Below are positions 1-64,000 of a stretch of DNA of 64,000 nt, piece by piece (the first letter of the stretch is position 1; the number at the start of each line of letters is the position of its first letter). The DNA is taken from NCBI GenBank assembly GCA_965207065.1, contig OZ242260.1, forward strand, positions 4,000,001 to 4,064,000, written 5' to 3'. The notes below the pieces were generated by a model. It worked only from the letters and a program-made list of their open reading frames with translations, had not been told where the DNA came from and did not search any database. This DNA is from a bacterium (GTDB lineage Bacteria > UBA8248). The position numbers and the translations under genes were made by a program.

Positions 1-896
1 CTTTCCGCACCTCGCGCGACCTGGACCAGAACAATCATAGCGAACACGTACGGGAGCATCAGCAAAAACTGCGGCGGTATGAGTTTGGCGTATTGCGGCA
101 GGGCGTTCACCTTGAACTGGAAGGCGTCCACGTAGGCGAACAGCAGCGCGCCGACGAACGACCAGACCGGCACCCACCGCCCGAATATCACCAGCATCAG
201 GGCGAGCCACCCCCTTCCGTTCACGATGTTGTCCGTGAACGAGCCCGATATCACGAGCGGCAGGTATGCGCCCGCGACGCCCAGGAAGAGTCCGCCCACA
301 GCGCACGCGCCGTAGCGCATCCGGGCGACGTCTATTCCCACCGTGTCCGCCGCGCGCGGGTTTTCCCCGCAGGCGCGCAGCCTCAGGCCCAGCGGCGTCT
401 TGAAGAGGAAGAAGCTCACCGCCGCGACCAGGAAATAGGATAGATAGACGAGTCCGTTCTGCGCGAAGAAAATCTCGCCAATGAAGGGAATGCTCCCCAG
501 AAGCGGGATCTGCAACTCTTTTAACGTCGGCACCTGGGGAATGGATTGCACCACGCCCACCGCCAGCCGGTAGATGGTGGGCGATATCCCCAGCCCCAGG
601 ACGAATATCCCCAGCCCGATGACGATCTGGTTCGCCCGCAGGGTGATGGAGAAATACGCCAGAAGCAGCGTCAGCACGCTCCCCGAGAGCGCCGCGACGA
701 TGCAGCCGATAATCGCGCTGCCCGAGTAGTAGGTGAGCAGAAAGCCCGTCACCGAACCCAGCGTCACGACCCCCTCGATGCCGACGTTCAGAATCCCCGA
801 GCGCTCGATGATGGTCTCGCCCAGGCACGCGATGATGAGGGGCGCCATCATGAGCATCGTGAGCTGGAAAAGGGATATGTCGAAAAAAAGGGACAA
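1..896 (-). CDS. ABC transporter permease (nucleoside/simple-sugar type), 3' end outside window
   Basis: Manual minus-strand translation MSLFFDISLFQLTMLMMAPLIIACLGETIIERSGILNVGIEG...MLPYVFAMIVL; ERSGxLNxGxEG motif; hydrophobic; TTG start uncertain. Confidence 0.85.
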   Translation of the reverse strand, partial: MSLFFDISLFQLTMLMMAPLIIACLGETIIERSGILNVGIEGVVTLGSVTGFLLTYYSGSAIIGCIVAALSGSVLTLLLAYFSITLRANQIVIGLGIFVLGLGISPTIYRLAVGVVQSIPQVPTLKELQIPLLGSIPFIGEIFFAQNGLVYLSYFLVAAVSFFLFKTPLGLRLRACGENPRAADTVGIDVARMRYGACAVGGLFLGVAGAYLPLVISGSFTDNIVNGRGWLALMLVIFGRWVPVWSFVGALLFAYVDAFQFKVNALPQYAKLIPPQFLLMLPYVFAMIVLVQVARGAE

Positions 897-1255
897 GGAA
901 GTGCACCCCCGACCTGTGCTGCACACGTGCGAAAAACGCATCCCGATGCACTGCTTTTCGAGAGACTCTGTTGATTATGTACTCGTGGCTTGGCTCTCAG
1001 TATGCCTCATGTGTTTCTCAAATACAAAAGATACAGAATTCGTGTTTCCGGCTCGTTACGCGAATTTCACTCTCCATTGTTCGTTCGTTGACCAAGCCCC
1101 CGCCCGGCCCGCGCATCCCGTTCCCCGTGTAAGCGGATGCGTTGCCCGCCTCGTTCGGTTCATACATAATGCGCGCATTGCAAACGCATCCCGTAATGAA
1201 CCGACTGCCAGGATGGAGTTCGTTTCACTTCTTCGCCAATAAGGAGACCTCCGAG

Positions 1256-1972
1256 ATGGAATTGATCGATCTGAGCATGGAAATTTATCGGGACATGCCG
1301 ATTTACCCGGACCTCCCCGGTCCCTCCCTCACCGTCGATGAAGACTGGGACACTGTGGCCAGGCGCACGGGCTCGATCAACTACGGCGCCCCCATCGTGA
1401 CGAACCACTGCGTCATCTTCATGAGCGATCACACGGGAACGCACATCGACTCCCCCTGGCACAACAACCCCGACGGCTTCACGACCGAGCGCATCCCGAT
1501 CGAATGGTGCATGTCGGACGGCGTCGTCCTCGATTTCACGGATAAAGAGTCAGGCTACGCCATCACGGCGGCGGACCTGGAAGGCGCGCTCGAGAAAATC
1601 GACTACACCCTCAAGCCGCTCGACATCGTGCTCATCCGCACCGACGCGAGCGTGGACTGGCAGACGAACCCCGACTACACCATGAACCAGCCCGGCATGA
1701 GCGCGGAGGCGACCCACTACCTCATCGACAACGGTATCCGCGTGATGGGGATCGACGCGAGCGGCTGGGACGTGCCGATCTGGAAGATGCACGAGACGCG
1801 CAGCTACTGGGAGGCCCACCGGGTCATGCTGGAAAAAGACTACTGCCACATCGAGAACATGATAAACCTGAACCTGATACCCAAGTCCCACGGGTTCAAG
1901 CTCTCGGTGCTGCCCATCAAGTTCCGCGGCATGTCGGGCTCCCCCATTCGCGCGGTGGCTATCATCGAGTAG
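1256..1972 (+). CDS. Cyclase family metal-dependent hydrolase (kynurenine formamidase-like)
   Basis: LIDLS, HTGTHIDSPWH, GIDA, HIENMINL, GSPIRAVA motifs; AAGGAG RBS before ATG 1256. Confidence 0.9.
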   Translation: MELIDLSMEIYRDMPIYPDLPGPSLTVDEDWDTVARRTGSINYGAPIVTNHCVIFMSDHTGTHIDSPWHNNPDGFTTERIPIEWCMSDGVVLDFTDKESGYAITAADLEGALEKIDYTLKPLDIVLIRTDASVDWQTNPDYTMNQPGMSAEATHYLIDNGIRVMGIDASGWDVPIWKMHETRSYWEAHRVMLEKDYCHIENMINLNLIPKSHGFKLSVLPIKFRGMSGSPIRAVAIIE

Positions 1973-1997
1973 CCCCCGGGCAACTGGAGCGAGTGAA

Positions 1998-3554
1998 ATG
2001 GCGCTGGCCGTCCGCGTCCTGGCAGGCGCGTACCACGATTCGGTGAAGCTCATGCGCATCAGCGCCGCCGCTTCCGGGAGGCCGGGCGTCCGGGGGGCGG
2101 TGGCCCTCATGGGCACGCCGATGAACCTGGAGCAACTCGCAGCGAGCGGCCTGCTCGCGGAAGAAGCGAAAGGCGCCGGACCGAACGACCTCGTCCTCGT
2201 CGTGGATGCGGACGCTCCGGAGACGGCGCAAGAAGAGCTCACCATGATGGAAGCGGCGCTCACCGCCCCCCGCACAAGCGGCGGAGCGGGCCCGCTCGCG
2301 AACCTCTCCGCACCCACACTCGACGCAGCCCTGGCTGATGACCCCGGCATCAACCTCGCCCTTTTCTCGCTTCCCGGCCCAAGCGTGCGCCGGGAAGCCG
2401 AGCACGCAATCAGAAAAGGCCTCCACAGCCTCATCTTCAGCGACAACGTATCTCTTGAAGACGAGGTGGCGCTCAAGCGAATGGGGCGCGATAAGGACTT
2501 GCTCGTCATGGGTCCCGACTGCGGCACCGCGCACATCGGCGGTGTGGGACTCGGGTTTTGCAACGTGGTGCGTCCGGGCGGAATCGGCATCGTCGGCGCC
2601 ACCGGCACGGGGATTCAGGAGGCCATGGCCGCCATCGACGCATGCGGCGGCGGAATCTCCTGCGCCCTGGGCACCGGCGGACGGGACGTGTCCGACGCCG
2701 TCGGCGGCCTCGCCATGATCCAGGCTATCGAGACTTTATCCGAGGATGCGGCGACGGAGGTTCTCCTCGTTCTCGGCAAACCACCCGAGCCCGCCGCGAT
2801 GGGAAAAGTGCTCGAAGCGGCTGCGCAGTGCGCGAAGCCCGTCGTCGCCCATTTCGTCGGCGGCCATAGCGAGGACATCCTTGCGCATGCCGGTCTTCAC
2901 CCGGCGGATTCGCTGGCTGAAGCGGGGGGGCTCGCCGTCTCGCTGGGCGGTGGGCGCGCCGACGCTGCGGCGCCTGCTCTCGACTCCGAAACGAGAGAAA
3001 GAATCGCTGTATGGAGCCGCGCTCGCGACAGGAACCGCCGGTTCCTGCGCGGCGTCTACACGGGCGGAACGCTTTGCGCCGAGGCGCAGGCCATCGTCGG
3101 AAGGACGATTCCGGGGATTCGCTCCAACGCGCCTCTCGACAAGAGCCATGGCGCAATGGCCGACCCCATGAGATCGCAGGGCCATTCAGTCGTAGATATG
3201 GGCGACGATCTCTTCACGCGGGGAAAACCCCACCCCATGATTGACCCCGCGCCCAGAAGCGCGCGTATCCTTCAGGAAGCCCGCGACACCGAGACGGCGG
3301 TGGTGCTCTTCGATGTCGTCCTGGGCCTGGGCGCGCATGAAGACCCGGCGGGTGAAACCGCCATAGCTATAGAGAGAGTGCGGGAATCGAGTCCCGATGT
3401 CTTGTTTATCGCCTCCGTCACGGGCACCGGGGGCGACCCGCAGGGTCTGGCGGGCCAGCGCGCCAGACTGGCCAGGGCCGGCGCCCTGGTGGCGGACACA
3501 CATGCCGGGGCCTGTCTCGCCGCCGCTGCCGCGCTCGAGGGTCTGGACGGATGA
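1998..3554 (+). CDS. fdrA: FdrA/YahF family acyl-CoA synthetase-like protein
   Basis: YHDSVKLM, FSDNVS, MGPDCGT, GTGGRD, YTGGTL, RGKPHPMIDP motifs. Confidence 0.88.
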   Translation: MALAVRVLAGAYHDSVKLMRISAAASGRPGVRGAVALMGTPMNLEQLAASGLLAEEAKGAGPNDLVLVVDADAPETAQEELTMMEAALTAPRTSGGAGPLANLSAPTLDAALADDPGINLALFSLPGPSVRREAEHAIRKGLHSLIFSDNVSLEDEVALKRMGRDKDLLVMGPDCGTAHIGGVGLGFCNVVRPGGIGIVGATGTGIQEAMAAIDACGGGISCALGTGGRDVSDAVGGLAMIQAIETLSEDAATEVLLVLGKPPEPAAMGKVLEAAAQCAKPVVAHFVGGHSEDILAHAGLHPADSLAEAGGLAVSLGGGRADAAAPALDSETRERIAVWSRARDRNRRFLRGVYTGGTLCAEAQAIVGRTIPGIRSNAPLDKSHGAMADPMRSQGHSVVDMGDDLFTRGKPHPMIDPAPRSARILQEARDTETAVVLFDVVLGLGAHEDPAGETAIAIERVRESSPDVLFIASVTGTGGDPQGLAGQRARLARAGALVADTHAGACLAAAAALEGLDG

Positions 3555-4969
3555 ACGCGAAAAATTTGCTTGAGGGCGTCCGCGTCGTCAACGTCGGCGT
3601 GGCGTTGTTTGCGGAGAGTATCGCCGCGCAGAACGCCCCCGTGGTGCAGGTGGACTGGCGTCCCCCCGCCGGAGGAGATCCCGAAATGATCGAACACCTC
3701 GACCGACTGTCGGTTTGTGATGCGGCCAACGACGACGCCATCGAGCGCCTTCAGGCCGCAAGACCCGTATGGGTGGACATCGGCTTCGCGATAGAAGACA
3801 TCCCCGGCATGGGCGAGCGCGCCCTCTTGCACGCAGGCCCTCCCATCTCCTGGGAGAGAATGTCGGGTCCCCTGCGCGGCGCGATGGTCGGCGCGGCGCT
3901 TCTCGAGGGCTGGGCGAACGATGCGAAGGCGGCGGAAAAATTGTGCGCGAGCGGGGAAATTTCCTTCGAGCCTTGTCACCACCACTCGACAGTGGGGCCG
4001 ATGGCCGGCGTGGTCTCGCCCTCGATGCCGGTGAGCATCATCGAAAACCGTGCGCCCGAAGAACTCGGAGGCGGCGGGAGGGCCTACTGCACGCTGAACG
4101 AGGGCCTGGGCAAGGTGCTGCGCTACGGGGCGTACTCGCCGGACGTTCTGGCGCGCCTCAGATGGATGTCGGACGAACTCGCCCCCGCACTGCGCGCGGC
4201 ATTGCGAGCCATGCCCGATGGCCTGGACATCAAGAACGTCATCGCGCGCGCCCTCCAGATGGGCGATGAGGCGCACAACCGGAACGTCGCGGCCACTTCG
4301 ACAGTCGCCCGCACCCTTATGCCATACCTCGCGGAGACAGTGAGCGATACGAAGGTCATCACCCGCGTGGCGGAATTTCTTGCGGGCAACGATCACTTCT
4401 TCCTGAATCTCGCGATGCCGGCCGCCAAGGCGAGTCTGGACACCATGGCGGGCATCGAGGGGTGTTCCCTGGTCTACGCCATGTCGCGCAACGGCACGGA
4501 TTTCGGCATCAGGGTCGCCGGTCTGGGAGATGCCTGGTTCACGGCGCCCGCGAAGCATCCCGTGGGGCTGTTCTTCCCCGGCTACTCGCAGGATGACGCC
4601 AACCCGGACATCGGCGATTCCGCCATCATGGAAACGCTCGGCGTCGGCGGCTTCGCCATGGCAGCGGCGCCCGCCATCGTCGAGTTCGTGGGCGGCTCGA
4701 CGGCCGAGGCCTTCCAGGCGACGAACGAGATGTACGGCATCACCTGGGCGAGGAGCCGTGACTACACCCTGCCCGCCCTTGATTTCGCGGGCGTGCCGAC
4801 CGGCATCGACGTGCGCCAGGTGATCGAGACGGGCATCTACCCCGTCATCAACACCGGCATCGCCCACCGCGAGCCGGGCGTCGGACAGATAGGCGCAGGC
4901 GTTCTCCGCGCGCCCGAAGCGCCGTTTCAAAAGGCCTTCGAAGCCCTCGTCGAGAAGTATACGGGGTAG
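3551..4969 (+). CDS. DUF1116 (YahG/YlbE-like) protein
   Basis: LLHAGPP, VGPMAG, NEGLGKVLRYGA, MGDEAHNRN, DIGDSAI, INTGIAH motifs; ATGA overlap with fdrA. Confidence 0.88.
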   Translation: MNAKNLLEGVRVVNVGVALFAESIAAQNAPVVQVDWRPPAGGDPEMIEHLDRLSVCDAANDDAIERLQAARPVWVDIGFAIEDIPGMGERALLHAGPPISWERMSGPLRGAMVGAALLEGWANDAKAAEKLCASGEISFEPCHHHSTVGPMAGVVSPSMPVSIIENRAPEELGGGGRAYCTLNEGLGKVLRYGAYSPDVLARLRWMSDELAPALRAALRAMPDGLDIKNVIARALQMGDEAHNRNVAATSTVARTLMPYLAETVSDTKVITRVAEFLAGNDHFFLNLAMPAAKASLDTMAGIEGCSLVYAMSRNGTDFGIRVAGLGDAWFTAPAKHPVGLFFPGYSQDDANPDIGDSAIMETLGVGGFAMAAAPAIVEFVGGSTAEAFQATNEMYGITWARSRDYTLPALDFAGVPTGIDVRQVIETGIYPVINTGIAHREPGVGQIGAGVLRAPEAPFQKAFEALVEKYTG

Positions 4970-5046
4970 CCTTTCAGGGCTGTTCAGAGCAAGAAAAAAC
5001 ACTCATTTTCGTTCGCGTAAAACGCTCGCTCCTCGCTTGCGTTTGA

Positions 5047-5292
5047 CTATCTTGTTCGCTCGATGAGTTCGCGCAGGGACGCCATAGACTCCTCGTGCCT
5101 GCGGAGCCCTTCTTCTTCCCTGCGGCGGGATTCTGCCATCGCTTCAGCGTGTTTGCGCTCGGAGTCGGCTGCGCGTATCTCGGCGCCATTCGCCATGACG
5201 CGGATGCCGTAGTAGATGAGCGCGAGGCCGCCGTAAGAGGCAATGAGGTTGAGGTAGGCCGCGATGAGGTTGAGGTGTTCATACGTCGTCAT
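5047..5292 (-). CDS. Small membrane-anchored hypothetical protein with charged helical tail
   Basis: MTTYEHLNLIAAYLNLIASYGGLALIYYGIR... hydrophobic N-half, charged C-half; GGAG upstream. Confidence 0.6.
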   Translation of the reverse strand: MTTYEHLNLIAAYLNLIASYGGLALIYYGIRVMANGAEIRAADSERKHAEAMAESRRREEEGLRRHEESMASLRELIERTR

Positions 5293-5440
5293 GCGTATTC
5301 TCCCAGGATATGGGTCCCTCATTTTCCCCGTTAATTGATGACTATAGGAGCCGAACGCGCGTTTCGTCAAATCCTCCTGTAGTGACAGCCCCTCCTCGGG
5401 GCTGTCCCCCTACCCTGACGAACTCCCCCCGTCACCATGC

Positions 5441-5469
5441 TTGACACGGAACCACCCGAGCCATACGAT
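5441..5469 (+). promoter_or_regulatory. Putative sigma70 promoter for the branched-chain-type ABC operon
   Basis: TTGACA-17 bp-TACGAT. Confidence 0.55.
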
Positions 5470-5764
5470 TCATTCCATTCATCATCCTTCATAAAGAACC
5501 GGAATAGAGAAAGCTTCCTGCCATGAACCAGGAGGCGCTTGTGATGGATTCTCCCTTTCTCTTAAGAAGGCTATCCACTGGATACCCGTCCGCAAATTTT
5601 CCGGCGGGCGCTGGCCGTCTTCTGAATCAAGCCCATCCGGATCACCGGCCTCTTCCTTTGCCAACAGGTTCCCGAACGGGAACATTTCTTCTTTTCACCA
5701 AGGGCCGCAACCCCCGAAGCTGCCGGAACTACAGGAGCGGACCCTTCATAATGGAGGAAATACG

Positions 5765-6982
5765 ATGAGCGCACGCATGAAACGAGGGTTTTGCATATTT
5801 ATCGGACTGGCGTTCGCCTTGGGCGTCGTTCTCTCGACCGCGCCTGTAGAGGCGGCCAAGAAACCGCTCACGATCGGAGTGGCGATCGCCCTCACGGGCA
5901 AGGTCTCCAAATCCGGGAAACTCACCCTGCGCGGATACGAGATGTGGCAGCGCGACGTCAACGCGAAAGGAGGGCTCCTGGGCCGGAAAGTGCAGTTCAA
6001 GGTCTATGACGATGAAAGCAACCCCACCACCGGAGCGAAGCTCGTCGAACGCCTCATCAACCGCGACAAGGTGGACATGATCTTCGGGCCGTTCAGCAGT
6101 CCGGTAACCTACGCGACGAGCACGGTCACCGAGAAATACCGCTTTCCGATGATCGCGGGCGGCTCGAGCAGTTCCAAGCCGTTTTCGAGAGGCTACAAAT
6201 ACCTCTTCCAGGTGATGCGGGTGAACAACGACGCCCTGCTCGGCAACCTCTCCCTCTTGAAGGAGAAGGGAGCGAAGACCATCGTCATCATCCACTCGGC
6301 CAGCATCTATCCCTCCTCTCTGGCCAGAGGAGTTCGGAAACTGGGCGAGAAGCTCGGATTCAAGGTGCTCTCGGTCGACAAGTATCCCCCCAAGACGACG
6401 GACTTCACCTCGCTTCTGCTCAAGGCGAAAGGCCTGAACCCCGACGTGCTCTGCCTGTTCGGCTACTATCCCGACGGTCTGGCCATCTCCAAGCAGGTGA
6501 AGGAGCTGGACGTCAACCCCCGCCACCTGAACGTCATGCTCGGCGCTTCCTATGACGAGTACGGCTCCAAGAAAGGCGCCGGCCAGGACGCGAACTACGT
6601 GAGCGGCTACACGGGCTGGGAGCCGTTCATGAACACGCCGGGCAACAAGGAGTTCGTGAAGAAGTATTTCGATCAATACAAGGACGAGCGCTTGATGGAC
6701 TCGCACGTCGCCTACGGCTACCTCGTCGGCGAGGTGATGGAGCGGGCGGTGAACCAGGTCGGCTCGTTCGACCGCGACAAGATACGCGACGCCATCGCTT
6801 CAATGAAGTTCAACAGCCTGATGCCGGGGCAATTCCGGGTGGACCCGAAGTCCGGCATGCAGCTCGGCCACGAGTGGGCGGCCTTCCAGTGGCAAAACGG
6901 CAAGAAGGTCATCGTATGGCCGAAGAACGTCGCCACCGGCAAGTTCGTCTACCCCACGCCCAAGTGGAGAGCAAGAAACTAG
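5765..6982 (+). CDS. ABC transporter substrate-binding protein, branched-chain amino acid (LivJ/K) family
   Basis: Signal peptide; ALTG, VNAKGGLLGRKV, YDDESNP, GPFSS, FQWQNGK motifs. Confidence 0.92.
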   Translation: MSARMKRGFCIFIGLAFALGVVLSTAPVEAAKKPLTIGVAIALTGKVSKSGKLTLRGYEMWQRDVNAKGGLLGRKVQFKVYDDESNPTTGAKLVERLINRDKVDMIFGPFSSPVTYATSTVTEKYRFPMIAGGSSSSKPFSRGYKYLFQVMRVNNDALLGNLSLLKEKGAKTIVIIHSASIYPSSLARGVRKLGEKLGFKVLSVDKYPPKTTDFTSLLLKAKGLNPDVLCLFGYYPDGLAISKQVKELDVNPRHLNVMLGASYDEYGSKKGAGQDANYVSGYTGWEPFMNTPGNKEFVKKYFDQYKDERLMDSHVAYGYLVGEVMERAVNQVGSFDRDKIRDAIASMKFNSLMPGQFRVDPKSGMQLGHEWAAFQWQNGKKVIVWPKNVATGKFVYPTPKWRARN

Positions 6983-7015
6983 CCGCTTCCTGCGCAGGAG
7001 GGTGTGAACAAGGAC

Positions 7016-7087
7016 GTAGGGACAAGTCGCGACCTGTCCGAAGGCTGATGAGAATTGGAGTGGGGGCGGTTCGCGAACCGCCCCTAC
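7016..7087. repeat. Pair of GTAG-type REP-like palindromes
   Basis: gtagggacaagtcgcgacctgtcc and gggggcggttcgcgaaccgcccctac. Confidence 0.75.
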
Positions 7088-7180
7088 AGGTGGGGCGCTC
7101 TATTGGCGAGATAGGGTGCAGGTGGCGACAGAGAGGTTGACCAAACAGGCGATACCTACGCCCGAGGGGGATCGTAAGCC

Positions 7181-8059
7181 GTGAGTATGGAAATTATGCC
7201 GGTAATGCTCTCACAGGCCGTCATCAGCGGTTTGCTGATGGGAGCGGTTTACGCCCTGCTCGCGCTCGGCCTCACGATGGTCTTCGGCGTCATGCACGTC
7301 ATCAACATCTCTCACGGAGAGATGCTCATGCTGGGCGCCTACGTGAGCTTCTGGCTCTTTCATCAGTTCGGCCTGAGCCCCCTGCTGGCCATCCTGGCCG
7401 CCGCTCCACTCATGTTCGCCGTGGGAGCCCTCATCGAAAAAGGCATCGTCGACAAGATCGTCGAAGACATCGAGACGAACTCACTCCTCGTCACATTCGG
7501 GATATCTATCTGCATCGTGAACATCGCCATCTGGCTTTGGACTACCGACTTCAAGGCCATCCCATACCTCACCGGCTCGTGGTTCTACGGATCGTTGGTT
7601 TTCCCCAAGCCCCGCATGGTGGCCGCCGCCCTTGCCCTCGCACTGACTGCGCTCGTCTACTTCTTCCTCAAATACTCCCGGCTCGGGAAGGCAATCCGCG
7701 CGACTGCGGGCAGCCACGACCTCGCGGCTACATGCGGAATTTACGTGAAGCGCATCTACTTGATCACCTTTGGCCTGGCGAGCGCGATGGGCGGGGCCGC
7801 AGGCGTTCTGGCGAGCATCATGTTCGCCATCTACCCCGAGATGGGCGAATCGTTCCTGATGCGCTCGTTCACCGTAATCGTGCTCGGCGGAATGGGCCAC
7901 GTCGTCGGCGCCGTGCTCGGCGGAATGATCCTGGGACTCGCGGAGGGCATCGGCAGCCTCTTTCTCAGCGGAGAAGGTGGCGGGGCGATATCGTTCGCCA
8001 TCCTGTTGCTCATCCTCATCTTTCGGCCCACGGGCCTCATGGGCCGCCGGGCGGAATGA
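7181..8059 (+). CDS. livH: Branched-chain amino acid ABC permease (LivH-like)
   Basis: YALLALGLTMVFGV, HGE, GKAIRA, VLGGMG, RPTGLMG motifs. Confidence 0.88.
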   Translation: MSMEIMPVMLSQAVISGLLMGAVYALLALGLTMVFGVMHVINISHGEMLMLGAYVSFWLFHQFGLSPLLAILAAAPLMFAVGALIEKGIVDKIVEDIETNSLLVTFGISICIVNIAIWLWTTDFKAIPYLTGSWFYGSLVFPKPRMVAAALALALTALVYFFLKYSRLGKAIRATAGSHDLAATCGIYVKRIYLITFGLASAMGGAAGVLASIMFAIYPEMGESFLMRSFTVIVLGGMGHVVGAVLGGMILGLAEGIGSLFLSGEGGGAISFAILLLILIFRPTGLMGRRAE

Positions 8060-8066
8060 CGCGCAC

Positions 8067-8993
8067 GTGAAAAAATACGCTCTCTTTATCGCCGCACTGG
8101 CCGCGCTGTGTCTCTATCCCGTTTTCATGGGGCCTTATTTCATTTCGATGGCGCTTTTGATCTTCATGTACATCAGCCTGGCCAGTAGCTGGAACATCAT
8201 CTCCGGCTTCGCGGGCTACATTTCGCTGGGGCATGCGGTCTTCTTCGGGGTCGGCGCGTATTTGACAGCGCTGCAGATAACGAACTTCGGCACGCACTGG
8301 CTGCCTGCCTCTCTTATCGCGGGCGTGGGCGCATCCCTGCTGGCGGTTCCCGTGGGAGCGCTATGCCTGCGCCTCCGGGGACCTTTTTTCGCCATCTTCA
8401 TGCTCGGCCTGAACGAACTGATGGCCATCATCGCCTCGGTCTTCGACGAGATTACGGGCGGCGCGGAGGGGCTCTCCCTCCCCATCATCCGCCAGATCAT
8501 CCCGCTCTACTTCGCGATGGGCCTCGTGGCACTTTCTGTTTTTCTCGTAATGAAGTGGCTCGAATCGAGCCGCTTCGGCCTGAGACTCCTCTCGATCCGC
8601 GAAGACGAGACGGCGGCGGACACGCTGGGGACGAACACGACCCTCTACAAGTTGATCGCCTTCATCATGAGCGCGTTCTTCCCGGGCGTCGTAGGGGGGA
8701 TTTACGCCCGCTACATCACCTACATCGACCCCGAGACGGTGTTCAACATTCTCTTCAGCGTCCAGATGGTGCTCATGTGCATCCTGGGCGGGCGGGGCAC
8801 GGCGTGGGGACCGGTTATCGGGGCGACGTCGCTCTATCTCATCCTGGAGTTCACCTGGGCGAACTTTCCCCACTTCCACAAGCTGGCTTCAGGGTTCTTA
8901 ATCGTACTGATCATTCTCTACGCCCCGCGCGGGATTATGGGCTTCATATACGGGAGGGGGCTCGCGCAGCTGCGGCCATCGTTCAGGAATTAA
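8067..8993 (+). CDS. livM: Branched-chain amino acid ABC permease (LivM-like)
   Basis: SWNIISGFAGYISLGH, TGGAEG, SIREDE, ILGGRGT, PRGI motifs; GTG start. Confidence 0.88.
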   Translation: MKKYALFIAALAALCLYPVFMGPYFISMALLIFMYISLASSWNIISGFAGYISLGHAVFFGVGAYLTALQITNFGTHWLPASLIAGVGASLLAVPVGALCLRLRGPFFAIFMLGLNELMAIIASVFDEITGGAEGLSLPIIRQIIPLYFAMGLVALSVFLVMKWLESSRFGLRLLSIREDETAADTLGTNTTLYKLIAFIMSAFFPGVVGGIYARYITYIDPETVFNILFSVQMVLMCILGGRGTAWGPVIGATSLYLILEFTWANFPHFHKLASGFLIVLIILYAPRGIMGFIYGRGLAQLRPSFRN

Positions 8994-9132
8994 AACGCAT
9001 GCGCCGCGTTTTGAGGTGAGAGTCAGTAGGTATATGATGGAAAGAAAATCGGGAGAATAAAAGCCGATGGAACGCGCACAGCCCATCTGGTTTTCTTTGG
9101 TTTCGCATCGTCCTTGAAAAGGGGAGCGCATC

Positions 9133-10104
9133 ATGGAATACACCAAATCAGAAGCGAAAGCGTATTGCCGCGAGCACATGACGGGCGTCTGGGCAGCCCT
9201 CACGACACCCTTCACGCCATCTGGAGAACTGGACGAAGAGGGCCTTCGCCGGATCGTGAGGACCTGCATCGACGATCTGAAGATCGACGGGTTTTTCTGC
9301 AACGGGCTGATGGGCGAGTACTGGTCGCTCTCGCCGGAAGAACGCAAGCGCGTGCAGCACATTGTCTGCGAGGAGAGCCGGGGAGGCGCGCAGACCATCC
9401 CCCACACGCCGCACATCAACATCAAGGAGGCGGTCGAACTCACGAAACACGCAGAGGAAGTGGGGGCGGATTACGCCATCATGATCAACCCGATCTACGG
9501 CGCGCACGATGACGACGAGATTTTCCTCTACTTCAAGACCATCTGCGATCAGATAGATATCGGGCTTTCACTGTTCAACCAGCCGAAGTCGGGAACCACG
9601 CTCAGCCCCGAGCTCATCGAGCGGCTGTGTGAGCTTGAGAACATCTGCTGCATCAAGAACGCGGTTCCGAGCATGGCGCACCAGAGCGAAGTACGACGCC
9701 GCGTGGGGGACGAAATCGTCGTCTGCGACCCGAACGAGGAGAACTTTCTCGTGAGCCTCCTCCACCTGGGAATGCAGGTGCACATGTCCTCGCCCGTGCC
9801 GTATCTCTTCCAGGTGCCGGGCTACACGCCGATACGCGATTACTACGAGGCGGCGATGGCGGGCGACCTGGAGAAGGCCTGGCAGATCAACTACTCGCTC
9901 GAGCCCCTGCGCACGGTCCGCAAGAAGTATTTCACGACGGGTCCGAACGGGCGCACGACGGCGTATCTCAAAGAATGGTCGAGTCTGCTCGGCATGCCCG
10001 CAGGCGATCCGCGTCCTCCCATCGTGCCCCTCACGCAGCGGGAGAAGGACGCGTTCAGAAAAGACCTGGAGGCGACGGGGATACTGGATAAGGTGAAGGG
10101 GTAG
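9133..10104 (+). CDS. DHDPS/NAL-family class I aldolase (not canonical DapA)
   Basis: TPF, GLMGE, EERK, CIKNA (Schiff-base Lys), RPPIVPL motifs. Confidence 0.85.
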   Translation: MEYTKSEAKAYCREHMTGVWAALTTPFTPSGELDEEGLRRIVRTCIDDLKIDGFFCNGLMGEYWSLSPEERKRVQHIVCEESRGGAQTIPHTPHINIKEAVELTKHAEEVGADYAIMINPIYGAHDDDEIFLYFKTICDQIDIGLSLFNQPKSGTTLSPELIERLCELENICCIKNAVPSMAHQSEVRRRVGDEIVVCDPNEENFLVSLLHLGMQVHMSSPVPYLFQVPGYTPIRDYYEAAMAGDLEKAWQINYSLEPLRTVRKKYFTTGPNGRTTAYLKEWSSLLGMPAGDPRPPIVPLTQREKDAFRKDLEATGILDKVKG

Positions 10105-10118
10105 GAACGATTGAACCT

Positions 10119-10316
10119 GTAGGGGCGGACCTGTGTGCCTCTACGATATCATTGGCTCACGTCTGCCGTAGGGACAGGTCGCGACCTGTCCCTACGCTTC
10201 GTTTCGATTCGCAGGTTTCTGTAGGGTGGGCTTAGTCAGGACAGGCACGGAGGCCTGTCCCTACGAAACACCTCGCATACGGAATCTGGTGTAGGGGCGG
10301 GCCCCCGTGCCCGCCC
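10119..10316. repeat. Cluster of GTAG-type REP-like palindromes between convergent genes
   Basis: Perfect 28-bp palindrome gtagggacaggtcgcgacctgtccctac (10168-10195) plus several gtaggg.../...cctac units. Confidence 0.8.
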
Positions 10317-10338
10317 GCATCGGGGAATTCCTCCCTGA

Positions 10339-11214
10339 TCACGCCGCCTGCCAGATGATCACCACCATGCCGATGAACAACAAGACGGCACCGGCCGTTT
10401 TCTGCCAAGTGATCTCCTCCTCCCCCTTGAGCCATACCCGCGCCAGCAGCAGGGAGAACAGCGGCGCCGTATAGACGATGGGGGCGATGATCGACACGTC
10501 GCCGTATTGATACGACGTGAAGTGGCAGAAAAAAGAAAGCGTGAGAATCGAGCCCGCCAGCGCGAACCCCTTAACACCCGCGCGGTTGAAGGAGAGGCGC
10601 TCGTTATCGGGCAGGAAGGGATAGAACAGGAACAGCACGGGGATGGAAATCGCATAGGAAAGCGTGGCCCCCAGCAGCGGTTCGGGCATGATGGTGAGCA
10701 CCTGTTTTCTAATGGATGCGGCGAAGGCGAACGAGACGGCGTGGGCCATCGGCATGAGGATGAAAATCCGCCGCCAGGGTTTTTCGCCTTCCCTTTTAAG
10801 CGCCAGCAGAACGCATCCCGCGACGACGAAGAGCGTCGCACCCAGTACCACGGCGCCCGGCCGCTCGCCCAGCCAGGCCATCGCCACGAGCGTGGAGAAA
10901 AAAGGCGTCACCGTGATGAGCGGCATGGCGCGGCCCACCCCGATATAGCTGATGCTCAGGAACATGAGCGCCTGCGCCAATCCGGGCGCGAGCGCGCCGC
11001 CCACCAGAAACCACAGGGCGACCGGCAGCGTGAGTTCACTCCATGAGGAGAGAAAGACCGAGATTACGACCAGAACCACCGTACCGATGCTGAGCGTGAT
11101 CAGGCTGCCCGTGAAGGCGCTCGTGTAGCGCATGGTTCTTCGCGCCATAACGCTGAAGACGGCGAACAGTACCGATGAGGCGAGCGCAAATAAGGAGGCC
11201 AGCAAGGGGTTCAA
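10339..11214 (-). CDS. EamA/DMT family transporter
   Basis: ~10 TM, internal duplication, IGVGRAMPL...WLGE. Confidence 0.88.
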   Translation of the reverse strand: MNPLLASLFALASSVLFAVFSVMARRTMRYTSAFTGSLITLSIGTVVLVVISVFLSSWSELTLPVALWFLVGGALAPGLAQALMFLSISYIGVGRAMPLITVTPFFSTLVAMAWLGERPGAVVLGATLFVVAGCVLLALKREGEKPWRRIFILMPMAHAVSFAFAASIRKQVLTIMPEPLLGATLSYAISIPVLFLFYPFLPDNERLSFNRAGVKGFALAGSILTLSFFCHFTSYQYGDVSIIAPIVYTAPLFSLLLARVWLKGEEEITWQKTAGAVLLFIGMVVIIWQAA

Positions 11215-11248
11215 AAAATTCTCCAGATTGATGCTTTTTTCATTTCGC

Positions 11249-12124
11249 CTACGCGCTCGCCAAGGCGATGATGGCCGTCCCGATAAACAGAAGAGCCGAC
11301 CCGGCCCATTTCTGCCACGTCAGTTTCTCCTCCTCCCGCAGCCAGACCCGTGCGAGCAGAAGGGAGAACAAAGGAGCCGTATAACTCAAGGGCATGACGA
11401 TGAACACCTCTCCATACTGAAACGCGGCGAAAAACGCGATATACGCCACCATATTGATGAAGCCCGCGACCGTGAACCAAACAAACCCCCTCATGTCCAT
11501 CCGGAAGCGCTCGGCCTTTGGAAGGGCGGGAGCCAACAGCAAGAGCGTGGGCAGGGAGACGGCGTTCGCGATCAGCGCGCCAATGATGAAATCTCCATAC
11601 AGAAGCAATCCGTAGCGCCTGGAGGTATTTACGAAGGCCATCATGAAGGCGTGCAGAAAAGGATAAATCATGTGAATCCGCCGCCAGTCGGAATCGCCCT
11701 CGGGCTTGACCGTGAGGAAAAGGCACCCGCCCGTGACGAAAAAAATGGCGACCCAGACAGCGAGGTTCGGGTGCTCCCCGAGCCAGGCGATCGCCACCAG
11801 AGTCGCGAGGAAAGGCGTTATCGTCACCAAGGGCATCGTGCGGCCCACGCCGATGGTCCTGTAGCCCATAAAAAGAAGTAACCGGCTGAAGCCCGGCGCG
11901 AAGATACCGCCCACGAAGAACCACAGCGCCGCCTCGTACGTGAGCCCGCTCCAGTCCGAATAGACGAGAGAGAGGCCGCCCAGAATCGGAATCCCTATCG
12001 CCAGACCGATCACGGCGCCCACGTAGGGAGTGGTAGCTCCCAGAGCCTTGCGCGCGACGATGCTGAAGAAGGCGAACGAAACCGACGCCGTGAGACTCAA
12101 GGCGATGGCGAGGTGGTGATCCAA
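11249..12124 (-). CDS. EamA/DMT family transporter (tandem paralogue)
   Basis: ~10 TM; shares APLFSLLLARVWL..EE..TWQK with neighbour. Confidence 0.88.
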   Translation of the reverse strand: MDHHLAIALSLTASVSFAFFSIVARKALGATTPYVGAVIGLAIGIPILGGLSLVYSDWSGLTYEAALWFFVGGIFAPGFSRLLLFMGYRTIGVGRTMPLVTITPFLATLVAIAWLGEHPNLAVWVAIFFVTGGCLFLTVKPEGDSDWRRIHMIYPFLHAFMMAFVNTSRRYGLLLYGDFIIGALIANAVSLPTLLLLAPALPKAERFRMDMRGFVWFTVAGFINMVAYIAFFAAFQYGEVFIVMPLSYTAPLFSLLLARVWLREEEKLTWQKWAGSALLFIGTAIIALASA

Positions 12125-12269
12125 GGAGAGAACTTACCGGACAGGGAATACGCGCAAGTATAAAAACCGGAGGGGAGGGTTCACGCCCGCGCACCTTCGT
12201 CGATGGCTGCCGGCTGCGTCCACCGCATCGCGAACACCCCTGGTTTCAGCAAGGGCCGCGCGCAAGCTC

Positions 12270-12782
12270 TCAGCAGCCCGTTTTTTTGCACCTGACGCAC
12301 TCGACGATGTTGTCCGGCTCGCTCGGCCTGGTAGAGTTTTTGACATCGTAGCCCTCCATCTTCCCGTCGCCGAACAAGCCGATGAGCATTCGCCCGTCCT
12401 CGAGGATGATGTAATCCCCAATCAAAACTCTTCCGGTGGCTTCATTCCGGGCGGCCCGCCGGTAAATGTTCCGTGTCCTGACTTTGTGGTTGCAAGAAGA
12501 CGCGTACCGGACTCCATTCTTCAGTGTGTGGACTTTCCCGTCCACGATTTCCGTCTGCGTTACGCGCTCGCCTCCGGAAGCCCAGCCGTCCATGAAGGTA
12601 ACTCTCTGGATTCCGTCTTCACCCACAGCGAAGGATATTTTCACGTAGCGGGTATTGCCGCAAATCCATTCACCGATCATCGCCGGGTTACACTCGCTTA
12701 CAGGCTCGGCGGCGGACGCGCCCCCGGCAGGAACGATGAAGACGAGTGATAGAAGCAACGCTTTCAGGACGTAATAAAACAT
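12270..12782 (-). CDS. Secreted hypothetical protein (Cys-containing)
   Basis: Signal peptide ending ASA-AE; GGAGG RBS; no recognised domain. Confidence 0.6.
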   Translation of the reverse strand: MFYYVLKALLLSLVFIVPAGGASAAEPVSECNPAMIGEWICGNTRYVKISFAVGEDGIQRVTFMDGWASGGERVTQTEIVDGKVHTLKNGVRYASSCNHKVRTRNIYRRAARNEATGRVLIGDYIILEDGRMLIGLFGDGKMEGYDVKNSTRPSEPDNIVECVRCKKTGC

Positions 12783-13021
12783 GAACGCCTCCCCGTGAAC
12801 GTCCGGTTCCGCGGAATTCTACACCAGGCCACCGAAATCCGCCGCTCGTATCAAGGGAAGCGTGGGGCGGGAGGTCAGCCCCCTTTGCATGTACCCCGAG
12901 CGTCATGCGGATCTGACCCCTCTTCGCCTCGGTCCGCACGCAGGAAGCCGGCCCACGGCGTAAGCGGGCTGGCATTTTGATCCGGGATGGGGTATATTTC
13001 TTCCAGATTGGAGGAAAGATA

Positions 13022-13732
13022 ATGGCGACCAGCATTGCGGACCGGGCCATTTCGGCGAACGAGGCGGCCTGCGTCACCGGCGTGCCCCTGAAACAGGTGC
13101 ACCGCATCATCGACTCGGGCCTCCTGGGCGCCGCCGCGAAAAGCCACAAGGGCTCCCGCTTCGTCCTTTACGACGGCCTGGTGGGCCTCAAGCTCGCTCA
13201 CGAGACGACAGACACCCTCACCCTCGACGGACGCCGTCGGCTCGTGCGCTATCTTCTCGAGAATCCGAAGGCCGGGACGGCCCGTGAAAACAACGTGTCC
13301 GTCGACGTGCGGCCCATGAAGGGGCAATTGCGCAGAGGGCTTTCCAGGCTCGCGAGGGCGCGCAAGATGATTGTAGCCGATGAGGCCGTACTCTCCGGCG
13401 CGGCGTGCATCAAGGGAACCCGCATACCCGCTCACGATATCGCCGAAATGCTCGCTGGCGGCGACGGCGTGGACGCCGTCCGCACGGCTTACCCCTCCCT
13501 CGCGGAGGCCCAGATCGAAGCCGCGGCCCTCTATGCCCGGGCCTACCCGCGCCGCGGCCGCCCCCGTCGAGGGCCCTTCTGGCGCAGCCGAAAACCGATC
13601 ATATCGAGCGAGGTCGATTTCCGGGAGCTGACTACCAGCCGGGTCAAGGAGCGCAACGCCCGGTATGACCAGGAGGAACTCCTCGACCTGATCGACGAGG
13701 AGGTGGACGCCGCGCGTGCGGGTCGTTCTTGA
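13022..13732 (+). CDS. DUF433 domain protein (HTH + DUF433, antitoxin-like)
   Basis: VLSGAACIKGTRIPAHDI...AYPSL..AQIEAAALY, PRRGRP; GGAGG RBS. Confidence 0.85.
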   Translation: MATSIADRAISANEAACVTGVPLKQVHRIIDSGLLGAAAKSHKGSRFVLYDGLVGLKLAHETTDTLTLDGRRRLVRYLLENPKAGTARENNVSVDVRPMKGQLRRGLSRLARARKMIVADEAVLSGAACIKGTRIPAHDIAEMLAGGDGVDAVRTAYPSLAEAQIEAAALYARAYPRRGRPRRGPFWRSRKPIISSEVDFRELTTSRVKERNARYDQEELLDLIDEEVDAARAGRS

Positions 13733-13774
13733 CGACACCTGCCACTCTTCAGGCCAGTCATAGTGGTCGCTTAT

Positions 13775-14003
13775 GGGGTTGTTGGAAAAGCCCTGACGGA
13801 TCGGGCTGACCCACTCCCCGCTTGGTCGAGATGTCAATACTCGTGTATGTGGCGCTCCCAAAAAGGGAGCGCTACCTACAAAATCTCGACATCGGGCGTT
13901 TGCGAGGTGGTAGGGACAGGTCGCAACCTGTGTGGCAGCCCCGTGTAGGGGCTGCCACTACAATAGAACCCCAACCGAACCGTAAGGGGTTATTCAACAT
14001 TCC
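13775..14003. mobile_element. MITE-like element with GTTG(G/A)A ends containing REP-like hairpins
   Basis: Left ggggttgttggaaaag, right ggggttattcaacattcc; internal block shared with the 29.5 and 41.7 kb copies. Confidence 0.55.
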
Positions 14004-14110
14004 ACCGCAAGGAGGGAGTGAAACCCGAACGCCCATGAAAGCGGCGAATAACGCCGCATACATCTGTGCCGATGGCGTAGGGCAATCATCCGCCCAGAAT
14101 TGCGCTCCCC

Positions 14111-15343
14111 CTAGAAATACACCTCACCGGGCCTGACGGGCGGCGTCCATTCGCACTCGCCGAACGGGCCGTCGCTTTTCTCCTTGACGTAGGCGATGCG
14201 ATCCTCGTTCACGCTCTCACCTATCAGCGTCCGGTGCAGCCAGTCGAGAATATACTGATGGTTGTCCATGCCGCCCAGGTTCTTCAAGCTCACGAGGGGG
14301 TGGAACTGGTTCTCGAACACCCACATCTCTTTCTTGCAAGTGAGGTCCTCATACACCTCGATGGCGTCCTCGAGCGGGCAGAGGGGGTCGAACTCGCCCG
14401 TCACCAGCAGCGTGGGGCACTGGATCTTGTCCATGTAGCCCTTGACGGTCATGTTGCGCGCCATCTCGTCGAACGCATCCTCATCGTCCATGCCGGCCAT
14501 GTACATGAACACCTGCTTGAAGCGCGGCGAGGACTGCGTGAAGATGGTGTTGTTCGGGTTGAAGCACGCCACGGCGCTCGCCACCGCCGCCGCCCTGTGG
14601 TCGTAGCTCGCCAGGCGAAGCGACCAGAAGCTCCCCATGCTGATGCCGTAGATGCCGATCTTGGTGGGCTCGATTTCCTCGCGCCCCAGGAGGTAGTCCA
14701 TCACCGCGGCGCCCGCGCGCTCGTAGTTGTCACCCACGGCGCGTATTTTCTGGATGTTGGAATTGCCCTGCCCCGGACCGTCCATCGCCAGGACGTGAAA
14801 TCCCCTGTCGGCCGCCACGTTGTGCCGCGCGTGGGGGAAAACCTCCTTGCTCTGGTCCATGCCCGGCACGTAGATGATGCAGGGCGCCTTCCTGCGGTCG
14901 GGCAGCAGGTGCAGGAGGCATGAGATGGTCTTGCCGTCGTCGAAGGGCACCTCGACGCGCTCGATAGGGTAGGAGGCCGTTTCTGAGCGCCTGTCGACCA
15001 CCTCCTTCAGCTTGTTGCACAGATAGATCTTCACGGGGTTGTCGTCATAGAAAATCGGGTGCTGCGCCATGCGGTACGCCTCGATGGCGTGGTCGTAGTG
15101 CTCCGTGGCCGTGGCGTCAAAACCTTCCCGCTGGGCTTTCTTCCCGAGCTTTTCATGCTCCTCGGCGGACTCGCGCCAGACCTTGGGCAACATCTGGTAG
15201 TTGTGGGCGCGCTTGCCCTGGGGGACTTCGAGGTAATCGCGCTCGAAGTTCTGGACGCGGCCCCTCATGTTCAGGGCCAGGTCGAGCATCCACTGCTGGT
15301 TGTCTCTTTCGGTGCGTAGTTTGCGAATCATTTTCCTCTCCAC
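14111..15343 (-). CDS. Alpha/beta hydrolase (FrsA / 2,6-dihydroxy-pseudooxynicotine hydrolase-like)
   Basis: PGMDQSKE, DGPGQG, GISMG nucleophile elbow, TGEFDP, FH triad. Confidence 0.85.
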   Translation of the reverse strand: MERKMIRKLRTERDNQQWMLDLALNMRGRVQNFERDYLEVPQGKRAHNYQMLPKVWRESAEEHEKLGKKAQREGFDATATEHYDHAIEAYRMAQHPIFYDDNPVKIYLCNKLKEVVDRRSETASYPIERVEVPFDDGKTISCLLHLLPDRRKAPCIIYVPGMDQSKEVFPHARHNVAADRGFHVLAMDGPGQGNSNIQKIRAVGDNYERAGAAVMDYLLGREEIEPTKIGIYGISMGSFWSLRLASYDHRAAAVASAVACFNPNNTIFTQSSPRFKQVFMYMAGMDDEDAFDEMARNMTVKGYMDKIQCPTLLVTGEFDPLCPLEDAIEVYEDLTCKKEMWVFENQFHPLVSLKNLGGMDNHQYILDWLHRTLIGESVNEDRIAYVKEKSDGPFGECEWTPPVRPGEVYF

Positions 15344-15460
15344 GTTTGGTTAAAATGGCAAAAAAGTTTCGCCGAGAAATTTACCTGTTCTGGATTCGGG
15401 CGGAATGCCAAGCGGGCCGTCCCCCAATGGTCAATCCACCCGACACGAAATATAAAATCC

Positions 15461-16648
15461 CTAGCGGACGACGTCCTCCCTCCTGAAAGCGGCTATTTCT
15501 TTTCCCGATAAGCCGAGTTCCCCCAGCACCTCATCGGAATGCTGGCCGAGCATGGGAGGCGGCCTCCGCACGGAAGAAGGCGTCTTGTCGAACTTCACGG
15601 GCACGCCCCCGAGCTGCAAGACCCCGTATTCGGGATGCTCCGCCTGCGCGAGATAGCCCATCGCCTTCATCTGGGGGTCTTCGTAGAGGTCGGTGGGCTT
15701 CCTGACGCGCGCGCAGGGCACACCCTCGCCCTCGAACTTGCGCACCCATTCCTCGCCCGGCGCAGTGCGCAAGACCTCCTGCACGAGGGGGATGATGGTT
15801 TCGCGCGCATCGTGCCTTCCGCGAAACGTCCGCCAGGCCTCTTCTTCGAGCAATTCGGGAAGGCCGAGAATATCTGAGGATTTCTCCCAGAAACCATCCA
15901 CGTCCATGTAGAGATAGATGTGCCCGTCGGAAACCTCGTAGACGCGGGCGATGCGATCGTTCAGGGCGTCTTCCACCTCGGAGACGGGTTCTGTGTCACT
16001 CGCCCATATGAGGCGGCCGAACTGCATGGCCGTCGCCCCGCCCAGAAGCGATGCGTCGATCCGCTGGCCCTCGCCGGTGCGCTCCCGGGCGTAGAGCGCC
16101 ATCATCACCGCGCCGTAGGCGAGCGCGCCCGTCATGTAGTCCACGAAAGAACCCTGCACGAGTTCCGGCGCGCCGCCCCCGCCCTGCTCGGCGGGAATGC
16201 CCGCCGTGGTCTGGATGATGGGATCGATGCCCCGGCGTTCTCGCAGAGGGCCTCCCTGCCCGTAGGCCGAGACCGAGAGATAGATGAGCCGGGGGTTTTC
16301 GCGCATCAGGGCGTCGGCGCCAAGTCCGAACTTCTCGATAGCGCCGGGACGGTAGCCCTCCACGAACACGTCCATCTGCGCGGCGAGCTTTTTGGCGATC
16401 TCCCGGCCCTGCTCCGTTCGCAGGTTGAGCGCGAGGCTCCTCTTGCTGCGGTTCAAGCCGAGAAACAGCCTGCTCTCCCCGGCGAAGGAAGAGGGGAAAT
16501 TCCGTACGCGGTCGCCCTCGGGCGGCTCGAGCTTCACCACGTCCGCGCCAGCGTCCCCCATCATCAGCGTGCAGAACGGACCCGCCACGTAATGCGTGAG
16601 GTCCAGCACCCGAATGCCTGCCAACCCGTCCATATCGTTCCTTGACAT
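15461..16648 (-). CDS. CaiB/BaiF family III CoA transferase
   Basis: LAGIRVLDL, AGP, GADVVKLE, NRSKRS, FVDY, PPMLGQHS. Confidence 0.92.
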   Translation of the reverse strand: MSRNDMDGLAGIRVLDLTHYVAGPFCTLMMGDAGADVVKLEPPEGDRVRNFPSSFAGESRLFLGLNRSKRSLALNLRTEQGREIAKKLAAQMDVFVEGYRPGAIEKFGLGADALMRENPRLIYLSVSAYGQGGPLRERRGIDPIIQTTAGIPAEQGGGGAPELVQGSFVDYMTGALAYGAVMMALYARERTGEGQRIDASLLGGATAMQFGRLIWASDTEPVSEVEDALNDRIARVYEVSDGHIYLYMDVDGFWEKSSDILGLPELLEEEAWRTFRGRHDARETIIPLVQEVLRTAPGEEWVRKFEGEGVPCARVRKPTDLYEDPQMKAMGYLAQAEHPEYGVLQLGGVPVKFDKTPSSVRRPPPMLGQHSDEVLGELGLSGKEIAAFRREDVVR

Positions 16649-16678
16649 TACTTGAAGTATATTTATTATACGATTGAT

Positions 16679-17095
16679 TTATATTTGTTTATTTACTTGT
16701 TCAATTTTCCTCATGAGTTTTTCGTTCTTACGCTCCCGAAGGACGATGAAGCGCTCGTTCGTCCCCCGGGCGACGAGTTCCACCTCGTCGTGAATCTCCA
16801 CCTCGAAGACGCAGCGCCTGCTCTCGCTCTCGACGAGCCTTGCGCGCGCCTCAACTCGCATCCCCTTGGGCGTTCCCGCCATGTGGGTGAGCGATACCTT
16901 CGTCCCCACACTCGTCTGATCGGGGCTTAAATGTTCTTCCAGCGCAGCCATGGCGGCCTTTTCCATGAAGCGCACCAACTCGGGCGTCGCCACCACCTCG
17001 GCGTTCGTGCCTCTCAGGTGTAAGGGCACGTGCTCATCCGCCACTATGACGGCATACGTCCCCGTAAGTCCCGGCCGGATCGCGTCGTGGTTCAT
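16679..17095 (-). CDS. FlK-like hotdog thioesterase
   Basis: VVATP, ME, SVGT...H..TP.G, G.NERF. Confidence 0.85.
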   Translation of the reverse strand: MNHDAIRPGLTGTYAVIVADEHVPLHLRGTNAEVVATPELVRFMEKAAMAALEEHLSPDQTSVGTKVSLTHMAGTPKGMRVEARARLVESESRRCVFEVEIHDEVELVARGTNERFIVLRERKNEKLMRKIEQVNKQI

Positions 17096-17126
17096 CTGGG
17101 TTCACCCGATGGCTTCGATACGGCGG

Positions 17127-18107
17127 CTAGCCGCCCATCGTGAGCACGATTTTTCCAAAGACTTTCCCGGTCATCAGCACGTCGTGGGAGCGCGCGGCTT
17201 CTGCGAGGGGCATCGTCTCCCCCACCGAGGCGCGCACCCGGCCATCGGCGAGCATCAGGTCCAGTTGTCGCACCATATCCGGGAACACGTGGTCGGTGTT
17301 GAACAGGCTCATTCCCCGCACGTCGATGTCTTTGGAGTAAAACGGCGGATAGTTCACCGAACCCACCGGGTTCTTGCCCGTGCCTGCGCCGAGCACGACG
17401 ATGCAGCCGTATTTCTTCACCGCCCGGCAGTCGGCGTCGAAATTCTCCACCGCCACCATCTCGACCACCGAGTCCACCCCGACCCCGCCTGTCTCGGCGA
17501 GGCAGCGCTCGGCGAAATCCTCCTCGCGGTAGTTGACGATCACGTCGGCGCCGAACTGACGGCAAAATTCTGCTTTTTCTTCCGAACTCACCGTCGTGAT
17601 AACGCGCGCCCCGGCAGCCTTTGCAATCTGGATCCCCATGCAGCCCACGCCGCCGGCGCCCGCGTGGATGAGCACCGTTTCGCCCGCCTTGAGCCCCGCC
17701 TTGTATATCAGCGCGTTATAGGCCGTGTACAAAACCACCGGCAAAGACGCCCCCTCCTCATAAGAGAGGTTGTCGGGCAGTTTCGCCGTGCGGAGGGGAT
17801 TCAGGATCGCCTTTTCGGCGTAAGAGCCGCTTGCCGCCGCGCCGAAGACCCTGTCGCCGGGGGAGAAGCCGCCCACGCCTTCGCCCACGGCGACCACGTC
17901 GCCCGCCGCGTCGACGCCCGGCGTCCAGGGCAGGGCCAGGCTCTTCGAGAGCGGATGCGCGCCCGAGCGGAAGGTGGTGTCCACGGGGTTCACGCCCGCC
18001 GCCTTCACGTCCACCAGTATCTGGCCCGCGCCAGGCGTCGGGTCCGCCGCATCTTCGAGCACCATCACCTCGGGGTCGCCGAATTCATGTACGTGTATCG
18101 CCTTCAT
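17127..18107 (-). CDS. NADPH:quinone oxidoreductase (zeta-crystallin MDR family)
   Basis: GVNPVD, PWTPG.DAAG, AGAGGVG, GKIVL. Confidence 0.92.
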   Translation of the reverse strand: MKAIHVHEFGDPEVMVLEDAADPTPGAGQILVDVKAAGVNPVDTTFRSGAHPLSKSLALPWTPGVDAAGDVVAVGEGVGGFSPGDRVFGAAASGSYAEKAILNPLRTAKLPDNLSYEEGASLPVVLYTAYNALIYKAGLKAGETVLIHAGAGGVGCMGIQIAKAAGARVITTVSSEEKAEFCRQFGADVIVNYREEDFAERCLAETGGVGVDSVVEMVAVENFDADCRAVKKYGCIVVLGAGTGKNPVGSVNYPPFYSKDIDVRGMSLFNTDHVFPDMVRQLDLMLADGRVRASVGETMPLAEAARSHDVLMTGKVFGKIVLTMGG

Positions 18108-18256
18108 CTTCTTCTCCCATCGAATTGGGGCATCATGGAGTTTGAATTTCTCTTAATAGTTGGAGCAATAATTTCCGTCTGATTTCCTATTCCTTACCAC
18201 ACCTCAAGGGAAAATGCTCTCGCTTTCAAGGTCGTGTGCTCGGGTCGCCGCAAGCC

Positions 18257-18284
18257 TTGACACGAAATTTTCAGCGGAGATAAT
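18257..18284 (+). promoter_or_regulatory. Putative sigma70 promoter for the TAXI-TRAP operon
   Basis: TTGACA-16 bp-GATAAT. Confidence 0.45.
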
Positions 18285-18465
18285 GAGGCACTCATATTAG
18301 CGTAAGCAGAAGCGCGCCCTGTCCGTGCGAACGGCGGGGCGGAGAGCACGAGAAGACAGAAGACCAGAGTTCACGGGGAACTCTGAAAGGACATAATCGT
18401 TCATCTGGTGATGAGGCATCATCATCTACATTCGTGCATGTTTTCACCATGAAAAGGAGCCCGTA

Positions 18466-19458
18466 ATGAAGAAATTCGCATTCCTGGCAACAGTGGCGGC
18501 AGCCGTGGCGTTCACGTTCTGCGTAGCCGACGCCGCCGAGCGCTATCGCTTCGGCGGAGGCCCCTCCGGCGGCGCGTGGCATCCCTCCATCAGCGCGGGA
18601 ACCCAGCTTCTGAACAGAAAGGTCGGCAAGAAATTCTACTTCCAGTATTCCCCCTCGGCCGGTTCGGTGGCCAACGTCCGCCGCGTGAGCCTGGGCGAGT
18701 TCGCCACCTCCTGGGGACACGTCGGCCAGGTCTATCAGTCCTGGACGGGCACTGGCCTGTTCAAGAAAGACGGCGCCAACAAGAACTTCCGCATCGTCGC
18801 CAACGTCCGCGCGCAGTCGCAGATCATCGCCGTGCTGGCGGACAGCCCCATCAAGACCTACAAGGACATGGTCGGCAAGCGCGTGAACCTGCTCAAGCAG
18901 GGAACGGGCAGCCACGTGAACTGCAAGAACATCTTCGCCGCCGTCGGCATCCTCGACAAGATCCAGCCGCGCTACCTGGGCTTCTCCGCCTCGGGCCGCG
19001 CCCTGGGCGACCGCCAGATCGACGTGTACTGCTCCGCCGGCGCGCCCTTCACCATCCCGGCCCTCACCCGGCTCTCCATCCAGAAGCCGGTGCGCTACAT
19101 CAGCCTGAGCGAGGCCGAGCAGAAGAAGGTGACCGGCGACCACAAGTTCTACGTGCCGATCACCATTCCCGTCCAGAAGGAAGTCATCGGAATGAAGGCT
19201 CCGGCGCGCTCCATCGCCTACGACGTCTGGTGGATTGCGCACAAGCAGATGTCGAACGACGCCGTATACAACATGCTCAAGGTCATCGCTGCGCCCGAGA
19301 ATCTCAAGCAGCTGACCAAGACGGCGCGCTACTGGCGTGACCTGAGCGGCAACTTCAACGCGCTGAAGGTTCACAAGATCTTTGTGCACCCCGCAGCCGC
19401 TCGCTACTGGAAAGAACGCGGCGTGAAGGTGCCCGCCGAGGTCGTGAAAGGCTTCTGA
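18466..19458 (+). CDS. TAXI family TRAP transporter solute-binding protein
   Basis: GGPSGGAW, SAGSVAN, GTGS, VHPAAARYWKE; signal peptide. Confidence 0.9.
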   Translation: MKKFAFLATVAAAVAFTFCVADAAERYRFGGGPSGGAWHPSISAGTQLLNRKVGKKFYFQYSPSAGSVANVRRVSLGEFATSWGHVGQVYQSWTGTGLFKKDGANKNFRIVANVRAQSQIIAVLADSPIKTYKDMVGKRVNLLKQGTGSHVNCKNIFAAVGILDKIQPRYLGFSASGRALGDRQIDVYCSAGAPFTIPALTRLSIQKPVRYISLSEAEQKKVTGDHKFYVPITIPVQKEVIGMKAPARSIAYDVWWIAHKQMSNDAVYNMLKVIAAPENLKQLTKTARYWRDLSGNFNALKVHKIFVHPAAARYWKERGVKVPAEVVKGF

Positions 19459-19497
19459 TTCTCGAAGCGCGGATGAAAATCCCGCGTTAAGATCCCA

Positions 19498-19547
19498 CCC
19501 GGGGAGGAGAAACCTGGAAAATCTTCTCCTCCCCGGGATTCTTTCGC
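19498..19547 (+). terminator. Stem-loop after TAXI gene (partial terminator or mRNA stabiliser)
   Basis: cccggggaggaga...tctcctccccggg followed by attcttt. Confidence 0.55.
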
Positions 19548-19602
19548 TTCGCTATTTTTCTCGCATTTGACGGCCCGTTCGCCCGGGCCGAGGTAGGTCG
19601 CC

Positions 19603-22071
19603 ATGTTTCGAAACCTCTTGCCCATATTGATGAAGATCGGCCTCATATCGGACGAGATGGTCGTCCCGCGCGACCTGCGGGGTTATTCGCGCGTCATCGT
19701 CTCGATTATTTCCGTCGCGTTTTCCTACTTCTTCGTTCATATCTCATACTTCGGTCCCCCGCGTTCGGAAATCTTCAAGGGCGTCTACATTCTGGCGACC
19801 GCCAGCTTGTGCATCCTCGTCTACAAGGGCAGGCAAAGGCCCGTCCGCGAGGGATTCGCCTATCTCGATGAAATCTTCTCGTTCTTCGCCATCGTCGTCA
19901 TGTGCGCCACCCTGGCCCTGTGGGCGTATTGGGGCGCTTTCTTCGGCGACGTGCTCTGGACTGAGTTCATGGTCGGGGGAGCCTATCTGGTCGCCCTGCT
20001 CGGCGGTCTGTTCGGCGCGTTCCTCTACCGGTTTGAAGCCACCACGGAACGCGTATCGGAACTCCCCACGCTCTCGGACTGGCTGTTCATCGTATCGGCC
20101 GTCGCCCCCATCATCTGGTGGAACATCTACAACATCGAACTCACCACGCGCATCGGCGGCCCCGTACCCACCTCGGTGGTCATATACACGCTGATGCTCG
20201 CGGCGGTGAGCTTCGACATCGCAAGGCGCGTCATCGGCCCCGTCATACCGTTCATCGGCTTCTTCTTCCTGATCTACAGCTTCAAGCCCATCGCGCAGAT
20301 ATCGCCGGGGCTTCTCTACCACGACGGCTTCGGGCTCGACCGCGTGACCGAGTTCCTGATGCTCGAGGCCGACGGCATCACCGGCCTGATCGTCGAGGTC
20401 TTCGCCACCTACATCGTCATCTTCGTCGTCCTGGGCGCCTTTCTGGAAAAGACGGGGCTGGGCGAATTCCTCATCGACGCCACCTACCGGGTGACGGGCC
20501 AGAAAACGGGCGGACCCGGCCTCACGGCCGTCATGTCGAGCGGGCTTTTCGGCATGATCTCTGGCAGCGGCGTCGCCAACGTGGTGACGACGGGCACGTT
20601 CACCATCCCCCTCATGAAGCGGGTGGGCTACCGCCCCGAGTTCGCAGGCGCGGTGGAGGCGGCCGCCTCGACAGGAGGGGCCTACATGCCGCCCATCATG
20701 GCGGGCGGGGCCTTTCTCGTCGCGCAACTCACCGAAACGTCGTATTTCGACATCGTCAAGATAGCGACGCTCCCGGCCATTCTCTACTACCTCTCGGTGG
20801 GCTACATGGTCTTCATCCGCGCCGTGCGGCGCGGGCTCCACGGCGTCGACCCCTCGGAGTTGCCCCCCTGGAGCAGAATCATCCCGCGCCTCCACTTCCT
20901 GCTGCCTATCCCCGTGATGGTGTACTACCTCGTCATCGGCGATTCCGCGTTCCTGGCGGCCTTCAAGACCATCTGCCTCATCGTCATGCTCAAATCCTGC
21001 GAACTGCTCTCGAACATCAAGGCGCCCACCGCAAACCGGACGGCACGCCCGTTCCTGGCCGTCTCTATCACATTCGGGGTCTTCTCCTATTACTTCGGCC
21101 TCACGGTCGGCGCGCCGTTCTCGTGGTTCGCGGACACGCTGCGCGGTATGAACTGGGGAGACGCCCTGTTCTGGACGGTAGCGGCGTTCATCGTCCTGAA
21201 ACTCGCCGAAATCATCATGGCCGCGACAAAGGGCGAATCCGCGGACCCGGAATATGAATCGGGCCCGATTCTCTTCAGGCGGCTCTGGGAACTCCTGGTG
21301 GATATCGTCAAGATCACCTGGATATCGCTCGAAGCGGGCGCGCGGAACACGCTCGTCATCGGCTGCATCGCCTGCGTGCTGGGCATCCTGCTATCCTGCG
21401 CGACGCAAAGTGACCTGTCGGGCCGCATCTCCATTCTATTGACCGAGTTCAGCTTCGGCCTTCTGCCGCTCACCATCATCTGGGTGATCATCGCGGGCTA
21501 CATCGTCGGCATGGGATTGCCCATCACGGCGAGCTACGTGGTGCTGGTCATATTCGGCGTCATCGCGCTCACCAACCTGGGCGTGCCGACCCTCCACGCG
21601 CACCTCATCTGCTTCTGGGTAGCCGTGGTGAGCGCCGTGACCCCGCCGGTCGCATTGGCGGCCTACGCGGCGAGCGCCATTGCAGTATCGGACCCCGTGA
21701 AAACAGGCTTCCAGGCGCTGAAGCTCGCCTCATGGCTGTTCATCATGCCGTTCCTGTTCGTCTACACCCCGCTTCTTCTCGACGGCACGAGGACCGAGGT
21801 GACCATCACCTTCATCGCATGCCTCATCGGCATCGTCGGCTGGACCGGTTGGATGGAGAACTTCATGACGCGGCACGCGAACGGCCTCGAGCGGGCGTTG
21901 ATGTTCATCGGCTCCGTATGCCTCCTCCTGCCCGTGGGGAATTTCGTGGTATTCATAACCCCGCTGGAAGGAGATTTGAGGTATATCTCCTACGCCGTAG
22001 GCATCATCGCCCTCGTAGCGGTGCTCGTCATGCAGCGCACGCGCGGCGGCGTGGATCCCGAACCCGCATAA
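19603..22071 (+). CDS. TRAP transporter fused 4TM/12TM permease (TAXI type)
   Basis: GMISGSGVANVVTTGTFTIPLMKR, AVEAAASTGG, GMGLP, TPPVALAAYAA. Confidence 0.92.
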   Translation: MFRNLLPILMKIGLISDEMVVPRDLRGYSRVIVSIISVAFSYFFVHISYFGPPRSEIFKGVYILATASLCILVYKGRQRPVREGFAYLDEIFSFFAIVVMCATLALWAYWGAFFGDVLWTEFMVGGAYLVALLGGLFGAFLYRFEATTERVSELPTLSDWLFIVSAVAPIIWWNIYNIELTTRIGGPVPTSVVIYTLMLAAVSFDIARRVIGPVIPFIGFFFLIYSFKPIAQISPGLLYHDGFGLDRVTEFLMLEADGITGLIVEVFATYIVIFVVLGAFLEKTGLGEFLIDATYRVTGQKTGGPGLTAVMSSGLFGMISGSGVANVVTTGTFTIPLMKRVGYRPEFAGAVEAAASTGGAYMPPIMAGGAFLVAQLTETSYFDIVKIATLPAILYYLSVGYMVFIRAVRRGLHGVDPSELPPWSRIIPRLHFLLPIPVMVYYLVIGDSAFLAAFKTICLIVMLKSCELLSNIKAPTANRTARPFLAVSITFGVFSYYFGLTVGAPFSWFADTLRGMNWGDALFWTVAAFIVLKLAEIIMAATKGESADPEYESGPILFRRLWELLVDIVKITWISLEAGARNTLVIGCIACVLGILLSCATQSDLSGRISILLTEFSFGLLPLTIIWVIIAGYIVGMGLPITASYVVLVIFGVIALTNLGVPTLHAHLICFWVAVVSAVTPPVALAAYAASAIAVSDPVKTGFQALKLASWLFIMPFLFVYTPLLLDGTRTEVTITFIACLIGIVGWTGWMENFMTRHANGLERALMFIGSVCLLLPVGNFVVFITPLEGDLRYISYAVGIIALVAVLVMQRTRGGVDPEPA

Positions 22072-22099
22072 CTCACACAAGTACCGAGAAGGAGGCATC

Positions 22100-22732
22100 A
22101 TGAGCAAAACTCCTCCCGCTCTCAGGCGCATCCAGCACGTGGGACTCAAGGTCCACGACCTCGACGAGGCGGTGGCTTTCTACAGCGACGTCATGGGGCT
22201 AAGAGTCTCGGACCGCTACGAGCCGGGCGACAACCCCCACAGCCCGTGGGGGATATGCTTCATGCGCTGCGGCGAGGGACACCACGAGGTATCCCTCATC
22301 GCATATCCCAAGGAAGCCGGCTTGACACCCAAAGAGGGCGGCATGCGGAAACCCGAAGTCGGCCTCCACCACGTGGCCTTCGAGGTGGGCTCCAAGGAAG
22401 AACTCGAAGCATGGGCGGCGCACATCCGCTCGAAGGGAATCAAGATCGCGGCGGGTCCCCTCGTCCACAGCCCCACGCACCCCGAAGGCGACGGCACCCT
22501 GGGCGAGAACCGCGCCTTCTACTTCCACGACCCGTGCGGAAACGGCATCGAGATTTTCTGCGACCTGGCCAGAATGGACTCAGGAACCAACCGCATCAAC
22601 GAGGCGTGGTTCCGCGACAGGCTCGAGCGCGACGGTTTATCGCGCGGCGACGCCGACCCGCCCTCCGCATGGCGGCCCGGCATTTCGAGCATGGCGGACG
22701 CGAAAGAGAGATTCGGCGGGCCATCTAGATAG
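22100..22732 (+). CDS. VOC/glyoxalase family protein (extradiol dioxygenase-like single domain)
   Basis: IQHVGLKV, GLHHVAFEV, FYFHDPCGNGIE. Confidence 0.85.
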   Translation: MSKTPPALRRIQHVGLKVHDLDEAVAFYSDVMGLRVSDRYEPGDNPHSPWGICFMRCGEGHHEVSLIAYPKEAGLTPKEGGMRKPEVGLHHVAFEVGSKEELEAWAAHIRSKGIKIAAGPLVHSPTHPEGDGTLGENRAFYFHDPCGNGIEIFCDLARMDSGTNRINEAWFRDRLERDGLSRGDADPPSAWRPGISSMADAKERFGGPSR

Positions 22733-22761
22733 CGCGACGATAACGCGAGGACAGAAGAAAA

Positions 22762-24051
22762 ATGCCGCACATTGCAAGAATCTCTCGCTCCAAAACGACG
22801 ATTCTTGCCGCCTTAGCGTTGGCACTGATGGTACTATCCACTCATGGAACGTTGGACAATTTAGCCAAAAACTGGATCAAGGAAACCACCGAAGATTCTA
22901 TTAAGATATTTGCTTTATCAAAAAGCATAAATGCAGGGATTTCCGTATTACAAAGTTCACAAGTCAAAATACCCTTTGTTGTGTCAATCCAAGTAGGAGA
23001 GGCGCTTGACCCGATAAATGATGCCGTGGAGCGACTTTCATCCGCGATGGTTTGGGCAACGGGATCACTGTTTCTCCAGCAGATTGTTCTCGAAGTCGCT
23101 TCGAGTTCCATTTTCAAATTAATTTTTTTTGTAGTCGGCCTTTTAGCGATATCAGCCCTGTTGCTTGCCGCTAGGGAACGCATCCGCAATCAGTTTTGTG
23201 GAGTATTGAAAGTTTCCGAAGATACTTTTGCTCACTATCGCGACTTGCTTGTTCGGATATTGATTGTCACCACTTTCTTTCGTTTCATTGTTCCAGCGTT
23301 CGTCATCGTCAGTTTCCTTCTCAGCCAGATGTTTTTGTTGGATACGAAGATCGACACACTCCAGAAAAATCTATCCGATCAAAAGAAGAATTTGCCGCTG
23401 ATTACAGAACAAGTTTCGCGCAGTGCCAAAAAGGATACTTTTGATCCTCAGCGCCTTAAGGAAGAAAAGCCGCGTTTGGAGAACGAGTTAGCTAGGCTCA
23501 ATAAATCTCTATCATCAAACCAACAAGAAGCGGAAAAACTGGACAAGGAAATCGACCAACTCAATGAGAAAGTCGGTTGGGGCCAGTGGGCTTTAGGGTG
23601 GGTTCCAGAATTTTTCGGCGGTGCGCCTCCCCAAGGAGAACTGGTATCAGCAAGGGAAAAACGCGAGAAAATAAACCAACAGATGGCGAAAATTCAGAAA
23701 CGACTCCATGCCATCAATGATGAACTCGAATGCTTCAACCGACGCCTCGCCGGGGAGAGCTGCGATTCTTTACTAAGCAAGTTATCTAATCTACCTAGTG
23801 CTATTCTTCCTGATGGAATCAAGACATTTTTCACAGATATTACGGAACTCCCCGATAAGGCCAACGAAATGGTGAAAAATATAACAAAACTCTTAGCCGC
23901 TATTGTTATCAAGAACATTCTGCTCCCGCTCATCTTCTTGGCGATTGCCTTAAAGTGCAGCCGGCCTATTGCAAGATATTCGATGAGATTGGTATCCGGC
24001 TTGAGGCGAGACGCGAAAGAGTTGCAAGGTTATATCGAACGAGGGGATTGA
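22762..24051 (+). CDS. AT-rich hypothetical membrane protein with long coiled coil
   Basis: Several TM segments, heptad-like middle region, INAGISVLQS...GEALDPINDAVER; lower GC than flanks. Confidence 0.7.
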   Translation: MPHIARISRSKTTILAALALALMVLSTHGTLDNLAKNWIKETTEDSIKIFALSKSINAGISVLQSSQVKIPFVVSIQVGEALDPINDAVERLSSAMVWATGSLFLQQIVLEVASSSIFKLIFFVVGLLAISALLLAARERIRNQFCGVLKVSEDTFAHYRDLLVRILIVTTFFRFIVPAFVIVSFLLSQMFLLDTKIDTLQKNLSDQKKNLPLITEQVSRSAKKDTFDPQRLKEEKPRLENELARLNKSLSSNQQEAEKLDKEIDQLNEKVGWGQWALGWVPEFFGGAPPQGELVSAREKREKINQQMAKIQKRLHAINDELECFNRRLAGESCDSLLSKLSNLPSAILPDGIKTFFTDITELPDKANEMVKNITKLLAAIVIKNILLPLIFLAIALKCSRPIARYSMRLVSGLRRDAKELQGYIERGD

Positions 24052-24121
24052 TTAGTTTCGCGAAACAAATTCGGATTCCTGTTTCAGCGGTAGCATCGAC
24101 ACAATGGAGGGAAAAATTACA

Positions 24122-25078
24122 ATGACACACCGCGTCCTGAGCGTGGATGAACGCACAAAAACGCAGCCCGCCCGCAGGGCATTCATGGAGGAATACCTGC
24201 ACGCGGGCTATGCGTTCGTGGAACCCGAATCCTTCGACGACGCCGCTCTGATCGAGGCGGCGGCGGGCGCGTGCGCGCTCACTACCGGGTTCGCCCCCAT
24301 CACGCGGGAGATGATGGAGGCGGGGTCTGGCATCAAGGTAGTCGGCAAGGTGGGCACCGGCGTGGACAACATCGACGTGGCGGCGGCCACCGAACTCGGC
24401 ATCCCCGTCGCCAACGCGCCCGGCTGGATGCGCTGCATCCCCGTGGCGGAACACGCGATGGCGCTCACCCTCATCATGGCGCGAAGGCCCTGGCTCTGGC
24501 CGGTCGGTGAGCGCAAGCTCCACGTTCAGCTTCAAGGCGCTGTGCTGGGTATCGTGGGCCTCGGGAACATCGGGGGGGCCCTCGCCAAGCGCGCCGCCGC
24601 CTTCGAGATGGAGATATGCGCCTACACGCGCACGCGGGGGAAATTCAGGCCCGATGGCTTCGAGGTGGAAGAGGTGGAGACGCTGCACGAGTTGCTTGTG
24701 CGCGCAGACTTCGTGGCGCTCACCCTGCCCCTGACGCCCGAGAACACGGGTATGATCGGCGCGCGTGAGCTCGAACTCATGAAAGAGACTGCGTTTCTCG
24801 TCAACGTCTCGCGCGGTCCCCACGTGGATACCGACGCGCTCGCCGACGCGGTCCGCGAAGGAAAAATCGCGGGCGCGGGCCTGGACGTGGTCGAGCCGGA
24901 CCCCCTGCCCGAAGACCATCCGCTCCACGGGTTTCCCAACGTCGTGATGTCGCCCCACAACGCCGCCCAGACCGAAAGCGTCCAGCGTGAGAGCTACAAG
25001 CTTTTGTGCGATAATATCAAGCGGGCGGTGGAGGGAGAGAAAGTCACCTCGCTCGCCAATCCGGAAATCTACGAGTAA
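24122..25078 (+). CDS. D-isomer-specific 2-hydroxyacid dehydrogenase
   Basis: GTGVDNID, GLGNIG, VNVSRG, GLDV..EP, SPHNA. Confidence 0.92.
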   Translation: MTHRVLSVDERTKTQPARRAFMEEYLHAGYAFVEPESFDDAALIEAAAGACALTTGFAPITREMMEAGSGIKVVGKVGTGVDNIDVAAATELGIPVANAPGWMRCIPVAEHAMALTLIMARRPWLWPVGERKLHVQLQGAVLGIVGLGNIGGALAKRAAAFEMEICAYTRTRGKFRPDGFEVEEVETLHELLVRADFVALTLPLTPENTGMIGARELELMKETAFLVNVSRGPHVDTDALADAVREGKIAGAGLDVVEPDPLPEDHPLHGFPNVVMSPHNAAQTESVQRESYKLLCDNIKRAVEGEKVTSLANPEIYE

Positions 25079-25101
25079 ACGCGCCGCAAAGGAGATTCAC
25101 G

Positions 25102-26238
25102 ATGGAAGATTCACCGGTTCGAGGCCTTGAGGGCGTCATCGCGGCCGACACGAAGATATGCTCCCTCGACGGCGTGAACGGGATTCTGGGGTATTACGGC
25201 TACGACGTGCCCGAGATGGTGCGCAAGAAGGTCACCTTCGAGGAGGTGGTCTATCTCCTTTGGCACGGCGAACTGCCCACCCGCGAAAATCTCAAGGAAT
25301 TCGACCAGGCCATGAAGGCCGAGCGCGCGCTCTCGCCCGCCTTGATGCGCGCTTTAAGGCAGATACCCCCCGGTGAGCAGAGGACGGCGGCGCTGAGGGG
25401 CGGCGTCGGCATCCAGGGGCTTTTCGACGAAGAGGCGGAGGACGACTCCCCCGAGGCGAACCGCAGAAAGGCGCTCCGGCTCACCGCGAAGATGCCCACC
25501 ATCGTCGCGGCGCAGCACCGCCTCGCGGCGGGCCTGAAACCCCTGAACCCCCGCCGGGGACTCGGACACGCGGCGAATTTCCTCTACATGATCACGGGCG
25601 TGGCGCCTGATAAAATCGACGCCCGCGCGCTCGACGCCACCCTCGTCCTCTACGCGGAGCACGAGTTCAACGCCTCGACCTTCGCGACGCGCGTCGTCAC
25701 CTCCACGATGTCGGACATCTATTCCGCCGTCACGGCGGGCATCAGCGCCTTGAAAGGCCCGCTGCACGGAGGCGCCGGCCTCGCGGTGATGGAGACCTTG
25801 AGGGAGATCGGCGACATCGAGAACGTGGAGCCCTTCGTCGAGGCGGCGCTCGCCAGGAAGAGGCTCTTCATGGGCTTCGGCCACCGGGTCTACACCAGGA
25901 GCGGCGACCCCCGCGCGAGCGTGCTCATCGAACTGGCCGAGGAGGTGTGCCGCCAGCCCGGGCGGGACGCCAGGTGGTTCAACATGGCGCGTGCGCTCGA
26001 CCACGCCGTTCAGAGCCGAAAGGGCGTCATCCCGAACGTGGACTTCTACTCGGCGCCGCTGTGGCAGGGTCTGGGAATCCCGATGGAGTTGTTCGTTCCC
26101 ATCATCGCCATGTCTCGCGTCGCAGGCTGGACGGCCAACATTCTGGAGCAGCAGGCCGACAACCGCCTCATCCGCCCCCGGGCGCGCTACACCGGCCCCG
26201 AAAAGAGGCGCTACAGGACCATGAGAAGCCGTGGCTGA
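25102..26238 (+). CDS. Citrate / 2-methylcitrate synthase family protein
   Basis: GLEGV, EHEFNASTF, KGPLHGGA, MGFGHRVY, PNVDFYS, LIRP. Confidence 0.9.
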   Translation: MEDSPVRGLEGVIAADTKICSLDGVNGILGYYGYDVPEMVRKKVTFEEVVYLLWHGELPTRENLKEFDQAMKAERALSPALMRALRQIPPGEQRTAALRGGVGIQGLFDEEAEDDSPEANRRKALRLTAKMPTIVAAQHRLAAGLKPLNPRRGLGHAANFLYMITGVAPDKIDARALDATLVLYAEHEFNASTFATRVVTSTMSDIYSAVTAGISALKGPLHGGAGLAVMETLREIGDIENVEPFVEAALARKRLFMGFGHRVYTRSGDPRASVLIELAEEVCRQPGRDARWFNMARALDHAVQSRKGVIPNVDFYSAPLWQGLGIPMELFVPIIAMSRVAGWTANILEQQADNRLIRPRARYTGPEKRRYRTMRSRG

Positions 26239-28213
26239 GCAGGGCGCGCGCAGCCTCACGCAAAAGCTCATCGACGCGCATCTCGTCTCGGGCGCAGCGA
26301 GAACGCCGGGCGAAGAAGTCGAGATACGCATCGATCAGGTGCTTCTGCAGGACGCATCCGGCCCCACCGCCCTCCTCCACTTCGAGGCGATGGGCTTCGC
26401 GCGGGTGAAGCAGAAGATAGCCGTCATGTACGGCGACCACCAGACCATCCAGGTCAACAGCCTGCACACCGACGCCCACCGCTTCATGCTCGGCTTCTGC
26501 CGCAAGCACGGCATCCATTTCTCGAAACCCGGAAACGGCATCTGCCACAACGTGCATTTAGAAGAGTTCTCCGTCCCCGGCGAAAGCCTGCTCGGCACGG
26601 ATTCGCATACGCCGCAAGGGGGCGCCGTGGGAATGCTCGCCATAGGCGCCGGCGGCATGGACGTGGCGACCGCCATGGCGACGGGGGCGACCATCATCCC
26701 GCGGCCGGCCATCGTCGAGGTGCGGCTCACCGGGAAGCTGGGACCCTGGGCGACGGCGAAAGACGTGATCCTGGAACTCCTGCGCCGCCTGGGCGCGCGC
26801 GGGGGTATCGGCAAGTATTTCGAATACACCGGCCCCGGCCTCCGCACCCTCTCGGTGCCGGAGCGCTTCACGGTCGCGAGCATGGGCACCGAACTGGGCC
26901 TCACGGGCAGCATCTTCCCGAGCGACGCGCAGACCAAATTGTTCTATGAGCGCATCGGCCGCGTGGGCGACTGGAAGCCGCAGGAGGCGGAATCGGACGC
27001 AGCGTATGACGAGAGAATCGAACTCGACCTCGGCGACGTCCAGCCGCTCGTCGCCCTGCCCTCGAACCCCGAGAACGTCGTGCCCGTATCGGAAGCCGCC
27101 GGCACGCCTATCCACCAGGTCATCATCGGAAGCTGCACGAACGGCACGTTCACCGACGTGGCCTCTTTCGCGCAGGTGCTGAGAGGCCGCAAGGTGGCGG
27201 ACGGCGTCGACGCCATCGTCTTTCCGGGCAGCCGCCAGGCATTTGAGGAACTCGCGCGAGAGGGCCATCTGGCCGACATGCTCGCCGCGGGCGTGTGCGT
27301 CTCGGAATCCACGTGCGGCTCATGCCCCGGTTACGCCCACATCCCCGCACCGGGCATGAACTCCCTGCGCGGGTTCAACCGGAACTTCAAGGGCCGCTCG
27401 GGACTGAGCGAGGACGCCGTGTATCTCGCGAGTCCCGAACTCGCCGCCGTGGCCGCCCTGCACGGCGAGATAAGAGACCCGAGGGACGAGGGCAAGGCGC
27501 CCGAGGTACTTCTGCCCTTCCGCTTCGCGAGCGACAGGACGGGAATCGTCGCGCCTGCGGAAGATGCCGCCTCGGTGGAAATCATCCGGGGCCCGAACAT
27601 CCAGCCCGTGCAGGTGGGAGAGGCGCCAGGGGATACCTGTACGGGAGAAGTCCTCATCAAGCTGGGCGACAACGTCTCGACCGACCACATCAGCCCGGCG
27701 GGGGTCGACGCCATCACCTACCGGACGAACATGCCCGCGCTGGCCGACTTCACCTTCAGGCGCGTGGACGAGACCTTCGCCTCACGCGCGCGAGAGGCGG
27801 GCGGGGGCATCATCGTCGGGGCGAAGACATACGGGCAGGGTTCCGCGCGCGAGCAGGCGGCCATCTGCCCGATGATTCTGGGCGTCCGCGCCGTCATCGC
27901 CAAGAGCTTTGCGAGAATCCACCGGGCGAACCTCATCAACTGGGGCATTCTGCCCCTCACGTTTGCGGACGAAGACGATTACGACAAGACAGAGGCCGGG
28001 CAGAAGCTGGCGATCTCCAACATTCAGGATTCGCTCGCCACGGGCGTTTTCGAAGTCGAAAACAGCGATACGGGCCACGTCTTCGGTGCGGCTTGCGCGC
28101 TCACCGAGCGCGAGAGGCGCATGCTCGCCGCGGGAGGCGCGCTGGCTCTCGCGCGCATCGAGGGGGGAAGCGCCGACGCGACGAACCCCTCCCCGGCTCG
28201 GGGCGGAGCATGA
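26231..28213 (+). CDS. Aconitate hydratase, short (~660 aa) type
   Basis: DSHT, IGSCTN, CGSC, FNRNF.GR, STDHISPAG, AKSFARIH. Confidence 0.92.
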   Translation: MAEQGARSLTQKLIDAHLVSGAARTPGEEVEIRIDQVLLQDASGPTALLHFEAMGFARVKQKIAVMYGDHQTIQVNSLHTDAHRFMLGFCRKHGIHFSKPGNGICHNVHLEEFSVPGESLLGTDSHTPQGGAVGMLAIGAGGMDVATAMATGATIIPRPAIVEVRLTGKLGPWATAKDVILELLRRLGARGGIGKYFEYTGPGLRTLSVPERFTVASMGTELGLTGSIFPSDAQTKLFYERIGRVGDWKPQEAESDAAYDERIELDLGDVQPLVALPSNPENVVPVSEAAGTPIHQVIIGSCTNGTFTDVASFAQVLRGRKVADGVDAIVFPGSRQAFEELAREGHLADMLAAGVCVSESTCGSCPGYAHIPAPGMNSLRGFNRNFKGRSGLSEDAVYLASPELAAVAALHGEIRDPRDEGKAPEVLLPFRFASDRTGIVAPAEDAASVEIIRGPNIQPVQVGEAPGDTCTGEVLIKLGDNVSTDHISPAGVDAITYRTNMPALADFTFRRVDETFASRAREAGGGIIVGAKTYGQGSAREQAAICPMILGVRAVIAKSFARIHRANLINWGILPLTFADEDDYDKTEAGQKLAISNIQDSLATGVFEVENSDTGHVFGAACALTERERRMLAAGGALALARIEGGSADATNPSPARGGA

Positions 28214-28214
28214 T

Positions 28215-29402
28215 ATGGGCCAAATAAAATATCCGGCGGTGTTCATGCGCGGCGGCACGAGCCGCGCCATCGTCTTCCATGAAAAAGATTTGCCCAAAGA
28301 ACAATCGGAAAGAGACGCCATCTTCCTGAAAGCCCTGGGAAGTCCCGACCCGAATGGCCGCCAGCTAGACGGCCTGGGTGGCGGGATATCAAGTTTAAGC
28401 AAAATCGCGGTGGTAGCGCCCTCCGAGCGAGCGGATGCGGACGTGGATTTCACCTTCGCGCAGGTGGGTGTGACGGATGAAACCGTGGATTACGTCGGCA
28501 CCTGCGGGAACATATCGAGCGCGGTCGGGCCGTTCGCCGTGGACGAGGGACTGGTTGAGATAGATGACGGTACCGCCACCGTGCGCGTCTACAACACGAA
28601 CACGGGCAAGACCTATCACGCGCGCTTTCCGGTGGAAGACGGCGCGGCGGGCGTGGGTGGTGCGTACGAGCTGCCGGGCGTCTCGGGCGCAGGCGCGCAA
28701 ATCACGCTGGAGTTCATGGACCCCGGCGGCGCGGCCACCGGAAAACTCCTGCCCTCGGGCAACGCGGTGGACACCTTCGAGATCGAGGGGGTGGGAAGAG
28801 TCGAGGCGAGCATGGTGGACGCCACCAACCCGATGGTGTTCGTACGCGCCGTCGACCTGGGCCTTACCGGCGGAGAAGGACCCGGCCTCATCGACGCCCA
28901 AGTCGAGGTGATGGTGAACCTGGAGCAGATACGCGCCGAGGCGGCGGTGCGCATGGGGCTTGCGCGCGACAGGCGGGAGGCTTCGGAGAGCGTGCAGGCC
29001 GTGCCGAAGGTGGTGCTCGTCGCCCCGCCGCTGGAATACATGGACTTGAAAGGCGAGATAATCGCTGCGGATGACTGCGACATCACAGCCCGCATCATCT
29101 CGATGGGAAAGACCCACCGCGCCTTCGCCCTCACGGGCGCGATGTGCTTAGCCGTCGCCGCGCGGATTCCGGGCACCGTGACGCACGAGGCCGCCCGAAG
29201 TAGCGAGGGCGACATCCGTCTCGGGCACCCTTCCGGCGTCCAGACCATAAACGCGGTGGTCGCTGAGACACCCGAAGGCCCACTGGCCGAGAAGGTAATC
29301 GTCTACCGCACGGCGCGCAGGCTCATGGAAGGAATGGTCTGCGTGCCCGCGATATCCAGAAGCGCGTGCAGGGAAACGCCCGCGATCCTTGATCCTCCAT
29401 AG
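28215..29402 (+). CDS. prpF: PrpF family isomerase
   Basis: MRGGTSR, QLDGLGGG.SS.SK, CGNISSAVGPFA, HPSG, RTARRLMEG. Confidence 0.88.
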   Translation: MGQIKYPAVFMRGGTSRAIVFHEKDLPKEQSERDAIFLKALGSPDPNGRQLDGLGGGISSLSKIAVVAPSERADADVDFTFAQVGVTDETVDYVGTCGNISSAVGPFAVDEGLVEIDDGTATVRVYNTNTGKTYHARFPVEDGAAGVGGAYELPGVSGAGAQITLEFMDPGGAATGKLLPSGNAVDTFEIEGVGRVEASMVDATNPMVFVRAVDLGLTGGEGPGLIDAQVEVMVNLEQIRAEAAVRMGLARDRREASESVQAVPKVVLVAPPLEYMDLKGEIIAADDCDITARIISMGKTHRAFALTGAMCLAVAARIPGTVTHEAARSSEGDIRLGHPSGVQTINAVVAETPEGPLAEKVIVYRTARRLMEGMVCVPAISRSACRETPAILDPP

Positions 29403-29458
29403 AAAACCCTTGTTTTCACGCCGGTTCAACGCGGTTTTCATCCGCAGGGATCGCATGT

Positions 29459-29683
29459 GGGGTTGTTGAATTACCCCGCAATTCCGGTATGACGGCGACG
29501 GGATATCGCCTTGCCGGAGGGAGTGTAGGGGTCGCATACATGCGACCCACATGCCACGGTCGGGGAGGGCCGCATATGTGTAGCGCTCCCAAGAAGGGAG
29601 CGCTACCTACAACAGAAACGGCATTGACGCAGGTATTAAAGCAATGGTCAAAGCAGAGCGAGAAAAACTTTTTCAACAGCCCC
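29459..29683. mobile_element. MITE-like element with terminal inverted repeats and REP-like hairpins
   Basis: ggggttgttgaa...tttttcaacagcccc; internal hairpins ggtcgcatacatgcgacc and tagcgctcccaagaagggagcgcta. Confidence 0.65.
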
Positions 29684-29812
29684 TCATCAATCGCGTTTGA
29701 CCTTCGGCCGCTACTCAGGGTGAGGCGGAGAGGCGGGTTGCTCGGGGTGGGATGGCGGTTTCGCAGCCGGACAGGCGCAGGAGCCTGTCCGGGGACCCGC
29801 GTAACCGCCTGC

Positions 29813-30688
29813 CTACCTCCGCTCCCCCGTCACGAGCCACACGCCCGTCGCCGTCAGGCAGGCGCCGACCAGCAGATGCCAGCCCAGCTGCTCACCCAGA
29901 TAGAGGGCGCTGCCCATCACGCCGACGATGGGCGTCATGAAGAAGAACACCGATATCTTGGCGGGCGAATACCTGAGCAGCAGATGGCCCCAGTAGGCCA
30001 GGAGCAGCGCGCTCGCCAGTACGCCCATGTAGAACACCGCGAAAATCTGCGGACCGCCGATATGGCTGATACCGAAATTGGGCTGAGAGAATGACAAGAA
30101 GAAATAGGTCGGCGCGCCGATGAGCATGGACCATCTGGCGATCGAGGTGACGTCGGATTTGCCGAGATAGCGGCGGTAGTGGATCGTCTGCGTCGCCCAG
30201 CCGGCGGCGGCGATGAGGATGAAGAAATCGGCCTGCATGGAGCCGCCCGCGTCGAGGCTGTTCGAGAACACCGTGACGGTGCCCGCCATCGCCGTCGCGA
30301 AGCCCAGCGCCCGCACGAGGGTGATGCGCTCGCCCGTGAGAAAAAGCGCGCTCAGCAGCATCACCCAGACGGGCTGCGTGTAGAGCAGCACCGAGGCGCG
30401 CGCGGCGGCGGTTCCGAACATCCCCTGGTAGAGGAACCAGACGTAGGCGTTGTGCATGAGCGCATTCAGGATGCGGTGGCCCTTCTCCTTCCAGGGGTCG
30501 TGGTAGGTCACGCTCTCGGGGATGCGCATCACCAACCTGTAGAGCGTGAGGGTCAGCACCCCCGCGCAGCAGCGCATCCATACGATGGCGTAGGGGGTGA
30601 GACCTGAGTAGGCACCCTTGATGACGGGCTGCGCCATCCCCCACACCGTCGTGAGGAGGAGCGAGCCCAGCACCAGTTCGAGCGTCAT
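29813..30688 (-). CDS. EamA/DMT family transporter
   Basis: WG, LLYTQP, LTGER, MTPIVG, LGE; ~10 TM. Confidence 0.88.
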   Translation of the reverse strand: MTLELVLGSLLLTTVWGMAQPVIKGAYSGLTPYAIVWMRCCAGVLTLTLYRLVMRIPESVTYHDPWKEKGHRILNALMHNAYVWFLYQGMFGTAAARASVLLYTQPVWVMLLSALFLTGERITLVRALGFATAMAGTVTVFSNSLDAGGSMQADFFILIAAAGWATQTIHYRRYLGKSDVTSIARWSMLIGAPTYFFLSFSQPNFGISHIGGPQIFAVFYMGVLASALLLAYWGHLLLRYSPAKISVFFFMTPIVGVMGSALYLGEQLGWHLLVGACLTATGVWLVTGERR

Positions 30689-30729
30689 TCCCAAATCGGC
30701 GGATGGTTTCGGTGAGGCCGGGTGTCTGT

Positions 30730-31140
30730 TCAATCGTTCTCCCCGGAGACGCGGGGCCGCTCGCATATCTCGACCCGGATGTTCTCGGGTCCCTTGATGA
30801 AGGCGATCATCCGCCCGCCCACGCCCGCGGCCACGGGGGCCATGTCAACCTCCGCACCGCGCTCTACCAAGCGAGCGACGCTCGCCGCCACGTCGTCCAC
30901 CGCGACACCTAAGTGATCCAGGCCGTGCGTGAGCTCGGGCGCGACGGCGTCCGGCTCGTCGCCGGGGCGGTAGCCCCGGATGCGCAGGTCTCCCTCGCCC
31001 AGCTTGTAGATGGCGTAGGGCGCGCCCTTGAAGTCCTCCTCGTAGGAGATGCACTCGAGGTCGAAGACATTCTCGAAGAAATCCGCCATGGCGCGGACGT
31101 CGCGCGTCAGGAAATGGACGTGGTCGTACCTGAATTCCAC
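30730..31140 (-). CDS. VOC/glyoxalase family protein
   Basis: YDHVH, GLDHLGVAVDD, AFIKGPENIRVE. Confidence 0.88.
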   Translation of the reverse strand: MEFRYDHVHFLTRDVRAMADFFENVFDLECISYEEDFKGAPYAIYKLGEGDLRIRGYRPGDEPDAVAPELTHGLDHLGVAVDDVAASVARLVERGAEVDMAPVAAGVGGRMIAFIKGPENIRVEICERPRVSGEND

Positions 31141-31239
31141 AATAAACTCCTTTCGTGATTGTTCATCTTCACATGCTCATATTACGCTGAACCGAGAATC
31201 CCACAGGAAGCGCGGTTTGCACAAACGATTTTCATCTTG

Positions 31240-31486
31240 AGGGGCTGTTGAATAATCCCCATTGACGGGAAAATTCCTTGGGAGCAACCCCCTGGCCGCC
31301 TTGTCATGGGATAAAGGCAACGCCCCCTACCCCCCCTTGTCAGGGGGGTAAGAAAAAACAAAAGCCCTCCTGCCCGGTGGGCGGGCGTCGCCTTTTTATA
31401 CCCCCCTGACAAGGGGGGGTAGGGGGGGTTGATTCTGACGAGGGAGAGAGGTTTAGCTCACGCTGTAAGACCTTTTTCAACAACTC
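31240..31486. mobile_element. MITE-like element carrying a long C/G-run palindrome
   Basis: aggggctgttgaataa...tttttcaacaactc; internal cccctaccccccttgtcagggggg / cccccctgacaagggggggtagggggg inverted pair. Confidence 0.6.
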
Positions 31487-31506
31487 ACCTTGAAGAAAGG
31501 ATACTC

Positions 31507-32418
31507 ATGCCGAAAACAAAAATCATTGGCGAGGAGCACCGGGCGCATCGTGACGGAGCCGACCTGTTCTTGTGGAGAAAGCGAAAAGAGGGCCTCGAAA
31601 AACCGGGGGGCGCGGTGCTCCTCGTGCACGGCTCGTCCATGGCCTCCACGCCCACGTTCGACCTCCAGGTGAAATCGCGGCCCGGATACTCCCTGATGGA
31701 TTATCTCGCCGAGCGCGGCTACGACGTCTGGTGCGTGGACTGCGAGGGTTACGGGAGGTCCACCAAGTCGAGGCGGGTCTCCTGCGGGATCGAGCGCGGG
31801 GCGGGGGACGTTCTCGCGGCGGCGAACGTGATCCGGCGAGTCAGCAGGAAGAACGCGCTTCACCTCTACGGCATCTCGTCCGGCGCGCTGCGGGCCGCTT
31901 TGTTCGCGCAGAAAAACCCCCGGCGCGTGAAGCGGCTGATTCTCGACGCCTTCGTATGGACGGGCGAAGGGAGCCCGACCCTCGCGGAGAGAAGCAAGCG
32001 GTTCCGTGGCGTGGCCTCCACGTCGAGAAGGCCCGTGAACGCTGAGTTCATCAAGACCATCTTCACGCGCGATCATCCCGGCACGGCCTACCGCGACGTC
32101 ATCAGTGAATACGCAGAGGCCATCTGCGCGCTGGACGACACGATCCCCAACGGGACGTATATCGACATGTGCGAGCGCCTGCCGCTGGTGAACCCCAAAA
32201 AAATCACCGCCTCGGTGATGATAACGCGCGGGCAGTTCGACGGAATCGCCCATCTCGACGACCTGGTGGAATTCTTCAAGCTGCTGCCGAACCCGGACAA
32301 GCAGTTCGTCATGATGCCGGGGATCGCCCACGCGAGCCTGCAGGAGAAGAACCACGACATCGTCTACTACCTGATCGAGCGCTTCTTCAGCCAGCCCGCG
32401 CCCGTTTTCAAGGGTTGA
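31507..32418 (+). CDS. Alpha/beta fold hydrolase
   Basis: LVHGSS, GYDVW..DCEGYGRS, GISSG, RGQFD, GIAH. Confidence 0.88.
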   Translation: MPKTKIIGEEHRAHRDGADLFLWRKRKEGLEKPGGAVLLVHGSSMASTPTFDLQVKSRPGYSLMDYLAERGYDVWCVDCEGYGRSTKSRRVSCGIERGAGDVLAAANVIRRVSRKNALHLYGISSGALRAALFAQKNPRRVKRLILDAFVWTGEGSPTLAERSKRFRGVASTSRRPVNAEFIKTIFTRDHPGTAYRDVISEYAEAICALDDTIPNGTYIDMCERLPLVNPKKITASVMITRGQFDGIAHLDDLVEFFKLLPNPDKQFVMMPGIAHASLQEKNHDIVYYLIERFFSQPAPVFKG

Positions 32419-32588
32419 AGACGCCCGGCGGCGGAAATGGCGGGGATTCGCCCCACTCCGCCCTCGCTTGATTCGCGCGGGGCAATGGGGCTAGATTAGG
32501 GCCATCTATTCGTACAGACGGCAGGGGCGAGAACGTCCCTTATCGAAAAGCGAATGAATTCTTATCCCTCAAGCAGAAAGGCGCTTCC

Positions 32589-33410
32589 ATGGAAACCCAG
32601 GACTGGTATTCCGTCAACAATTTCGCTCCGGGCAGCTATCAAATCACCGAGGGCGGCAGGTTCAACATGCTCCTCCTGGTGGGAGACGAGAAGGCGGTCG
32701 CCATCGACGGCGGCATCGGCATCGCGAATTTGAGGAAACTCTACGAGAGCATCACGGACAAGCCCATCGACTTCGTCCTCACCCACACGCACTGGGACCA
32801 CGTGGGCGCGGCATCGCAGTGGGACAGCGTGGGCGTGCACCCCGCCGGCAAGGACCTCCTCGCCAACGATTTGTCGAAACTCGAACAAGGCTTCCTGAAC
32901 ATGTGGAAGAACAACGGGAACACCTTCCCCGACTGGTTCGACGAGGACGCCTACGGCATCAAACCCGCCACGTTCGGCTGGACGCTCTCAGAGGGCGACA
33001 CCTTCGACCTGGGCAACAGGAAGTTCCACGTCTACGAGACGCCCGGCCACTCGCCGTGCAGCATCTCGCTCTATGACGAGCGCGAGAAGATTCTCGTCTC
33101 GGGCGACCTGATCCGCTGTGAGGAATACCTCTTCCTGCAGGTGCCCACGGCGGTGCTCTCCGACTACGCGCCCTCGCTGCGCAAGCTCGAGAAAGTCGCC
33201 GCGGAGAACGAGGTGCGCTGGATCACCTCGGGCCACACCGACCCCTACCCGGACCCCTCCATCATCGGCGAGATGGCGCAGAACATGGAGGACCTCGAAG
33301 CGGGCAAGTGCGACCCGCCCGCCAAGGTGGACGGCGGCGCATGGGGCGAAGTGGACGAGTACGTCTTCCCCCGCGTGAAGGTATGGATTCAGGACCACGC
33401 GAGAAAGTAA
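32589..33410 (+). CDS. Metallo-beta-lactamase fold hydrolase
   Basis: THTHWDHVG, TPGHSP, SGD, SGH. Confidence 0.9.
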   Translation: METQDWYSVNNFAPGSYQITEGGRFNMLLLVGDEKAVAIDGGIGIANLRKLYESITDKPIDFVLTHTHWDHVGAASQWDSVGVHPAGKDLLANDLSKLEQGFLNMWKNNGNTFPDWFDEDAYGIKPATFGWTLSEGDTFDLGNRKFHVYETPGHSPCSISLYDEREKILVSGDLIRCEEYLFLQVPTAVLSDYAPSLRKLEKVAAENEVRWITSGHTDPYPDPSIIGEMAQNMEDLEAGKCDPPAKVDGGAWGEVDEYVFPRVKVWIQDHARK

Positions 33411-33430
33411 TCCTTAAGACAAGAGACGCC

Positions 33431-34246
33431 ATGGACACGCAAGGCTGGTATGAGGTCATCGAGTTCGCGCCGGGCGCCTATCAGATATCAGAGGCCGGGC
33501 GGTGGAACATGTTCCTCCTCGTGGGCGAGGAGAAGGCCCTCTCGCTCGACGGCGGAATCGGCGTGGGCAGCGTACGCAGGCTATGCGAGTCGATTACCGA
33601 CCTGCCGGTCGAGCACGTCCTGACCCACACGCACTGGGACCATGTGGGCGCAATCCATGAGTGGGAGGCGGTGGGCGTCCACCCGAACGGAAAAGATAAG
33701 CTCGCGAACGACTACAGCGCAGGCTGCAAGGATTTCGTGAATACCTGGGACGGAATACCCTTCCCCGAAGGGTTCGAGCCCGAGACCTTCACCATCCCGC
33801 CCGGCAAGTTCGGCCGGGCGGTGCAGGAAGGCGACGTCATCGACCTCGGCGGCAGAAAGATTCACGTATACGATACGCCGGGTCACTCGCCGTGCAGCAT
33901 CTCGCTCTATGACGAGAAAGAGCGCGTGCTCATCTCGGGCGATCTGGTGAAGCCCGGTCAGCCGCTCTTCATCCAGGTGCCGACGGCCGTCCTGTCCCAA
34001 TACGGGCCTTCGATGCGCAGACTCCAGCGAATCGCGGAAGATAACGACGCCAGATTCGTCTGCTCGGGCCATACCGACCCGTGCGAGGATATCGCCGTCA
34101 TCGGACGTATGGCGCAGTTCGTGGAGGAAGTAGCCGCCGGCGAGCACGAGCCGCCCGCCAAGGTGGAAGCCGGAAAATGGGGCGTCGTGGACGAGTACGT
34201 CTCCGGCGACATGAAGATATGGACGAACGACAACGCAAGAAAATAG
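33431..34246 (+). CDS. Metallo-beta-lactamase fold hydrolase (tandem paralogue)
   Basis: THTHWDHVG, TPGHSPCSISLYDE shared with neighbour. Confidence 0.9.
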   Translation: MDTQGWYEVIEFAPGAYQISEAGRWNMFLLVGEEKALSLDGGIGVGSVRRLCESITDLPVEHVLTHTHWDHVGAIHEWEAVGVHPNGKDKLANDYSAGCKDFVNTWDGIPFPEGFEPETFTIPPGKFGRAVQEGDVIDLGGRKIHVYDTPGHSPCSISLYDEKERVLISGDLVKPGQPLFIQVPTAVLSQYGPSMRRLQRIAEDNDARFVCSGHTDPCEDIAVIGRMAQFVEEVAAGEHEPPAKVEAGKWGVVDEYVSGDMKIWTNDNARK

Positions 34247-34262
34247 CGGAGGATCAACCCAA

Positions 34263-36209
34263 GTGAACGCCTCGGACATCATTTGGCGGCCGGATGAGGA
34301 TTTTCTGACGAACAGCCACGTCGCCAAGCTGATGAAAAAGCTCGGCATGACGGATTACCGCGACTTCCTCAGGTGGTCGGTCGAGGACATCCGGCGCTTC
34401 TGGGAGGTCGTGCTGGAAGACATGGGGCTTGACTGGTACAGGCCTTACGACGAGTTGCTGGACCTGAGCGGCGGCTTCCCGTGGGCGAAGTGGTTCATCG
34501 GCGGGGAGACGAACCTCGTCCTGAACTGCATCGACCGCCACGTGGAAGGCGGCCGCAAGGACCAGACTGCGCTAGTCTGGGAGAGCGACGGTGGAGAAAC
34601 CCGCACGTTCACCTACGCCGAACTCTCTGCGGAAGTATCGCGCCTCGCGAACGCCATGCGCGAGATGGGCCTGAAACCAGGCGACGTGGCGGGCGTGTTC
34701 CTCCCCATGGTGCCGGAAGCCGCCATCGTCATGTACGCGTGCTTCAAGACGGGGGTGGCCGTGCTGCCCGTCTTCTCGGGCTTCGGCCCCGAGGGTCTGG
34801 CCGAGCGCCTCATTCACGCGGAGGCGCGCATCCTCTTCACGGTGGACGGCGCCGTACGCCGGGGCAAGAAGGTGCCGCTCAAGGGCACGGTGGACGCAGC
34901 GCTGGAGCGCGGCACGAAGGTGGAAAAAGTGGTCGTGCTCGAACGCTCGGGCGACGCCGTTCCCATGCAGGAGGGGCGCGACGTCACCTGGGACGATTTC
35001 GTCGATGGACAATCGACGGAAGCCGAGACCGAGCGCCTGCCCGCCGACGCCGTCTCGATGATCATGTATACCTCTGGCACGACCGGCAAGCCCAAGGGCA
35101 CCGTCTACACCCACGCAGGGCTGATGAGCGGGCCGGGGCGCGAGCTCAAGTATTGCCTCGACATGCGCGACGGCGACACGGTCTTCTGGGTGACGGATTT
35201 CGGCTGGGTGATGGCGCCCTACGAGCTGGTGGGCTCTCACTTCAGCGGCCACTCGTGCCTGCTCTACGAGAGCGTGCCGAACCACCCCACGCCGGACCGC
35301 CTGTGGCAGATAATCGCGAGACACGGTGTCACCCACCTGGGGCTTTCTCCCACGGCGGTGCGCGTGCTGATAAGCGCGGGCGATGAGTGGGTGGAAAAAC
35401 ACGACCTCTCCTCACTGCGCGTGCTGGGCTCGACGGGCGAACCATGGGACCCGGAATCCTACATGTGGTATTTCGAAAAAGTGGGCGGCGGGCGCTGCCC
35501 CATCATGAACATATCGGGCGGCACCGAGATCGGCGCATGTCTCTTGCAGCCACTGCCCGTCATGGACCTCTCCCCCTGCACGCTGGGCGCACCCGCCATG
35601 GGCACGGACGCCGACGTGTTCGGCGAAGACGCTAGGCCGATTCGCGGCGAGGTGGGCCACCTGGTGCTCAAACAGCCCATTCCCTCGCTCACCAACGGTT
35701 TCTGGAAGGAGCCGGACCGTTACCTGGAGACCTACTTCTCCCGCTGGGAGGGCATCTGGTACCACGGCGACTGGGCCAAGGTGGACGAGCAGGGACTCTG
35801 GTATCTCTACGGGCGGTCTGACGACACCATCAAGGTCTCGGGCAAGCGCGTGGGGCCGAACGAGATCGAATCCGAACTCATCAAGCACCCCGGCGTCATC
35901 GAGGCCGCCGTGGTGGGAACGCCCCACCCGGTGAAGGGAGAGGGTCTGACGTGTTTCGTCGTCATGCACGACACCTATCAGCCGAGCGACGCGCTGCGCG
36001 AGGAGCTGAAAGATCAGGCGGTGGAATATCTCGGAAAGAGCCTGCGGCCCGATGAGGTGCGTTTCGTCAAGGCCCTGCCCAAGACGCGCTCCGCCAAAAT
36101 CGTGCGGGGCGCCATCAAGAAGGTCTACCTGGGTGAACAGGTGGATCACATGGACCTGAACTCGCTCGAAAACCCCGCACACCTGGACGCCATCAAGGAA
36201 GCTGTGTAG
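34263..36209 (+). CDS. AMP-forming acyl-CoA synthetase (acetate-CoA ligase-like)
   Basis: YTSGTTGKPKG, STGEPW, SGGTE, GRSDD, PKTRSAK. Confidence 0.92.
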   Translation: MNASDIIWRPDEDFLTNSHVAKLMKKLGMTDYRDFLRWSVEDIRRFWEVVLEDMGLDWYRPYDELLDLSGGFPWAKWFIGGETNLVLNCIDRHVEGGRKDQTALVWESDGGETRTFTYAELSAEVSRLANAMREMGLKPGDVAGVFLPMVPEAAIVMYACFKTGVAVLPVFSGFGPEGLAERLIHAEARILFTVDGAVRRGKKVPLKGTVDAALERGTKVEKVVVLERSGDAVPMQEGRDVTWDDFVDGQSTEAETERLPADAVSMIMYTSGTTGKPKGTVYTHAGLMSGPGRELKYCLDMRDGDTVFWVTDFGWVMAPYELVGSHFSGHSCLLYESVPNHPTPDRLWQIIARHGVTHLGLSPTAVRVLISAGDEWVEKHDLSSLRVLGSTGEPWDPESYMWYFEKVGGGRCPIMNISGGTEIGACLLQPLPVMDLSPCTLGAPAMGTDADVFGEDARPIRGEVGHLVLKQPIPSLTNGFWKEPDRYLETYFSRWEGIWYHGDWAKVDEQGLWYLYGRSDDTIKVSGKRVGPNEIESELIKHPGVIEAAVVGTPHPVKGEGLTCFVVMHDTYQPSDALREELKDQAVEYLGKSLRPDEVRFVKALPKTRSAKIVRGAIKKVYLGEQVDHMDLNSLENPAHLDAIKEAV

Positions 36210-36211
36210 CC

Positions 36212-38155
36212 ATGCCCGAAGAAATCATCTGGCGGCCGAACGAGGATTTTCTCGAGAACTCGAACGTCGCCCGCTTCATGAAGAAACAGGGGCTGGCGAG
36301 TTACGAGGCGTTGATTGATTTCTTCCGGGAAGACGTCGGCCGCTTCTGGTCGGCCATCGAGAAGGACATGGGCGTCTCCTGGTACAGGCCGTATGACGAG
36401 ATAATGGACCCATCGGGCGGCCTGCCCTGGACGAAGTGGTTCCTGGGCGGGGAACTCAACATCGTCCACAACTGCATCGACAGGCATCTTATAACGCTCA
36501 AGCGCGACAAGACGGCCCTCATCTGGGAAGGTGACGGCGGCGATGTGCGCCGCTACACCTACGCCGAGATGAACGCCCGCGTCTGCCGGCTGGCGAACGC
36601 CATGCGCGGGATGGGGATGCGCCCCGGCGACAGCGCCGGCATTTTCATGCCCATGCTCCCCGAGACGGTGTTCGCCATGTTCGCGTGCCTGAAAGTCGGA
36701 GTGGTCGCGATTCCCATCTTCTCGGGCTTCGGCCCCGAAGCCGTCGCCGAGCGACTGGAGCACGCAGAAGCCAGGCTCGTCTTCACGTCTAACGGCGGGA
36801 TGCGCCGGGGCAAGGAAATCGGCGTGAAAGACCTGATGGACAAGGCCCTGAGCTTAGGCACACAAGTCGAGAAGGTAGTGGTCTTCAAGAGAACCGATAC
36901 GGACGTCCCCATGCAGGCCGGACGGGACGTTTACTGGGACGATTTCATCGACGGACAATCCGAAGAAGCCGAAACCGAGCGCCTGCCCGCCGAGGCCCAC
37001 TCCCTCATCATCTATACTTCGGGCACAACGGGAAAGCCGAAGGGCACGGTGCACACCCACGCGGGGTGCATGCTGAACGTGTCCAAGGAGATCCGCTACT
37101 GCATGGACCTGCGCGATGAGGACACATTGTTCTGGGTGACGGACATCGGCTGGATGATGGGTCCGTGGAAGATGATAGGCGTTCAGTTCGGGGGCGGCAC
37201 CTATCTGATTTACGAGGGCGCACCCAACTGGCCCGAACCAGACAGGCTCTGGAAGATGCTGAGCGACCACGGGGTCACCATCTTCGGCGTCTCGCCCACC
37301 GCAGTGCGGCTCCTCATCAGCATGGGCGATGAATGGGTGGAAAAACACGACCTCTCGAAGTTGCGCGTGCTGGCCTCGACCGGCGAGCCATGGGACCCGG
37401 AATCCTACATGTGGTATTTCGAAAAAGTGGGCGGCGGGCGGTGCCCCGTCATGAACATATCGGGCGGCACCGAACTTTGCGGCTGCATACTCCAGCCCTA
37501 CCCCATCGTCCCGCTCACGCCGTGCTCGCTCGGCGGCCCGGCCCTGGGTTCTGACGCAGACGTGTTCAACGAGGAGGGCGAACCCGTGCGCGGGGAAATC
37601 GGCCATCTCGTGCTCAAACAGGCCGTCCCCTCGATGACCAAGGGATTCCTCAAAGACGATGCGCGCTTCCTCGAGACGTATTTCTCGCGCTGGCCGGACG
37701 TCTGGTACCACGGCGACTGGGCGCGCCTGGATGCGGACGGGCAGTGGTATCTCTTCGGGCGGTCCGACGACACCATCAACATCGCTGGTAAGCGCGTGGG
37801 ACCCGCCGAGGTGGAGTCCGCCCTCATCCGGCATCCCGCCGTGGTGGAAGCCGCCGTCATCGGCGCGCCGCACCCCATCAAGGGCGAGGGGCTATGCTGT
37901 TTCGTGGTGCTGGCCGCGGATCAAGAGCCTGCCGACGCGCTGCGCGAGGAACTGAAAGAAGAGACCGTCAAATATCTGGGAAAGAGTCTCAGGCCCGATG
38001 AGGTGAAGTTCGTCGAGGCGCTGCCCAAGACGCGCTCGGCCAAAATCGTGCGCGCCGCCATCAAGAAGGTCTATATGGGCGAGGACCCCGCGAGCATCGA
38101 CACCTCATCCATCGAGGTACCGGAGTTTTTACGCGCCATCAAAGAGGCGCGATGA
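36212..38155 (+). CDS. AMP-forming acyl-CoA synthetase (tandem paralogue)
   Basis: Same ANL motifs; colinear with upstream gene. Confidence 0.92.
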   Translation: MPEEIIWRPNEDFLENSNVARFMKKQGLASYEALIDFFREDVGRFWSAIEKDMGVSWYRPYDEIMDPSGGLPWTKWFLGGELNIVHNCIDRHLITLKRDKTALIWEGDGGDVRRYTYAEMNARVCRLANAMRGMGMRPGDSAGIFMPMLPETVFAMFACLKVGVVAIPIFSGFGPEAVAERLEHAEARLVFTSNGGMRRGKEIGVKDLMDKALSLGTQVEKVVVFKRTDTDVPMQAGRDVYWDDFIDGQSEEAETERLPAEAHSLIIYTSGTTGKPKGTVHTHAGCMLNVSKEIRYCMDLRDEDTLFWVTDIGWMMGPWKMIGVQFGGGTYLIYEGAPNWPEPDRLWKMLSDHGVTIFGVSPTAVRLLISMGDEWVEKHDLSKLRVLASTGEPWDPESYMWYFEKVGGGRCPVMNISGGTELCGCILQPYPIVPLTPCSLGGPALGSDADVFNEEGEPVRGEIGHLVLKQAVPSMTKGFLKDDARFLETYFSRWPDVWYHGDWARLDADGQWYLFGRSDDTINIAGKRVGPAEVESALIRHPAVVEAAVIGAPHPIKGEGLCCFVVLAADQEPADALREELKEETVKYLGKSLRPDEVKFVEALPKTRSAKIVRAAIKKVYMGEDPASIDTSSIEVPEFLRAIKEAR

Positions 38156-38156
38156 G

Positions 38157-38414
38157 GTGTCGCTCCTGAACTGCCCCGAATGCGGGGGGCTCCTGAGCAC
38201 AGAAGCCGAATCGTGTCCCCACTGCGGCTATCCGCTCAGAAAGGGCGGCATCGCGGGCGTCTTCAAAGCCATCGCGCAGATCCCGTGTTTCGTCGCGGGC
38301 CTGATCCTCATCTTTATTTTCCTTTTCTTCGGCCTGATTCTCCTGGACGTCTACTACTTCCACGGACTGCTCTTCAAGTTGTTCGGGGTCGAGACCCACG
38401 TCACCACTTTCTAG
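38157..38414 (+). CDS. Small zinc-ribbon membrane protein
   Basis: CPECG...CPHCG plus C-terminal TM helix. Confidence 0.75.
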   Translation: MSLLNCPECGGLLSTEAESCPHCGYPLRKGGIAGVFKAIAQIPCFVAGLILIFIFLFFGLILLDVYYFHGLLFKLFGVETHVTTF

Positions 38415-38426
38415 GCGCAGGCGCGC

Positions 38427-38544
38427 GGGATTGTTGGAAAAACCCGCAGAAGGAGCGCACTAGATTTCACTCCCCCTTGAGGGGGAGTGAAATGCAAAGG
38501 CGTTCGCGCTACCCAAATTCACTTGCCGAGACTTTTCAACAACC
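38427..38544. mobile_element. Short MITE-like element
   Basis: gggattgttggaaaaa...acttttcaacaacc; internal palindrome ttcactcccccttgagggggagtgaa. Confidence 0.55.
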
Positions 38545-38571
38545 ACTCGCACCTGCTCCGGCCATTCTCCG

Positions 38572-39870
38572 TCAGTTCATGATCATGCGCGGGAGCCAGA
38601 GCACGAGTTCGGGAAAGATGATCGTCAGGGCGACGACGATGAGCGACAGCAGAATATAGGGAATCGCCAGGACGGCCAGCCGCTCGAATGGCAGTTCCGT
38701 GACCGGGATGAGCGCGTAGAGCACCATGCCGACGGGCGGCGTGAGCAGGCCGATCGTGAGGGCGACCGTCATCACCACCCCGAAATGGATGGGATCGATG
38801 CCGAATTTCTCCGCCGTGGGCAGCAGTATCGGCGTCAGGATCAGGATGGCGGGGGTCTCCGCCATGAAGCAGCCGACGATCATCCACAGTATTGTGAACA
38901 GGAAGAGCAGGTACGTCGGGTCGGTGGTGATCTGCGTGATCAGCGCGGCCAGGGCGTCTGGCACCTGCCCGCGGATCATCACCACGCCGAACGCCGAGGT
39001 GAAGGCGATGACCAGCATGATGACGGCCGTGTCGATCATCGTCCCCTTGATCTCGCGCATCAGGTGACGCCAGCCGTATTCCCGGTAGAAGAGAAGCCCC
39101 AGCACCATCGCGTAGAACGCCGCGACGGCGGCCGCCTCGGTCGGGGTGAAGATGCCCCCGTAAATGCCGCCGATGATGATGACGGGCGTCATGAGCGGCA
39201 AAAAGGCGTTCCGGAACGAGACGAGAAGCTCGCGGATTCCCGCCATGGAGCCTGACGGGTAATTACCCCGGCGGGCGCGGTAGCTCACGTAGATGATGAA
39301 GCAGATCGCCATCAGCGTGCCGGGGATGACGCCGCCCAGGAACAACGAGCCGATGGATTCTTCCGCGATGACCCCGTAGGCCACGAGCGGGATGCTCGGG
39401 GGGATGATGGGGCCGATCAATGAGGATGCCGCTGTAATGCCTGCACTGAAATCCCTGTCGTAGCCCTCCTGCAGCATGGCGCGCATCTCGACCGTGCCGA
39501 GTCCCACGGCGTCGGCCGTCGCCGCGCCCGACATGCCCGCGAAGATCATGCTCGCGAGGACGTTCGCGTGACCCAGCCCCCCCTTCAGGGGACGCGACAC
39601 CACGCTCACGAAGCCGAAGAGCCGCTCCGTGATGCCGCCCACGTTCATGAGCCTGCCGGTCAGGAGGAAGAACGGGATGGCCAGCAGGAGGAAGTTGTTG
39701 ATCTTGGCGAACGCCAGCCGGGCGATCATCGACGAAGTGCGCGGGTCCAGGAAATCTCCGAAGAAATAGCCCGCCCCCACCATGGACACCGTGCCCGCAC
39801 CGAACCCCACCGGGAAGCCCAGCATGATCAGGATGACGAGTGCGAATGCCAGAAAGGCGTAGGCGGCCAT
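38572..39870 (-). CDS. dctM: TRAP transporter large permease
   Basis: LLAIPFF, GMSGAATAD, IIPPSI, FTPTEA, GLLTPPVG. Confidence 0.93.
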   Translation of the reverse strand: MAAYAFLAFALVILIMLGFPVGFGAGTVSMVGAGYFFGDFLDPRTSSMIARLAFAKINNFLLLAIPFFLLTGRLMNVGGITERLFGFVSVVSRPLKGGLGHANVLASMIFAGMSGAATADAVGLGTVEMRAMLQEGYDRDFSAGITAASSLIGPIIPPSIPLVAYGVIAEESIGSLFLGGVIPGTLMAICFIIYVSYRARRGNYPSGSMAGIRELLVSFRNAFLPLMTPVIIIGGIYGGIFTPTEAAAVAAFYAMVLGLLFYREYGWRHLMREIKGTMIDTAVIMLVIAFTSAFGVVMIRGQVPDALAALITQITTDPTYLLFLFTILWMIVGCFMAETPAILILTPILLPTAEKFGIDPIHFGVVMTVALTIGLLTPPVGMVLYALIPVTELPFERLAVLAIPYILLSLIVVALTIIFPELVLWLPRMIMN

Positions 39871-39872
39871 CG

Positions 39873-40430
39873 TTATATGGTTCCCTTCGTGTCGTCAGAC
39901 CCCGAGAACAAGGCCCGTAAACTCTCTGCGAACCAATAGAGAACGTAAACTATGGTCAGCGCGACCGCGATGCACTCGATGAGGTAGAGATACCCGGTGC
40001 GCAGCCAGGAGATGGCGATCATGTAGGATTCCCAGGTGACGGAAACCATCGCCCAGGCGCCGCGCAGCAGAAAAATCAGGAAAACGAGGATGACGGCATG
40101 GAACAGCATTCCGACGAGCGCGCGGAGGCGGGGCGGGAGGCGGTTCAAGAGAAAATCGACGACGATGTGGCGTTTTTCCGCGACGCCGATGGCTATCCCC
40201 AGGAACACGCTCGTGATGAAGAGGATTCTCGCCAGCTCTTCGGTCCAGTCGACGGATATGGCGAGCTTGCGGAAGAGAATCTGCGCCCACGTCGAGAGGA
40301 GCATGCCGCAAAACCCGACGAGGGCGACGCCCGTGACGAGTCGAGTCACGTTTCGCAAAATTGCCCTGGGCGAGCGTGAAGTCACGAACCCGGAACCCTC
40401 CGCATGGATAGACTCAGGAGAAAACCTCAA
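39873..40430 (-). CDS. dctQ: TRAP transporter small permease (start uncertain)
   Basis: QILFR, WTEELAR, HIVVD; 4 TM. Confidence 0.88.
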   Translation of the reverse strand: MRFSPESIHAEGSGFVTSRSPRAILRNVTRLVTGVALVGFCGMLLSTWAQILFRKLAISVDWTEELARILFITSVFLGIAIGVAEKRHIVVDFLLNRLPPRLRALVGMLFHAVILVFLIFLLRGAWAMVSVTWESYMIAISWLRTGYLYLIECIAVALTIVYVLYWFAESLRALFSGSDDTKGTI

Positions 40431-40490
40431 GCCCCCCGGCGCCCCGCGAACCAGCTCACGAAGCGCCGGAGAGTTACTGGAGAATTGTCG

Positions 40491-41477
40491 TTACATCGCC
40501 TGTTTGGCCATGTCGTCGAGCAGTCCGGGACGGCATTTTTCCTTTGCGAACTTTTGAACAATCGGCTCGGCGATTTTCTTGAAGGCCGCGACGTTCGGCT
40601 TGACGACCTTCATCCCCTTGGCTTTGAGCTTGGCCTCGACGTCGGCGAAGGACTTCCAGACGGCGTCGGTCATCCAGTCGATGGCCTTCTTCGCCTCCTC
40701 GTCGAAGATTTTCTTGTGCCCGGCACTCAGAGATTTATAGAACCCGTTGTTGGCCGAGACGACAAAATAGCTCCAGACGTGGCCCGTGAGGTTCAGGTAA
40801 TTCTGCACCTCAAAGAAGTTCGAGCCGTAGATGGTGCCGAGCGGGTTTTCCTGCGCCTCGACCGTCCCGGTCTGGAGCGCGCCGTAGAGCTCCTTGAAAG
40901 ACATCGGCACGGGGTTCGCCCCGAACGCCTTGAAGACGCGCTGGCGCAGCTTGTTCGTGATGCGCACCTTGATGCCCTTCATGTCCGAGGGATTCTTGAC
41001 GGGCACTTTCGAGGTGAGGTTCCGCGCTCCGCGGTGCCCCACGCCGACGATACGGATGTTGTGCTTCTTCTCGAGGACGGAACTCACCTCTTTACCGAGC
41101 GGGCCGTTCCACACCTTGAGTCCGTGATTGCCGTCCTTGTAGACGAACTCGGCTTCCATGCACTGGTATTCCTTGACGAGATGGTGCACCACGACCGGCC
41201 CCGCCACGTGCAACTGAATCTCGTTCGTCCCCAACTGCTGGAGCAGCTGCTTGTCGCCGCCCAGGGCGCCGCCGGCGATGATCTGCATGTCGAGTTCGCC
41301 TTTGGAGCGCGACCGCATGGCGTCGGCCCAGCGCTGCATGGCCTGGACGCTGAATTCCTTGGTGCTGTTCGTCGTGCCCAGCGTGAATTTCACCTTTGCG
41401 GCATCGGCGGCGGGCGCAATGAGCGCCACACAAACCAACAACGCAACGATTGCAAAACCGGTTCTCAACGATTTCAT
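40491..41477 (-). CDS. dctP: TRAP transporter DctP-type solute-binding protein
   Basis: GALGGD, GIKVR, ELYGALQTGTVEAQENP, FFEVQ. Confidence 0.92.
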   Translation of the reverse strand: MKSLRTGFAIVALLVCVALIAPAADAAKVKFTLGTTNSTKEFSVQAMQRWADAMRSRSKGELDMQIIAGGALGGDKQLLQQLGTNEIQLHVAGPVVVHHLVKEYQCMEAEFVYKDGNHGLKVWNGPLGKEVSSVLEKKHNIRIVGVGHRGARNLTSKVPVKNPSDMKGIKVRITNKLRQRVFKAFGANPVPMSFKELYGALQTGTVEAQENPLGTIYGSNFFEVQNYLNLTGHVWSYFVVSANNGFYKSLSAGHKKIFDEEAKKAIDWMTDAVWKSFADVEAKLKAKGMKVVKPNVAAFKKIAEPIVQKFAKEKCRPGLLDDMAKQAM

Positions 41478-41586
41478 CGGACATTCCCCCTTAGAGTTGT
41501 CTTTCCGGAAACCCGGCCTCACGCCCGATGATCCCCGAAATGATCAAAGGCGCTCGGCGCTGAGAAAATAATCGTTGCCTTTATGT

Positions 41587-41630
41587 ATGGACAAGAAATG
41601 GACAAGAAATGGACAAGAAATGGACAAGAA
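41587..41630. repeat. Perfect 11-bp tandem repeat (ATGGACAAGAA x4)
   Basis: Read directly. Confidence 0.95.
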
Positions 41631-41631
41631 A

Positions 41632-41659
41632 ATTATCATAAGAATCCTCCCAAAGTCAA
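41632..41659 (-). promoter_or_regulatory. Putative sigma70 promoter of dctPQM
   Basis: Minus strand TTGACT-16 bp-GATAAT. Confidence 0.45.
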
Positions 41660-41691
41660 GATCAAGGCGGGCTATTCGCGCCCTCGTTCAC

Positions 41692-42190
41692 GGGGTCGTT
41701 GAAAAAGTCCCGGGGAGCGATTTTGGTTACACGCGCGCTTTTGAAGTTCACTCCCCCCTTGGTCGAGATATCAATACTCGTGTAGGTCGGACATATATGT
41801 CCGACCTACAACAGAAACGGCATTGACGCCGGTATCAAGGCAGTGGTCAATGCAGAGCGAGAAGGACTTTTTCATCGGGGTTGTTGAAAAAGTCCTCTTT
41901 GGGGTCGGGTTAAACCATCCTCACCTTGCAGAGCGCCAAACAATTACTCCCCCCTTGAGGGGGAGTCGAAGAGCTGAGGGCGTAAGCCCGAAAGCGATTC
42001 GGTGGGGGGTATAACTCGGAGTGGCGATAAAACGCGATTCACCCCCCACCGATTCAGCCTTCGCACAAAACGCTCGGCTTCATCGTCGGTATTCCCCGAG
42101 GGAGACCGACCCTCAAGGGGGGAGTGAATTTGAAACCCGACCGAGGAGAAAGGGAAGACTCCCCCCACTTGAAGGCCTTTTTCAACAACC
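41692..42190. mobile_element. Two abutting MITE-like elements (41692-41876, 41877-42190)
   Basis: ggggtcgttgaaaaagtcc...ggactttttcatc and ggggttgttgaaaaagtcc...tttttcaacaacc; internal palindromes. Confidence 0.6.
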
Positions 42191-42274
42191 ACGCGAACCC
42201 GCCCGGCCCTTGTTCCCTGCCCCTCGAATGGCTAAGCTGGCGCTTCGATTCGTCACAGGCAAGCAGGGGATATT

Positions 42275-43021
42275 TTGGACTACTCGACGCATGAGCTACT
42301 GGCGGTCGGGATCGCCGCCTTTTTCGTCGGCTTTCTGAAAACCACTTTCAGCTCCGGGATCGGCATCTTCCTCGTCCCGATCATGATCATGTTCTGGCCC
42401 ACGCGGTTCATCATCGGCATCATCGCCGTCCTCATGTGGGTGACGGACTTTTTCGCCATCCCCATGTTCTGGAAACAGTGGGAGAGCCGCTATCTGCGCT
42501 ACCTGGTGCCGGGCTTCTATATCGGCATCATCATCGGCGTCTACGCGCTGGTGAACCTGCCCGACTACTGGCTGAGAAAGGGGATCGGCCTCACCTGCGT
42601 CTTCTTCGCCGGGCTGTTCATCTGGCGTCAGTTCCGGGGAGAGATCAAGCCGCCGCCCGTCAGTCCCCAGGCGGGCGTGGGAATCGGGATAGGCGGCGGA
42701 ATCATCAGCGCCATGTTCCACTCGGGCGGCCTCGTGCTGAGCCTGTTCTTCGTCAGCCAGGGCATGTCCAAAACGGCGATAGTGGCGAGCATCCTCATCG
42801 TGTGGTTCTGCGTGAACCCGTTCAAGGTCGGCTCGCTCTGGTACGGGGGCGTCGTGCAGACGCCGATGCTCGTGGCGGGGGCGCTCGCCTTTCCGCTCGC
42901 CTGGGCCGGGAGCTGGTGCGGCAGGCAGGCGCTCCGTAAAATCCCCCAGAGAGGATTCACCTTCATCCTCCTGCTCCTGTCCCTCATCACCGCCCTGCGC
43001 CTTCTGCTCGAGACGAACTAG
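42275..43021 (+). CDS. TauE/SafE (TSUP) family transporter
   Basis: ~250 aa, ~8 TM, G-rich two-repeat architecture. Confidence 0.8.
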   Translation: MDYSTHELLAVGIAAFFVGFLKTTFSSGIGIFLVPIMIMFWPTRFIIGIIAVLMWVTDFFAIPMFWKQWESRYLRYLVPGFYIGIIIGVYALVNLPDYWLRKGIGLTCVFFAGLFIWRQFRGEIKPPPVSPQAGVGIGIGGGIISAMFHSGGLVLSLFFVSQGMSKTAIVASILIVWFCVNPFKVGSLWYGGVVQTPMLVAGALAFPLAWAGSWCGRQALRKIPQRGFTFILLLLSLITALRLLLETN

Positions 43022-43023
43022 GG

Positions 43024-43770
43024 ATGTCGGATTTCACCCTCATCGAGTGGTGCTTCGTGCTCGCCGCGGCGTTTTGCAACGGTTTCCTGGTGCGCACGTT
43101 CGGGGCGGGTGTGGGCCTGGTGATCACGCCGTTTCTCATCTTCGCGTTCTCACCCTCTTTTTCCTTAGGCCTCATCGCGATGTTCAGCTGCTGGTCGGGC
43201 CTGGGGTCGGCGCCGCATTTCTGGGGAAAGTGGAACCTGCGCTACGTGTTCCTGCTGGCGCCCGGCATCGTCGTCGGGCTGGCCGGCGGCGTCTGGCTCC
43301 TTACCTGGCTCCCGGGCGCGGGACTGAAACTCCTGATCGGCGCCATCTGCTTCTCGCTCGCCTCCTACCAGGCGCTCGTGGAAATAAGGGGCAGACCCTT
43401 CGATATCCCTCCCCTGCCGATGTGGCAGGGCGGGGGCTTCGGGGTCATGAGCGGGCTTTGCTCCGCACTCGCCAACAGCGGGGCGATCTTCCTCACCCCC
43501 GTGCTCATCAGCCAGAGACTGGAGAAACTCACCCTGGTGAGCACGATATGGGCGCTCTACGCGGTGTTCAACCCCATCAAGGTGGTCGCCTTCTGGCAGG
43601 TATCCGTGGTGACCTGGGACACCATCTGGGCGACCGTGGTCGGCCTGCCCGTGCTGTGGCTGGGCATACAGGCCGGCGCATGGGTGCAGGAGCGGCTGAG
43701 CGGGCGCACCTTCAACCTGTGCGTGCTGAGCATCGCCCTGGGCGGGTCGATACGGCTGCTGCTCGTCTAA
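43024..43770 (+). CDS. TauE/SafE (TSUP) family transporter
   Basis: FGAGVGL, GVMSG...NSG; ~8 TM. Confidence 0.8.
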   Translation: MSDFTLIEWCFVLAAAFCNGFLVRTFGAGVGLVITPFLIFAFSPSFSLGLIAMFSCWSGLGSAPHFWGKWNLRYVFLLAPGIVVGLAGGVWLLTWLPGAGLKLLIGAICFSLASYQALVEIRGRPFDIPPLPMWQGGGFGVMSGLCSALANSGAIFLTPVLISQRLEKLTLVSTIWALYAVFNPIKVVAFWQVSVVTWDTIWATVVGLPVLWLGIQAGAWVQERLSGRTFNLCVLSIALGGSIRLLLV

Positions 43771-43804
43771 CGCTCCGGTCGCACCTTCGGAAATCCAAAT
43801 GCGC

Positions 43805-43872
43805 GGGGGTGTGGAAAAAACCCTCTTGAAGGGGGTTGCCTTGACCCACTCAAGGACTTTTTCAACAACCTC
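43805..43872. mobile_element. Minimal MITE-like remnant
   Basis: gggggtgtggaaaaaa...ggactttttcaacaacctc. Confidence 0.45.
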
Positions 43873-43949
43873 TTGGCGGAGTGATTCCATCGTTCCCTTT
43901 CGTATCCAAACCGCTGCCGGGGCATCTATATCATGCCCGAACATTCGCC

Positions 43950-44200
43950 TCACGCTCTCGTACAAATATGGGGGCAATTCTCAGGGTGGAACCTTGATGA
44001 GCATAACGAAAACGAGGAATCAAGGGACTTCTTCGCGCCGCCGGGTTGCTGTGGAGACGGCGTCATGGTGGAGCCGCCAGATGTCCGGGGCGGGGTCATC
44101 ATGGGCGTCTCCGCCTTTTTATCGCCGCCTCCACAGCCCGATAAAGCCAGCGTGACTACAACCAGCGCGGGATTTACCCGTATTGAAATTCGACTCTGAA
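43950..44200 (-). pseudogene. Possible truncated lipoprotein N-terminus
   Basis: ALVVVTLALSGCGGGDKK lipobox and Pro/Thr/Met linker, early stop, no clear start. Confidence 0.35.
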
Positions 44201-44273
44201 CCGATGTTTGTTCCTTTTCTTCCAAGTTGAAAAAAGCGGGCAAAAAACCGACGAGAGAAAAAGGCGCAGGCAA

Positions 44274-45161
44274 TCATCGTCTCTTATCCGGCCTCTGGCC
44301 CAGGATCCATTTCCTGAACGCCCGCACCTCGGGCTTGCGTCTCGAGGCGCGCGTCGTGACCAGCAGATAGCGGTCGGGCGCCGGAACAGGCGTGTCGAAC
44401 AGCGTCACCAACCGCCCCTCCTCCAACTCCCGTGCGATCATCAACGAATGACCGAGCGCCACGCCCATGCCGTCGGCCGCGGCCTGCACCATCATGCTGT
44501 AGAGGCGGAAACCCGAAGCCCGCGACAGGTCGGGCGGCTGCGCGCCGTGATGCGCGAACCAATGGGCCCAATAAGACGTCCAGTGCAGATCGTAGAGCAG
44601 CGGCCAGCCGAGCAGATCGCCCGCCTTCCCGGGCTGCCCCCGCTCCTCCACCAGGGCCGGGCTGCAAACCGGCAGCAGTGTCTCCTCGAACAACGTCTCG
44701 GCGTGCAGCCGCCCCCCGACCTTGTTGGTGAAGGCGACCCAGACGTCGAAGTCGTGCCGCACAGGGTCAAGCTCCCGGTGGTCGGTCTCGAACTCGATGG
44801 CGATATCAGGGTGCGCCGCCCGGAACTCCGCGAGCCGCGGCATCAGCCACTTCTCCGCCACCACCTCGACAGCCACCAACTTCAGAAACGCTCCGCCGCC
44901 GCGCCGCTTCCCGGTCACATCGCGCAACTCGGCGAATATGCGCTGGACATCCTCCAGATACGTCCGCCCCAGCCGGTTGAGCCGCACTCCCTGGGGAAAG
45001 CGATCGAACAGACGGGCGCCCAGATAGTCCTCCAGACACTTGATGCGGTGCGAGACTGCGCCCGGCGTCACGCTGAGTTCCCTGGCGGCGGCGGCAAAGC
45101 TCCCCAGCCGCGCCGCCACCTCGAAGAAGTACAGCGCATCGAGGGGCGGAAGACCCGGCAT
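44274..45161 (-). CDS. LysR family transcriptional regulator (GcvA/AmpR-like)
   Basis: [55 protein letters not shown]. Confidence 0.92.
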
Positions 45162-45437
45162 GGGTCCCATCTGAACACCGGGCCGGGACTGGCGCCGGCC
45201 GCTGCCGGGCTCTTTCATTTGTTCATCCTGGGAAGCCATGGCTGCTCCAATCGAACCTTCCCATATACGCTGCCAAAGCTCGTGAGCCTTCGCAAGATTG
45301 AGAATTTTTCGTCTTCAGGCCCAAATATTTTGATTCTCATAATCCCGTGCACTTCACCCGACCGGTCCTCTTTTGCTCGCCTGAATCCCTTCCCCTCCTC
45401 TCTCATGATAATATGGGTCAATTCTCAGGGAGGAGCC

Positions 45438-46553
45438 ATGATGAGCACGACGCCGCAAGCCGCGAAATCGCCCCTGCCGGTCACCGAATCCACCCTCGGC
45501 ATGGTGGACGCCGACATCCACCACGTTCCGCCCTCACTGGACACCCTCAAGCCCTATCTGCCGCTCGTGTGGCGAAACTACACCGAAGAAACCGACTATA
45601 CGAAACTGCCGAACGCCCCCTACCCCAAGACGGCGGGCGGCGGCGTGCGCAAGGACGCCATACCGCCGGACGGCCCGGCGGGTTCTAGCCTCCCGATGCT
45701 GCAGGAACAGGTGCTGGACGCCTACGGCGTGAGCTACGGGGTGCTGAACGGGGCGTACTACAACGTATCCTTCATGGGCATTCCCGAGTTCGGCGCGGCC
45801 CTGGCCCGCGCGCACAACGACTGGACGATCGAGCACTGGCTGGAAAAAGACGAGCGCCTGCGCGGGGCCATCACCGTCTCGCACCATGACCCCCAGCACG
45901 CCGTGGACGAGATAAAGCGCGTCGGCGAGCGCGACGACATGGCGCAGGTGCTCTTCCCGGCGGGTTCGCACGCCCCCTACGGCCAGAGGCGCTACCATCC
46001 CATCTACGCCGCGGCGGAGGAGCGCGGACTGCCTATCGGCATCCATTTCGGGGGCACGGGCGCGGGCAACGCGCCGCCGCCCACGGCTTCTGGCTGGCCC
46101 ACCTACTACATCGAGTGGCACACGGCGATGAGCCAGGCCTTCATGACGCACGTGGTGAGCTTTATCTGCGAAGGCGTGTTCGAGTTGTTCCCGAAATTGA
46201 AGGTCGTGCTGATCGAGGGGGGGCTCTCCTGGATTCCGGGGCTGCTCTGGCGGCTGGACAAGAACTACCGGGGGATGCGCGCCGAGGTGCCCTGGCTCAG
46301 GAAGCTGCCGAGCGAGTATTTCTACGAGCACTTCCGGGTGACGAGCCAGCCCATCGAGGAGCCCGATAAGGACGAGCATCTCCTCCAGATATTCGAGATG
46401 GCCCACGCCGAGAAGATCCTGCTCTTCGCCACCGACTACCCCCACTGGGATTTCGACTCCCCCGTCCACGCCCTGCCGCACCAGGTGGACGCAGAACTCC
46501 GCGAGCGCATCATGCGCGACAACGCGACCGAGCTGTACGGGTTGGGGGGTTAG
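45438..46553 (+). CDS. Amidohydrolase_2 family protein
   Basis: [38 protein letters not shown]. Confidence 0.9.
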
Positions 46554-46778
46554 GGGGAATTGTGCTGCAGCCAATAAGATGCCATCGTCCATGGAATTGA
46601 CAATATTGCGATTGTGAGACAAGCCTAAAGGGCTAAAATTAACTGTGTTAGAAGAAGTAATGACAGAGCGTTTTTACGAGAGGTTTGGATAAGATTTTGA
46701 TCACACCATAATACCGAACATAAGACAGAATTGGTTGCGAGGAAAACGCTCAAATCATAATGGGAGATAAAAAAGAGT

Positions 46779-48875
46779 ATGCAAGCCAGTGAAGCAAAAC
46801 TGCTCGAATTCCTCAAAAAATCGGAACAGTTTGTGATCCCGATTTACCAGCGTACCTATTCGTGGACTGAGCGCGAGTGCCGCCAACTTTGGGACGATAT
46901 CCTGCGTGCGGGACGTAATGAGGACATATCGGCGCACTTCATCGGTTCTATCGTATACATCGAGGCCGGGCTTTACCAAATCATTAATCAGTCGCAAATG
47001 CTGGTCATTGATGGCCAGCAACGACTAACTACCGTAATACTCATTATTGAGGCTCTCGCACGCCAAACGGGCGATGCTGAGCCGATTGACGGCTTTTCCG
47101 CGCGAAAACTCCGCAACCGTTACCTGCGCGATCCTGACGAAGATGGCGAAGCTGCCCATAAACTACTCCTCACCCAGACTGACAAACTGACCTTGCTGGC
47201 AATCATGGATCAGAAGCCGCTGCCAGCCGAGCACTCATTGCGTCTCAAAGAGAACTTTGAGTTTTTTGAGAAACAATTGGAGAGACTGGGTATAGATCTG
47301 GAGCCATTGTGTAAGGGGTTAGCTAAACTCATGATTGTGGACGTTTCGCTAAAGCGCGACCAGGACAACCCGCAGTTGATCTTCGAAAGCATGAATTCTA
47401 CTGGCCGAGAACTCAGCCAAGCAGACCTTATCCGTAATTTCATCCTAATGGGGCTGGAACCCCAACACCAGATTCAATTGTACAAGGAATATTGGCGACC
47501 CATGGAAGTCGCATTCGGACAGGAGGCTTATGCCAGACACTTTGATGACTTTATGCGCTATTACCTAACCGTCAAGACCGGCAAACTGCCAAACATCCGC
47601 AAAGTTTACGAAGTGTTTAAGGAATATGCTCGTAACGCAGAAGTGAACAAAATCGGAATAGACGTTATCTTGGCAGATCTTCACAAATTTGCCAGCTATT
47701 ATTGCGCTATGGAATTGGGCCACGAGGAAAACCCTGAATTAAAAGACGCTTTCAAAGACATCCGCGAACTCAAAGCAAACGTCGCCTATCCTTTTTTGCT
47801 GGAAATCTATAATGACTATGCTGAGAAAATAATGTCACCGGAAGAATTGTTGGAGGCCGTACGGCTCGTAGAAAGCTATGTCTTTCGCCGCTCCGTTTGC
47901 GCTATCCCCACAAATTCGATGAACAGGACTTTCGAAACCTTCGGCAAAACTTTAAAAAAAGACCGTTACTTAGAAAGTATCCGGGCGCAGTTCCAACTCA
48001 TGCCATCCTACCGCCGATTCCCTGACGATTCGGAGTTTCGCCGCGAAATTGTGAAGCGAGACCTCTATAACTTCCCCCGACGAAGCTACTGGCTGCGGCG
48101 GCTAGAGAATCACGATCGCAAAGAGCGGGTTCCAGTGCACGAATACACGATTGAGCACATTATGCCACAGAATGATAACCTCTCGAAGGAGTGGCAAGAG
48201 GTGCTCGGTGATGACTGGCGAAGGGTTCAAGAAACTTGGCTTCACACGCTTGGCAATTTGACACTAACTGGCTACAACACCGAGTATAGAGACCATCCCT
48301 TTGCAAAGAAACGAGACATGGAAGGTGGTTTCCGGGAGAGCCCGTTGCGAGTCAACGAGGGGCTGGGTCATCTAGAAACTTGGAATGAAGAGAAGATTCA
48401 GGCACGTGCTAACCGTCTAGCTCACAAAGCTAGTGCCGTCTGGGCATCGCCTTCATTACCTGACGAAATACTTGATACTTATCGGCCGAAGGCTCCAGAG
48501 AAGACTAGCATTTATACAATAGAGAACCATATCCATCTTACAGACGGCTATGCTGTGCGTCCTCTCTTCGAAATTTTTCGTAAATCAGTAACGGCCCTCG
48601 ACCCCTGTGTCACGGAGGAGTTTCTGAAACGTTACGTTTCCTACAAGGCAGAGACCAATTTTGTCGATGTGGAGGCACAGGCCAAACAACTAAAGCTTTG
48701 GCTTAATCTGCAATTCCAAGAGCTTTATGACCCTCGCCGCTTAGCTAGAGACGTGACCAACCTCGGCCACCTAGGCATTGGAGATGTAGAGGTAGCTTTG
48801 CGTACGCCAGAGGAGTTGCCCTACGTGATGAGTCTCGTGCGTCAGGCACTCGAGAAGCAAATGGAAACAGCCTGA
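46779..48875 (+). CDS. GmrSD-type modification-dependent restriction protein (DUF262 + DUF1524/HNH + DUF5655-like tail)
   Basis: IPIYQRTYSW, IDGQQRLTT, IFESMNSTG, TIEHIMPQ, LGNLTLT..N; lower GC. Confidence 0.88.
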   Translation: MQASEAKLLEFLKKSEQFVIPIYQRTYSWTERECRQLWDDILRAGRNEDISAHFIGSIVYIEAGLYQIINQSQMLVIDGQQRLTTVILIIEALARQTGDAEPIDGFSARKLRNRYLRDPDEDGEAAHKLLLTQTDKLTLLAIMDQKPLPAEHSLRLKENFEFFEKQLERLGIDLEPLCKGLAKLMIVDVSLKRDQDNPQLIFESMNSTGRELSQADLIRNFILMGLEPQHQIQLYKEYWRPMEVAFGQEAYARHFDDFMRYYLTVKTGKLPNIRKVYEVFKEYARNAEVNKIGIDVILADLHKFASYYCAMELGHEENPELKDAFKDIRELKANVAYPFLLEIYNDYAEKIMSPEELLEAVRLVESYVFRRSVCAIPTNSMNRTFETFGKTLKKDRYLESIRAQFQLMPSYRRFPDDSEFRREIVKRDLYNFPRRSYWLRRLENHDRKERVPVHEYTIEHIMPQNDNLSKEWQEVLGDDWRRVQETWLHTLGNLTLTGYNTEYRDHPFAKKRDMEGGFRESPLRVNEGLGHLETWNEEKIQARANRLAHKASAVWASPSLPDEILDTYRPKAPEKTSIYTIENHIHLTDGYAVRPLFEIFRKSVTALDPCVTEEFLKRYVSYKAETNFVDVEAQAKQLKLWLNLQFQELYDPRRLARDVTNLGHLGIGDVEVALRTPEELPYVMSLVRQALEKQMETA

Positions 48876-49159
48876 ATCGAACATACGGCCACCTGCCTAT
48901 CCTACATGTCGTTGACGCCGGCCTCCCGCTCTGAACACCGCCGATGGATGCTCGTCGGCATCTCTCGCATGGTGCAGGTCCTTTCAGGAAAAAAGCGAGA
49001 CCCCCTTAAGCCTCATTTCATCCTGATAGTCGGGATCGACCCTCCAATATCACCCATGATTGACCACGCATTTGCCCGTGCTTGCCCGCATTCACGAGAC
49101 GCGCACACGAGGGGAATTTCGGTAAGATGGCGGAGCCGGACGCTTCGTCCGGAAATAAT

Positions 49160-49309
49160 GAATTTCCGATAATATCGATAAATTCACGGGGTTATTCGAT
49201 AAATTTCTATAAATTAAATTGTTGGGAAAAGACGCCGCGGAACATGGGCGCAGGGGAATTCTGCCATGGACAGTTATTCTCTCGATAACGGCAAATGCGG
49301 GGAGTTGCG
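49160..49309 (-). repeat. Copy A of conserved non-coding element (inverted relative to copy B)
   Basis: Reverse complement aligns to 54520-54680, with identical 31-bp and 21-bp cores. Confidence 0.9.
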
Positions 49310-49447
49310 GGGGTGAGATTTCCCCGGAGTCGCGAGTCTTGCGGGACGTGGAGATTCGGAGGCGGTGAAAATCCAACAGATTAACGATAGTGACATAATA
49401 CTTGAATTATATGTCGCAAACTATTGTTATTATTGTTATATATATTT

Positions 49448-50323
49448 TTATCTTGATTCGGAATTGACGAAATATATCCCTGTCGAGATCAGGACCGCGC
49501 CGCCGAGCATGAGCTGCGTCAGGGGTTCGGCGAGCAGCAAAGCGCCCGTCAGGACCCCGAACACGGGTGTGAGGAACATGAAGACGCCCACGCGGCTCGC
49601 CGGGTAGTCCGTGAGCAGCCACAGCCAGGGGATCATGGCGAGGCCCGTGCCGATGAGGCCGCTGTAGCCCACGCCGGTGAGCACGTTCGCATCGGTGAGG
49701 TCGGGCCAGGCCTCCCCCAGAAACGAGGCGACGATAAAGAACGGGAGCACGGCCAGAAGCTGCGTCCAGGCCGTGATTCTGAAGGCGTCGAAGCTCCTGA
49801 GCTTCATCTTCAGGAATATCGACTGCACCGCCCATATCACGGCTGCCAGAACGACGACGGCGTCCCCGTACCAGGTGGAGCCGCCCGCCGAGGAGAGCCT
49901 GTCGCCAAAGAGTAACACCATGCCCAGACTCGCGGCGATGAAGCCCATAACCGCGCGTACGCCCACCCGCTCATGGGGGAGAATCCACGCCGCCAGCGCC
50001 GTCAGCAACAAGGGCTGGGAGTAGAGGAACAGCGAGGCGCGCCCGGCTGTGGTGTTGTCCACGCCGTGATAATAGGTGATGAACATCAAGTTGTGCAGAC
50101 AGGCGTTAATCCAGAAATCGCGGCTCTCGCCCTTCCAGCTCGGGCGCGGCGGCAGAACAGGCATTTTTCGAATGAACATGATCAGAAAAACGCTCGACGC
50201 CGAGATGATGCCTCTCATCCAGAGGAACGTGAAAGGCTCCACGCCGCGCAGACCTATCTTGGCTGCAGGAAAACTCAGGCCCCACAGAAAGGTGACGGTG
50301 AAAATCAAAACGAAAAATCGCAA
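49448..50323 (-). CDS. EamA/DMT family transporter
   Basis: LWG, LYSQP, LTPVFG, LAEP; ~10 TM. Confidence 0.88.
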   Translation of the reverse strand: MRFFVLIFTVTFLWGLSFPAAKIGLRGVEPFTFLWMRGIISASSVFLIMFIRKMPVLPPRPSWKGESRDFWINACLHNLMFITYYHGVDNTTAGRASLFLYSQPLLLTALAAWILPHERVGVRAVMGFIAASLGMVLLFGDRLSSAGGSTWYGDAVVVLAAVIWAVQSIFLKMKLRSFDAFRITAWTQLLAVLPFFIVASFLGEAWPDLTDANVLTGVGYSGLIGTGLAMIPWLWLLTDYPASRVGVFMFLTPVFGVLTGALLLAEPLTQLMLGGAVLISTGIYFVNSESR

Positions 50324-50399
50324 TTCCTGCCTATCCTTTCAACGAATCCGCTCCATGTCGGGAATCTCGCGGCGGGTGAAATCGGAGGAATGCACGCCT

Positions 50400-51023
50400 T
50401 TAGCTATCAGATTCTTTCTTCCTGGGAAACGGCTCCAGGTCATCTAAGTCCACTTTCTGCTCGAGTTCGTCGTGGCAGGCGTCACAACGCGGCTGCGCGG
50501 TGGCCGCCACCATGAACCCCTTTTCCCTCTCTCCGCCGAGGCGGTGGCCATTGTGGCACTGTACGCAGTCCGTCTTTAGCTCGTCGTGATCCGATATGGC
50601 GTGAAACGCGTCGTCGGCCAACTCCAGGAGGCGCTCCTCGTCGTGACACTTCACGCAGTCCTTATCGAGTATGGGATGGAAGACGCGCGAGGGCTGCTCG
50701 TAATCGCCGATGATGAATTTGTAGAGGTCCTTGTTCGCCAGAATCGTCGTACGGATCATCCCCGTGATGCCCTCTTCCCCGTGGCATGATATGCACCTCA
50801 CACCGCCTGCGCTCTTGTGCCATCCGCCCAGCGTCCTGACCTCTTTCTTGGCACGCGCGCCGTCGTCGAGATAATCCTGGTGATCCTGGAGGTGGCAGAC
50901 CGTACAGAACGGATCATAAGACTCCACGGCGCGAATCCCGTACAGACTGCCGACCCCGAGCAGAGGGGACAGCAAGACGAGCAGAATCAACCATCGCCAC
51001 CAGCGTCTCCGGGAGCTTCGCAT
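50400..51023 (-). CDS. Membrane-anchored multiheme cytochrome c (NapC/NirT-like, five CxxCH)
   Basis: N-terminal TM; CTVCH, CISCH, CVKCH, CVQCH, CDACH. Confidence 0.85.
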   Translation of the reverse strand: MRSSRRRWWRWLILLVLLSPLLGVGSLYGIRAVESYDPFCTVCHLQDHQDYLDDGARAKKEVRTLGGWHKSAGGVRCISCHGEEGITGMIRTTILANKDLYKFIIGDYEQPSRVFHPILDKDCVKCHDEERLLELADDAFHAISDHDELKTDCVQCHNGHRLGGEREKGFMVAATAQPRCDACHDELEQKVDLDDLEPFPRKKESDS

Positions 51024-51154
51024 TCAGGTTCTCCTCGGCGCAAGCATTCCCTCGCTCGCGCTCCCCATCTGCCAGGATATCGAAAGTACCACACGATCTT
51101 CCTCATTATAGCGCGATTTGCTAGGATGGTTCCTGAAGACAGGAGGTTGGCTCG

Positions 51155-51520
51155 ATGGCCAGAACGAGATTCAGCGCAAAAAAACGTCGCCCGGGGAGAA
51201 GGAGCGTCGCCGCACCGTCCGCCCCCACCGGAGAAAGCGCAAAACAGATCGCCGCGCGCCTCAAGTCATCGGCGAGCGTGGGCAAGAGCGCGCAGGAATA
51301 CCGGCGCAAATCGCTTGATATTCACGGGTGGTTCTGCGCAAAATGCGGCCGGGATTTCGATGAGAACAACCTCCACATCCTGACGGTCCACCACCGAGAC
51401 GGCGATCACAAGAACAATCCGCCTGACGGAAGCAACTGGGAGAATCTGTGCGTGGATTGCCATGAGGACGAACACTCCCGTGACATGCTGGGTCGCTACC
51501 TGAGCGATGACCGCGAATAA
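51155..51520 (+). CDS. yajD: YajD family HNH nuclease
   Basis: CAKCGRDF...LTVHHRDGDHKNNPPDGSNWENLCVDCH. Confidence 0.88.
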   Translation: MARTRFSAKKRRPGRRSVAAPSAPTGESAKQIAARLKSSASVGKSAQEYRRKSLDIHGWFCAKCGRDFDENNLHILTVHHRDGDHKNNPPDGSNWENLCVDCHEDEHSRDMLGRYLSDDRE

Positions 51521-51544
51521 CCGCCACCAGACACGCTCATCATC

Positions 51545-52834
51545 ATGATATTGTCGGTCAAACCATCCATCGCCAAGGGGACCACAGGCGTACCCGGCTC
51601 GAAATCCCACTCCATCCGCGCCGTCGCGTTCGCTTCTCTTGCTTCCGGGAAAAGCACGATATCAAACCCCCTCGATTCTGAGGACGGCCTCTCTGCGGCG
51701 AGCGTTTACGGGAGTTTCGGCGCGGCGGTCCACAAGGAAAAAGACGTCTGGTCGGTGGAGGGTTTCGGCGCGCGGCCCGTAGCCCCGCAAGGGGTTCTCG
51801 ACGTTGGGAATTCGGGAACCACCTGCCGGATGGCGCTCGGCACCGCCGCCCTCTTGCGGGAGGGCGAAGCACGCTTCGACGGCGATTCCCAGACCAGAAA
51901 ACGCCCGATGGGGCCGCTGCTCGATGCGCTCTCGAACCTGGGCGCAAGGGCGCAGTCGACTGGCAGTGGGTATCTCCCCGTCACGGTAGGCGGCCCGTGG
52001 CGCGGCGGCCGGACGAAAGTCGACGGTACGACCAGCCAGTTCACTTCCTCCCTGCTCCTGAACGCGCCTTTCGGCGAGGAGACGACCACCATCGAGCCCA
52101 TTGACCTGAACGAGCGTCCATATGTGGAGATGACGCTGTGGTGGCTGGATCGCCTGGGTCTCAAATACGAACGCGATGAATACCGCAGCTTCACCGTTCC
52201 GGGCGGGCAGACGCTCTCGGGATTCGACGTCACCGTCCCTGCGGATTGGAGTTCCGCCGCCTTTTTGGTGGCAGCAGGCGCGCTGCCGGACGGCGACGTG
52301 ACGCTCGAGGGTCTGGACCTCGACGACTCACAGGGCGACAAGGAGATACTCCGATTCGTGGATGAAATGGGGGCGGATGTTCTCGTATCAGAAACCAGCA
52401 TCCGAATCCGAGGGAAGGCGCTACGCGGAGGGGAATTCGACTTGAACGCTACGCCTGACCTGCTGCCCGTCATGGCCGTGCTCGGCGCGTTCGCCGACGG
52501 AGAGACCAGGCTCGTCAACACGCCCCAGGCCCGCATCAAGGAGACAGATAGAATTTCCGCCATGCGTGAAGTCATCGAAACGCTGGGCGGCGAAGCGAGG
52601 GAACTGGCGGACGGCATCATCATCAAAGGCAGGGGGTTGAAAGGCGGGAAAGTTCACGGGTTCGGCGATCACCGCATCGTCATGTCCGCCGCCGTGGCCG
52701 GACTCGCTGCGCCGGAGGGGGTATCGGTCGACACGGCGGAGGCGATGGCGGTAACATTCCCTGATTTTTGCGAGCGCATGGCGTCGCTGGGCGCGGACAT
52801 GGAGACGAGGGATTCACACGATGCCGATTTATGA
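51545..52834 (+). CDS. aroA: 3-phosphoshikimate 1-carboxyvinyltransferase
   Basis: PGSKS, GNSGT, KRPM, SQFTS, RIKETDR, DHRI. Confidence 0.95.
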   Translation: MILSVKPSIAKGTTGVPGSKSHSIRAVAFASLASGKSTISNPLDSEDGLSAASVYGSFGAAVHKEKDVWSVEGFGARPVAPQGVLDVGNSGTTCRMALGTAALLREGEARFDGDSQTRKRPMGPLLDALSNLGARAQSTGSGYLPVTVGGPWRGGRTKVDGTTSQFTSSLLLNAPFGEETTTIEPIDLNERPYVEMTLWWLDRLGLKYERDEYRSFTVPGGQTLSGFDVTVPADWSSAAFLVAAGALPDGDVTLEGLDLDDSQGDKEILRFVDEMGADVLVSETSIRIRGKALRGGEFDLNATPDLLPVMAVLGAFADGETRLVNTPQARIKETDRISAMREVIETLGGEARELADGIIIKGRGLKGGKVHGFGDHRIVMSAAVAGLAAPEGVSVDTAEAMAVTFPDFCERMASLGADMETRDSHDADL

Positions 52835-53153
52835 ATACGAGTGCAGGGAATGCGGCTTCATCTCCGGCCATCTGGTGATGAAGCCATCGGACAGGAGAAA
52901 GCTCACCTGCCGCTCCTGCGGGAACAAGAGGCTGAGAAAAATCATGTCGCGCTTCTCCTCGCATCAGACCGAAGCCCAGCGGCTAGATTCGTTCGACCCG
53001 TCGAAGCCGCAGGACGGCTCTTTCTACAAGGACGATCGCAACATCGGGCTCTGGGCGCAGAAGCGCGCCCAGCAGCTGGGCGTCGACCTGGGCGATTCTT
53101 TTGGTGAAACCCTGGAAAAGGGGCGTTCGAAAAAAATTCTCGATAATCTCTGA
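52821..53153 (+). CDS. FmdB family zinc-ribbon protein
   Basis: MPIYEYECRECG...CRSCG..L.K.MS. Confidence 0.85.
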   Translation: MPIYEYECRECGFISGHLVMKPSDRRKLTCRSCGNKRLRKIMSRFSSHQTEAQRLDSFDPSKPQDGSFYKDDRNIGLWAQKRAQQLGVDLGDSFGETLEKGRSKKILDNL

Positions 53154-53178
53154 GGCCATCTTGAGCAACGATACGAAG

Positions 53179-53841
53179 ATGAGCGAGGCGCTTCGCGCCG
53201 AGGCGGAGCCGCTTTGGGAAAAAATTCATGCGCACCCCTTCGTGCGCGGCATCGGAGACGGCACGCTGCCGATGGAGCAGTTCCGCTTCTATATGCGCCA
53301 GGATTATATTTTTTTGAAGGAATACAGCCGCGTCACCGCCCTGGCCGTCGTGAAGGCCCCCGAACTGACGGAGATGGGGCGTTTCGCCGATCTTTTGAAC
53401 GCCACCCTGAATGCCGAGATGGAACTCCACCGGGGGTTCGCGGCGAAATTCGGAATCTCGGCTGATGAGATAGAGGCGACGGAGCCGGCGCCAACGTGTA
53501 AGGGATACACTGATTTCCTGCTCGAGGCGGCCTATGCGGGCACGTTCGGAGAGATCGCCGCCGCCATGCTCCCCTGTCAGTGGGATTACGCCATCATCGG
53601 TGAGTTGCTCGCCGCCAGGGGCATTCCCGAGAACGCGCCGCTCCACGCCGAGTGGATAGAAACCTATGCGTCTGATGAATTCGCGCAACTCGCCCGCTGG
53701 CTGCGCGATATGTTCGATGAGGCCGCATCGACGGCAGGTCCCGCCGAGCGCGAGCGGATGCGCGCGCATTTTCTGATGGGCACGCGGTATGAATACCTCT
53801 TCTGGGATATGAGCTGGAAGATGGAGGAGTGGCCCCTGTAG
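53179..53841 (+). CDS. tenA: Thiaminase II
   Basis: HPFV, FRFYMRQD, PCQWDY (catalytic Cys), WIETY, EYLFW. Confidence 0.92.
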   Translation: MSEALRAEAEPLWEKIHAHPFVRGIGDGTLPMEQFRFYMRQDYIFLKEYSRVTALAVVKAPELTEMGRFADLLNATLNAEMELHRGFAAKFGISADEIEATEPAPTCKGYTDFLLEAAYAGTFGEIAAAMLPCQWDYAIIGELLAARGIPENAPLHAEWIETYASDEFAQLARWLRDMFDEAASTAGPAERERMRAHFLMGTRYEYLFWDMSWKMEEWPL

Positions 53842-53869
53842 CCCCCAGGCCCGCCTGTCGAGAGAATAT

Positions 53870-54403
53870 ATGAGCCCCGGAACGCGAACAGACATGCCCA
53901 ATCCTCCGCGATGCGCCTGGGCGGAGGGCGACCCGGTGATGGAGAAATACCACGACGAGGAATGGGGGTTTCCCGTCCGTACGACCCGGAAACACTTTGA
54001 GCAACTCACGCTGGAAATCTTTCAGGCGGGCCTCTCCTGGCGCACGATACTGCACAAGCGCGAGGCGTTCAGAATTGAGTTCGCGCGGTTCTCGCCCGAG
54101 AAGGTCGCCCGTTTCACCGGGAAGGACATCGAGCGCATCCTCGGGAACCCGGGCGTGGTGCGGAATCGCAAGAAAATCGAGGCGGCCATCGAGAACGCCG
54201 GGAGATTCCTCGCCATCCAGAAAGAACACGGCTCGTTCAACCGCTATCTCGCCTCCCTGCCGGACGATCTTCCCGCATTGCAAAAGATATTCCGCGCGGA
54301 ATTCGCCTTCATGGGACCCAAAATCGCCGAAGCCTACCTCGAGAGCGTCGGCAGGATACCCGCACCCCACGACCCGCGCTGCTGGCGTTTTGTAAAAACA
54401 TGA
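53870..54403 (+). CDS. tag: DNA-3-methyladenine glycosylase I (start may be 53894)
   Basis: RCAW...YHDEEWG, FQAGLSW, RNRKKIEA, HDPRC. Confidence 0.92.
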   Translation: MSPGTRTDMPNPPRCAWAEGDPVMEKYHDEEWGFPVRTTRKHFEQLTLEIFQAGLSWRTILHKREAFRIEFARFSPEKVARFTGKDIERILGNPGVVRNRKKIEAAIENAGRFLAIQKEHGSFNRYLASLPDDLPALQKIFRAEFAFMGPKIAEAYLESVGRIPAPHDPRCWRFVKT

Positions 54404-54413
54404 TTCCATTTGA

Positions 54414-54426
54414 TATCAATTAGTTA
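54414..54426 (+). promoter_or_regulatory. IHF consensus match
   Basis: TATCAATTAGTTA matches WATCAANNNNTTR exactly. Confidence 0.45.
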
Positions 54427-54519
54427 GCGATTGACAATTAAAGTGTTTCCCGCCTTTCCCCCCGCCCTTCCGCCTGTGCTCTTTTCTGAAGACCCCGGGG
54501 CCGCAAGCCGCCCTTGCCG

Positions 54520-54680
54520 CGCAAATCCCCGCATTTGCCGTTATCGGGAGATTCGCCGTCCGTGGCAGAATTTTCCTGCGCCCGGATTCGGCGGCGTCAA
54601 TTCCCAAGGATTTTAATTGTCGGAAATTTATCGAATAACCCCGTGAATTTATCTGTATTTATCTATATTTTCGGAAATTC
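54520..54680 (+). repeat. Copy B of conserved non-coding element
   Basis: Contains tccccgcatttgccgttatcg and gaaatttatcgaataaccccgtgaatttatc, inverted at 49160-49309. Confidence 0.9.
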
Positions 54681-54901
54681 CGGTTCGTCTCATATCACGG
54701 GAAACAGCGCGGACGATACCATGCGCGCACCGCTCCACCGCCGACCCCGAGGCCGCCATCGAACGCTGCCTCGAAACCCGTAACCGCGATCCCCGGCCGT
54801 TTCACCGGACAAAGGCCGGCCGGCGGCGTCCTGGCTTCCACCGAACGCTTCCGCCGAAGGACGCCCGGCGTCCGGGAGAAAGTGGAACAACAACTCCTGA
54901 A

Positions 54902-55169
54902 TCAGGACGCTAGATCGAGAGCCAGCCGCCGTCGATCGCCAGCGTGTGGCCGGTCACCATCGAGGAGGCGGGGCTCGCGAGGTAGAGGATGCCGCCGGCG
55001 ATTTCCTCGGGCTCGCCGAGCCGGCCGAGCGGCGTGCGCGCCCTGATCTCGTCTTCGAGCCCGGGCCGGCGCTGACGCAGGTCGGCGCCGAGATTGGTGT
55101 AGAAGAAGGTCGGCGCGATGGCGTTCACCCGGATGCCCCGGCCCGCCCATTCGACGGCGAGCGAGCGGG
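54902..55169 (-). pseudogene. Duplicated 3' end of the SDR gene (direct repeat of 61533-61800)
   Basis: 268-bp alignment with 6 mismatches; no 5' part of the gene. Confidence 0.93.
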
Positions 55170-58100
55170 GGCGTAAGAACCTCCATGAATTCCTTCTCTG
55201 GAGTCTCTCCGGAAACCTCGGCGTTAATACCGAACTACAAGGACCAATCGGGTAATTTTAATTGCCTTATCAGCTAGTGACGGCATATATAGTGTATGAC
55301 TTTGTGGCACCTGAACATTTCTTGCCATAGCCTGAAGGTGTCAATCGAATCGGGTTAACTCCAACATGACATTCCAAAATTGGATATGTATTATTAATCG
55401 AAATGAGACAGTTCCATAATGACAACTTGCTAAGGTGATGCAGGTAAATTTTGCATGTAGATAGTAAAGAGGATTAACTAAAGTGAGAGACGTGATCGAT
55501 ATAAACGAGCACATCATCAATCAGATTGCCGACTTCCGTCGGTTGCTTCTTGGGCTAACGCTGCGTAATCCACTACTATCCTGTCCACATGGCCAAAATG
55601 TTAAAACTCAAGTCCGTATTGTCGACGAATTGCCGGATGCAGTATTCGATCGCCTCACAAGTGACGGTGAGTTCGAGTTTGAGCCGTTGCCGGAACCTCG
55701 GAACACCCCCGACGACGAGGACGATGAAGAGTTCAAGCAGGCACTTTCAGACTACAAGAGAAGCAGTCTGGCTCACCAACAAGCGCTCAAGCAGCTTAAA
55801 CAATCAAACCAGGGAACCGAGCCCCTTGAAAAACTGGAACGCGAGGCACGCGATTATGTCCGCCTCTTGTTGGAACGAGGCAAGTGGGAGCCCGAGCAAG
55901 GTCTTTCGCAAGAGGCCTTGGCGCGGCGCCACGGAATCAATCCGTCTTATGAGCTGCCGTCCTCTGATCGGGAAGAACAAATCGAGCGGCACCATGACGA
56001 CACTCTGCAAACGCTGTTCTCCGAGCAGGACCTGATCCCACGGCTGCGGAGGCTCCGAGAGCGTGCCCGGTCGGATCTGCGGGACCGTGGCGTGGGCACT
56101 TTGTTTGCCGCTTTTGGGTTCCTCGAATGGTACGAGGACGACGCTTCACAAAGGGTGCACTTGGCACCGCTGGTCCTCGTACCAGTAGAACTAGACCGAG
56201 CGTCTCGCAACAACCGTCAAGTCTACAAACTTCGCGCGACTGACGAAAAACCGAAGAGCAATGCCACGCTCGCGGAATATCTGAACCAGAAATTTGAAGT
56301 AGAGCTGCCTGAACTGACCGACGATGATTCACCGGAGAGTTATTTCAAGAAAATCGAAGACTTTGTGTCGAAATTCCAGCGTTGGCGCATGCGCCGCTTC
56401 CTGACGATCCACATTTTTACGGACGCCAAGCTTGCCATATACACCGATCTCGACTGGGATGCCTGGCCAGATGATGACACGTTGTCGAAGCATGATGGCA
56501 TACGCCAGTTGATGTCCGAGACCGGTGTTGCGGATGTTTCCTACGTGGAAGGCCACGATATCGACGGAGACCAAACCGCGTTTCGATTTCCGACGCTTAT
56601 CTGCGATGCTGACTCATCTCAGCATAGCGCAATTGTTGATGCCCTAGATAAAGGCAACCTGACAATATACGGACCTCCCGGAACCGGCAAGTCGCAAACA
56701 ATTACAAACCTCATTGCCGCAGCCTTGGATGCCGGAAAGACTGTGTTGTTTGTAGCGGAAAAGCTGACAGCGCTTGATGTTGTCCACAAGAAATTGTGCG
56801 AAGCGGGACTTGATCGTTTTTGCTTTGTTCTGCATTCGGGCGGGATTCGTAGAGAAGCTGTTCGTCGAGCTTTACGCAAGCGCGTAGACGCGATGCCCCC
56901 GGATTTCGACCAAGCCACTTATGAAAATCTCAGGAATGACTGGGAGGCTCAAAGGAATGCGTTGAAGCTCTATGCATCGATCATGGGAGATCGAATAGGC
57001 GAACTTGGAATCACCGTTCACGAAGTCCTGTGGGAAGAAATTCGGAGGCGGGAAGCGGGTAAATCCCTTTCGCCGAACATCGCAATGATTAGGCTACCGA
57101 AAACAGACGCCCTAGCACTCACAGCGAACGGTCTTCAAGGAACGAAACGAAAGATAGGCGACCTCGTGTCAGCGTATGAGGCGCTCGGTGAGTCGGGGAC
57201 ACGACCATGGCGCGGAATCATGGGCGCGAACCTTCCACCAACTGAGGTTGATCCAACACGCCATCGACTTGCCACTTGGCGGGAAGCAGTCAGCAGTCTC
57301 GCGGTAAAAGCGGCATGTTTGTCAGATACTATTGATCCGATGAGTCTCGATGGTATCGATCAAGTCATCTACGCAACAATGTTACTGGTGGATTACGCCG
57401 GATTGGGCTGTAAGTACGACCTTGCGACGCTGGCTTCCAAGGATACCCAACGCGCGGTGATAGCAGCCAACGACGCCGAGACGAGGGCATCAAATTACGC
57501 CCGTACAATATGCGAAAGATTCAGTCTCGACCCGGCTGAACTGTCGGCTACGGTCGAGGGTTTTCGCTCGATAGCGGATGAAGCATCCGCACTGGACTGC
57601 GCCGATCAGACAGTGGGTAAGCTAGCCAGCTTAGCTGAATCAAACCGCCTTAAGGCTGACGAACTTGTTCAAGTAAACTCCGCCATCGAATGTCTGTGCC
57701 GTCTGTTCGATATTGCCGAGCCTGAAGCCGGATCGGTCCAAACTATCGCGCAAGCCATGACCGTCATAAGACAGACTACTCGTTCGCTCTTGCTCTCAAG
57801 AAAGGGTGAATGGGTTGAAGAAGGTGCCCATATGTATTTAGCGGAACTGGAGGCTTCGATAAAGAAAAAGCGCCTGGAAGGAGAGACTCTTGACAAGCAG
57901 TTCAACATGAAGGAGCTCCCTAGCTCATCTGAACTTCGAGTAGCCGGTCAAAGACTGAAACAGTCGCGTACTCCAAGGTGGTTGTCTTCACAGTCAAGAC
58001 GCGCCGTAAAACTATATCGTGGGCTCGCTCGCGAGCGCAGAAAGGTCGACACCGAGACAATGGCTTATGATCTTCTGCGCTTGTCCGAGTACGCGGACGA

Positions 58101-61100
58101 GGTTGCGTCACTACAAGTAGATGAAAAGGGGAATGCGCTTTTTAGCGACCGCTGGCAGGGGGTAGATACCGATTTTCGCGAAGCCATGGAGGTGGCTGAC
58201 TGGGCCGCTAAGATAGCCAGGGACTTCTCAGGTATCGGGGAAGGCCGCGCCGAAATTCGTCATAAGCTGCTTCACGGCGGTGTGGATATCCTGGATGAGA
58301 TTATCCACATACTAAATGGCCTTGGGGACTTGCGCGTCGAAAACCACTACCCGACAGTGGGCGGTCCAATTGGCGACCCAAAAGACTTGATGGAGCGCGC
58401 TCTACGAATCGATACGCTTGCTGATCTTTCCAAGAAAGCTGGTTTGCCAGAAGATTTTCAGTTGAGTGACACCAATGCAGTCGCTGACTTAATCGCTCAT
58501 TACCGTCAAGAGCATGCGGCCGCGCAGGAAATTCCGGTTCCACGCCTGGACGGTGGTACAGCGACGAATGATGAAACTGCAGGTAACCTCGCAAAACTCT
58601 GCTCTACCATCCATGAAAAAGAGCTAACCGCAGAAGTTTGGCGCGCGGCCAATAAGGCGTATGCCGAGTATGGACCGGACAAGACCGGCGAATGGCTTGA
58701 GAATCTCCAGAACGCAGTCGTTGAGGAAGAAGAAGCATGGGACGCCTGGGCTTCCCCACTTGAAGTGAATGAAACAAAATTTTTCGACGGCGTCGAACGA
58801 AACGCTATACCATTGGACGTCATGCGTCAGCGAGCCGATCAGTGCCTAGATGGTGGGAACACAATTATTGAATGGTGCCGTTACCGACGCATTTGGGACG
58901 ACATCCTTTATACCGAGGCGAAGCCGCTTCTGGAATCCTTCGAACAAAGCAAAATCGAAGTTGGGCAGTTACCCATCGCTTACGAAATGGCCCTTTACCG
59001 GTCTCTAGCCTCCATCATTTTTCATAAGTATCCTAGGCTTGAACAACTTACGGGCGAGCAACTTCATAATCACAAGCAAGCCTATTGTGAAACTGAAGAG
59101 AACCTCCAGAAATTGGAATGCGCGCGTATTGCCAATGAGCTTCATCATCGCCCTGTGGAGCGTGGAATATCGACAGGGCCGCCAAGTACTCTCACGGAAC
59201 GAGCGCTTATCAATCATCAACTAGACGTGCGTGGTGCGAAAGTATCGCCCCGCGACTTGATAAATCGGTCGGGCAAGGCCCTCCGTCAGCTCAAACCGTG
59301 TTTCATGATGTCGCCCACGACCGTGTCAGAGTTACTACCGAGAGAATCGGAACTTTTTGATCTGGTCGTGATCGATGAGGCGTCACAAATGCTGCCTGCG
59401 GACGCCTTGGGGGCCATCGCCCGCGCGAGAAGCGCAGTGATTGTCGGAGATCCGCAACAGCTTCCGCCGACGGCATTCTTTCAAGGCGTTCTGGCCGGAA
59501 CTGACGGAGACGATGGGCTCGCGACAGCCTCGGAATCAATCCTTGATCTCGCGATGTCGGCTTGGCGCCCACATCGACATCTGCGATGGCACTATCGCTC
59601 TCGCCACAGTGCGTTGATCCAGTTCTCGAATTTCAAATTCTACGATAACCGATTGCTCGTATTCCCCGGCCCTGATGAAGGCGCATCTGATGACGGAGTC
59701 AATTTCCGTTATATCGACAATGGAATCTATTTGGATGACCGAACAAACATTCTTGAGGCAGAGCGTATTGTAGAGGCGGTGCTCGCTTTCACGGCAGATA
59801 GAGATAACTGGAAGCGCAGCCTCGCTGTCGTCACTATGAATCAACCTCAGCGCGACCTCTTGGATGAGATGTTGGATAAGGAGGCTTCGGAAAACGATTC
59901 GCTCGCCGGTTACATTCGCCGATGGGAAAACGAACTCGAACCGCTCACGGTTAAGAATCTGGAAAGTGTTCAGGGTGACGAGCGTGACGTTATCTTCATC
60001 TCGACCGTTTACGGACCCCGAACCCCGGGAGGCCCTGTGTCGCAGCAGTTTGGCCCAATAACACAGCAAGGTGGGGAGCGGCGTCTGAACGTTTTGTTCA
60101 CGCGTGCCCGTTGGCGTATCGACCTTTTTTCTTCGATGCGCGCCAACGATATTCACCCGCATCCTGGAGCGCATCGCGGGATAGAAATTTTGCGCGATTA
60201 TCTGGAATACGCAGCGACTGGCCGTATAGAATCCGGCACATCAACGGGTAAGCCAACCGAGAGCCCATTTGAGGAGCATGTCAAGGAGAAGCTGGAGGTG
60301 GCGGGATACGACATCACACCGCAGGTGGGCGTCGCTGGCTACCGCATCGACCTTGGTGTCAAGCACACCGACTACCCGGACGGCTTTCTGCTAGGTGTCG
60401 AATGCGACGGCGCAACCTACCACTCCGCAAAATCTGTTCGTGACCGCGACCGACTGCGCGAAGCCGTTCTTCGCGGCCTCGGTTGGGACATCTACCGCAT
60501 ATGGTCCACCGACTGGTTCAGTGACACCGGCCGAGAGATGGAAAGACTGCTTGACTATCTTCAGAGAAAATTAACCGAGTTACGAGAAGGACGCGAGACC
60601 GGGGAACCCGAGTTGGAGGGTACCGTTGTCGAAGAAGTTGAAGTCCTGGAAGAAGTCAGGGACATCACGGGTGAGGCGATAGTAGACAGGGATGTACCTG
60701 AGGACGCTTCCGATAGATTGCTGGAACCCGAGATTGTTGAGGTTGGCGATACCGTCTTTTATCGTAGAAATGTAAATGACGCGGAAGTTCGCAAAGTGGT
60801 CATCGTCGCCGGACCTAACGATCCGGACAAGGGCATGATCAACGAAACCAAACCATTCGCCCGGGCCGTACTTGGACGATGCCGTGGCGAAGTAGTTACC
60901 GTCAATCAACAAAACAGTCATGCCGAGCTTGTGATCGAGAGAGTTTTCAAGGGGCAGTTGCCCGCTGGTGATAAGATACTGGATTCCGGGCAACCTGAGT
61001 TATTTCCTAGTGGAAACGGCATACGTGCATATCACGGTTGGCATGGCAGCGCTCCGGATCCGAGAAGTATATCGACTAAGGATTTGGCTAACACCCTTAG

Positions 61101-61532
61101 AGAGATAATTGAAACAGAAGGGCCGATACTCACCGATCGCCTCTACCGTGTTTATATGCGGTCAAGCAGATTGGGAAGAGCTGGTCGCCAGGTCAGAACA
61201 AGTCTAAATCAAGCTCTGAAGAGACTTGAAAATCAGGGTATCGTTACCATCGAAAAGAAAGGTCCGGGTAGTGGCTATGCGGAGGCGACAATCCGAATGG
61301 CGGATAGTCCGGCCGTTATCATGCGAGACCGTGGCGACCGAAATTTGGATGAAATCCCGATAGATGAGCTGGCCCAAGTATATCGTCTAATCCGGTCTGA
61401 GAGTCACGGTGGTGATGAGGATTCGATATTTCGCGAGGTTTTAGCTCGCTATGGACTTACTCGCATGACCACTAACGTTCGAGGACGATTGAAGGAAGCC
61501 GCGCAACAGATGTAGAAATTTGTTACAGCTAC
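55170..61532. mobile_element. Single-gene low-GC cassette between 268-bp direct repeats
   Basis: Composition shift at both repeat junctions; one large ORF; no integrase. Confidence 0.75.
55483..61515 (+). CDS. Hhe-like defence protein: DUF4011 + SF1 (UPF1-like) helicase + Vsr/MTES_1575-like nuclease + GreA-C-like + DUF3320-like domains
   Basis: LLGLTLRNPLL; GPPGTGKSQT; DEASQ; GDPQQLPP; HYRS; VQGDERD; RLNV..TRAR; ESPFE...YRID...ECDG.TYH...LGW.I.RIWSTDW; IIETEGPI. Confidence 0.88.
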   Translation: MRDVIDINEHIINQIADFRRLLLGLTLRNPLLSCPHGQNVKTQVRIVDELPDAVFDRLTSDGEFEFEPLPEPRNTPDDEDDEEFKQALSDYKRSSLAHQQALKQLKQSNQGTEPLEKLEREARDYVRLLLERGKWEPEQGLSQEALARRHGINPSYELPSSDREEQIERHHDDTLQTLFSEQDLIPRLRRLRERARSDLRDRGVGTLFAAFGFLEWYEDDASQRVHLAPLVLVPVELDRASRNNRQVYKLRATDEKPKSNATLAEYLNQKFEVELPELTDDDSPESYFKKIEDFVSKFQRWRMRRFLTIHIFTDAKLAIYTDLDWDAWPDDDTLSKHDGIRQLMSETGVADVSYVEGHDIDGDQTAFRFPTLICDADSSQHSAIVDALDKGNLTIYGPPGTGKSQTITNLIAAALDAGKTVLFVAEKLTALDVVHKKLCEAGLDRFCFVLHSGGIRREAVRRALRKRVDAMPPDFDQATYENLRNDWEAQRNALKLYASIMGDRIGELGITVHEVLWEEIRRREAGKSLSPNIAMIRLPKTDALALTANGLQGTKRKIGDLVSAYEALGESGTRPWRGIMGANLPPTEVDPTRHRLATWREAVSSLAVKAACLSDTIDPMSLDGIDQVIYATMLLVDYAGLGCKYDLATLASKDTQRAVIAANDAETRASNYARTICERFSLDPAELSATVEGFRSIADEASALDCADQTVGKLASLAESNRLKADELVQVNSAIECLCRLFDIAEPEAGSVQTIAQAMTVIRQTTRSLLLSRKGEWVEEGAHMYLAELEASIKKKRLEGETLDKQFNMKELPSSSELRVAGQRLKQSRTPRWLSSQSRRAVKLYRGLARERRKVDTETMAYDLLRLSEYADEVASLQVDEKGNALFSDRWQGVDTDFREAMEVADWAAKIARDFSGIGEGRAEIRHKLLHGGVDILDEIIHILNGLGDLRVENHYPTVGGPIGDPKDLMERALRIDTLADLSKKAGLPEDFQLSDTNAVADLIAHYRQEHAAAQEIPVPRLDGGTATNDETAGNLAKLCSTIHEKELTAEVWRAANKAYAEYGPDKTGEWLENLQNAVVEEEEAWDAWASPLEVNETKFFDGVERNAIPLDVMRQRADQCLDGGNTIIEWCRYRRIWDDILYTEAKPLLESFEQSKIEVGQLPIAYEMALYRSLASIIFHKYPRLEQLTGEQLHNHKQAYCETEENLQKLECARIANELHHRPVERGISTGPPSTLTERALINHQLDVRGAKVSPRDLINRSGKALRQLKPCFMMSPTTVSELLPRESELFDLVVIDEASQMLPADALGAIARARSAVIVGDPQQLPPTAFFQGVLAGTDGDDGLATASESILDLAMSAWRPHRHLRWHYRSRHSALIQFSNFKFYDNRLLVFPGPDEGASDDGVNFRYIDNGIYLDDRTNILEAERIVEAVLAFTADRDNWKRSLAVVTMNQPQRDLLDEMLDKEASENDSLAGYIRRWENELEPLTVKNLESVQGDERDVIFISTVYGPRTPGGPVSQQFGPITQQGGERRLNVLFTRARWRIDLFSSMRANDIHPHPGAHRGIEILRDYLEYAATGRIESGTSTGKPTESPFEEHVKEKLEVAGYDITPQVGVAGYRIDLGVKHTDYPDGFLLGVECDGATYHSAKSVRDRDRLREAVLRGLGWDIYRIWSTDWFSDTGREMERLLDYLQRKLTELREGRETGEPELEGTVVEEVEVLEEVRDITGEAIVDRDVPEDASDRLLEPEIVEVGDTVFYRRNVNDAEVRKVVIVAGPNDPDKGMINETKPFARAVLGRCRGEVVTVNQQNSHAELVIERVFKGQLPAGDKILDSGQPELFPSGNGIRAYHGWHGSAPDPRSISTKDLANTLREIIETEGPILTDRLYRVYMRSSRLGRAGRQVRTSLNQALKRLENQGIVTIEKKGPGSGYAEATIRMADSPAVIMRDRGDRNLDEIPIDELAQVYRLIRSESHGGDEDSIFREVLARYGLTRMTTNVRGRLKEAAQQM

Positions 61533-61540
61533 TCAGGACG

Positions 61541-62335
61541 CTAGATCGAGAGCCAGCCGCCGTCGATCGCCAGCGTGTGGCCGGTCACCATCGAGGAGGC
61601 GGGGCTCGCGAGATAGATGATGCCTCCGGCGATTTCCTCGGGCTCGCCGAGCCGGCCGAGCGGCGTGCGCGCCCTGATCTCGTCCTCGAGCCCGGGCCGG
61701 CGCTGACGCAGGTCGGCGCCGAGATTGGTGTAGAAGAAGGTCGGCGCGATGGCGTTCACCCGGATGCCACGGTCCGCCCATTCGACGGCGAGCGAGCGGG
61801 TCATGTTGACGATCGCCCCCTTGGTCGCCTGATAGGGGATGTGGGGGACCATCGCGTTCGCCCGAAACCCCATGATCGAGGCGATCGAGACGATCCGCCC
61901 CTCCCCCTGGGCCAGCATGTGCTTCGCCGCCCGGCGCGCGCAGACGAACGGGGCGGTCATGTTGACCTCGACCACCTCGTCCCAGTCCTCGTCGGGAAAT
62001 TGCTCGGTCGGGCCGGGCCGCGCGATGCCCGCATTGTTGATCAGGATGTGGAGCCCGCCGAACCGCTCGGCCGCCTCGTCGATCACGGTGTCGATGCGCT
62101 TGCGGTCGGCGACGTCGAGCCGCCAGGACTCGGCGACCCCGCCGGCCTCGCGGATCTCCGCCGCGACCCTCCCGGCCGCCGCCGGGTCGATATCGGTGAC
62201 CGCGACATGCGCCCCCGCGCCGGCAAGCGCTATCGCGGCGATTCGTCCCAGCCCGCCGCCCGCCCCGGTGACCAGCGCGCTGTTGCCGTCGATGCGAAAC
62301 AGCGCCTCGATCGAAACCTTCTCGAAACCCGCCAT
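61541..62335 (-). CDS. Short-chain dehydrogenase/reductase (gluconate 5-dehydrogenase/KduD-like)
   Basis: TGAGGGLG, NNAG, YQATK, VNAIAP, DGG. Confidence 0.92.
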   Translation of the reverse strand: MAGFEKVSIEALFRIDGNSALVTGAGGGLGRIAAIALAGAGAHVAVTDIDPAAAGRVAAEIREAGGVAESWRLDVADRKRIDTVIDEAAERFGGLHILINNAGIARPGPTEQFPDEDWDEVVEVNMTAPFVCARRAAKHMLAQGEGRIVSIASIMGFRANAMVPHIPYQATKGAIVNMTRSLAVEWADRGIRVNAIAPTFFYTNLGADLRQRRPGLEDEIRARTPLGRLGEPEEIAGGIIYLASPASSMVTGHTLAIDGGWLSI

Positions 62336-62960
62336 GGCCGCCTCCCCTGAGACCCCTCCGGTTGCGCGTCCCCCCGCCGCTCACCCGCGCGGTCAGGCAT
62401 AGCGGGATTTCCGCCCATGCACGGAACTTCAGGGCCATACCGCCTCCCACCCTGCCATTTCGCTATCGATCGAGCAAGAAGCAACCTGATGAGAAACGGA
62501 CGTGATGCCCGATTCGGCAGGGAGCGCGGAGCCTGGTCCGGAAAGTCGCGATATCTGTGCGATCGTGTTTTCATTCTCCCGTCGGGTGAAATTTTCACGC
62601 GAATGCGTATGTACAACACGCTATGAACATACCGGCCCAATAAGCCGAACAGGCAGGCGCCAGGCTTCGTCGCGCGTCGCCATCCTTCGAGGGTACGCGC
62701 GCCACCCGCTCTTTCCCGAACCGCCCGGCTCCGCAACCGGGTTCCGTCCTCCCGCGCTGTCGTTTGCTTCGGCGGGGTCCCGGTGGTACCCTGCGGTATC
62801 CATTCGGGCTTTATATTCCATCGGGCGGGGCGCAACGAACCGCCCGGCGTTTGAATCGTGGCGTGAGAGTCGTCGGCTCGCGATGCCGCCCGTTTGGACT
62901 CCCTCGGGGATGGCCCGCACAGCATGACGGTCCGAGCGCACCCATCAGGGAGGAACAGAA

Positions 62961-64000
62961 ATGTCCAAAAGCATTATCACGAGACGCGAGTTCCTGAAGT
63001 ATTCAACCGCTGGTTCACTGGCCGGCATAGGTTCCCTGGCGGCGCCGGGAATCCTGAAGTCGGGCCTTGCTTCGTCCAAGCCCATCAAGATCGGCTGCCC
63101 GATGCCGCTCACCGGGCGGTATTCCCGCGAGGCGCTCTACTGCGTCGAGGGCTACAAGCTCTGGGCCAAGCACATCAACGAGAAGGGGTACAGTTACGGC
63201 AACGAGGGGCTCCCGCACCGCGAGCCCGGGCTCATCGGCGGGCGCAAGGTCGAGCTGACCGTTCTCGACGATACCAGCGACCCCACCCAGGGCGCGCGGC
63301 TCATGCTCCATCTCATCCACAACCAGAAGGTCGACCTGCTGCTCGGCCCCTACGCCAGCTCCATCAACCTGGCGGTGCGCCCCATCGTCGCCGCGGCGAA
63401 GATTCCCACCGTCAGCGCCACCGCCTCCAGCCAGAAGATATGGCTGGGCCAGAAACTCAACTGGCAGGTGCAGCTCATGGTTCCGAGCCGCGACCGCTTC
63501 GCCGGCATGGAAGTGATGTGCAAGAACGCCGGGATGAAGAAGGTCGCCCTGCTGCACATCGACGACGCGATGCCGATCGCCGCGGCGGAGGGCGTGCGCA
63601 AGCGCATCCTGGACGCGGGCCTCGACCTCGTCCTCGACGAGGCCTATCCCATCGGGATTCAGGACATGGTGCCGCTGGTCCGCAAGGCCCGGGACGCCGG
63701 CGCCGAGGTGCTCTGCGGCGGCGGCTACTCGGCCGACTCCATCCTGATCGCCAAGGCCGCCCTTTCGCTGAAATGGGCGCCCAAGGCGATATGGTACATG
63801 TCCGCTCTCGGCCACGTGGACTTCAACCAGGCGCTCGGCAAGAACGCGGCCTGGCATTGCAGCGACACCGAATGGCTGCCGACGGCCAACTGGCCCGGCA
63901 ACAAGAAGTTCGTCGACGCCTTCGCCAAGGAGTACAACAAGGCGCCCGACTGGCTCGCGGCGGCCGGATACGGCGGTTGTCAGATTCTCGAAGAGGCGGT
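62961..64000 (+). CDS. Tat-exported branched-chain-type ABC substrate-binding protein, 3' end outside window
   Basis: Manual translation MSKSIITRREFLKY...KPIKIGCPMPLTGRY...DDTSDP...LLGPYAS; GGAGGA RBS; not in ORF track. Confidence 0.88.
   Translation, partial: MSKSIITRREFLKYSTAGSLAGIGSLAAPGILKSGLASSKPIKIGCPMPLTGRYSREALYCVEGYKLWAKHINEKGYSYGNEGLPHREPGLIGGRKVELTVLDDTSDPTQGARLMLHLIHNQKVDLLLGPYASSINLAVRPIVAAAKIPTVSATASSQKIWLGQKLNWQVQLMVPSRDRFAGMEVMCKNAGMKKVALLHIDDAMPIAAAEGVRKRILDAGLDLVLDEAYPIGIQDMVPLVRKARDAGAEVLCGGGYSADSILIAKAALSLKWAPKAIWYMSALGHVDFNQALGKNAAWHCSDTEWLPTANWPGNKKFVDAFAKEYNKAPDWLAAAGYGGCQILEEA

Follow-up and report, generated by a model that had tools for sequence, protein, structure and literature searches.

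How do defence systems spread when they lie outside recognisable mobile genetic elements? This open question is addressed here by a locus of a UBA8248 bacterium, in which a single large gene stands between two copies of the 3' end of a short-chain dehydrogenase/reductase (SDR) gene, and by three sister loci in the same genome. The window, that is, the whole stretch of DNA that was analysed, comprises 64,000 nucleotides of contig OZ242260.1 (positions 4,000,001 to 4,064,000); features of the SDR locus and its sister loci are collected in Table 1.

Table 1. Features of the SDR locus, in window coordinates, and build of the three sister loci
Feature	Position	Strand	Description
Small terminator-like palindrome	54895..54907	-	just past SDR stop; pattern scan, weak evidence (2 found vs 0.9 expected)
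Displaced SDR 3' piece (copy A)	54902..55169	-	last 86 codons, stop codon and 8 nt; 5' part absent; joined to native downstream flank
Cassette leader, AT-rich	55170..55482	+	GC 0.44 in 55250-55749
Sigma-70-like site in leader	55366-55394	+	consensus match only, 10/12; 1 found vs 0.6 expected in shuffles
Single cargo gene	55483..61515	+	2010 aa; DUF4011, split SF1 helicase, MTES_1575 nuclease, DUF3320
Tail between cargo stop codon and copy B	61516..61532	.	17 nt
Copy B	61533..61800	-	intact SDR gene 3' end and 8 nt beyond stop
Intact SDR gene (tail duplicated)	61541..62335	-	short-chain dehydrogenase/reductase, 264 aa; adh_short_C2 E 8.3e-63, adh_short E 6.5e-55
PBP locus			200-nt PBP tail duplicated; cargo DRT-UG6, nitrilase and DnaG-like
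MalK locus			81-nt MalK-like tail duplicated; cargo SoFic
CobAT locus			153-nt cobalamin adenosyltransferase tail duplicated; cargo PDC-M57

The two direct copies of the SDR tail form one two-copy family with a spacing of 6631 in the repeat search, and their alignment shows 262 of 268 identical positions (98%), six mismatches, and no indels. Translation in the SDR frame resolves the mismatches into four third-position synonymous differences (CGG/CGT, GAA/GAG, GGC/GGA, and TAC/TAT) and two replacements (G/D and L/I), with no premature stop; repeat search, alignment, and translation therefore confirm what a first-pass annotation of this DNA had counted. In the whole genome (4.48 Mb), the full 268-nt repeat was found at these two places only (E 2.4e-137 and 3.2e-129), and the remaining three of the five matches cover just 38-57 nt at 77-87% identity. 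The outer repeat boundary at 54902 coincides with the centre of the small palindrome, only the first half of which is kept at copy B.

SDR orthologues in genomes of the same genus are 86-93% identical at the nucleotide level. Copy A has the state of all 10 relatives at five of the six differing sites, and copy B, which ends the intact gene, is derived at those five, a poor fit to the simple decay of a dead duplicate. The derived sites lie in two tight clusters (61769 and 61773; 61613, 61618, and 61625). Ectopic gene conversion from a paralogue was rejected as their source, since no donor tract of at least 16 nt was found elsewhere in the genome. According to a run-level tally of short-read run X17, copy B there apparently carries the ancestral letters at 61613, 61618, and 61625, so that some of the differences between A and B may stem from later allelic exchange and would not be a signature of entry. 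The five-to-one split over six differences is too small to be significant alone. Together, the mixture of four synonymous and two replacement differences and the agreement of copy A with the relatives bear out the earlier suggestion that the copies resemble a pair of alleles more than a duplicate in decay.

The first-pass annotation had also pointed to related genomes as the place to look for an unoccupied site. All 10 same-genus relatives have one SDR gene with a single repeat copy and no cassette. Homology to these relatives extends beyond 54902 into the left flank by 11-179 nt in all 10, and it ends at 61533 in nine and at 61538 in one. A population in run X2, about 96% identical in the flank, likewise possesses both flanks and shows zero depth across 15 consecutive cassette bins. 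The relatives and this population establish that the insertion at an otherwise single-copy SDR end is real. It is extremely improbable that the arrangement is an assembly artefact joining two strains. Such an error could be imagined in a single-contig assembly with an estimated contamination of 4.95%, in which the copies differ as those of two strains would, but the junction of flank, copy A, and cassette is reproduced without a mismatch in short-read contigs of two studies and thus does not arise from assembly. The X14 contig matches 55108-61562 with 0 differences and runs from copy A, recognisable by its alleles at 55138 and 55142, through the cassette into copy B, and the X16 contig, from a different study, matches 53500-57266 with 0 differences across flank, copy A, and cassette. 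The junction between cassette and copy B is present in the X17 contig as well, which comes from another sample of the X14 study; the parts of the stretch left uncovered in X16 and X17 are uninformative. A PDC-M57 locus of like build, described below, also occurs in assemblies of three other species.

The DNA between the repeats measures 6363 bp and has a GC content of 0.523, below that of the genome (0.595) and of the two 5-kb flanks (0.599 and 0.650). Its one gene is surrounded by 313 nt and 17 nt of non-coding DNA; the other ORFs of at least 60 aa between the repeats all lie within it or antisense to it, and no pseudogene remains were found among the ORFs there. The Pfam matches of the cargo protein comprise DUF4011 (7e-37), AAA_11 (9e-20), AAA_12 (1e-13), MTES_1575 (2e-34), and DUF3320 (9e-06), and no recombinase family is among the 14 that match it. 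The protein is a single large one with DUF4011, the SF1 helicase core, a nuclease, and DUF3320 in the same order as in Hhe (PADLOC model PDLC02194). However, it is only 33-41% identical to named Hhe proteins over 50-71% of the length, and the PADLOC score is higher for PDC-S37 (1146 bits) than for Hhe (759 bits), the Hhe match being in three stretches of which the best covers residues 1121-1728 only. The cargo is a putative distant member of the Hhe/PDC-S37 group of candidate anti-phage proteins. The GC, ORF, Pfam, and PADLOC data accordingly agree with the low-GC insert holding one Hhe-like gene that had been annotated. Homologues were found in 583 plasmid records, all below 60% identity and some annotated as Hhe (PGAP product name), and in four weak phage records. 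The closest relatives found in genome contigs are 62%, 60%, and 47% identical and belong to metagenome-assembled genomes (MAGs) of three other phyla or classes; none of these three adjoins an SDR gene, and the one repeat pair noted there, at L034, consists of 113-nt repeats that are 79% identical and 14.5 kb apart. No relatives were found in metagenome contigs, and within the genus the gene occurs only in the present genome.

The earlier proposal that other gene 3' ends might be duplicated around low-GC genes led to three further loci of the same build (Table 1). A scan for repeat pairs with GC contrast returned 26 pairs, and the inner ORFs were annotated for six of them (SDR, PBP, MalK, CobAT, L037, and L042). 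The L042 pair (64 nt, 83%), around an ankyrin protein and HpaB, is doubtful. A 270-aa ORF without a family at G000:C1:4096873-4099268 is a candidate new defence gene from the tail-duplication scan.

At the PBP locus, about 75 nt after the intact copy match the native downstream DNA of G011, G008, G022, G003, G012, and G014, and the flank of the fragment matches G002 and G013; at the MalK locus, 175 nt after the intact copy match G018. The intact copy at both loci is attached to the intergenic type of another lineage, which points to a two-lineage origin. For the PBP gene, comparing 15 relatives in sliding windows did not yield a usable signal of a donor tract on the upstream side of the repeat, all of them being about 10% away. 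Polarity at the MalK locus is such that more clear derived sites lie in the fragment (three) than in the intact copy (one). The PDC-M57 locus is common to the present genome (G000), G012, G013, and G002. Its copies differ at 5-6 sites within one genome and at 7-20 sites between genomes (8-13 for fragment versus fragment), and the cassette genes are only 76-81% identical among the four genomes; the repeats at this locus seem to recombine with each other, in concerted evolution. Three of the four cassettes end 17-38 nt from the last stop codon, and no common end motif was recognised by eye in the four sets of junction sequences. The SoFic cassette contains no nuclease domain (Pfam), and the idea that its ends are pieces of a type I specificity gene (hsdS) was dropped, Pfam being empty for the three short ORFs.

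The insert had been annotated as free of recombinases, and this holds for its surroundings too. No recombinase or transposase domain was found within 55170-61532 (ORFs and Pfam), and all 54 tyrosine-recombinase matches in the genome (PF00589) are more than 40 kb from each of the four loci, the nearest to the SDR locus being more than 160 kb away. Trios of neighbouring matches occur among the 54. Site-specific integration by a recombinase acting in trans, with the cassette as a non-autonomous CIME-like or satellite-like element whose att includes the SDR tail, could draw on these 54 matches, would give just this order of intact gene, element, and displaced tail, and would place all clear derived states in the element-side copy, as expected for a crossover at the 5' edge of the repeat. 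We nevertheless regard it as distinctly unlikely, given that there is no recombinase in or beside the insert and no third repeat copy to mark a helper element with the same att; because the genome holds just two full copies of the repeat, none of its resident elements has this att-like sequence, as the related autonomous partner of a CIME would. Four different gene tails without a shared end motif would, moreover, need four specificities, and no tRNA or other usual target is present: neither ARAGORN (0 genes) nor Rfam (0 matches) found anything in the window, by which a tRNA or RNA gene as the insertion target was ruled out. Integron cassettes do not provide a model either, with only 17 nt after the stop codon and no integron integrase nearby among the PF00589 matches. 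In phage 21 and e14 at icd, and with other integrases directed at the 3' end of a protein gene, the element-borne tail completes the gene with mostly silent differences and the displaced tail is a pseudogene. The SDR locus has the same gene-completing replacement tail and still holds the displaced one, but those elements encode an integrase next to att, whereas here none lies beside the repeat within the element or is linked to it. Defence genes are often carried on prophages and ICEs, and a gene tail repeated in direct orientation is a typical att scar; the insert could on these grounds be the remnant of a larger prophage or ICE, whose integrase and other parts were deleted to leave the defence gene between attL and attR. 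This is very improbable in view of just 313 nt and 17 nt of non-coding DNA around one gene with no pseudogene remains, and an equally tidy loss would be required at four loci.

Insertion with long target duplication was reportedly described for restriction-modification (RM) systems by Nobusato et al. in 2000. Furuta, Abe, and Kobayashi (2010; PMC2853133) present the class as RM systems with duplications of 46-423 bp, no mobile genes, inserts below 20 kb, an empty site in a comparison genome, repeats often overlapping a gene 3' end, and an insert GC unlike that of the genome, and suggest that restriction cutting drives the event. By that definition, the SDR locus has direct repeats longer than 30 bp (268 nt), a single copy with homologous flanks in comparison genomes (10 of 10 relatives, and X2), and an insert below 20 kb with no other mobile-element gene (6363 bp, one gene); homologues of R and M genes are absent, the cargo being a single helicase-nuclease. 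Since the published class is defined on RM cargo, the SDR locus represents an event of this kind with a different cargo. The two share a defence unit without a mobility gene, long direct repeats, a gene 3' end, and odd GC, but differ in the non-RM cargo seen here (Hhe/PDC-S37-like, DRT-UG6, SoFic, and PDC-M57) and in copies that lend themselves to polarisation and, at two of the loci, to assignment to two lineages. The restriction-cutting driver does not carry over, because the cargo is non-RM and the SoFic cassette is without a nuclease domain. Non-RM defence systems under the term 'long target duplication' were not found in literature titles since 2016, and no passage on repeats was found in Hochhauser et al. 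(2023). The first-pass wording of docking in a metabolic gene thus proves too specific for a general pattern that has already been described. The name and original reading of the class, as set out in PMC2853133, speak for a true long target duplication at insertion, in which both copies come from the recipient and their differences from later mutation and allelic recombination in the intact gene. It could proceed, for example, by widely staggered breaks, by fusion of two sister chromosomes whose breaks lie 268 nt apart, or by template switching that captures foreign DNA. Copies that were once identical would suit the inferred ancestral state of copy B at three sites in X17; the clustered derived sites could be two imported allelic patches, and the small palindrome that has the junction at its centre is a plausible break site. 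Such a duplication is still rather unlikely, as it leaves unexplained the 75-175 nt of another lineage's intergenic type after the intact PBP and MalK copies and the foreign DNA would need an origin and a way in of its own. No Ku match was found either, which counts against it; this lack and the presence of a ComEC homologue do not decide the mechanism.

We consider it moderately probable that the cassette was inserted from a related lineage with homology as its anchor and without a recombinase. The cassette (leader, Hhe/PDC-S37-like gene, and 17-nt tail) would have been gained from a close lineage through recombination by host functions, with the SDR 3' end as the anchor and with no role for integrase or transposase in its entry. 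The incoming DNA would have brought along a copy of the final 268 nt of the SDR locus, and after entry one copy would complete the intact gene and the other would persist as a 5'-truncated remnant on the native downstream flank. The anchor presumably works by RecA-type homologous pairing. The incoming DNA may have been linear, joined homologously at one end and illegitimately at the other, or a circle that was taken in by one Campbell-type crossover; the two forms fit equally well. Recombination between the two copies may have followed. Only insertions whose duplicated piece includes the gene end spare the gene, which would explain why the duplications are found at gene tails.

Several known processes resemble parts of this scheme. 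Homology-facilitated events are reportedly mostly insertion-deletions, in work attributed to de Vries and Wackernagel (2002), to Prudhomme et al. (2002), and to Meier and Wackernagel (2003). In homology-facilitated illegitimate recombination during natural transformation, as summarised in PMC6382021, one homologous anchor beside foreign DNA leads to RecA integration and the other end joins at microhomology near the anchor, with no mobile-element enzyme. The likeness lies in enzyme-free entry by one anchor, and the difference in the duplicated tail found here instead of the insertion-deletions that reportedly prevail in published events. Campbell-type single crossover of a circle leaves the insert between two direct repeats of the homologous stretch, both of them part donor and part recipient, and the event is reversible and amplifiable. 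It gives exactly the product seen at the SDR locus but needs a circular intermediate; none was seen in the contigs, and the cassette is without a replication or circularisation function. The depth in X14 is 17.7 for the cassette contig versus 17.9 for the left flank, and no empty-site or circle joint is listed in the contig data, which are unable to exclude one; the excisable or amplifiable module of the first-pass annotation stays a proposal. Some joints rest on sides of just 21-28 nt, such as that from 54954 to 62138 in X14, and were taken to stem from the SDR genes of other organisms. In Neisseria minimal mobile elements and core defence hotspots, which have no mobility genes, homologous recombination of the host swaps variable cargo that lies between conserved genes. 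Unlike the SDR locus, they need two-sided homology and leave no duplication. The crossover claim of the first-pass annotation therefore stands in part: the insertion is real and the intact copy is joined to intergenic DNA of another lineage's type at two sister loci, but a single crossover of a circle is just one of two forms of entry that fit equally well.

Homology-anchored entry is the best reading of the directly observed duplication at a site that is single-copy in the relatives, of the lack of a cognate recombinase, of the polarity of the differences, and of the recurrence at four loci, together with the apparent two-lineage DNA. Some observations stand against it: derived sites at the MalK locus are more numerous in the fragment, and three of the four cassette ends are tidier than random breakpoints would give. 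In addition, no donor with the cassette beside an SDR gene was found and the nearest cargo relatives, at 47-62% identity, are in other phyla, which leaves the first capture at the SDR gene unexplained.

The cargo seen here with long target duplication belongs to four or more unrelated kinds of defence system, and the event is therefore not bound to restriction enzymes. The loci also provide handles on the mechanism, namely polarisable alleles, donor-type intergenic DNA on one copy, and repeats that evolve in concert. Should the route prove general, new defence genes could be found as low-GC inserts bracketed by a duplicated gene tail. As a tentative extension, about which we remain doubtful, defence cassettes of this sponge-associated lineage may carry a core-gene tail as a portable homology arm, so that relatives could take them up by host recombination alone, with the gene rebuilt and the repeats permitting loss, conversion, amplification, and release as a circle; the four loci would then be instances of this cycle. 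Such an arm, if true, would be a general enzyme-free route of mobility that explains defence genes at sites free of mobile elements behind core genes, and would amount to the virus-like cycle that Kobayashi's group is said to have proposed for RM systems.

The tail of a short-chain dehydrogenase/reductase (SDR) gene is present twice as a direct repeat of 268 nt, copy A (54902-55169) adjoining the native flank and copy B (61533-61800) lying in the intact gene. The copies are 98% identical, are spaced by 6631 nt, and form the only family of long direct repeats in the last 24 kb of the window. In the complete genome of 4,476,866 bp, where the window corresponds to G000:C1:4000001-4064000, only these two match the repeat over its full length, the remaining three of the five matches being of 38-57 nt each. 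The repeat comprises the end of the SDR gene and 8 nt past the stop codon, and the copies align with 6 mismatches and no gaps. Four of these differences are silent third-position changes in the SDR frame and two are replacements (Gly/Asp and Leu/Ile), and the copy A fragment has no premature stop. The intervening cassette (6363 bp) has a GC content of 0.523, compared to 0.599 and 0.650 in the 5-kb flanks and 0.595 in the genome. The protein of its cargo gene shows DUF4011, a split AAA_11/AAA_12 SF1 helicase, an MTES_1575 nuclease, and DUF3320 among its Pfam matches, with no recombinase or transposase family, and the remaining ORFs between the copies are all within or antisense to this gene. 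The top PADLOC match is the candidate family PDC-S37 (1146 bits), followed by Hhe (759 bits), whose best stretch is residues 1121-1728; Hhe is also the annotators' name for plasmid-borne homologues of 33-41% identity. The first-pass annotation had described the 268-bp repeats around lower-GC DNA, the four synonymous and two amino-acid differences with no indel or stop, and a single Hhe-like gene with no recombinase, all of which were borne out by the alignment, GC, translation, ORF, Pfam, and PADLOC data.

Features of the SDR locus and of three further loci of the source genome (G000) with duplicated gene tails
Feature	Coordinates	Strand	Description
Intact SDR gene	window 61541-62335	minus	264 aa; adh_short_C2, E 8e-63 (Pfam)
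Cargo gene, sole substantial gene of the cassette	window 55483-61515	+	2010 aa
PBP locus	G000:C1:2505801-2511919 (L036 3801-9919)		200-nt repeats, 92.5%; class A penicillin-binding protein tail
MalK locus	G000:C1:1399657-1403080 (L041 3657-7080)		81-nt repeats, 90%; MalK-like ABC ATPase tail
Cobalamin adenosyltransferase locus	G000:C1:853431-855204 (L038 3431-5204)		153-nt repeats, 96.7%; gene tail

Parts of 53500-62800 are contained in 17 public sequencing runs, of which four (X2, X14, X16, and X17) were compared in detail as contigs rather than reads; the runs with flanks are mostly labelled sponge metagenomes. An X14 contig spans 55108-61562 with 0 differences, starting within copy A, whose private letters at 55138 and 55142 it shows, crossing the entire cassette, and ending in copy B. 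A contig of X16, from a different study, covers the flank, copy A, and part of the cassette (53500-57266), also with 0 differences, and an X17 contig (61074-61723) joins the cassette to copy B with 3 letters different. Because these junctions recur in independent contigs, an assembly artefact is very unlikely, including the misassembly named in the first-pass annotation as a refuting outcome. The changes tallied in X17, A>G once and T>G twice, are those expected from copy A letters at 61613, 61618, and 61625, suggesting that copy B of this run carries the ancestral letters there; the tail of the intact SDR gene thus seems polymorphic among cassette-bearing strains. In X2, labelled as a sponge metagenome, the left flank is present with 41 differences in 1151 nt, and the left flank, SDR tail, and SDR body have depths of 45-69, whereas depth is zero in 15 consecutive cassette bins; a close population with an empty site therefore exists. 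Depths of the X14 contigs are 17.7 for the cassette, 17.9 for the left flank, and 10.8 for the right flank (61874-62800), which leaves the proposed excision or amplification of the module unproven. No excised-circle or empty-site joint is listed for cassette-bearing samples, a matter that contigs of 31-mers cannot decide across a 268-nt repeat.

An empty site was also found in 18-kb stretches around the SDR orthologue of 10 same-genus genomes, all of which have a single SDR end, with no second SDR tail in any of them. Homology to copy A extends into the left flank of the window, 11 to 179 nt past 54902, in all ten, while homology to copy B ends at 61533 in nine of them and 61538 in the tenth, its other side continuing into the gene. 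It could be deduced from these breakpoints that the native order is gene-tail-flank and that the window has gene-tail B-cassette-tail A-flank. The cargo gene, which is foreign to the genus, is found in G000 alone among 23 genomes, two others having partial matches of 37-40% identity. Its nearest relatives in a species-representative collection (62%, 60%, and 47% identity) are in MAGs labelled Nitrospirales, Alphaproteobacteria, and Poribacteria. The alphaproteobacterial stretch with the 60%-identical homologue (L034) has a 113-nt direct repeat (79%) at 322-434 and 14850-14962, and the homologue lies within the 14.5 kb enclosed.

The ten relatives served as outgroups, and the state common to all of them is that of copy A at five of the six sites and that of copy B at one. 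Both replacements are among the sites derived in copy B, and these sites are tightly grouped in two clusters (sense positions 28 and 32; 176, 183, and 188). A paralogue was considered as the source of these clusters and rejected, with no matching tract of at least 16 nt elsewhere in the genome. A dead duplicate decaying beside a selected gene would be expected to show the opposite polarity, so the direction favours two alleles, on a small number of sites (six). Some states are common to copies A and B and absent from all ten relatives, so both copies derive from this species or its closest relatives.

A self-comparison of the genome for direct-repeat pairs of at least 60 nt, 0.4-40 kb apart, gave 131 pairs, 26 of them with inner DNA whose GC content is lower than that of the flanks by 5 points or more. 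Inner ORFs were annotated for six of the 26, and four of these six, including the SDR locus, enclose defence cargo and have a duplicated core-gene tail (Table), with the core gene upstream of the insert on the same strand. The genome scan suggested in the first-pass annotation thus yielded three further defence loci. The PBP insert (5719 bp, GC 0.473) carries a DRT-UG6 set consisting of RT_UG6 (1196 bits), an RT-associated nitrilase (393 bits), and an RT-associated DnaG-like protein (364 bits). The MalK insert (3262 bp) carries SoFic (396 bits) and a 335-aa ORF without family, and its repeat, as at the SDR locus, extends 8 nt beyond the stop. The cobalamin adenosyltransferase insert (1468 bp) carries PDC-M57B (277 bits) and a weak PDC-M57A/DUF6884 match; its repeat stops 5 nt before the stop codon, so the last codons of the intact gene come from the insert. 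No recombinase-like ORF was among those scanned in these three inserts, each of the genome's 54 tyrosine-recombinase matches is over 40 kb from all four loci, and no common motif at the cassette ends was seen by eye. A further pair at L037 3873-6268 (G000:C1:4096873-4099268) has 403-nt direct repeats (93.8%) covering the tail of a ribbon-helix-helix ORF; its insert (1591 bp, GC 0.473) has a 270-aa ORF without Pfam or PADLOC match, and the pair may be a fifth instance of the same build.

Other features of the window and genome were also recorded. A restriction protein of the GmrSD type (DUF262/DUF1524), ending in a DUF5655 tail, is encoded by a low-GC gene (46779-48875, +; PADLOC Orf5, 640 bits) that sits between amidohydrolase and EamA transporter genes, and no direct repeat of at least 30 nt was found flanking this gene. 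A dispersed intergenic repeat of ~165 nt, with 66 matches in the genome and an X2 depth about 17 times that of the flanks, occurs at 54500-54700 and, inverted, at 49171-49312; these two copies enclose 49.3-54.5 kb with EamA, cytochrome c, EPSP-synthase-like, TenA, and Tag genes, and further copies lie near the PBP-DRT locus and other repeat pairs. Near the contig start, a ~35-kb block occurs in two copies (G000:C1:10134-44000 and 65417-96700), 85-99% identical, ~55 kb apart, and both with tyrosine-recombinase genes, which may be two related integrative elements or one duplicated.

At the PBP locus, ~75 nt after the intact copy are homologous to the gene's native downstream DNA in G011, G008, G022, G003, G012, and G014, whereas the sequence downstream of the fragment is of another kind, found also in G002 and G013 and leading to pyruvate carboxylase. 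At the MalK locus, 175 nt after the intact copy match the DNA downstream of the same gene in G018, which has no SoFic; phosphofructokinase adjoins the MalK-like gene in G003, G005, G011, and G012 and adjoins the fragment in G000. At both loci, the intact copy is thus continuous with intergenic DNA of one lineage and the fragment with that of a different lineage, which is direct evidence that gene tail and cargo came together from a relative. Polarity is mixed across these loci: derived states in the intact copy and fragment, respectively, number about 9 and 3-4 of 15 sites at PBP, 3 and 1 at cobalamin adenosyltransferase, and 1 and 3 clear sites at MalK. The cobalamin adenosyltransferase insertion is old; its cassette and fragment occur with the same boundaries in G012, G013, and G002, G015 carries the cassette but no fragment, and the site is empty in G014, the closest relative. 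Between G000 and these species, identity is 76-81% in the cassette genes, compared to 89-95% in the core flanks. Repeat copies differ at 5-6 of 153 sites within a genome and at 7-20 sites between genomes (fragment versus fragment, 8-13), which points to ongoing within-genome exchange or renewed insertion; either way, these repeats are recombinationally active.

Host recombination anchored in the gene tail is the simplest account. A linear fragment of gene tail, donor intergenic DNA, and cargo could pair with the recipient gene and join illegitimately at its far end within that gene, upstream of the stop, so that the whole tail of the intact gene would be donor and the fragment recipient. Such an event corresponds to the homology-facilitated illegitimate recombination known from transformable bacteria (PMC6382021). 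Alternatively, a circle with tail and cargo could enter by a single crossover, giving hybrid copies. The SDR data are compatible with the linear form; for the circular form to match them, the crossover must have been confined to the first 27 nt or the last 80 nt of the repeat. Both forms yield the observed product and are not separable from the present data. The two alleles, homology-guided entry, restored gene, and lack of a recombinase of the first-pass annotation are largely right in kind, but its crossover form is unproven. Duplications that include the gene end would be the sole ones leaving the gene intact, and such a selection filter could explain their position at gene tails. Host recombination does not account for the first capture of another phylum's gene beside the SDR tail, nor for the tidy cassette ends (17-38 nt past the last stop in three of the four cassettes). 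A ComEC homologue is present in the genome and Ku was not detected, neither of which is decisive for the mechanism.

The phage 21/e14-icd arrangement has the same look and carries an integrase, which is the feature that sets it apart from the SDR locus. CIMEs require a helper element with the same att, and there is no such element in the G000 genome. A closer likeness is the "insertion with long target duplication" defined for restriction-modification (RM) systems by Furuta, Abe and Kobayashi 2010 (PMC2853133). The class is defined by an insert <20 kb, a duplication >30 bp, the lack of another mobile element, and repeats for which a comparison genome offers only one aligning target; the tabulated repeats are 46-423 bp, and several overlap the 3′ end of a gene. 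The SDR locus has all of these features and departs from the class only in its cargo, which is not an RM system. Restriction cutting is suggested there as the driver of insertion, and a virus-like cycle of insertion, amplification, and release is proposed, of which, by the authors' account, amplification alone has direct evidence. Restriction cutting cannot be the common cause, because SoFic and a reverse-transcriptase system are among the cargos here. None of the papers found since 2016 with the phrase "long target duplication" has a title on non-RM defence systems, and the supplementary figures of Furuta may have closer parallels. Collectively, we can conclude that the SDR cassette is a further case of a known, little-studied kind of event, made notable by its recurrence at four loci of one genome, each with an unrelated non-RM defence cargo, and by two-lineage evidence at two of the four loci, PBP and MalK.
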